Assembly (NCBI GenBank): GCA_002269645.1
Contig: NIVC01000972.1
Coordinates: 1-43,209, forward strand
Direction: 5' to 3'
From: Macrostomum lignano
Lineage: Eukaryota
DNA length: 43,209 bases
Shown: positions 1-43,209 of the stretch, piece after piece
How the letters are laid out: the number at the start of each line of letters is the position of its first letter
How positions within the stretch are numbered: the first letter of the stretch is position 1
Made by a program: the position numbers and the translations under genes
Notes under the pieces: model-generated
Told to the model about the DNA's origin: nothing
What the model saw: the letters and a program-made list of their open reading frames with translations, nothing else
The model's database searches: none

Positions 1-1610
1 TCTGCGTCATCACACAAAACGGTTTTAAGAGAGACTTCAATGTGACTAACGATTTCGGCTTTAGAAAGAATCTTTAGTGACAGAAATTCGATCTTAATGT
101 GGATTTTCTTTGAATGCGTTGGAAATCTAAGGTCTTTATTCCTAATTCGTATGAAGCCTGCATTATTGCAGATGCTTATAAATTGTTTGAATTGCCTTTG
201 TTACCTATAGCTAACTGTCAAGCTGGAGTGCATGTACATGTGAAATTAAAGTCGTTTAATCAAAGTAAAATTATTTTCTGTTTCTGTTTCTTGTCGATGT
301 TGCCATATGTACAGTACTAAATGCACTTTTACTCTGGAGAACGTTTTTAATAACAATCTCGAATCAGTGGAACTTTTGTATCGTCACAGCAAGCAATAAT
401 AAATAATGTTAATTTTAGCACTCGTAAAAATCATTAAGAACAAAATGAAAACTTCTCGAAATCATAAAATAACTTTAAAGCTAAAAGTTTTTATTCAGTT
501 TTGAAGAATAAAAGCGAAGCAAAACATGTTTGAGAAATTTTAAATAAGAGTAAAAGAGACATTTTTTTCACTTCTATTAAAATGTAAACGGACGATTACA
601 TGTATCTGTAGTAAAAAAATTCAGAGAAGGTCTCGTAATTGTTGCAATTAATATGAATTTGAATTAATAGCGAAGTTAACGCACAAAGCTTTAACTACCA
701 ATAATTGTATTTAGTTTGACTGGGTAAATCGGACTTAGCTATATCCTGGACTTATCGTATTCGAACGTAGATCAACTTGACATAGCTGTTATTTCATCCG
801 ATGGTTATATAGGCGAAAAGTAACTGCCTAAAGCTGCTTGGCAGACGTCATTCGCGCCACTGTAGTCATACAGCACGATAAAAGTTGGTCGAATCGGAAA
901 ACTTTAGCTCGCTGAAAAAACCCATTAGCAAAAGTAGTCATTTTTCAGTGTTGTAGCATTACCTGTACAGTTGTGAGTTCTAAACAGACTTTGCAAAGAT
1001 TTACTTTTTTGTCAAGTAGAAGAACAGGAAACGAACTTTCTTGGAAAAATCTTTAGGAGGCAGGTTCTACAAAAATCAGTAGAGCTATAAGAAAGGCAAG
1101 TCATATCAAATTATGAACATTATGTCTTTAATAAAAAGCAATTAAAAAAGTTTAATGAAAAACTGAAAACTTCCATTCCCCGTAGCGTACATGTATTTTC
1201 GGGAAAAATCTGCCTACTAAAAATTTTCAAGAAACGTTGTTCCCCGACCTTCTTGAGTAGCTAGTTCTTAAATACAGCTTGATAAACATGGGCGGCACGA
1301 CACATACATGTTATCTTACCTTTAGCTTGGCTAAACATCGGGGGGTGACATGTTGTAAATTTACTGACATAAAGAAACTTACAACTTCCCATCTCGCCAA
1401 TGCATTATGCAGCGAAGTTGGAGACCAATAATTTTCACAAGTTTCAATATTCGAAAAGTACAGTTACTCAACTCGCAGTTAGAGTGAAGCAAGCGGGAAT
1501 AAAGTCTGGGAAAATACAGCGACACGAATGGATAATAACTCGACATTGCGGCAGATACATGTAGAAAGTATATTTTAAAACTAAAATTGTACTGTCAACT
1601 TTTTCTATAA

Positions 1611-1790
1611 CTATAGGCTTTTCTTCTTATGCTTCTTGGGCGACTTGACTTTCTTGTCGATCTTTGAGATGGTGATGCTCATGTCCTGGATGTCCTCGTA
1701 CAGATCAGACATCTTAAGATTAAGCGTCTGGATCTGCTGCGGTGACAGGTGCATCTCGCGCTTCTTGATCTCTGATTGGAGACTCTCGAG
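1611..1790 (-). CDS. PH-domain/coiled-coil protein, terminal coding exon (LESLQSEIKKREMHLSPQQIQTLNLKMSDLYEDIQDMSITISKIDKKVKSPKKHKKKSL*)
   Basis: Acceptor ttccctgcag| before 1790; 60 codons in phase 0 ending in TAG at 1613-1611; phase matches the donor at 4553; heptad-like amphipathic sequence and polybasic C-terminus. Confidence 0.8.
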   Translation of the reverse strand, partial: LESLQSEIKKREMHLSPQQIQTLNLKMSDLYEDIQDMSITISKIDKKVKSPKKHKKKSL

Positions 1791-1875
1791 CTGCAGGGAA
1801 TGTGGTGGTGATCGTTATCGACTAAGCATGATAATGTTTGCATGTACTTGGCAAGTTAAAGTTTGACTTGCATAA

Positions 1876-2050
1876 ACTTGCTTAATTTATGACATACTAG
1901 CTTGATTCATGACATACTTGCTTGATTCATGACATACTTGCTTGATTCATGACATACTTGCTTGATTCATGACATACTTGCTTGATTCATGACATACTTG
2001 CTTGATTCATGACATACTAGCTTAATTCATGACATACTTGCTTTAACTCT
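1876..2050. repeat. 20-bp minisatellite (acatacttgcttgattcatg)n, ~8 copies, intronic
   Basis: Tandem units read directly. Confidence 0.95.
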
Positions 2051-2620
2051 TGACGTACTTGCGCAGGCCTTGACATCAGAATCTATGCAGGTTAGTTATA
2101 TTTACTTAGGATCGATTCTGACTACTAATATTACTATAAACGAATCGAATTTCGTGGACCCTAAGCAAAATTCGATCATTTCGACAGCTCGCAGCGGCCG
2201 TCGCAGAAGCATTCTCAGGCCCTGTACGAATCCAACGTACAAAGGAAGCCTATGCTGATGAAGCTTCCCTAATTGGAGACGCTAATTGGGCTCTGGGGGA
2301 GGGGCTTAGAGACTTCTGGGTGGCGCTCCTGTCAACTGAGTTGGCCTGCTTGTTTGTGTGAGACGGATGAGAAGGGTGCCGCAGCTGCTGCGATATGAGG
2401 GGGAGAGAGCTTTCATTTCGCTAAGGCCTTCCCGCGGACTCGGACATACCTAGGCTGCTTTCTACGCACTATTAACTGTAGCAGTTACTACTGTATTAGA
2501 TTTTGAGAATTTAATTTCTCTCAATACTGAGCTTGAGAACCTATGATATGTACAATAATTTTAACAAAACTAGAATGCCGTTCATTGCTTACTGTCCCCA
2601 GACACAATGGTAAGTAAGTG

Positions 2621-2857
2621 TTGGCCATTATTCCACAGCTGCTCCCCAATGTACATTTACCCTGTGTACAAATTTCATCACGTGACATTTCCGCCGCGTT
2701 TATTATCTATACAAAGTACAAACACGTATACGGAATAGGCAAAATACATATACAATGCACTTGCTGAATTGAATAAATAGCCGAAATACGAGCACGCGTA
2801 GGGAGAAAGTCAATGAGGTAAATGTACATTGGGGAGCAACTCTATAGTAATGGCCAA
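2621..2857. mobile_element. MITE-like element, ~237 bp, with ~41-bp imperfect terminal inverted repeats
   Basis: 2621-2661 ttggccattattccacagctgctccccaatgtacatttacc versus reverse complement of 2817-2857 ttggccattactatagagttgctccccaatgtacatttacc; the inner 22 bp are identical. No clear TSD. Confidence 0.65.
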
Positions 2858-3132
2858 ATCTAATTGCTATTGTACAACGCTCAAGCGTGCATACGATGGA
2901 TTGACATCTCTGCACGAGAACACAATAAAACTTAGTGATAGACGCATTCCCGAATGATATAGCCAATAAGTGAATGCAGTTAATCATCTTTTTACCATAG
3001 ACGTTATAATACTTTACATAAAAAATACTTGGTAGATCAATCAGTGTGCAGACAATGGCGCATTATTGCATTATTGAACTTTGTCTGTGGTAAATTTGAA
3101 GTCTTCTACACCAGTTGGCTCTACTAGTCGTC

Positions 3133-3986
3133 AATGTCATAGATGCACGGCTAGCTTGATCTTGCAATAATGCCATAGATGTACGGCTTGATCTTGCAAT
3201 AATGCCATAGATGTACGGCTTGATCTTGCAATAATGCCTTAGATGCACGGCTAGCTTGATCTTGCAATAATGCCATAGATGTACGGCTTGATCTTGCAAT
3301 AATGCCATAGATGTACGGCTTGATATTGCAATAATGTCTTAGATGCACGGCTTGATCTTGCAATAATGCCTTAGATGCACGGCTTGATCTTGCAATAATG
3401 CCTTAGATGCACGTCTTGATCTTGCAATAATGCCTTAGATGCACGGCTTGATCTTGCAATAATTCCATAGATGCACGGCTTGATCTTGCAATAATGCCAT
3501 AGATGTACGGCTTGATCTTGCAAAAATGCCATATAGATTCACGGCTTGATCTTGCAATAATTTCAGAAATGCACGGCTTGATCTTGCAATAATGCCTTAG
3601 ATGCACGGCTTGATCTTGCAATAATGCCTTAGATGCACGGCTTGATCTTGCAATAATGCCTTAGATGCACGGCTTGATCTTGCAATAATGCCTTAGATGC
3701 ACGGCTTGATCTTGCAATAATGCCTTAGATGCACGGCTTGATCTTGCAATAATGCCTTAGATGCACGGCTTGATCTTGTAATAATGCCTTAGATGCACGA
3801 CTTGATCTTGCAATAATGCCTTAGATGCACGGCTTGATCTTGCAATAATGCCTTAGATGCACGGCTTGATCTTGCAATAATGCCTTAGATGCACGGCTTG
3901 ATCTTGCAATAATGCCTTAGATGCACGGCTTGATCTTGCAATAATGCCTTAGATGCACGGCTTGATCTTGCAATAATGCCATAGAC
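3133..3986. repeat. 32-bp minisatellite (gatcttgcaataatgcc[a/t]tagatg[c/t]acggctt)n, ~26 copies
   Basis: Tandem units read directly; explains the repetitive ORFs at 3063-3621. Confidence 0.95.
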
Positions 3987-4553
3987 ATTGGTGCGCTAAC
4001 TCTATCTCTCCATTGTGCGAACGCGAAAGTCTCTCTTTTTACCATAGACATCCATTATTTGCACGCCTATGCAGTATTCTTAATAAGAATCAAGGAGTTC
4101 TACTAGTAGAGAGCTGGATATAATCCAGTCAAAGATCTTGAACCAATAAGTAATTGAGCCTCATGGGTTCAAATTGAAAGAAAAATTCGTTTCCACTCTG
4201 GATGCTAATTATAAAACTCCTTGTATAAATGAAGGCTTAAATGAATCTCAGTGATCACGGACATTTTACACACATTAGAGGGTCTGAAAAAACTGGGAAG
4301 GAAGGGAGAAATCACATGAACTCTACAATATCCTCATGGAGCCTTCGACTAAGCGTTTATATTAAGTAGCTCGTAGACTACAATAAACTGCCTGGAGAAG
4401 CCATATCTGGATTGTCCAACTCACAAGTTGATGTCCTCCATTAACGACAAACCGATGAGTGCATTGTGTAGCATAATTTACTTTGTGACAATTGACTTAG
4501 TGTCAATCCGTCATTGCGTCAGGGTGAAAGTGCATCCGTATACGAGCTCTCAC

Positions 4554-4682
4554 CTGAATCTGGGTAGAGATTCGCCGACGCCTGAGTTCGGCAATTTCTT
4601 CCGGCGTCAGCTGATCGATCGATTCCTGCGACGAGCGCCAGATTTCCAGTTTCTTTAGCTGCAATTTCCGAATGGACACTGG
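4554..4682 (-). CDS. PH-domain/coiled-coil protein, internal exon (PVSIRKLQLKKLEIWRSSQESIDQLTPEEIAELRRRRISTQIQ)
   Basis: Acceptor ctaatttacag| and donor cag|gtgaga; 129 nt, phase 0 to 0, no stop; not in the ORF track. Confidence 0.75.
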
Positions 4683-5028
4683 CTGTAAATTAGAGAATCT
4701 GAAGTAAACTAAGCTCCTACAAGTATTAGAAGGATTAGAGATCGGAGTAGGGAATACGAAGTAATTACCTGAAGTGTGAGATTCATTTTATTGCATGATT
4801 TGCCTTTCTCGCTCCTAATTGCAAGTACTGAAGTATACTCGTACGAACTGGAGTATCATTTTTTCTATTTTTAGCAGCAAGTCAAGCTAGCGATGGGTTC
4901 ATTTTGGCAGCTACAGTGCTCACAGAAGAACGCTATTATGCACTCGCAAACCGTGCAACTTTGCTGCAAAATGCTTTTTTTGAGATTCGATGTTTTTTGA
5001 GCAATCTATAGTATGCGTACTAATCAGT

Positions 5029-5190
5029 TGTAGCTGGCTGGATGGTCAGAGCGTCGGACTAACGACTGAAAGGTCAGGGGTTCGATTCTCGACCTACTCG
5101 GAACAATTTGTGTCCTTGAGCAACACACTAAACTCTGCATTGCTTCAGCTCACCCAGCTGTAAAATGGGTGCCAGCATTAGCTGGGGTAA
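5029..5190 (+). mobile_element. tRNA-derived CORE-type SINE, copy 1
   Basis: A-box-like tagctggctgg and B-box ggttcgattc, then gtgtccttgagcaacacactaaactctgcattgcttcagctcacccagctgtaaaatgggt, which aligns by eye with the MIR CORE domain; second copy at 24748-24917. Confidence 0.8.
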
Positions 5191-5302
5191 TTGAGGGTGT
5201 GTGTGGCGACTCCCCGCTCCCCTAGTCCTTGGACTGAACAGCTGTACGCAGTCTTCAAATGCGCCGAGCAATAGCTGTTCAGCTGTCCAGCTGGTACCTC
5301 AC

Positions 5303-5496
5303 CTGACTGTCTTGACCCTCATCATCATCGTCAAAGTCTCTCCGGCCGATTTCGTCCGGATCGTCGCCGATGCAATCCACAGTGATGATCGGATTGGTCG
5401 TGCTGGTGTAGCCGCAGGCTCCCACTGCGCTGTACTTGCTGCAACCGACAGGCGACTCTGCATTGAACAGACGGTTCATTGTCGATTGCTTGCAGG
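5303..5496 (-). CDS. PH-domain/coiled-coil protein, internal exon (..PCKQSTMNRLFNAESPVG..DFDDDDEGQDSQ)
   Basis: Acceptor tttgtcttctacag| and donor cag|gtgagg; 194 nt, phase 1 to 0, fits both neighbours; overlaps ORF 5279..5509. Confidence 0.8.
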
Positions 5497-5638
5497 CTGT
5501 AGAAGACAAACAGATTTATTTAAAAAAATTACCTGTAAAAGCATGCATCCACATGAAACATGATGCACAGGAAAGGAAATTTACTAAATTTATATTAACT
5601 CAAGGTAAGGCTGTTAAAGGAAACTTTAAATTTGTTTC

Positions 5639-6035
5639 TGGAATATAGAAAGTGACATTGGACTCGCTTCAGGAATATAGGAAGTGACATAGGACCCGCC
5701 TCAGGAATATAGGAATAGAGCATAGGACCCGCTTCAGGAATATCTAGGAATGTGACATAGGACCTGCTTCAGGAATATAGGAATAGAGCGTAGGACCCAC
5801 TTCAGGAATATCTAGGAATGTGACATAGGACCCGCTTCAGGAATATGGGAATGTGACATATAGGACCTGCTTCAGGAATATAGGAATGTGACATATAGGA
5901 CCTGCTTCAGGAATATAGGAATGTGACATATAGGACCTGCTTCAGGAATATAGAAATGTCACATAGGACTCTCTTCAGGAATATAGGAATGTGACAGCAC
6001 CTTCCTCAGGAATATTGGAATAGAGCATAGAAGCA
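5639..6035. repeat. ~32-36-bp degenerate minisatellite (caggaatataggaatgtgacataggacc[c/t]gctt)n, ~11 copies, intronic
   Basis: Tandem units read directly. Confidence 0.9.
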
Positions 6036-6492
6036 GGAATTCCATAAGCATTGAATAAGTGTACCTAAGAGTCTGAAAAGTACATCTAGCTCATTTCGCG
6101 TTTGCACAGGGTGCTTAGCTAAGCTAGAAAGCATTCCTATGTAAATAATACGTGCAAATTTCAATCCCACATTATTATATTAAAGTAGTTTTGCAGTACA
6201 CTTTTTGCAGAGATATTTCAGCTTCACGAACTGATCGATCAAGCGCTTCTCATAGAGTTTCTCTCGGCTTTTTCATTCATTTAGAAGCTAGAAGACTTAA
6301 AATCGATCGTCTGCGTCTGAAATCGATGTTAGCAAGGCTCACTTTACCGAAATTTCGATTATTTCGTGTCTGGATTAGTGAAACGTGAGCATTCGCTGGA
6401 TAAAATAACTTCCTGCTATTTGTCCTTCTGATAGGTGTTCCAGAACGCTATCGAACACTATCGCGCAAGAGGCCTCATAAGGAGACAGTGTC

Positions 6493-6979
6493 TTGGAGAA
6501 GCAACCTCATTTACTGACATCCACAAGCGATGTGGAGAAGCAACCTCATTTACTGACATCCACAAGCGATGTGGAGAAGCATCCTCATTTACTGACATCC
6601 ACAAGCGATGTGGAGAAGCATCCTCATTTACTGACATCCACAAGCGATGTGGAGAAGCATCCTCATTTACTGACATCCACAAGCGATGTGGAGAAGCATC
6701 CTCATTTACTGACATCCACAAGCGATGTGGAGAAGCATCCTCACTTACTGACATCCACAAGCAATGTGGAGAAGCATCCTCATTTACTGACATCCACAAG
6801 CGATGTGGAAAAGCATCCTCACTTACTGACATCCACAAGCAATGTGGAGAAGCATCCTCACTTACTGACATTCACAAGCGATGTGGAGAAGCATCCTCAT
6901 TTACTGACATCCACAAGCGATGTGGAGAAGCATCCTCATTTACTGACATCCACAAGAGATGTGGAGAAGCATCCTCATG
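6493..6979. repeat. 39-bp minisatellite (tgtggagaagcatcctcatttactgacatccacaagcga)n, ~12.5 copies, intronic
   Basis: Tandem units; a period divisible by 3 explains the three repetitive ORFs. Confidence 0.95.
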
Positions 6980-7135
6980 TAACGCTTACAGCGATTCAAG
7001 AAACCACAATCCCATTGTCTTACCTTTTGACGGATTGTTTTCAATAATAGAATATTTTTGGCGAATATCTAGAAGGTTGATAAAGTTAGTAACTAACGAG
7101 AGGCTGTGAGATAGGGACTCTGACGCATGACTCAC

Positions 7136-7196
7136 GCTTTCCTCCCAATTCGTCCAAGTTTGTGCACGAAGCCATCATCTCTCGGCTTCCTCGGCT
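7136..7196 (-). CDS. PH-domain/coiled-coil protein, 61-nt exon (SRGSREMMASCTNLDELGGK+)
   Basis: Acceptor cattcacttttcag| and donor c|gtgagt; phase 0 to 1 exactly bridges the phase-0 donor at 7667 and the phase-1 acceptor at 5496. Confidence 0.8.
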
Positions 7197-7667
7197 CTGA
7201 AAAGTGAATGAAAGTGTTTGAAATTCAGCACACGATTGGTAAGTAATGCAGACGCCTATGTGAGCTTATTATACGATTTTAATACGTCCTGTAACGGTAC
7301 GAAGTCGGTCATAGTTCTGGTGTTTTGTGCAGAGCTTCGTGCAGAATGCCTAGGCTAATGACCTGTACTAAAAAATTAAAGCCAGGCTTCTTAGGTTCAC
7401 TGGTCGTTGCCACATTGCTTTGTGGTTTAATTTATCCGGGCAAGTCGCGCGCCTAGCTTAAAAGATTTTGCGGAGAAACATCGAATGATTAGGAATAATT
7501 AAACAGGATTTTTATGCTTTTCTTTGATGCGAGCTCTCCTGGGAGTTGCCCCAGCGTGTCCCTGAGCATAGAAAGAGCAATAAGCCAAAGCGAATGGAGA
7601 CTGAGTGGACCGGAGGAGACCCGTCAGGAATAGCCGTTCCCCAGTGTGTTCGGGGGGGTTCACTTAC

Positions 7668-8645
7668 TATCGTAAGCCCGAGCTTGCCGTCGTTTCGCCT
7701 GAAAGTCGTTGGCGACTCCTGTCTGCTGTCATTCGCCGAGGACAGGTTGTGGAAGGAGTTGCTCAGGCCGGAAATGCGCCTGGCTTGGAGCTTGCTCATA
7801 CACTCCAGCGTGCGCTGTTCGAGGCGTCGCTCGCCGCGCAGCACAGCGTTGAGCGCCTCCTCCCAGCGTTTGAAGTCGAACCGATCGAGCGGTGTCAGGT
7901 AGACGCACTTCTTTGAGTTTGAGAAGCGCAGCACCAGAGTTTTGGCCGCGCCTCCGGTCATCGCTATGGCACCAGCCAGAAGGTCCTTCTTACCGGCGCC
8001 CACCGTGTCCTCAGTCACGTCCAGTTCCGATAAGTTTTCCAAGTCTATTTCGTACTCGGCATTACAGGCGCCGCTCCGCTTCTTGAACATGTACATCGTG
8101 CCGCCTTTCAGCACCGTCCACAGTTTCTGACGCTTGGCCTTGGCCTTCCTGGCTACGTTCATATTGCTCTCCAGATCGGCATTGGCGATGGCCCCGTAAA
8201 ACATTTTCGAGTTCTCAATGACCGGGGCGCTGAAGTTGAAGTAGCCCCACAGCGAGTCGAATTTCTTTTTAAAGAACTTGGTGGAGCAAGGACTGGACGA
8301 AAGCGGAACCTGCGACAGCAAGGACGCCTGGGAAACGTGACGCGACTGCGACTGCAGGCCAAGAAAGTTGGGCTTGGCCTCCAGCGGCAGAGACACGAAC
8401 AAGCTGGTAAGGTCCAGCTGCTTGGCAGCGCACAGCAGCTCGAATAGGCTCTGCGAGTTGAAGCTGGTTGGGGTGAACTCCATGCGGAGGCATTGCGATG
8501 ATATCATGATTGAGTAGCAGTTTATGATTTCAAGCCTGGCGTGGTGGAGAAACACAGTCAGGTGCGAGGTCATCTCGCTGCTCAGTGCCTGCCACTGCGC
8601 CTTGCTCATAACCTGGTCTGTCCAGCGAGTGATCTCGGCGGCGAC
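7668..8645 (-). CDS. PH-domain/coiled-coil protein, large exon carrying a pleckstrin-homology domain
   Basis: Open frame (ORF 7512..8609 extended to 8645); donor ata|gtaagt. PH-like signature KRQKLWTVLKGGTMYMFKK...EYEIDL...LVLRFSNSKKCVYL...FKRWEEALNAVL (beta strands plus C-terminal helix with the conserved Trp). The acceptor ctctctgaag| is weak; the in-phase cag at 8615-8613 is an alternative. Confidence 0.8.
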
Positions 8646-8679
8646 CTTCAGAGAGTTTGTTTCGGTTGCAGGTTATTTC

Positions 8680-9158
<479 letters not shown>

Positions 9159-9182
9159 GAATTATTGCAGAGCACAACACAC

Positions 9183-9550
9183 CTGAGCATTAGTGTGGGT
9201 GAGCAGCGCTAGAGAGTCGGCCAGAACCAGCAGCACTCGAAGCGGCTCCACCGGAGGCCCCAGCCGAACCTCGCAGACGAAGTCTGGCAGCAAAATTTCG
9301 CTGGGCGCCACCTGGAAGGCTTCGGGATCCGCGCCAACCGCCGCTGAACTGCCGCTGGCTTCCTGCGGCCACTGGGCGGAGAACTCGCGCAACCGTTGCA
9401 GGCAGTTCGGCGTGAAAGTCGACTGCCGTGCCCGAACGATCTTGTGCGAGTTGACTACTGTGAGTAGCTTCGGCTTCACAGCCACGTCCCAGCTTTGACT
9501 CATTGCCTGCTTGCTGATTAACAAGTCGCAGTTAAATTTCAGCTTGTCTT
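9183..9550 (-). CDS. PH-domain/coiled-coil protein, 5'-most recognisable coding exon (first in-frame ATG at 9503, MSQSWDVAVK..; ~620 aa if that is the start)
   Basis: Acceptor ttttttacag| and donor cag|gtgtgt; open frame equals ORF 9162..9524; in phase with exon 8645. Whether upstream coding exons exist is unresolved. Confidence 0.7.
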
Positions 9551-9770
9551 CTGTAAAAAATAATGTAAAAAACTAGCCATTAAGCATTGGAATTAATTAG
9601 GCAAAAGTGCAATTTCCATCACTTCTTCCGATCTTTTCAATGAGGATTTTCTTGGCTTTTTAATTCACTTTTTGATGAATTCCTTTTTAGGAACTAAATT
9701 CATTTCATTCAATAAAATTCAATGAGCTGCATATTCCGCACATTAGACTATAGACAAGTGTATATAGATG

Positions 9771-10346
<576 letters not shown>

Positions 10347-10353
10347 CAATTAC

Positions 10354-10483
10354 CTTTTCTTCAGTGTCTTCTTACGCCTTTGATCGCTTCTCCCAGTCGC
10401 TCAGTGTATTAATTTTCAGCTCCCCAGTTAGGATGCGGGCAGGGTCAACGGGACAGCAGCAGTAACAGAGGAGTCAGAGGGAT
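10354..10483 (-). other. candidate non-coding (5' UTR) exon of the PH-domain gene
   Basis: Acceptor gttctttgattgcag| and donor aag|gtaatt; stops in all three frames. Confidence 0.4.
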
Positions 10484-13444
10484 CTGCAATCAAAGAACTT
10501 TGGATACTCTAGTGCGAGGTGAACGTTCCACACATGGGGACAGTCGCGCTCACATTTAAACAGAGCTCTGGGAACCCGCTGGAAGATAGGGGAGAAATAG
10601 AAAACGGAGACGACAGAAAGAAGAAGAGGATGCAATGAAGATGAGAGGCTGAGGCATGGGATGGGGAGTAGCTGGGAACAGTTGGGTAGGTGAGGCGAGG
10701 ACGAGGCTCAGTGAGGGGGCGCGTGGGTGAGCATTCAGCCTCCCTGTCTCACAGAATGGCGAAGGCGCCGAGGGCAGCTCAGGGCAGTGGTTGTTCCCAC
10801 CTGTCAGGTGATTATCAACTGCTGTCTGCGCTGCCTGTCAGTCAGCCGACAGCTTACTTGTTGTGCTCCTGCTGTGCAAGTCATTCCAGATTCTAGCTGT
10901 GGTTCTCCTTGGCCAGAGATAAGAAGACTGTCTGGATAGAGCCTATATAGTATATAGGACATGTAAGCCATGAGATGGTCAGCTGATCAGCACTGACGCC
11001 TGTAACAGAAGCTGTTGTAACCTGCGGTTTTAACATAGCTAGAGTGTCTGATTTTTTACGCACAACGAGGATGCTGCTCACAACAAAAATGATTGTCAGC
11101 ATCTTCGGCAGTGGAGCCGAAGAATTTAAAGTCTTCTTATTCCAAGGAAATTCGCACTGAAAAGCTGACCAAATTAATCAATAATTTGTGACAGGCTAAG
11201 GCCAAAATCTTAGCCAGTCAAAATCATTTTTTTGAGATTTATTGTCGGCCTCTTTTCTTAAGAATTCGATTTACGGAGTACCATTTACCCCCCCCCCCCA
11301 AGGATCACTGTAATATAACAGGACGTTAAACTCAACGATTTTTGGAGGCCAGATTCCTCGAAAAAATACACTGCGGAGATAGGAAAAATCAATGATTGCA
11401 TTTGATTTGGTGCAGTGAAGATTAGAATTCTTTTTATTTAACAAGCGCAACAGGAAAGTTTCATTTTCATACTATTTTGTTAATTTCATAAGCCTAAAGT
11501 TTCATGGGCTTGTAGGAACTAAAGTTGAGCCAATGCCACTTGTGAGTATTAAAAAATTATGCATATTTAAGCATAATTAGCTACATCTTATACGAGTACT
11601 CAAAGTTCAAATACAATCCTTTGAGAACAAGCTGCTGTCCGAAAATTCGTAGCCGCATCCTTGACGTCGCACTGTATAGCAGACACCGCTGCGACACTGA
11701 AGATTGGCAGAGTTTAACTAAACCTCATCTTAAACTGTCTCTCTCCTCTGTCGAGGGCTTAGGCTAGGACTTCAGGTGTGTTCCGACTCTTCCCTCTACC
11801 TTATTGCTGCGTTTTGCGTGCAGCTCTCTGTGTCCGCCATCCTTTCTCTTTCTACTCGACTTTGACTGTGCAGACCCAGGTGCTTGAGGCTTATAGTTGA
11901 GCCCTTCCCAGATGCACAAAGCGTATTGACTGCGTTTGTATCCGAACTATGCATGGAGAGGATAGAGGGAGAGAGAGAGAGAGAGATAAGAGGGGAATAA
12001 ACAGCCGGTCGACTCCCCCAGCTCACCGTTTTGCGCGCTACATAATTCAAAAGCGAATCACCTGGGGGGGGAGGCTGCATTTAAGCATTGAAGCGCTGGC
12101 GATCTGCTTTCTCGCTACCAAAAATACCCACAGCCTCTCTCATGCGTCCCCGATGCTTGCATAGATTTGAATTTGCTGAAAAGAATAGGGAGATGCAGGG
12201 AGATAAACGAAAAGATTACTTTATAAATTGCTCAGCTTGTCACATTTCTTCAGAGGATGTGAGCTCACTGTATCCCTGTCTCGTATCTTTGAAAATAGGC
12301 AAAGCGTTTGCAAGCAAAAACGATGAAATCAAGCCGCTATAGGGAGATTTCTCTTCAGCAGAGGCAAAATATGGAAAGAATTGTCCCAAAGACAGAAAAT
12401 AAAGTATTTGCAGAAATGCTTCAGCAAAAAACCCGCTTTTTGTTGGCAAAATCAGATGAAACACAAGCTGTAGTGAGTAATCTGAGTGTACTTTAGCAGA
12501 TAAGAAAAATTTGTCCTTCTTCGTCAATAAAAGCTGCACTTCAGCCTCGGCAAACTATCAGCTGCGTTAAACATTCTCTATGACGTCAGAGTCACTCCAG
12601 ACTGGATGCTGCCGAGCTGCTTTTCGGCCTCTGCATTCCGGACGACTTCGAGACAAGGCACTGAGATCGCGATGGTGGACAGGCAATGGGGAGCTACAGC
12701 GAAGTTGTCTGCAGTTCTTCTACCTCAAACGGTCTGGTTCCTGACGTCCGCGAGAATCTGCGATGCTCGCCTTTTGTCCTGTGAGGGCGTTGATGCCAGA
12801 GAGGTTGGCTCTGTTCCAAGCGATGGTCCCGGACCATCCATTCTGTTTCCTGTCGCCGTATTCAAACGCCGACTTCTACGATGGACTCTACTCCAGCTAT
12901 TAACTCCACACAAAATAAGTCTGTTTGCCCGCTTGTCAACTCCGAATTATACAGATGCACTCCATTTTGCATTGGTTTGAAGTGTACGCAGAGATGCCAC
13001 TTGAAATATTTCTGCTTTTTTTTCAAATAGCAACAATTTCTGCAAGCCCAGTACAAGGAAGCAATGCTGAAGGCTTCAAGTTGAAGTTATCGATTTTCGT
13101 GTTATTGAGGCAGGATTTCAAGTAACATGTTAGACTATTCATAACCAGTTGGGAAAGCATAGAATTCCGGTTTGTAAAAAAATCACTTGTAAAATCACTA
13201 ATTGTCAATAGTAGTTTTGATATCATTGTGCGCTCATTTTGCATTTGCTTTGCGAATAAAACTAAACTTATTCGATACAAAAATTAGCTTACATCAGACC
13301 ATATACTCTTGCCCTGTATGTTGCACTGACAAAAAAACCGAATTTTAACTAATATTTTTCTTTTGAAGCAACCCCAATAAGAATGACAATTTTTGTAATT
13401 CTATACTCAAAGTAAATATCCCTTTCAGGTTGTTACCGCGGCTG

Positions 13445-13857
13445 TCAGGACATGATGACGTCGCAGCAGAACAGCAGTAGAGCCAGCGCTATGAAGAACC
13501 AAAGCACCGCGACGCTGGCAATGATGAACTTCTTAATGAACTGGCTGCACACCCGGTGCTGCTCCTGCTTCTCCGGGTGGAACAGCATGCCGCCGGTGAT
13601 CACCAGCAATAGCGCAAAGATGATGGCACCCAGAGCAATGGTGGTGACAGCAATCGTGCAGATGGAGATCAGATCCTCAAGGCAGCGAATTCCCATCAGT
13701 CGGAAGAGAAACAGCGGCGCCATGACTGCGATGACGGTTGAGCACAGGCCGATGACCAGGAGCAGGATGGGCGAGTCCAACCAGATTCGGCAGCCGGATG
13801 AGATCTGAGTCACAGTGCCAACCACCATAGTGATGGGCAGGATGAGCAGCAGAAACA
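13445..13857 (-). CDS. four-TM protein (TMEM272-like), coding exon 2
   Basis: Acceptor atttgccttccag|, phase 1; hydrophobic helices, LILPITMVVG..SGC..PILLLVIG and ITGGMLF..VC..F pattern resembling TMEM272-family proteins by eye; TGA at 13447-13445. Confidence 0.8.
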
Positions 13858-13980
13858 CTGGAAGGCAAATTTTGAGGTGGGTACAAATGACAGAAACTCG
13901 CGCCGGCCGAAACTGCAACTTAATTTGCTGAGTTTGTGTTAGACTTGCAGTTTTCATTATTTTCAGAATCGGTGTTCTCA

Positions 13981-14938
13981 GCACTCATTTTGGTACCACA
14001 GGCACTCATTTTGGCGCCGCAGGCACTCATTTTGGCGCCGCAGGCACTCATTTTGGCACCGCAGGCACTCATTTTGGTACCACAGGCACTCATTTTGGCA
14101 CCGCAGGCACTCATTTTGGGGCCACAGGCACTCATTTTGGGGCCGCAGGCACTTATTTTGGCGCCGCAGGCACTCATTTTGGCGCCGCAGGCACTCATTT
14201 TGGCGCCGCAGGCACTCATTTCAGCGCTGCAGGCACTCATTTTGGCGCCGCAGGCACTCATTTTGGCGCCGCAGGCACTCATTTTGGCGTCGCAGGCACT
14301 CATTTTGGCGCCGCAGGCACTCATTTTGGCGCCGCAGGCACTCATTTCAGCGCCGCAGGCACTCATTTTGGCGCCGCAGGCACTCATTTTGGCACCGCAG
14401 GCACTCATTTTGGTACCACAGGCACTCATTTTGGGGCCACAGGCACTCATTTCAGCGCCGCAGGCACTCATTTTGGCGCCGCAGGCACTCATTTTGGCGC
14501 CGCAGGCACTCATTTTGGCACCGCAGGCACTCATTTTGGTACCACAGGCACTCATTTTGGGGCCACAGGCACTCATTTTAGCGCCGCAGGCACTCATTTT
14601 GGCGCCGCAGGCACTCATTTTGGCGCCGCAGGCACTCATTTTGGCACCGCAGGCACTCATTTTGGCACCACAGGCACTCATTTTGGGGCCGCAGGCACTT
14701 ATTTTGGCGCCGCAGGCACTCATTTTGGCGCCGCAGGCACTCATTTTGGCGCCGCAGGCACTCATTTTAGCGCCGCAGGCACTCATTTTGGCGCCGCAGG
14801 CACTCATTTTGGCGCCGCAGGCACTCATTTTGGCGCCGCAGGCACTCATTTTGGCGCCGCAGGCACTCATTTTGGCGCCGCAGGCACTCATTTTGGCGCC
14901 GCAGGCACTCATTTCAGCGCCGCAGGCACTCATTTTGT
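13981..14938. repeat. 21-bp minisatellite (gcactcattttggcgccgcag)n, ~45 copies, in the intron of the four-TM gene
   Basis: Tandem units; explains the MSACGAK and LAPQALI pseudo-ORFs. Confidence 0.98.
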
Positions 14939-14939
14939 C

Positions 14940-15066
14940 GCCCTGAAGCAAGATTATTAATTTCCATAACGGGTCACAAGGTTGAGTGGGGGGACAAAGC
15001 ATTGGCCACACATAGCTTTCACTGGGGAGACCTGCCCCCCTGGACCCTCCGGTGGCGACGCCCTTG
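14940..15066 (-). mobile_element. one end of a CAGGGGCGT-type (hAT-like) MITE abutting the 21-bp satellite
   Basis: Minus strand reads caagggcgtcgccaccggagggtccaggggggcagg, typical of invertebrate MITE termini; the partner TIR was not found. Confidence 0.45.
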
Positions 15067-15664
15067 ATCAACAATAATAAATATTGATAATTGTTAATTG
15101 TTTGCTGACTTTTCTCTTCACTAACCAAATGAGTATAATGGGTGTTTAATTAAAAAGTTCCACAAAAACTCTGCCGTTCTTGGTTGCGAGAAAGATTTAT
15201 AATTGCCCCTTGTTTTTCTTTTGCACGATACTACTTATAATAGCATCACTTGCTACTGCTGTAACCTGTAAGTTCATGATTTTTAGGCAAGTACCAAGAA
15301 TTGTTTTGCAGTTTTTGTAGGGGGGGGGGGGTTGCTGATTTCAAAGTTAGTTTTTTTAAAGACCATTAGAAACACTTGTAAACAACATTTGAATTTTAAA
15401 AATTCCTTTTTTGACCAATGGTTTAACCAGTTTTGGGTGTTTTCAGCATCAAATTTTCTCGTAGGAATTCTATATAGCTATCATTGGGTTTAACAATGGG
15501 AATTTCAAACAGGCCATGGGTGCTTAAAACTATTGCCATACCAAACAAAAGATCAATGTCTGACTCTATCACCGCCGCTGTGAACCCTGTGGGAGCTCAG
15601 AAGTCAGCGGAATGGGCAGTCCTGCCTCTGTGCCAGAAGTGACCCACATCGTCGAAGGCCTCAC

Positions 15665-16346
15665 CAAGCAGAATCGCGCACACGGTGGACTGTTTGCTTC
15701 TTGTTCTCTCGCTGGCAAGGTTGCGGCGGCGCAGGGCGGACGACATCGTTCCGGTCGACTTTCCGACCATGTTGGATTTGTCTGTACCACCGGCCGCGGC
15801 GGCCGCTGCGGCTGCGGCTGCTGCTGCTGCTGCTGCAACTGCCGCAGCTGCCACCTCCCTGATGTTGTCAGTGGCTACTCGTGCGACCCGGCCACCTCGA
15901 TTGTCCACCTGCGGCGGTACGTTGTTAATCGGCTGGTACTTCGGTATCATGCTCAGCTGCTGCTGCCGCTGCTGAGACTGTTGGTCCATGGCGTTCAAGT
16001 CGCCGCTCAGGTTGCTCACGTTAGACGAGTCTGCAACCGCAGTTTCTGGGTCATTCTGGCAGCCAATGTTGGCATCAAAGTCTGGCCCGTTCAAGCACTG
16101 CAGCAGCTCGCGCTTTGAAATGATTCGGCCGCAACGAGGCGGTCCAGAAAAGCTGGCCAAGCCGCTGTCCTCCGCTCCAGTCTCGCCGCTGCCGCCGCCG
16201 CCGCCGCCTCCGTCGCTTATCGAAGCCGCTGCAACCTCCAGCGGCGTGGGGGACAGCGGCTCCGGGGCCGGATAATGAACGACGGCTGTGTCGGCGAAGC
16301 GGACATTCAAGTGCGCATTCGAAGGTGCAGGCATTGAGGATTTCAT
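15665..16346 (-). CDS. four-TM protein (TMEM272-like), coding exon 1: low-complexity cytoplasmic N-terminus (polyG, polyQ, polyA) and start of TM1; spliced product 364 aa
   Basis: ATG at 16346 (ORF 15597..16346); donor ctgcttg|gtgagg in phase 1 joins exon 13857 to give a continuous helix STVCAILL-VFLLLILPITMVVG. Confidence 0.8.
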
Positions 16347-16524
16347 TGCCCGCGTCCGTTTTGAAAGAGGAGGTCGTTCTTAATTAACAATTAATGCGAG
16401 ATTCAGACTTTACCGGAATAAGCTCCAGTAACATCAGCTTTCAATCGTAAAGCCTTTGTGACATAGACTAAAATGCTCAGTCAAGTTTGGAAAGAGATTT
16501 TCAAGTCTAGGAATTCTGCATAGG

Positions 16525-16723
<199 letters not shown>

Positions 16724-17002
16724 GCAGAGTTTTTTATGGTTTCTGAAAATCGAGATTCCCCAATTAGGGCTAGATTTGGTGGCTCAGAACTGAAAGTTCG
16801 TGCTATCGCAAAATTATTACATGTAAGTCGCTTGTCATTCCACCCCGCCCTCTCTTTTTCAGTGTTGTCTTATTTATTCAGGAAATTAATGATCGGTTTT
16901 TTAGTTTAATCCAGTGGATAAAGTATTAAAGAACCGCAAAATGAATTGATTTTGAATTTGGAACCAAAATCCATTAGAAAATAACAAATTTGACAACCTT
17001 AC

Positions 17003-17154
17003 CAGCCCAGAAATTTCCGACCAATTCGCGTTAAGAAAATTGCAAATATCCAATCAGAAACGGAACCCGTGGATTCTCGGCTGCCATCATCTCAGACTCG
17101 CATCTTTATTTGCGAAGCATTTCAATTTCTTTGAAGAATTGCGCCGCTTGGCAA
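17003..17154 (-). other. candidate 5' UTR exon of the four-TM gene, preceded by a 36-nt intron (17190-17155)
   Basis: Acceptor attattcttcctgcag| and donor ctg|gtaagg; upstream donor ttca|gtaagt; stops in all frames. Confidence 0.5.
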
Positions 17155-17288
17155 CTGCAGGAAGAATAATTTGAAGAGCCATCAACTTACTGAACACAGC
17201 TAGGTTCTGAATTCCAGAAAGATTGCTTCAAAATACTGGTAATTGATCACTTTTCAGTTGCATTTTTCACTAACAGCCCTAAATTTTA

Positions 17289-17800
17289 CTCACTAGTAGC
17301 CTCAACTCCACCTCACTAATAGCCTCAACTCCACCTCACTAGTAGCCTCAACTCCACTCACTAATAGCCTCAACTCCACCTCACTAGTAGCCTCAACTCC
17401 ACTCACTAATAGCCTCAACTCCACCTCACTAGTAGCCTCAACTCCACCTCACTAATAGCCTCAACTCCACCTCACTAGTAGCCTCAACTCCACTCACTAA
17501 TAGCCTCAACTCCACCTCACTAGTAGCCTCAACTCCACTCACTAATAGCCTCAACTCCACCTCACTAGTAGCCTCAACTCCACTCACTAATAGCCTCAAC
17601 TCCACCTCACTAGTAGCCTCAACTCCACTCACTAATAGCCTCAACTCCACCTCACTAGTAGCCTCAACTCCACTCACTAATAGCCTCAACTCCACCTCAC
17701 TAGTAGCCTCAACTCCACTCACTAATAGCCTCAACTCCACCTCACTAGTAGCCTCAACTCCACTCACTAATAGCCTCAACTGCACTCACTAATAGCCTCA
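17289..17800. repeat. 45-bp higher-order minisatellite of alternating 22-bp (ctcactagtagcctcaactcca) and 23-bp (ctcactaatagcctcaactccac) units
   Basis: Read directly; explains ORF 17438..17785. Confidence 0.95.
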
Positions 17801-18498
17801 CCCTCACCTGTCCCAATCTACGCTCGTAATAGCCCGCTGATTGAGTAGCTATTTCAATGGCTCTACCAGTGTTGATTTTGTCAGTGGAAATATTTCGAAT
17901 CGCAATTTATTTGCTTACCAAGAAAATCAGATCCCTGCAGGTTTAGTTTACCTAGCAAATAAAATTCTGACAGATGAGTATTTCCTAGAAAACATTTTCC
18001 GCTGAAGCTGCGACAGTCATTACTCTTATCTTGAGTCCTCTTAATACTGTCTGACTAGGCATGTAAATTCCGTGATGCTAGAGTACTTCTCTTCACTTGG
18101 GATGGCTCAGGAAATGTGCTCCAATTTTTATGGACATTTCTTCAGATTGACTGTCGGTTTAAGAAAAATTATGCTTAAAATTTCTAAAATTTTGCTTACT
18201 CTCTCTCAAATCTGGGAAAAACGTTGCAAATGGGCAGCTCTCGTCAGGTTTCGTCATGTGCCCCCATCCCGCAAAGCCTTCACTAACCTATCTACTGGTA
18301 TTTCTGGAAATAAAACTACTCAAAGTAGCGCAAAAGCAAATTTGAATTACCTCCTAAACTATGTCCTTACTATAACAACACTTCATTAAATAATTTAAAA
18401 GATTATTTGTCAATGTTTGTGTCCATCATTTTCTGAGTTTGATCAAAAAACCAAGCAATCATTTTTTAGATTGGCACCGAATCATTCCTAGAAATCAG

Positions 18499-19134
18499 AT
18501 GATGAAGTATCCACTGCTTCTGCTGCTGGTAGTTTATGTTCTGCTGGACAATTTTGGTCAATTAGAGAGCGCTCTTGCTTCTAAGCGGGTGTTGGAGCGC
18601 GGTCTTGGAAAGCGAGTGATGTACTCTGGTCTGCTTGGAAAGCGAGAGATGTACTCCGGCCTACTTGGAAAGCGAGAGATGTACTCTGGCCTACTTGGAA
18701 AGCGAGAGATGTACTCCGGCCTGCTTGGAAAGCGAGAGATGTACTCTGGTCTGCTTGGAAAGCGAGAGATGTACTCTGGTTTGCTTGGAAAGCGAGGGAT
18801 GTACTCTGGTCTGCTTGGAAAGCGAGCGATGTACTCCGGCCTGCTTGGAAAGCGAGTGATGTACTCTGGCCTGCTTGGAAAGCGTGCGATGCACTCTGGC
18901 CTACTTGGAAAGCGAGAGATGTACTCTGGCCTGCTTGGAAAGCGTGCGATGCACTCTGGCCTACTTGGAAAGCGAGAGATGTACTCTGGCCTGCTTGGAA
19001 AGCGTGCGATGCACTCTGGCCTACTTGGAAAGCGAGAGATGTACTCTGGCCTGCTTGGAAAGCGAGAGATGTACTCTGGTCTGCTTGGAAAGCGAGAGAT
19101 GTACTCTGGTCTGCTTGGAAAGCGAGAGATGTAG
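18499..19134 (+). CDS. neuropeptide precursor (211 aa): signal peptide, VLERGL-amide and 17 x [E/V/G/A]M[Y/H]SGLL-amide
   Basis: Hydrophobic N-terminus MMKYPLLLLLVVYVLLDNFGQLESALA; every repeat ends G-KR (amidation plus dibasic cleavage); nucleotide differences between the 30-bp units are mostly synonymous (tct/tcc, ggt/ggc, ctg/cta/ttg, cga/cgt). ATG 18499 is preferred over the ORF track's non-ATG start at 18439. Confidence 0.95.
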   Translation: MMKYPLLLLLVVYVLLDNFGQLESALASKRVLERGLGKRVMYSGLLGKREMYSGLLGKREMYSGLLGKREMYSGLLGKREMYSGLLGKREMYSGLLGKRGMYSGLLGKRAMYSGLLGKRVMYSGLLGKRAMHSGLLGKREMYSGLLGKRAMHSGLLGKREMYSGLLGKRAMHSGLLGKREMYSGLLGKREMYSGLLGKREMYSGLLGKREM

Positions 19135-20784
19135 CCTGGTCTGCTCGGAAAAAGACACGAGCGTCAAAACAACAAAATTGAAGGGTCTTTAACAAAATAA
19201 GGACATTTGATTATTGGATGTATTTTACCACCTGATTGAGGAAAGATCTTTTCCCAACCCAATGGACTTATTGAAGTAAGCACATAAAATTGAGCTTCTG
19301 CAATTACAACACATGCACCACTTTCGTGTTGTTATTTAATTTACAAGCTTATAGTTTGCTGACAGGATGAAAAACTGTTCCGACACAGAAACTTTACGCT
19401 CGTAATCACATGCAGATGTTCTAAATTATGGTAAGACAAATGGCTTTATCTACTTGATTCTCAGTATCCCGCCGTAGGGGGTGTTGCAGAACTGAGCTAT
19501 GATGTACATCATCTATACATCTCATTTTCGATTCATGAAACTGCAATCATGAAGCTGATTCATTAAACTCTTGGGATATGCATGCATATATCGTGACCTG
19601 GCTTTCAATGGAAGAATGTGTCCTATGCTGCAGGGGCAGGCGAGCCCCTCATGCTCAATGCCATTCATCAGAAACTGCCAAGGGCTACAATATAATATGG
19701 ATATGCTGTACAAAGCTTAAAGCATATATAGTGCTAAATGAGATTTTGAAGAAATTTGCCATCGAATTGGATTTGTTCGATATACATCACATGTGCGTTA
19801 GATTCTAAAAGTACTATAAACTCAGTGCTCATATGAAATGTTTTATTAACAGTGGATTGCAACTATGTAGCCATAGGAACTGCTGTATGGATAAGGCATC
19901 AATTAAAAATATAATGTGATCGAAGCCATCCTGTTTTACTTTAAACGCCTGTTTGTAACAATGGAGCCCTTAATTAACTTGCCTAAAACCTCATATTTTT
20001 AATCCTCTCGACTCTAAATGTGGTAGTAATTATACATGTATATTACACACTCTCATGTACGTAGCATTTTATACATGCTTAAGGCAAGGGCCGGAATTCG
20101 ACCATTTCAAGAAAACTTGGGACAAAATGCCAATATGAATATCACCTCTTGTCTACTCGTATGTCTTTGTCTATACTGGTCCACAGGAGTCATAAACGGA
20201 CTGTATGGTGAAAGCCGCTTGACCTGAACGTTGTCCGGAATCTACAAGTCTTCGTCGGTGTCGTTAACTTAAAAAAATGTATCTAATCTGCAAAACTCTC
20301 TGTCGAAATAGAATGTAAACTTGTTTGTTTGTAAACTTTTTTTCTTTTGAACTTCAAATCTGCGCGTGCGCGTCACACAGGGACAGTTTCGGCCACAGAC
20401 AGTCTGAATTGGATTTCATCTGTTTCAATTAGATATGGACTTTGCTTGAGTTAAACTTCCACAAGCGCTGAGATTTCTCAAGTGTTTAAGTGCAAGTTCT
20501 GCTTGTTTAATTCTTTTGAACAAGACGTACTTTGGTTCAAAATACATGTAGGAGGTAAAAAAAGTGTTAGTGCCATAATTGCCGCATGAGGGATAGAATG
20601 AGGTGTCTCAATTTGTTTTTCTTGTTATCTGATCTTACGCTTGGTAAACGGAAAAGTTATCGCGGTTTGATAAAGCTTGAACTATGGTTTGAGTTAAAGT
20701 CTGAACATCTTTACATCTGCATATACATGTACATCATTTCACGCCTTTTGCCTCAAGGGCCAGATAGAGAATATGCCGCATTAC

Positions 20785-21085
20785 AAGAGAAGGGGAGAGT
20801 AGAGGGAAAAGACAGGAGAGAGAGAGAGAGAGAGAAGAGAGATACAATAGGAGAAAGGAGAGGCAAGAGAAGGAAAGGGAGGAGAGGCGATCAATACATT
20901 CATGTATACATGTAGGAGAGGAGAGAGGAGAGATCGGAGAGGGGGAGAGAAGAGGAGCAACAACAGAAAAGAGAGGACAGGGGTGAGGAGAGGAGACAAG
21001 AGGAGAGAGTTAAGCAGAGAAAACGATTGGAGGAGAGAAGGGAGAGGATAAGAGAGGACGATTAGAGAGAAGAAAGCTGAGAAGC
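20785..21085 (+). repeat. GA-rich polypurine low-complexity tract
   Basis: Almost only G and A for ~300 bp; its antisense gives the L/S/P-rich pseudo-ORF 20781..21266. Confidence 0.85.
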
Positions 21086-21609
21086 GTTTAAACTTGAAGC
21101 GGGCTGGACCAAAGGGCTGGATATAGAGGCTTCGTGGGATTTGGCACGCGGCGTCGCGGCCTGAGTTTGCTGTTCCCTGATTAAGATGCTTTGGATCTTT
21201 TATTCGTCTTTGATTCACCGAAAAAAAGTAAAACAACAAGTAACGTGCTTCTCTTATACACGCCATGAAAAATAACTTTAACTGTTAAATCTATATTTTT
21301 GGTTTGTATTTTCTGCAGGAATATTACTATATTAAGCATTCTAATGGTAATTGAGTTACCAATTCCTAAAATGTTAAACAGCAGATTTCTTAGACAGTGC
21401 AGCTAACTTTTTACAGAGTTGGTTTTGGTTTTGGCCCTGGCCTTGGGGCTGGTTGAGTCTATAGCGCCATTAGATTTCTCTGTGTTTGTGAAAATTTTAG
21501 GAAGTTTTCAAGTCATTAAATAAGCAAAAAACAACCTGTCACAATAAGCATTTTGGATTTACCTTCAAACTGACTGTTTTTTTACTTTGTAGTTACAGAG
21601 CACTACGAA

Positions 21610-21673
21610 ATGGATCGAATTCGTAATCTGGTGATTGCGTTTGGTTTAGGCCTACTCATGCTGCTATCTCAAG
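21610..21673 (+). CDS. Shisa/CX-like type I membrane protein, coding exon 1 (signal peptide MDRIRNLVIAFGLGLLMLLSQ)
   Basis: Acceptor tttttactttgtag| upstream, ATG at 21610, donor aag|gtacac in phase 1. Confidence 0.75.
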
Positions 21674-23299
21674 GTACACATTCGCGATTTCTATTCAGTT
21701 TTCTTTCGTACCTAATGTAAGTGTCTGTAAAAATATTTACTGAGATATGCATTATATAATAGACAGTTAAAACTATAGCTTTTCATAGATGCACAAAGTG
21801 TCATTGCACCAAAACACTTAAACAATATATCTTTCAATATTTGCTGTAGATGGCTTCATTAGTTTACAAAAAGAATGCCTAGAAATAAATGTTGAGAGTC
21901 CTAGACTATGGAGAAATTGTATTGTTAGTTTTTCTACTTAAATTAATTTGCCACTAACACTTTACTATAGCACTGTATCTGTACTGTAAAGAAAAGATGG
22001 TGCTTTAAATTTTGAAGAACAAAGATTAAGTATTTAATTTAATTACCTTATTCAACCTTAAGAAAAAAGAAAAAAATTATAATAAATTAGGCCTAGAATC
22101 TAGATCTTTTTTATTTATTTAAAACAATTGGTTAGTAATGATTAATCTGAATCTTATAACTGCATTACTTATAATTACTATAATCATTACATTATTCTAG
22201 TTGTTTATAGCAAGAGCAAAATGATTCTAGGGTTTATAAATGCATAGGTTATATATCTATGTGTATTATATATACAACTTTTAACTATAAAATTCTTACA
22301 TAGTTCAATTGTATAAGTTCAAGTGAGACTCTATGGTCTAACATAAGAGCTAGACTCCAGTGTCTAATAACTAGTTTTTCTACCAAACATATGCCTTTTG
22401 TAAATATTTTTGAAATTAAATTTCAGATAAAAACTAGATAAGCATATTTATATCTTGATTTCTAAACTTTTAAGGTTTTAATGTTCACTAATAGATCAAA
22501 TGTATGTTTTGTAGAAAGTTTATTTAAAAACTTTTATAACTGTAACTTTATTTATTTATTATTTATTATCTTTAGAGATTAAAAACATTAAATTAAGCTA
22601 AGCTCTTCAAAGTTTTTTTTTTAATTTCTTTTTTAAATATTCAATAATATAAAATCATATGATTTCAGCATAGACTGAATTCATATAGAACTAATTAAAA
22701 CAATATGGACAACAATAATTTTGTCAGAACTTTTCTTGAATTTCTTGTCTATGGTAATAGTTTGTAGTTTTTTATTTGAAAAGTCTTCTGAATCAAAATT
22801 AAAAAAATTAATCTTTTTTAATCTAGGTTTATGAGCTAGGGTTTTTTGGCACTAAGATGCAAAATTGTATTCATGTCAAATTTCAAGATACAATTTTTTA
22901 AATTAAAGATGCTATAGCATCCCTATTGCAAAAAAACCTAGTTTATGAGTTGAAAATTAGTGAGAAAACAATCAACTTAATGTCCAAGTATGTATAATGT
23001 CCTACAAAGTCTAAATTTATTAGTTTAGTAGAAACTTGATATGCAATATAATGCTTAATTATATATAGCAATCAAAACAGCACACTATTAATATATTTAA
23101 GCCTTGATTCAAGTTCAATTAATGTACAAATAAAATGGTTGTAAAAAAACATTTTCATTATATTATGTTCACATTGTACATTTAGTAAATTTACTATATA
23201 TTCTACTAGCCTACAAATTGAAAATGTAGTTTTTATTGCCTTAAATTAAATATTGCATCTTAATAAACTTGAAAATGTACATCATTTTTTTGTAAACAG

Positions 23300-23486
23300 A
23301 TGCCACTGCAGCCACGAGCTATGTGTCCTCTGATCGGTACTCCAGCAGTTTCTCTTATAGAAGCGATCAAAGCAATCGTTTAAGCTCTTTCCGATCGAAT
23401 ACTCGCTCATATTACACGCCATATAAAAGTGGAGGATTTCGCAAGTCAGACTACATCATGCCAGTTGGCATTCTCCAACGAATGGG
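23300..23486 (+). CDS. Shisa/CX-like protein, coding exon 2 (Ser/Arg/Tyr-rich: DATAATSYVSSDRYSSSFSYRSDQSNRLSSFRSNTRSYYTPYKSGGFRKSDYIMPVGILQRMG)
   Basis: Acceptor ttttttgtaaacag| and donor gg|gtgagt; phase 1 to 2, open; fits both neighbours. Confidence 0.8.
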
Positions 23487-23574
23487 GTGAGTTTATATTG
23501 GTTTTAAATTTTATTCCTTTAGTGATTGCTGATACTTGTGTGCCTACGAGTGCGCCTCGTAGTTTTGAAAAGGA

Positions 23575-24534
23575 ATTAAACTAGTTAGTTCTTTTCACTA
23601 GGCCTATTAAAAGAGCTTTGAATACCCTTTTACTTACCATTCTTTTTAATGAACGTAATTTCCCTTTATGTTTACTATAGCATTTTGCAGCCCATTTGGG
23701 CTAACGCGCATTGAATTTAATCCAAGATACGTTTGCCAGTGTAACGGAGCTTTTGTCTATGGTAGCAAGGCTGGCACAGTAGCATTTAATTTGGTCCAAC
23801 AAGCATTCAGTTTAGTCCATAGCTTCATTTGCAACTGCTGCGGAGGAGCTAGATCAGCCCCAGAATTGTGGACCATATGCTAGGCTGTCAAACGAATGCC
23901 ATTGGCTTGTGATCGAAGCACTTGACAGAGGTGAACACCCAAAGGCTGCTGAATGTAAAAGAAAAGATGGTTTTCAACATCCATCAGCGCGTTGAAAATC
24001 TGCCGGCAGAGATCGCCTGCGAAAGGGTGGCAATCGCCAAGGCAAGTTGCTCGAGAGCCTCAGGTCCAACTGCTGCTCGATGCAGTTGAGACGAACCCTT
24101 TGTTAACGGTGCAGAAAATGCAGCAGAAGTTGAAGGAACAGTTCCAGTTGGTTATCAGAGTTCGGCTATCAGCAGAGCTCTGGAAAAGCGACAGAAAATT
24201 GTCGGTAGAGACGCTGACATTCTAGCGGTACGCAACCACCCGCAGACGGTAGCGAGAAGGCAGGAGTTTGCCAAATGGCTCACGAGTGTTTGGACCAAAT
24301 TGATGCTTGTTGGACCAAATTAAATGCTACTGTGCCAGCCTTGCTACCATAGACAAAAGCTCCGTTACACTGGCAAACGTATCTTGGATTAAATTCAATG
24401 CGCGTTAGCCCAAATGGGCTGCAAAATGCTATAGTAAACATAAAGGGAAATTACGTTCATTAAAAAGAATGGTAAGTAAAAGGGTATTCAAAGCTCTTTT
24501 AATAGGCCTAGTGAAAAGAACTAACTAGTTTAAT
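23575..24534 (+). mobile_element. internally deleted Tc1/IS630-superfamily DNA transposon (960 bp) with 232-bp perfect TIRs
   Basis: 23575-23806 is the reverse complement of 24303-24534; TA/TTAA at both ends. The interior encodes a frameshifted transposase N-terminus: RKGGNRQGKLLE / PQVQLLLDAVETNPLLTVQKMQQKLKEQF / SSAISRALEKR..RNHPQTVARRQEFAKWL. No DDE domain. Confidence 0.85.
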
Positions 24535-24747
24535 ATAAAGCTATATTAGTATTGATAATACTGTTATTCTACTGTAAGTAAATTGCCGAAAAATGATAAC
24601 TGACATGATTTTTTTAATATCAATTATTTTAATATTGCAATGTTTTCGATTTTTGTATATTGCAATGGTCCGGCTTTCTATAAATGCAAATTTACCCTGA
24701 GCGGTTTATTATTTCTTTATCAATAAAACCAAAAATATAATAATAAT

Positions 24748-24917
24748 TGATTACACCTGCCCAGCTAATGCTGGCACCCATTTTACAGCTGGGTGAACTG
24801 AAGCAATGCAGAGTTAGGTGTCTTGCTCAAGGACACAAATTGTTCCGAATGGGTGGAGAATCGAACCCCCGACCTTTCAGTCGTGAGTCCTACGCTCTTA
24901 ACAACCACTAGGCTACA
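24748..24917 (-). mobile_element. tRNA-derived CORE-type SINE, copy 2 (intronic, antisense)
   Basis: Minus strand tgtagcctagtgg...ggttcgattc...gtgtccttgagcaagacacctaactctgcattgcttcagttcacccagctgtaaaatgggtgccagcattagctggg, near-identical to copy 1 in the CORE part. Confidence 0.8.
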
Positions 24918-24996
24918 ACCCCCCTCCCCACGGTCTCTGACTGCGAAGACTCAAATTATAAACCAACAAGTGGCAAATTCCCTCAATGTTTAACAG

Positions 24997-25705
24997 CGGC
25001 GTGTCCACGCTGAAGAAGGAGCGGCTGTTCCTAGCTGGGTCAGTGTACGTGGGCAGCCGCATGCGACACAAGTTCAGCTCCACCGGTGACGGGAACGGCT
25101 ACAGCTATCTGAATACCTACGATGACATCGCCGTCTGCGAGAGCCCCAGTTTCAAGGCGCCAGTTAATAAAGACTTGTCCACCAGGCCTAGCGTTGGGAA
25201 AAACTACTCATATTTTGTGTGCCCCACTGACGCTATCGGATGGAATTATGATGAAGATTCTAAATATTGCTGCGGTAAAGAGGAACAGAGATGCTGCGAT
25301 GAAGAGGAATTTTATAGATATCACGGCGATGCTGCTGTATTCGGGCCCGTGTTGGCAGTCCTGTTGGTGTCAATTATACTGTGCTGTTGCTGTTGCTGCG
25401 GGGCCGGTTTCGGCATTTACCTATACATCTCGCGACAGAATCAACGCAATCGAAACGTGCCGCAGCCAAACGCCGTTGCGCATCCACCGATGCAAATGGC
25501 CGGCCCGCCTGTGCCCTACGCTCCTGTTCCAGGCAGTGCTGTCGCTACTAATTTACCTACGGCTACTTATCCTAGACAGCCTATGGGACACGATCCTGCT
25601 GTGCCAGCATCCGCTCCACCTGCCGATGCCGGTTTCAGCGGCTACCCAGCGATCCAGGCGCCGCCGCCAGCTTATTCTCCTCCGGAAGACAAATCGTACC
25701 AATGA
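24997..25705 (+). CDS. Shisa/CX-like protein, terminal exon (Cys-rich module, TM, poly-Cys, Pro-rich tail with PPxY); spliced product 319 aa
   Basis: Acceptor aatgtttaacag|c in phase 2; YFVCP..KYCCG..RCC module, TM GPVLAVLLVSIILCCCCCCGAGFGIYLYI, PPPAY near the C-terminus; TGA at 25703-25705. Confidence 0.85.
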
Positions 25706-25734
25706 TGATACGCAACTTTTTAGGGCCAAACGAG

Positions 25735-26265
25735 GAGAACTTACAGAGGAGAGCCACAGAGGAGAACTTAGCGCCAGATGTAGCGCCGCCGTGGGGGGGG
25801 GGGTTAGCGCCAAATGTAGCGCTTTGGGGTGAAGAGAGAGATTTTAGCACCAAATGTAGCGCCGCTGGGAGGGGCTTTTAGCTCCCAATTTATCGCCGCG
25901 TGGAGGATTTTACGCTCATAGCGGGGGCTGGAGAGTTATATTTAGCGCCGCGGGTGGATTTTAGCGACAAGGGGATCTTAGCGCGTAGCGCCACAATGGG
26001 GATCTTAGCGCCAAATTCAGCGCCACAATGGGGATCTTAGTGCCAAATGTAGCGCCACAAGGGAGATCTTAGCGCCACGGGTGGATTTTAGCGCCAAATG
26101 TAGCGCCACAATGGGGATCTTAGCGCCAAATAGCGCGCCAAGAGAGATCTTAGCGCCAGATTTAGCGCCACAAGAGAGAGGTTAGCGCCACGGGTAGATT
26201 TTAGCGCCAAATGTAGCGCCACTGAAGAGGGAATATCAGCGCCAAATGTAGCGCCCGGGGGGGGT
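25735..26265. repeat. degenerate GC-rich tandem array built on TAGCGCC(A) (e.g. gatcttagcgccaaatgtagcgccacaatggg)
   Basis: More than 25 tagcgcc/tagcg motifs spaced ~12-20 bp apart, starting just after the Shisa-like stop codon. Confidence 0.85.
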
Positions 26266-29200
26266 TTCCAAGGAATTCTGAAACAATTTTTATAAACAGA
26301 ACTAGGGGAAAAGCCCATATTTTTTTAGCTGCCCTAGGCTGTAACTTACTACTAAATAGAATAGTCAATCTAGTAACCATAGCCACGGGAAAGCATGCTT
26401 TTTCAAGCATGTTTTTTTTCTTAAAAATTCTGAATGAATTTTGAGTAATTTTTATTAGTTCCTCTGCCTGCTTCAAGCTGTGTAGTTTTCCGAAAACGAT
26501 GACGTAAGCTGTTACGTAATAATTACTATCTTGCTTTGTAGTCCTTATTAACAAGCTTCTTATTTATTTTTGTTTATCTGGTTGATATAAATCAACCAGA
26601 CCATTTCTAACTTATGATATATTGTATAGTTATTCATTTAAGTGTGTATCTTTGACTTTAAAAAGATGAATCTGTATCTTTTACCTGAGCCATTTATCAA
26701 TTAACCTATTTTTTATCTCTTTTTGACACCTAATTCGTGTTGCCTACGAAAATAGTGGCAAGTTAAAAGTGGCATTAATTAGCATCGGTTCAGATATCTT
26801 TCTTCTAGTCCTACTGCCAGTAGCTATCGCTGATCATTTTTGAGAAGCTTAATAGCTACGAGTATATTAAGTCCAGAAGCTAATTGCCTAATATACTTGT
26901 AATCTCAATGTCAACTTTGTTTTTAATGTCTATTTTTAAATATTTTATCTATCTAGTGATTTCTGATTATGAATAGTCATTTTATAATCACTAATACGCA
27001 TTCATACACACGCTCACACAGGGTGTACATGCGGCCCTTTGACTGTCAAATCGTCAGGCATGTACTCAATACAATCTCTGTGTCTTTAGAGGTTGTACCT
27101 CATGGCTGTGAATCTCAACCCCCCCCCCCACCCAGGGCCGATTTTCGTGCACTCCTGCAAGTCTCAAATGAGTGTGGCCGGGCACGGAATGGAATCATAG
27201 GGTTGTGTCGCAAGAGTCTGACGCTTGAGGGAGGGGGGTTGACGGCCTGGAAGTATGGATGTATGAATAAGTGTATGTATAAATATTGTGTAAAAGATAT
27301 TATGTGGAGCAATATTTTAATTCTCTTGCCACATTTTGGCTCATAAGTCATCAATGACCTGTGTACTGTATAATAACAAACCTTCTTTTGGTTTCTGGTG
27401 TATTTTAAGTTTTGTACATTAATAGTGTGGCCTGAGAGATTTCTGAAAATATTTGATATATCAGTGCATTATCCGCTTATGTACTCTTACGCTCGTACGT
27501 GTACGTAGTACGTTTAAAATTGTTATACTGTCCATTTAATATTTTCAACGAATTTTTTAGTAAAAAACTGATCTCCATACACTTTCCTTACTATTTTTAG
27601 TAGACACGCTTTTTTATTGAGGCTTATATTAATAACGGAAATTTTTATGCTTTTTTGCTTGCTAGCGCTTATTAATTATGCTCAGTGGCTTTATGTGCAC
27701 TACTTTTATACCGTTTCGTAAGTGTACATGTACGAGCTATCATGTAGCTCGTATGAAGCCTTTAGTTTGCGCACTTTAAAATCAATTTAAATATTGGCTA
27801 TATACTAATCTGTCGAAACTTATTTTTTTTTATTACATTACCTAGAAAAGGATCAACTTTGACGATTATTTTTGTACAAAATCGTACCTTTTTGCAACGC
27901 GGGAGCTCAGCTAAAGAATCGCGCAATATCTCATAAAAGTCAGATGGCAATTACTACAGCAGCCGAGTACAAAAGTCGATCGTATCTACGACGTACTTTT
28001 TATAATCTCCTTTTGGGTTCTGTAACTATAAACAGTTGATTTAGCTAAAATAGTAGGTCACGATCTGTCACGATCTGCGAGTGCTCATTTTTCAGGCGCT
28101 AATTGTAGTCTTACAATTGCTTCTATAAACTTAAGTTTCTGGCTATACATGTACGTTCTAGGTACTTCTCCACTGCTACATGTAACTGTCTCCATCCATT
28201 GTCTCCATCGATGCTAGCTGTCCCCATCGCTATAATGTCTCCACCTCATTCTCTATTATTGTCTCCGATCCATCGCTAAGTATCTCTTCGTTAATGTCTC
28301 CATCGCTGTAAAGCTGTGTAAATCCATCGCTAAATAAATTTCCACAGTCACCCACAGTGTTTTTGCAGATGTAGCGCCGACCGGTGTTTGCCGACTCTAA
28401 TGTAGCGTGAGGGCAAGCAACTGGATTTAATATTTGAGAAGATAACAAGTGAAAAGTATAAAGATATAGAAATCGAATTACGCGCTTTTACATGTATCTA
28501 CAGACATAATCAAATGTAAAGCATGATCGAATCGCTATAGCAATATAAAAAAACTGACAGTTATTGCATGTGAGTAGAGAACTTCACTTCAAATAAATGC
28601 TCGTCCTTATCGATTAAATGTGTACATTCACGATTTGACATTTTAGATGCGTGCTATGGTTGGGATTGCTGGTTGGCAGGTAAGTGCATGGTAACGCAGC
28701 TAGGTTTGCTGATAATTTCAAGTGATGGCAATTGATTGAATTGGTTAAATAATGATGACTTATTCGTGTTTAAATAATTTACTAGTGTAATGTCTCTATC
28801 TGTAGGCATGTCCTCGCTTCTCAAATCGTCATCGTAAAATGAGAGTTATAACTAGCGTTGGAGACGTTTGAAGTCTTTTTCCCGGAAACCAAAATTTAGT
28901 CGAACTGGGCGAAATAAGGGACTTACATTGGTCATACATTAGAATATCTTGCCATAGGCCATCTTAACTTAGTCATAAGGCACTGAAAGTTAAAATTAGG
29001 TTTTAATTATTTAGGCTACTTACAGTGTATCGCTAAATTTTCCCAATAATGCAGGTGTAGCCTATGCAGTTGTATTAAATTACATTAGGCCCTACCAGTA
29101 CCACTACCAGTTGACCAATTTTCGATTTTGACTTGATACAGTTAAGGTATCCAAATTAACAGCAAACTGTCCTTAATTACCTAGGCCTAGCTAGCACTTA

Positions 29201-29410
29201 GCAGTTTATTTGATAGTTGATTAACTTGATTTGATTAAGCTGGAAGATGAAGATAACTAATAGTGAATTCTGATAAAATAGGCCCTTACTAGCACCTGTT
29301 TCTATGTTTAAGCATTGAAAGTAAATATAAAAACCAGTTACTCAATCCAACATAATTTTTATTCAACACCTAGCTATCTGTTACCTGGCCTAGCTAGTAG
29401 ACCTATTTCA

Positions 29411-29476
29411 ATGTCTTACTATTGTCATAGCTGTCAAGATGCCAAGCAGCAAAGCAAAATTGAACATTGTGCTGAT
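29411..29476 (+). CDS. RNF115/RNF126-like: RNF115/RNF126-like E3 ligase, coding exon 1 (MSYYCHSCQDAKQQSKIEHCAD; first CxxC of the N-terminal zinc finger)
   Basis: ATG at 29411; YYCHSC matches the family's YFCHxC; donor gat|gtaagt in phase 0. Not in the ORF track. Confidence 0.8.
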
Positions 29477-29678
29477 GTAAGTTAATGTATTTTTTAATTA
29501 ATACTAAATTACTAATGAACAATAAATGTCATTAATTTTATTGATGTTAAATATTTAAACCATTTGGTTATTAAAACTATTTAGATTTTAGATTGTAATT
29601 GCATAGTTTTTATTCAAATTTTAACTTTATATATTATAAGTAGGCCTAGGCTTATATATTTAACTTTAAGTTATTATG

Positions 29679-30185
29679 CCACACTCCGGATCATGTAGTT
29701 TACGCCTAAAAATTTGGGCGTGCATTGGCCTTGTATACCAAAATTAGGCGTGCACAGTTGGCATGCATCACTCCTGAGAAAATAGTATATGTGCATACCT
29801 GGAATTCACTTTATAGAATCATGCGTAAGAGTTATTATAAAGTAGAAAACAGATAAAAAAATTTTAAGTGCAAATTTCAAGCTTTCCAGTTTTTGAAGCT
29901 TGTAAAAGATCATTTAAACAAAACTTTTCATGTTTAAATTTTCTGCTAGTTAAACTAAGTATCACTGAAAAAGCATAAAAACCAACCAAATTATCTGGTA
30001 ATGGGTCTATTATGCAATTCAAAAAAGATATTTTAATTTTATTGTCACAACATAAAAAAGGTCATTTATTGTCACAACACCGGCGACAACATTTTTGAGA
30101 ATGGGCGTGCACTACATTTTTTGGCATGCATTTGTAATTATTCAATTTTTGTTCCGACATGCACCCAGCATGATCTGGACTATGG
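29679..30185. mobile_element. MITE-like element (~507 bp) in RNF intron 1 with 17-bp decayed TIRs
   Basis: Left ccacactccggatcatg versus reverse complement of the right end ccatagtccagatcatg; ttattat on both flanks; internal (g)ggcgtgca repeats. Confidence 0.55.
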
Positions 30186-30442
30186 TTATTATAATAAGTT
30201 ATATTATAAACCATAAATAGCCATAGTCTATTGGCTTGGACAAGTCTAAGATAGGCCTAAGATATGGTAATTTTATAAGGCCAATACTGTAACCTAGGCC
30301 TATATATATGTAATTTATATTTATAATAATAACATTATAGCCTATTGTCATTTTGGCTATTTATAAGATTTTTTCTAGCTAAAAATTTAATATTTATCAA
30401 TATTTATCAAACATACATACATGGGAATCATTTGGCCATTTA

Positions 30443-31903
30443 TATTGGCAACACATACATGCTAGACTCCAGATGGTATACATGTATGCCAAAAAATTCT
30501 AGTGTATAGAGGGACCTAGAGTACACCATTTGCGTACAACTTGGCATACAAAGGGGCCTGGCATGCCCTCTTGGTGTATAGCTAGGCATATGGCTCATTC
30601 CATATAAGATGGACATATTTGGAAAATAGAAAAAAGTCAATATTTTTGCTTGCAATTGCCTAATTAGCCTATTTTTTTTTACCAAATGTTTATATTGTGC
30701 AATATATACAATCTAAGAATAAAGGAATGGTAAAATGTTGGATTAGTATGTTATCAATTGGCAAAAAGTCATTTTTGTAAAAATTTGGACATTTTTCGAA
30801 GCAAAAGACATCATTAAGATTTTGTACCTTTTAAAAACAAATAGAAAGCTTTTGAAGGTTGAAACAAACTATAGATAAAAGTATAGTACTTGCATCATCA
30901 GATAAAAGCATTGGTGACCAAATAATCTATTATATTTTTAATGTATTAGTACCTCAAAGTTACTGAATTGACAGAAAAAAAATGTTACGACCATTAGGCT
31001 GCCTTTTCTTTTGTATCTTTGTTGCCTTTTGAGTTTATATATTCTAATAAAAGAGTATGATTTCTAAAGATGTTCTTAGTCAAATTTTAAAAATGTATTG
31101 CAAAATATCAAAAATGAAAAATGTTATAAGACTTTTACCTTTTAGTTTCTATAAGTCAAAAATCCTGTCGTTACGACCATAAGTGTCATTTAAGGTTTAA
31201 TAGCATCTATACTAATGATGATATCTATTATGAAACTCTATAAATATATTCTAGACAAAATAATCTTTCATTCAAAATATTGGTTTAGTATATTCTATTA
31301 TTAGATTTCATTTTATAAGTAAAAATAACCTGTCATGTTACGACCATGTTTATATGGAATGAGCCATATAGAGATTGCCAAGATAGCAGTAGGACCAAAA
31401 GTTCTAAGTCCCTATCAAGCTATACAATTAGCATACAAAAATGATAAGTTTATATTTGGCATAGTCTCCATGTACAATAGCTAAATTTTGATTAGAAAGA
31501 ACAGCCCACTAGCCCTTTATGAAAAAACGGATTCAAACTAATTAAAAAACCCAGATTTAACTTTTCCAAAAAGTTAAAAATAAAACAAAAATAGTAAAAA
31601 TGAACTAGTTTTATATAGTTAAGTGAAATTACCAGTTTTAACACAATAATTTTTTAATATTAAAACTTTGCAAGCAAATTAATATTCATCATAACTTATA
31701 TTTTTATTTTGGCATATTTTTGTATACAATAAAAAGTTTATTGGAGTGTACATTGGCGTACATGAGCTACAAAAGCAATTTTTGTTCTGGCATACACGAT
31801 CCTGACCTGGCATACATGTTAAGTCGCTATTGGCTAAGACTTGAAAGCAGTCACGTGACTACTATTCCATCCAATAGTGGCTTACATGTGTGTGTTGCCA
31901 ATA
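30443..31903. mobile_element. candidate outer non-autonomous DNA element with 19-bp inverted ends and TGGCATAC subterminal motifs
   Basis: tattggcaacacatacatg (30443-30461) versus reverse complement of 31885-31903 tattggcaacacacacatg; catgtatgcca at 30481 mirrored by tggcatacatg at ~31809. These could instead be ends of two neighbouring CAGTGTTGCCA-type elements. Confidence 0.4.
30588..31369. mobile_element. non-autonomous DNA transposon (~780 bp), 20-bp perfect TIR ATATGGCTCATTCCATATAA, nested in the previous element
   Basis: 30588-30607 equals the reverse complement of 31350-31369; three internal gttacgacca motifs. Confidence 0.7.
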
Positions 31904-34254
31904 GAAACAGCTGGGTGAATCCCTAGGTTGCACCCAAGCATGTTATAGGACTTCCAATTGGTAGATATATTAGTATATTTTATATACTATATATTATTTT
32001 CATCAAATTGAATATTTTATCTAGCTTTGAAAGATAGAAAATATTATTATAATAAGCTAAATAACTAGCTTTTAAATCTATATCTATCTTCTAAATATAC
32101 TAAATCTCTAAGGTTTGTATGCTTGTATTATAACTAAATCTAAAATATTTTATTAAATAATGTGCTAGGGCTCTGTCTCTCTATAAAAAATCCCACCGCT
32201 GCTACTAAGCTGTGCTAGGCGTGTTTCCTATGCACTGAGAATCCCACTAAATGCCACCAAAGTTGTAATAGAGCTATTTCTCCTTAACAATTTTACTGGT
32301 TATTAATTGTCTTTCTACTGGTAGCGCATATACTTTTATTGGTAGTGTATGTACTTCTGTTGTACTTTCTGGCCTGAGCAGTCTTTTAAACACTGTCTAT
32401 CCTATCCCTATACTCCTCTAAAGATATTATTATCAGTCCTAGGCATTCCCGGGATCAGAGGGTCACAGCACACTTTGCTGGGTATTCTGCTCTGAGGTGG
32501 GTTTCTCAGACTCTAAGCCTAGATTTCTCTACCTTGTGGTAGGAATTCTGCCTTCTAAAGGCGGGTTACTAGACTCCTAGGATTTCTCGTTCTCTGAGAA
32601 TGGACTGAACTCCCAATATGGGGGCAATTCCTATGTCACTATCCACTACTCAAAATAAGTAACACGAGTGATCACAAGCCGAAGGCTGATTTAAAGCTTG
32701 ATCAATGTTTAAAAAAAATAAACAAGAAATGGTTCACAAGGTTCACCAGGTTATTTATTTTTGCTCCCAGCTGACTCCTATTTATAGTAAAATTTTCCTA
32801 GTATTTAAAACAAAGTATAGAATATTCAGAATATTTTGCATATAAGAAATATTTTTAATATTCGCATATTATAACAACAGTAGTATGTTTTTTGGAAATG
32901 CAACTTTTTCTAAGAAATTGTTATAAAAACTGGAGGCCTATTATAATAAGCTGTGGCTATAGGCAAAGTAATATTTTGGCAAATCACAAAATTAATAAAT
33001 AGATAAAATAGAAGCAGGGGAGGGTTGGCTTGGTAGTTGCATCATATCTAGCATAATGGTAAAGCCTAAAAACAGCCTATATTATACATTATATATGTAA
33101 CATAGTGACACAATGAACTTTGCAACTAGTTGCATATACTGAAGTATTGACTCATTAGCAATGGAGATTGTTATTGACTGACTTAGAGATTTGTATTTTA
33201 TTCAACCCCTACCCCATGCACGCGATTAAATCTGTCTGCACCTACTACCTCATTGCTAACTAATAAATATTGTCAGCCTAGCTCTTAAGCGAGCACCTTT
33301 TCTTAATCTTTCTCTTTGAGTTTCTTAATTCCATACTTTTGCTTCAGTTAATTAAGTTATCACAATATATACTTATATTATAGTCTGCAGGATTTAAAAA
33401 AACTTGCAGCACTTTTGTTGACTTTAATATATGCAATCATAAATTATAAGTGTGTTATAAAAATGAACATTTTTCTATCTTTTCCATTGTTTTTTTAGGA
33501 AATTGGCCTTTAAAATTATATAGTCTTAAGATATTGCATTTATAAAAACTAGCAAAATAAAGTTATGATTTTAACTGAGTAGTCTAAATTGCCACTAGGT
33601 AGTAGAAAATGTTCATTTTACTAGTTCAGAAATTATATAACATTGTGTATTTAAAATAAAAAGCCTTCAAAACATTAATTCACCAAAACATAACAATACT
33701 TCACCAAAATGTCACATAGCCTAAACTATCATACAAAAATATTTATTTATATGCTATTCTAAATCTAATATATTTAGATCTTAGCAGAGTTATTGCAATT
33801 AACTCTGCTAAGATCTTAATTTTCTTAATTAAGAATCTTAATTTTCTAATTGTAGTCTAATATTTTATTAATAATTTAGATTTGCCCTTTCCAATTTGAA
33901 GCTTTTTCCTTTTTTATGCTTAGATTCAATTTAATAAAGGCTATATTTTAAGGAATTACTAATATTTGCCTCTCCTTTGTTGTAGACATAAAAATGTTAG
34001 GATAAACTACATGTAGCTTTATACTTTGTATACTCACTTTCATTAGTTTTTTAAGGAAAATAATAGTTAAAGTAAAAAGCATTAGCCCTAAAAGCTAGCT
34101 ATCTAGCCTAAGATATCAGGACCTCATTTGAACTTTGATACCTTTAAGCCATGGCTTCACCTTCCCTAACTCTCCCTTTGATTCTAGGTCTATCAACAAC
34201 TCCTAATCGACCATTGGCATCTAAGCAATCCCCCTGAGCCACAGCAGTTTAGTG

Positions 34255-34770
34255 AATCTACCCATGAGTCATATCTTAGCAATTCCCCCATGAGTCTAAT
34301 ATTTCAGCAATTCCCCCATGAGTCTAATAACTCAGCAATTCCCCCATGAGTCTAATATCTCAGCAATTCCCCCATGAGTCTAATATCTCAGCAATTCCCC
34401 CATGAGTCTAATATCTCAGCAATTCCCCCATGAGTCTAATAACTCAGCAATTTCCTCATGAGCCTTGACATCTCAGCAATTCCCCCATGAGCCTTGACAT
34501 CCCAGCAATTCCCCCATGAGCCTTGACATCCCAGCAATTCCCCCATGAGCCTTGACATCTCAGCAATTCCCCCATGAGCCTTGACATCCTAGCAATTCCC
34601 CCATGAGCCTTGACATCCCAGCAATTCCCCCATGAGCCTTGACATCTCAGCAATTCCCCCATGAGCCTTGACATCCCAGCAATTCCTCCATAAGCCTTGG
34701 CATCCCAGCAATTCCCCCATAAGCCTTGACATCTCAGCAATCGCCCCAATGAGCCTTGGCATCTTAGCAA
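34255..34770. repeat. 28/29-bp minisatellite (cagcaattcccccatgag[tctaatatct|ccttgacatct])n, ~17 copies
   Basis: Read directly; two unit variants segregate left and right. Confidence 0.95.
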
Positions 34771-34974
34771 TAATATTTTGCTTTGAGTAAAAAAAACAAT
34801 GCAATTAGCAATTATATGCTATGATAAAATATGTACATATTAAGTAGAATTTAAGAAAGCTAATATGAAATTTTCTGTTGTATTCAAAAGTGCATTCCAG
34901 TTAGTTTATGTTTTTTTGTTTTTAAATGTAGGTTCATATTTAAATTGATATTTCACTTGGATCGCCAATTTCAG

Positions 34975-35030
34975 GGCCTCGTGTGCAGAGACTGCAGGTC
35001 AGACTTCCTGGAGGAGCTAAATGAACAGCA
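34975..35030 (+). CDS. RNF115/RNF126-like: RNF115/RNF126-like, coding exon 2 (GLVCRDCRSDFLEELNEQ; second CxxC of the zinc finger)
   Basis: Acceptor ccaatttcag| and donor ca|gtaagt; matches the family's CPxCxSGFIEEL; phase 0 to 2. Confidence 0.85.
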
Positions 35031-36125
35031 GTAAGTATCCGGTCTCTTTTCATGATGTCATAGAAGGCATCAAGTTTTAGATATTGGAAAAATCATGTTT
35101 TTTTACATTTTATTACGACTGAGTCAGGAAGCACTACTATTAGTAATTCCGTGGTGTCAGACACCGCGTGACAGAGTCGGAGGGCAAAGGGGCAGCTGCT
35201 TTTTGATATGGAGATTATTGCGGAGTCCAGTACCCCCCCCCCCCAGTGATATTAAAGCGTCATGTTAAGACCTATGAGTTTTGAACCAAATTTATAAAAA
35301 AAGCACTCTGTATGTACGTTGAAGTTGCCTCTAGAATCGCAGTGCCATTTCGACGTCCTAGGTCCATCAAATTCAGGAAATTCAGCCAAATTGAAAACCT
35401 CAACATATCTGCAATATATTTTACACTGCCGAGTCTTTAAATCCCAGTAATTGTTTAAGTACGAGTATAGGTAGTTTAAACGAAATGAGTTATAGAAAAT
35501 ATGGAACTCATTTAAATGCGTCCAGGTTAGAAAAAAACAGGATGCCAACTTGGTATCCGATCAGAGGTTCGAATTCAGGATGCCAAAATTAGTTGATGTG
35601 TCATGACATATAACTTTGTGAAAATGATAAAATGAAAGTGTGACTCCATTGATTTGGGTATTGGGATGAGATTAGTTGAGGCAGAAGTTTTAGTCTACCC
35701 AGCAGTTACCTGTATACTCGATGATACTCTACAGGGTGTCCGTAGCCTCAAAAAACCTGAGATAGCTCCGCCTCTCCAAAAAAATGAAAACTTAGAAACC
35801 TGGATTTGAGACCATGACTGTAAAATGCATACTTACCATTCGGTTTGTCTATGGCCCAAAGCATATGCGCTAGTATAGGTGTTCGGTCTTCCTCCCTGCA
35901 TGCGTACAGAGCTAGTTAGCATTTGGCTGCTGAGTGTCATAACCCTGGCGTTTAGGCGCCAATAAAAAGTTTGAGAGATATAGTTTTCAAAGTTCCATTC
36001 TGCTCTAACTTGATTATTTTCTTCACAATGAGAGTAGCTACTAGGATAGAATGTAATTCTTGTGCAAGAAATTTTCCTCAAAATTCGGGATTTAGCATTC
36101 TGTGCCGTGATACCATTTGCTTCAG

Positions 36126-36714
36126 TTTCCCGTCGTTAGTATTCGACCAGTCGTCGGGCTCCTCGAGCGGTCGGCATCATCACCAGCGTCATCATCCCTA
36201 CGCTTATTCACTATTCTCTAGCGCCTCGTCTGACCGCGCGGGCACCGAAGTTTCTGACAGCGGTGCCGCCGGAGCTTCCAGCTCGTCAGCTGGCGCCGGC
36301 AGCGAGGTGTACAGACTGCGACTAAGCCGATCTGGCGGCGGAGCGACCGGCGGCGGTGCTTCGGGCGGTGCAAGCGCCAGTGTAGTTGGGCAGGGCGAGT
36401 TGGACCAGCTCATCCAGAGCCTGTTCCAGCAGGTGTTTGGCATTGTTGGCGATTTAGACAATTACGCACTAGGCGTTGAAAGTCTGGACAATGTGGTCAC
36501 GCAGCTGATGAACCAGCTCGATGGCGGCGGGCCGCCTCCGGCTACGCCTGACGATATGCGCCGAATCCAGTCAGTGGCCGTCACTGAACAGCAGCAGTCG
36601 GACAAGCTGCAGTGCTCCGTGTGCTTCGACGAATTTTTACTAGGCTGCTATGTTGACCAGCTGCCCTGCCAGCACTGCTTTCATCACAACTGTATTCGGC
36701 CATGGCTGGAGAAG
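36126..36714 (+). CDS. RNF115/RNF126-like: RNF115/RNF126-like, coding exon 3 (linker, NYALG..LDNVVTQLMNQL..GPPPA motif, most of RING-H2)
   Basis: Acceptor ccatttgcttcag| in phase 2; CSVC..LPCQHCFHHNCIRPWLEK; donor aag|gtttgc. Confidence 0.92.
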
Positions 36715-37019
36715 GTTTGCTTAAATTGATTTATTGTCAATTATAGCTTGTCTGCTTGATTATTTGTCTGCAAGGAGAAATTATCCAGCGATAAAATGAT
36801 GGCCATAGGTTGCGAATAAACAAAACCATGGTTTAATGCTTTAATTATCCTTAATTTCGACAAGCAAGTCTTCGAAAAAATCAATTAAAACAGACAAAGT
36901 TGCTTTTCAAGTAAATTTAGATTATCTTTCTCTAAAATACTACTGCACACAGCAGAAACAGTAGTAGTATAAGTTGGCAAATTTTTGCTTTAATTGAAAT
37001 CCGATTCTCAACTCTGTAG

Positions 37020-37334
37020 CACGGCACCTGTCCAGTGTGCCGCAAGCGCCTCTCCGGTGAGGACACCTCCACACAGTCGTTTGCCGACCGGCGCGTCCCG
37101 GCCGCTGCCGCTACTGTCAGTGGCGCCAGCACGCGTCGATCATCCGTCGCTGTGCAGACGCCGCCGCCGCCGCGTCGGAATCTACGCCGCAGAATTGCCG
37201 CCGCTTCAGTGTTGCCGTCCGGCGGCACCGCCGGGTCGACTGCGTCGCGAAGTCGCGACCGAAGCGGCGGCGACGGGTCTGGCAGCGGCGGCGGCGGCAG
37301 CGGAGCTTCCTCGCACAGAATGGAAGAGGACTGA
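37020..37334 (+). CDS. RNF115/RNF126-like: RNF115/RNF126-like, terminal exon (HGTCPVCRKRL.. completes RING-H2); spliced product 341 aa
   Basis: Acceptor ttctcaactctgtag|; supplies the final CPVC; TGA at 37332-37334. Confidence 0.9.
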   Translation, partial: HGTCPVCRKRLSGEDTSTQSFADRRVPAAAATVSGASTRRSSVAVQTPPPPRRNLRRRIAAASVLPSGGTAGSTASRSRDRSGGDGSGSGGGGSGASSHRMEED

Positions 37335-37670
37335 CGCGGATAGAAGGACCTACGGCACCCCTTTCCCCGCTGCTACGGATGCGCGAGTAATCCCCGTGTC
37401 CGCATTCCATTTATCAGTATGCATCCCTATTGCTGAACTAATGCTGTAAGTCACTGTGGCTAACAAGCAAATGTAGAGCCGAGGTTTTATTTATGAAGCA
37501 AAAAAGTCGCAGAGCTGATTTTCAAGCTCGCCTGCTAATAACAATAATATTAATGATAACAATGTTAAGTATTATTCACAGATACTAGGATAGCTGGATT
37601 TGTCACCCGTTTAATCTGCACCAATCGCCTCTGGCTTTCCTGGCTCTGCCCGCGCTGGTGTCGACTTCTA

Positions 37671-37960
37671 TCCTCACTGCTCTCTCATAGGCTGAGCCAG
37701 ATTGAGCCTGTCCCCTAGGCTGAGTTTCGTCCGTCTGACTTTGATCTCTCTCCTCACTGCTCTCTCATAGGCTGAGCCAGATTGGGCCTGCCCCCTAGGC
37801 TGAGTTTCGTCCGTCTGACTTTGATCTCTCTCCTCACTGCTCTCTCATTGGCTGAGCTAGATTGGGCCTGCCCCCTAGGCTGAGTTTCGTCCGTCTGACT
37901 TTGGTCTCTCTCCTTACTGCTCTCTCATTGGCTGAGCCAGATTAGGCCTGCCCCCTAGGC
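37671..37960. repeat. 80-bp tandem repeat, ~3.6 copies
   Basis: Units start at 37671, 37751, 37831 and 37911. Confidence 0.95.
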
Positions 37961-39020
37961 GTTCACTTGTGCACATCAAGTTATATGATTGTCGTTCTTA
38001 ATCCCATATTCTCCTGAGGTCACAAACCCCAGAGGAAGGAAAGGAAATTTTAGCTGCCAGATTAAATTTAAGTGACACTGCGCAAACAAACTACTAAAAA
38101 AGTAGACGCGCTGCTTTTTCACATCTTTAATTGCGCGTGGCGTATTCAGTTATGCTGATATTTGTGCTATTATTATGTTGCCATTAATATGTTTTTTCTT
38201 CCCTTTTAAGTCTGTCAAGACTGTCCAGACTATTCAAGGGACAATTTTCGTCCCAGACTTTAACAAAGGTTACTTATATAAAAAATTTTGTTGGCTTTTA
38301 CTTTAGTTAATTGTATTATTGCTTGCTTGTTAAGTAAATAATTTTTTAAACAAACAAAATGTTGCTAAGTTTTGGGTGCCGCTATTATTATTAATTTCTT
38401 TGAGTCTTATAAACTTATTACTAATGTATGAGTTGGGCATTTCAGAGTAAAACTTTCTATTTTTTCTGCTATGGTAAAATATATCTTTTTAATTTGTTCT
38501 TGAAATTGCAAGGTTTAAAGGTACGAGTTGTTTTAGGCCCCGAAAACTCAGTTAACTACTCTTAAGTAATCTTGTTCTAATTTTAATTACATTTTTATGC
38601 TCTGTATAAGAGAAAAAATGTAATGTAAGACAAATTTTAGGCTCGTTTATTTAAACCAGTGTGTGATGGATCGTAAGGTAGTTATTTTTAATATCGCCAA
38701 AACAAGTCGCGAAGCAATGTACTTTTCTTTCTAGCAACTTAAGCGTGTCTGACTGCACTTCCCGATCAGATCTGTTACTTCGATAAGAAAAATATATGCT
38801 CTTGTTATATTTGTACTCTGCCGTGTGCAGTGTTGGCTACCTATTTCAGCATGTGGTGGCTTTATAAGTTTGTTAAATCTTAAATATATGTTTCTTTAAC
38901 TGTTAACCTGTTTCTTGGTTCTTATATTCGTAATTTAACGACACTGGTCATTGGTCAATATTTATGGTGGCAACTCTCTTTAAAAATAATCCTGCAGACT
39001 CCGGGTAGAATCAGCATAAG

Positions 39021-40350
39021 CAATTCTACACGCTACGGGTGGACATTACTCATAGGCAACCAATTCTACACGCTACGGATGGACATTACTCATAGGCAAC
39101 CAATTCTACACGCTACGGGTGGACATTACTCATAGGCAACCAATTCTACACGCTACGGATGGACATTACTCATAGGCAACCAATTCTACACGCTACGGAT
39201 GGACATTAGTCATAGGCAACCAATTCTACACGCTACGGATGGACATTACTCATAGGCAACCAATTCTACACGCTACGGATGGACATTACTCATAGGCAAC
39301 CAATTCTACACGCTACGGATGGACATTACTCATAGGCAACCAATTCTACACGCTACGGATGGACATTACTCATAGGCAACCAATTCTACACGCTACGGAT
39401 GGACATTACTCATAGGCAACCAATTCTACACGCTACGGATGGACATTACTCATAGGCAACCAATTCTACACGCTACGGATGGACATTACTCATAGGCAAC
39501 CAATTCTACACGCTACGGATGGAAGATTAATCATAGGCAACCAATTCTACACGCTACGGATGGAAGATTAATCATAGGCAACCAATTCTACACGCTACGG
39601 ATGGAAGATTAATCATAGGCAACCAATTCTACACGCTACAGATGGAAGATTAATCATAGGCAACCAATTCTACACGCTACAGATGGAAGATTAATCATAG
39701 GCAACCAATTCTACACGCTACGGATGGAAGATTAATCATAGGCAACCAATTCTACACGCTACAGATGGAAGATTAATCATAGGCAACCAATTCTACACGC
39801 TACGGGTAGAGGATTAGCCATCCATAGACATTATCGATTCTGCACTCTCTGGGTAGAGAATTAGCCATAGACATAACCAATTCTGCATTATCCAGGTAGA
39901 GGATTAGCCGTAGACGTAACCGATCATGTCCGCTCCGGGTAGAGGATTAGCCATAGACGTAACCGATCCTGCACGCTACGGGTAGAGGATTAGCCATAGA
40001 CGTAACCAATCCTGCACGCTACGGGTAGAGGATTAGTCATAGACATAACCAATCCTGCACGCTACGGGTAGAGGATTAGCCATAGACATAACCAATCCTG
40101 CACGCTACGGGTAGAGGATTAGCCATAGACATAACCAATCCTGCACGCTACGGGTAGAGGATTAGTCATAGACATAACCAATCCTGCACGCTACGGGTAG
40201 AGGATTAGCCATAGACATAACCAATCCTGCACGCTACGGGTAGAGGATTAGCCATAGACATAACCGATTCTGCACTCTCTGGGTAGAGAATTAGCCATAG
40301 ACATAACCACAATTCTGCATGATCCGGTTAGAGGAGTAGCCATAGACATA
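39021..40350. repeat. 40/41/43-bp minisatellite array (caattctacacgctacggatggacattactcataggcaac and derivatives), ~31 units
   Basis: Periods of 40 (39061 to 39101), 41 (39541 to 39582) and 43 (40081 to 40124) measured directly. Confidence 0.95.
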
Positions 40351-41869
40351 TCACATAAACCATGCACGCTCCAGAGAGAATTAACAATTTAATTGCTTAG
40401 ACACTCAATCTGGAATTCAAAAGTTATGTTTTTCTAATCAAAAAACTTATTGTGAATAATGGCTGCTGAAAATGCTTATGTGAATATTTGTTTTAGAGGC
40501 TAGGTAAAATGTAGAATAACAATCAATCCTACACATTTCAGTATCATTGCTACCAGTTTTAAGCTTATACTTTTTTAAAGTGGCAGTGAGCAAAACCAAG
40601 CAGTGCGGGTAGTAAAATTTTGGACAATAAACGCTTTAGGACGCATAAGAGCTTGCAAAACACAAAAACTAGCCATGGCTATGTGCTCCCACTATTAGGC
40701 CTTGCATCTGCCTCTGTCGAGCGAGAAGGGTTATGTTATTATTGTCAGCCGCATTTCTTTTACCCACCAAAGTCTTGAACAATCAAGTCCCAAAAGCAAT
40801 TCGCTAAGATGGTCCATTTAGACTAGGCTAAAGTAAATCCACCTGACGCGAGCTATAGAGCTATAGTCGCTGTTTGTATGCCGCATAGAATTGAATAGCC
40901 GATGCCCGTAGGAATACAATGGAGCTGGCTTCATTCGGCGATACGCCTTGCCCACTCTACGCTCGTATATGCATTTAAACTGCTCGACGAGTGTATCTTT
41001 TCTAAAAGCCTCGAGAGATTCGTGTAGGCTAAAAAAGACGCTGAAATGCCCCCAGGCTATTGCTTGCATTGCACTGCACTCAGTATAGGCTATAAAACCA
41101 TCTCAGTGCTTTGCACAGCTCAACTACATTATAACTTGCTGCCCTTTCTGACGAAAGAAAACCGTCTTGTTTGTTATTTTTAAAAGTTGGTCGAGCGCCA
41201 GGTTAGCTGGGGGTAGAAAAGCTACGAAAGTAGGTTGAATTTTCATTGCGGCGGGTTACGCATCATTGAAGACCAAACCGAATCTGGTCAAACCAGTTAA
41301 TATCGTCAAAGTGATGAAAGTTCATCCGAGTCGAGATGCAAGACTGGCATGCTTGATAATAATAATTGCAGGGCGGGAACCCTGGCGCTATGCCTTGAAA
41401 TTTTATTCTGTCGTGAACTCTGCTGATGTAGCCATGCAGATATCGCTTTTACCAAAGTTGCTTTAACTAGATGACCTTCTATGCGCAGATGCAGGGCATA
41501 GAAAAGCCTGGATCACAACGCCGCCCTCTGGCAGTTGGGTACTGCCTCGGACTGCGGGACTGCCTTTACGGAACGATAAGCAGCTCAGGCAAGCCAGCTC
41601 TTCGCGAACGTCGGGAACCAGAAAGTGTCGGCCTTGATGTCGTCTGGCTCGCAGAGCACGATGGTCTTCTGCGTGTTGACCACAGACAGGCTGTCTTGAC
41701 TTACTTAACTTAGCTGCAGGGGGCACCGATCGTGGCGGATGCAGCGAGGAGGAGGAGGGAACTGCCCAGTTCGCAAACCCCTGGCGACCAAAGTAATGTT
41801 TCTCGGGCACACCCGTGGGTCTCGCCTGCAGCGCGGCCCTCGTCGCCAACTGTGGGGAAGAACTCAGAA

Positions 41870-42897
41870 ATCACAAGAGGGGAGAGGGACACGGGATTGC
41901 CTGCAATTCCAGGTGTTGTGCCATCTGCGAAGATACTCGGGGTTAACCCTGAAGCGGGAGTTGATCACCGAGACGGGTATGGAGCTACTGGGTTCGCATC
42001 AGAAGTGTCTAATTTGTGACAAGTTCATTACTAATTTCCCCTCGGGCTTCACGCCTGAGAAGACACTCATTCCACACCTGGATTATATCCGTCGCGACGT
42101 TCAACACATCCACCTCAATTTAAACGTGGTGAACTGTAAACCCCCCTCACTAATTCTCAGGAAGGGCTTCAAATGTACGAGCTACTCTGGAACCACCCAC
42201 CAGACGTGGGCACCAATTCCGGAGAAGTCGCGGCATTCACTGTTTCACTGACGGATCCCTGTGCGACGGCCTGGCTGGCGCGGGTATTACTCAAAATGTC
42301 TATGGTAATTTACGTTAAGGTAATGGCATTCAAGCAATGACCGGTCATTGTTTGAAATTGAAATTAAAGCTATTTACTGCATGGGATATCATTTTAGAAA
42401 ACGAACGAGTCTATGAGCGTAAAATAAAATAGTCTATGGTTGTTAGTGGGGTTTTCGCCCCCAACAGCCCCATTCCCCATTCCCACTCGGATCCTGATGG
42501 ACAAATAGACCAATGAAGTTAGCTGGAAGTGAGAAAACCGCTGGAAGTTAGCTGGAACGGCTCGTGTCTATGGCCATTACCATGAATTCTCACTTCCAGA
42601 CAATCCCGCATTTCCGTTTTCCACAAGGGTGAGGCTATCCTGCCAGAGAGTCTTCATGTCGGTAAGAATGTCTCGGTTTTTTAATCCAAAGTCATGGCCA
42701 TCAACCAGTGTGCTGAGCAGTTGCACAAAGCTGGCATCAGCAGCTTTGACATAAATTTTTGCTCACAGAGTTGATCACCGAGACGGGGATGGAGCTACTG
42801 GGTCCGGCCTCAGAAGCGTCCCGGCAGAGCCAGACTTGGCCAGCAGGTCAGCCGAGGAAACCGGGATCCATTTGAGATTACCTCATTGCCCAGCGCC
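41870..42897. mobile_element. rearranged non-LTR retrotransposon debris with RNase H motifs on both strands
   Basis: Plus 42232-42288 GIHCFTDGSLCDGLAGAGI (RNase H TDGS motif). Minus 42890-42820 GNEV-[26 nt]-ADLLAKSGS. Minus ~41990-41900 SSIPVSVINSRFR..YLRRWHNTW (post-RNase H helix). ~50 bp duplicated at 41958 and 42768. Recognised by eye only. Confidence 0.55.
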
Positions 42898-43209
42898 GTC
42901 AGTCAGTCAGTCAGTCAGTCAGTCAGTCAGTCAGTCAGTCAGTCAGCCAGTCAGTCAGTCAGTCAGTCAGTCAGTCAGTCAGTCAGTCAGTCAGTCAGTC
43001 AGTCAGTCAGTCAGTCAGTCAGTCAGTCAGTCAGTCAGTCAGTCAGTCAGTCAGTCAGTCAGTCAGTCAGTCAGTCAGTCAGTCAGTCAGTCAGTCAGTC
43101 AGTCAGTCAGTCAGTCAGTCAGTCAGTCAGTCAGTCAGTCAGTCAGTCAGTCAGTCAGTCAGTCAGTCAGTCAGTCAGTCAGTCAGTCAGTCAGTCAGTC
43201 AGTCAGTCA
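42898..43209. repeat. (GTCA)n microsatellite running off the window end
   Basis: Read directly; one gcca variant. Confidence 0.99.

Follow-up and report, generated by a model that had tools for sequence, protein, structure and literature searches.

The 43,209-nucleotide stretch of Macrostomum lignano DNA analyzed here (contig NIVC01000972.1, hereafter the window) carries on its forward strand an open reading frame (ORF) that begins with a signal-peptide-like sequence and continues into a tandem array of short peptides, each followed by a glycine and a dibasic site (Table 1). A sequence-only reading of the same DNA had described a signal peptide and Lys-Arg-flanked, glycine-extended peptides, with a copy number for each peptide, all of which was reproduced exactly by reading the sequence, from the ORF list, and by unit-by-unit translation. 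The ORF is very probably a protein-coding gene for a secreted, multi-copy precursor of predicted amidated neuropeptides.

Table 1. Features of the predicted SGLL-amide precursor gene and its immediate flanks (positions in the window)
Feature	Position	Strand	Description	Basis
Polypyrimidine-AG motif, TTTTTTAG	18462..18469	+	~30 nt 5′ of the ATG	Sequence read
Complete precursor ORF	18499..19134	+	211 aa plus TAG; coding sequence in a single exon	Sequence read, ORF list, translation
Signal-peptide-like N terminus, MMKYPLLLLLVVYVLLDNFGQLESALA	18499..18579	+	Basic n-region (MMK), 13-residue hydrophobic core, A-L-A ahead of Ser28	
S-K-R, earliest dibasic processing site (predicted)	18580..18588	+	Arg codon CGG, versus CGA/CGT within the array	Translation
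Degenerate first unit, VLERGLGKR	18589..18615	+	Predicted product VLERGL-amide	Translation; by-eye comparison with unit 1
17 intact 30-nt units	18616..19125	+	xM[Y/H]SGLL, G (amide donor), KR (cleavage site)	
Higher-order repeat	18886..19065	+	60-nt block AMHSGLLGKR-EMYSGLLGKR, three copies with 0-1 differences	
Decayed 18th unit, EM*PGLLGKR	19126..19155	+	TAG (19132-19134) in place of the Tyr codon; also S to P and three silent changes	
In-frame relic tail, HERQNNKIEGSLTK	19156..19200	+	Ends at TAA	Sequence read

The ATG at 18499 is the first in-frame ATG past the upstream stop. The putative signal peptide, which was called heuristically on hydrophobicity alone and whose cleavage site was predicted using the −3/−1 rule, reaches a maximum Kyte-Doolittle mean of 3.41 (10-residue window). 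Within the 17-unit array, EMYSGLL is present ten times, AMHSGLL three times, VMYSGLL twice, and GMYSGLL and AMYSGLL once each, with Gly-Lys-Arg after every peptide; when the degenerate first unit is included, G-K-R ends 18/18 units in a single frame, and K-R precedes the first of them. The VLERGLGKR unit has an in-frame 3-nt gap, and its 3′ half (GGT CTT GGA AAG CGA) matches the repeat. TRF reports a period of 30 nt with 18.3 copies and 91% matches over 18604-19151. The occurrence of the 60-nt block in three near-identical copies implies that the three His variants go back to a single mutation, which recent unequal crossing-over then amplified.

The ORF terminates inside the last repeat unit, and the same frame is then open up to the TAA at 19198-19200; judged by its sequence, the relic tail is probably the old C terminus of the precursor and now part of the 3′ UTR. 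Upstream, the polypyrimidine-AG motif may serve as a 3′ splice or spliced-leader acceptor, and a second CAG lies immediately 5′ of the ATG (18496-18498). In M. lignano ~30% of genes are spliced-leader trans-spliced, with the acceptor motif [T/C]TNCAG (PMC8629364).

In the proposed processing pathway the hydrophobic N terminus would target the precursor to the ER and then be removed, a prohormone convertase would cleave after each Lys-Arg, the basic residues would be trimmed by a carboxypeptidase, and peptidylglycine alpha-amidating mono-oxygenase would convert the C-terminal glycine into an amide. The predicted yield per precursor is 17 heptapeptides of the form xM[Y/H]SGLL-NH2 and one VLERGL-NH2; EMYSGLL-NH2 would make up 10 of the 17 heptapeptides and may occur partly in a pyroGlu form. 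Calculated [M+H]+ values are 811.40 for EMYSGLL-NH2 (793.39 in the pyroGlu form), 727.39 for AMHSGLL-NH2, 781.43 for VMYSGLL-NH2, 739.38 for GMYSGLL-NH2, 753.40 for AMYSGLL-NH2, and 685.44 for VLERGL-NH2. The role of the peptides would most likely be that of neuromodulators or hormones acting via a rhodopsin-type GPCR. We infer the processing steps from established prohormone biochemistry; transcription, amidation, neuronal expression, and receptor type are also inferred. A prohormone convertase 2 homologue of M. lignano has a nervous-system expression pattern and is lethal on knockdown (PMC4490696).

M. lignano has at least two SGLL-amide genes. The second, PAA49395.1 (BOX15_Mlig004832g1, “hypothetical protein, partial”; contig NIVC01003891.1), lies at a different locus and has 16 units of the form [AD][MV]YSGLLGK[KR]. 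Both genes have a 30-nt/10-residue unit and a single-exon coding sequence, and their arrays are 85% identical in DNA. The peptides of PAA49395.1 are [A/D]MYSGLL-amides, with AMYSGLL identical to one unit in the window, whereas EMYSGLL, AMHSGLL, VMYSGLL, GMYSGLL, and VLERGL are encoded only by the window gene of the two. PAA49395.1 differs in its signal peptide (MMLKLCLFLLMPMVWG), which is unrelated to that of the window gene, in having SIFSGVL-amide as its first peptide after Arg-Arg, in an acidic spacer of ~50 residues, in some Lys-Lys sites, in its C-terminal tail, and in its flanks, which are not homologous. A 1-nt gap within a GGAAAGCGA run truncates the public model of PAA49395.1; the gap is probably a long-read error.

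The SGLL-amide peptide core is under purifying selection. Pooling the 33 units of the window gene and PAA49395.1 gives 14 distinct nucleotide variants in the MYSGLLGKR core; 11 of them are synonymous, compared with an expected fraction of 0.27 (P about 9e-5), and it is this silent excess that implies selection on the peptide. In the codons for S-G-L-L-G-K, 9/9 variants are silent, and four Gly and four Leu codons are in use across both genes. The open frames of the control arrays in the window showed no comparable synonymous bias. For the window gene alone the excess is marginal (5 synonymous versus 4 non-synonymous variant types, P = 0.05). The description of the variation between units as mostly synonymous in the sequence-only reading holds for the conserved core. 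Three of its four non-synonymous types hit the N-terminal residue of the peptide, the remaining one being Y to H. In both genes amino acid variation is mostly located at that N-terminal residue, the usual pattern in neuropeptide families.

An alternative is that the PAA49395.1 locus is the functional one and the window copy a silent or decaying duplicate, i.e. a recent, unexpressed duplicate of the array that captured its N terminus. A stop codon within the last unit, the lack of a canonical AATAAA in the ~700 nt downstream of the ORF, and the lack of a match for the exact precursor product in the gene index and protein collections searched, set beside the gene model at the PAA49395.1 locus, are all in line with this proposal. 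We nevertheless regard it as unlikely: 17 complete units follow an intact signal peptide with no frameshift, the stop costs a single unit that had itself already diverged, and the spectrum of N-terminal residues (E/V/G/A), together with the in-frame 3-nt gap in the degenerate first unit, suggests ongoing constraint.

A third M. lignano gene, PAA58165.1, encodes GAYYGLL-, GPYHRLL-, and AG[Y/F]RGLL-GKR in the same 10-residue register as the window gene. The comparison with published flatworm prohormone sets, which the sequence-only reading had proposed, yielded a related planarian precursor, Smed-spp-13 (Schmidtea mediterranea secreted peptide prohormone-13); it contains two copies of FRGLLGKR, and Collins et al. 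(2010, supplements) detected its product FRGLL-amide by mass spectrometry and classed spp-13 as a “miscellaneous amidated peptide.” PAA58165.1, the probable M. lignano counterpart of Smed-spp-13, matches it at E = 1e-4 in BLASTP; the match of the window protein to spp-13 (E = 0.01) is at the level of a 5-8-residue motif. The arrays are 71-73% identical in DNA, mostly forced by common GLLGKR codons.

All of these precursors combine dibasic sites and a glycine amide donor with an aromatic-x-G-L-L ending, which is F-R-G-L-L in spp-13, [Y/F]-R-G-L-L in PAA58165.1, and Y-S-G-L-L in 14/17 window units, with His at the aromatic position in the other 3. In contrast to the window peptides, spp-13 and PAA58165.1 have Arg rather than Ser at position −4 and A-G rather than x-M ahead of the aromatic residue, and spp-13 has 2 copies only, compared with 17 main units in the window gene. 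Our best reading is that the window gene, PAA49395.1, PAA58165.1, and spp-13 form one flatworm [F/Y]-x-G-L-L-amide group. Of the three options put forward in the sequence-only reading (a deuterostome-type tachykinin, a divergent allatostatin-A/buccalin, and a lineage-specific family), the last is thus the best fit, given PAA49395.1, PAA58165.1, and the FRGLL-amide of spp-13 detected by mass spectrometry.

That reading had also allowed for earlier cataloguing of the precursor. In part this is so, since AMYSGLL-amide is predictable from PAA49395.1 and spp-13 was catalogued in 2010, but an identical precursor was not found. The main texts searched contained no relevant report of MYSGLL, SGLL-amide, or GLL-amide; a GLL-amide npp may be named in the two main flatworm npp catalogues (McVeigh et al., 2009; Koziol et al., 2016). 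Nor did the literature searched contain any follow-up, function, or receptor for spp-13 or FRGLL. Smed-ppp-1, a possible relative whose ...G[SG]GLL peptides are non-amidated, was retained only as a lead, because its alignment (E = 0.001) has gaps and is driven by periodicity.

Links between the neuropeptide repertoires of flatworms and of other bilaterians are poor, and the peptide receptors of flatworms are candidate anthelmintic targets. The window gene apparently adds a new, unannotated, high-copy member to a peptide group known from a macrostomid and a planarian, and occurrence in both suggests an old flatworm signaling system. M. lignano is amenable to RNAi and transgenesis, and the receptor clade that answers to [F/Y]xGLL-amide is directly testable; the answer would decide on a tachykinin-type system in flatworms.

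In the window peptides, as in chordate tachykinins, the amidated end is hydrophobic, with Leu at −2, Gly at −3, and an aromatic residue at −5; protostome tachykinin precursors are, like the window precursor, multi-copy. A tachykinin proposal would make the [F/Y]-x-G-L-L-amide peptides the tachykinins so far missing from flatworms, ending like those of chordates in G-L-(M/L)-amide and acting on a tachykinin-type receptor. The alignment with F-x-G-L-M-NH2 noted in the sequence-only reading stands for Y-S-G-L-L-NH2, and especially for the F-R-G-L-L-NH2 of PAA58165.1 and spp-13; zebrafish NKBb ends in FVGLL-amide, and tachykinins have not been found in flatworms, leaving the slot vacant (PMC6880623). 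GPCRs that cluster with tachykinin receptors have been reported in a monogenean transcriptome study (PMC9645230), whereas the BLAST similarity of planarian and schistosome GPCRs to tachykinin and many other receptors was weak or insignificant (PMC3261222).

Nothing beyond this alignment was found in favor of a deuterostome-type tachykinin. A Pfam scan at E ≤ 10 returned no tachykinin model, only a spurious ITAM match and noise. The window peptides have Tyr, or in 3 units His, for Phe and Leu for Met or Arg, such that only Gly and Leu are shared with the chordate F-x-G-L-M ending, and agreement at 2/5 fixed residues is easily reached by convergence among short amidated peptides. Protostome tachykinins end in F-x-G-x-R-amide (PMC6880623; oyster examples in PMC4200219), and the same would be expected of a flatworm orthologue; further, the FQGLL-type endokinins C/D are counted as “not TKs” (PMC6880623). 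The resemblance so far is that of a five-residue look-alike at motif level, and we consider a tachykinin identity improbable; if it were true, the “deuterostome” ending would be either ancestral or evolved twice. A canonical-looking FxGMR-amide precursor (P0133) was rejected as a flatworm tachykinin, as it derives from a marine metatranscriptome with no taxon given.

EFLamide is the protostome TRH-type peptide. The EFLamide/GSEFLamide family, the source of the best database matches, was missing from the options of the sequence-only reading. The top-scoring genuine precursors in both database searches were crustacean [AGR]MGSEFLGKR precursors, which (e.g. Eriocheir sinensis P0001, Armadillidium P0097, and copepod APGSEFL forms) are multi-copy with a 10-residue period and share the x-M-x-S-x-x-L-GKR skeleton of the window array. 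AMGSEFL and AMYSGLL have A, M, S, and the terminal L-amide in common in that register, and PAA49395.1 resembles the crustacean precursors in layout, with a lone first copy after Arg-Arg, an acidic spacer, and then the array. On this basis the SGLL-amide genes might have diverged from the x-[MV]-x-S-E-[FY]-L-amide family as paralogues. However, the crustacean S-E-F-L core is S-G-L-L in the window peptides; the defining E-F is replaced by G-L, and neither S-E-F-L-amide nor E-F-L-G-amide is present. Furthermore, the orthologue slot is taken by a separate M. lignano precursor (UniRef A0A1I8IPR6) containing RPVSE[FY]LGKR, i.e. SE[F/Y]L-amide, much of the score is due to the common GKR and equal period, and myomodulin-like and allatostatin-A precursors score too. 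An EFLamide origin is therefore, in our assessment, highly unlikely.

Among the remaining matches, the top one in the exhaustive search, P0019 (4012 aa), and other long proteins were rejected as unrelated low-complexity sequences with a 10-residue period. Mollusc LASGLV-amide (oyster MMDPLASGLV-amide; PMC4200219) has the same S-G-L-(V/L)-amide end as the window peptides, a four-residue likeness, but is longer and has Ala ahead of Ser, where the window peptides have an aromatic residue.

The option of a divergent allatostatin-A/buccalin, i.e. a diverged (Y/F)xFGL-amide or GGL-amide member acting on a galanin/AstA-type receptor, is scarcely plausible. VLERGL-amide does end in GL-amide, and AstA precursors are among the weaker database matches, but those scores are due to the GLGKR spacer and periodicity. 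The 17 main peptides end in GLL, neither FGL nor GGL, and the window protein has no PF05953 match at E ≤ 10, whereas true AstA precursors in the same match lists carry PF05953.

The window contains ~10 minisatellites (period 20-45 nt), and several of them give long ORFs in two or three frames. When 10 tandem arrays were compared in 6 frames, an open frame, a signal-like start, and repeated G-K/R-K/R sites came together in the SGLL array alone; this design was absent from the remaining 9 arrays in any frame and from every other ORF in the window, and the precursor ORF is the sole ATG-started ORF there with a signal-like start and at least two G[KR][KR] sites. No tRNA or Rfam features were found in the window, and the products of three neighboring ORFs had no match in exact-product look-ups. 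That the array is no gene at all but a 30-nt minisatellite open by chance, one of many in a repeat-rich genome, is barely credible and already largely refuted: although other arrays in the window also give long ORFs and further frames of the SGLL array are likewise open, no other array pairs a signal-like start with a processing site in each unit, a second locus has the same peptide array in frame behind a different signal peptide, variation in the core is nearly all silent, and a related planarian peptide has been seen by mass spectrometry.

The neuropeptide genes described here also carry a warning for annotation: such genes are readily masked as minisatellites where the genome is rich in repeats, and homopolymer errors can truncate them. 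Mislabeling is a further hazard. Crustacean GSEFLamide precursors have been named “ribosome-binding protein 1-like,” and the YSGLL repeat matches Pfam ITAM (E = 6e-18), an artifact of the repeated Y-x-x-L in which no single stretch passes alone.

Unit-by-unit translation and direct reading of the sequence reproduced the precursor described by the sequence-only reading, with KR-flanked, G-extended peptides: its full-length units are EMYSGLLGKR (ten), AMHSGLLGKR (three), VMYSGLLGKR (two), GMYSGLLGKR (one), and AMYSGLLGKR (one). Tandem Repeats Finder reports the array as 18.3 copies of a 30-nt period with 91% matches. Since the frame past the TAG stays open as far as a TAA at 19198–19200, the TAG appears to have arisen by nonsense mutation of the final unit, at the cost of one diverged copy. 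A 60-nt block encoding AMHSGLLGKR-EMYSGLLGKR occurs three times with 0–1 differences, so the three His variants go back to one mutation, multiplied via recent unequal crossing-over. Spliced-leader trans-splicing, for which the polypyrimidine-AG and CAG motifs 5′ of the ATG may offer acceptors, affects approximately 30% of M. lignano genes (PMC8629364). No canonical AATAAA lies close 3′ of the gene.

Features of the SGLL-amide precursor gene and of the surrounding window
Feature	Position	Strand	Remarks
Polypyrimidine-AG motif	18462–18469	+	just 5′ of the precursor ATG
CAG motif	18496–18498	+	just 5′ of the precursor ATG
Start and N-terminus	ATG at 18499	+	211-codon frame, beginning MMKYPLLLLLVVYVLLDNFGQLESALA-SKR (sequence read, translation)
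First peptide unit, VLERGLGKR	18589–18615	+	unit-by-unit translation
17 full-length 30-nt units	18616–19125	+	unit-by-unit translation
Stop TAG	19132–19134	+	Tyr codon position of decayed 18th unit, EM*PGLLGKR
365-aa ORF, weak PH-domain match	7512–8609	-	probable coding exon; 100% identical over aligned part to M. lignano UniRef A0A1I8J31
RING-H2 finger ORF	35971–36729	+	probable coding exon
ORF without Pfam match	24986–25705	+	probable coding exon
ORF without Pfam match	15597–16346	-	probable coding exon
Minisatellites	1876–2062, 3154–3985, 5636–6021, 6494–6978, 13981–14942, 17289–17800, 34273–34771, 37667–37960, 39015–40350		
4-nt microsatellites	8680–9158, 9774–10346, 16520–16723, 42898–43209		

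Because the window holds approximately ten minisatellites (periods 20, 21, 23/45, 29, 30, 32, 35, 39, and 40 nt), several of which are open over long stretches in multiple frames, we considered whether the precursor array is a gene or a repeat. Across ten arrays and six frames, the precursor array alone has an open frame together with an upstream Met, a strongly hydrophobic segment after that Met (Kyte-Doolittle mean 3.41 over 10 residues), and G-K-R in each unit; there is no second ORF of this design among all ATG-started ORFs of the window. Variation between units had been described as mostly synonymous. For the window gene alone the count is five silent versus four replacement variant types, three of the four replacements falling at the N-terminal residue (silent excess P = 0.05, falling to P = 0.012 when the 18th unit is counted; best among six frames). 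The description holds more clearly for the MYSGLLGKR core in 33 units pooled from this gene and PAA49395.1, a second M. lignano precursor, where 11 of 14 distinct variants are silent (expected fraction 0.27, P ~9e-5). The nine variants in the pooled S-G-L-L-G-K codons are silent without exception (Gly and Leu each use four codons), and no silent bias appears in any open frame of the control arrays. Design, independent copies, and variant bias together show that the array is coding, with purifying selection acting on the C-terminal part of the peptide. The N-terminal residue varies freely, the usual pattern in neuropeptide families.

HMMER, run exhaustively against 1.8 billion representatives, identified PAA49395.1, labeled “hypothetical protein, partial” in M. 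lignano (locus L001, contig NIVC01003891.1). It comprises, in order, a signal peptide different from that of the window gene; a first peptide, SIFSGVLGKR; an acidic spacer; and [A/D][M/V]YSGLLGK[K/R] units. The two loci align over their arrays only (85% DNA identity) and their flanks do not align, so they are separate genes. In the public assembly a single A has dropped out of a GGAAAGCGA run (L001, ~10589–10600), probably through a long-read homopolymer error. This frameshifts the gene, shortens the PAA49395.1 model, and may have caused the “partial” label; restoring the A gives an array of 16 clean units. A third M. lignano precursor, PAA58165.1 (locus L002), has a signal peptide, GAYYGLLGKR, GPYHRLLGKR, ten AG[Y/F]RGLLGKR, and RVYQRLLGKR, in the same 10-residue register as the window gene, and a [Y/F]-x-G-L-L-G-K core is invariant across all three. 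These paralogues, with the identical stretch of the PH-domain ORF, place the window in M. lignano, a free-living flatworm.

The planarian prohormone Smed-spp-13 contains two FRGLLGKR copies, and FRGLL-amide was found by mass spectrometry; its discoverers grouped it with the “miscellaneous amidated peptides” and assigned no family (Collins et al., 2010, including supplements), and the literature searched contains no subsequent study of it. BLASTP of spp-13 gave E = 1e-4 against PAA58165.1, with FRGLLGKR identical, and E = 0.01 against the window protein. Two ~1-kb environmental contigs (JGI sample 3300030741; L003 and L004) carry GS[M/L/R]RGLLGKR arrays after a common Cys-containing segment, Y.CV.L.D...YCELIG.SSE.KR, and show that RGLL-amide designs occur in at least one other organism, their source. 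On this basis the window gene belongs firmly with PAA49395.1 and plausibly, slightly more probably than not, to a single flatworm [F/Y]-x-G-L-L-amide group including also PAA58165.1 and spp-13. Two non-amidated Smed-ppp-1 peptides, GAYYDPIGGGLL and YSYYDSIGSGLL (Collins et al., 2010, supplement), end in SGLL/GGLL, and their starts and ends resemble GAYYGLL-amide, the first PAA58165.1 peptide (L002 ORF 8670–9275); this may hint at a tie between ppp-1 and the GLL-amide genes, or be chance.

The caution that the precursor might already be catalogued proved partly apt. The literature and protein collections searched yielded no identical precursor, although flatworm npp catalogues may already name it. 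AMYSGLL-amide is nevertheless already implied by the unannotated GenBank entry PAA49395.1, and a planarian catalogue published in 2010 lists a probable relative, spp-13.

A tachykinin-like C-terminus had also been proposed, and Y-S-G-L-L does line up with F-x-G-L-M, F-R-G-L-L fitting still better. However, the window protein has no tachykinin Pfam match at E ≤ 10 (only a spurious ITAM match), His occupies the aromatic position in three units, and reported protostome tachykinins end in F-x-G-x-R-amide (PMC4200219, PMC6880623); we regard a tachykinin-type identity of the flatworm [F/Y]-x-G-L-L-amide peptides as quite unlikely. A 2019 review does not count the FQGLL endokinins as tachykinins, treats the FVGLL-amide of zebrafish NKBb as a deviant ending, and knows of no flatworm tachykinin (PMC6880623). 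For planarian and schistosome GPCRs, one study reports BLAST matches no better than weak or non-significant across many receptor types, tachykinin receptors among them (PMC3261222), and another reports sequences of the tachykinin and TRH/EFLG clades in monogenean transcriptomes (PMC9645230).

The best genuine database matches are EFLamide/GSEFLamide precursors ([A/G/R]MGSEFLGKR), a family absent from the options of the sequence-only reading, which share x-M-x-S-x-x-L-GKR with the SGLL-amide units. M. lignano has its own, separate RPVSE[F/Y]LGKR precursor (UniRef A0A1I8IPR6), and the SGLL genes are therefore not the EFLamide orthologue. This 727-aa protein, encoded outside the window and labeled “uncharacterized,” opens with a signal peptide and ~10 RPVSE[F/Y]LGKR/RAVSEFLGKR units, to which an unrelated tail of low complexity is fused; it is an apparent flatworm EFLamide-type (protostome TRH-type) precursor. 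The crustacean GSEFLamide precursors from Eriocheir sinensis and Armadillidium vulgare (P0001 and P0097) are named “ribosome-binding protein 1(-like)” at NCBI, which looks like repeat-driven misannotation. Mollusc LASGLV-amide has only S-G-L-(V/L)-amide in common with the window peptides (PMC4200219), and no GLL-amide family is listed in trochozoan neuropeptidomes. The suggested divergent allatostatin-A/buccalin is very unlikely, as the window protein lacks the PF05953 match that true allatostatin-A precursors from the same match lists have and its main peptides end in GLL, not FGL or GGL. The Pfam ITAM match (E = 6e-18) reflects YSGLL repeats imitating Y-x-x-L, no single stretch passing alone; PAA49395.1 carries a precomputed false ITAM match too.

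By established prohormone biochemistry, the window precursor would lose its signal peptide as it enters the ER, a prohormone convertase would cut after every K-R, and a carboxypeptidase would strip the basic residues, the Gly thus exposed becoming the C-terminal amide; each precursor would yield 17 heptapeptide amides and VLERGL-amide, with partial cyclisation possible for N-terminal Glu. The M. lignano prohormone convertase 2 homologue has a nervous-system expression pattern and a lethal knock-down (PMC4490696). A rhodopsin-type GPCR would be the likeliest receptor for the SGLL-amides, and the gene provides a concrete, testable candidate ligand for an unassigned flatworm peptide receptor.

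Tandem-repeat density in the window is unusually high (minisatellite periods 20–80 nt, plus tetranucleotide microsatellites), and several repeats have two or three frames open for 100–400 aa (45 copies of KMSACGA and 12 of CGEASSFTDIHKR, for example), and such ORFs could be wrongly called as genes. By exact-product look-up, the products of the four neighboring ORFs are absent from the gene index; one of the two Pfam-less ORFs encodes a Cys-rich product that has a hydrophobic stretch and a tail rich in Pro.
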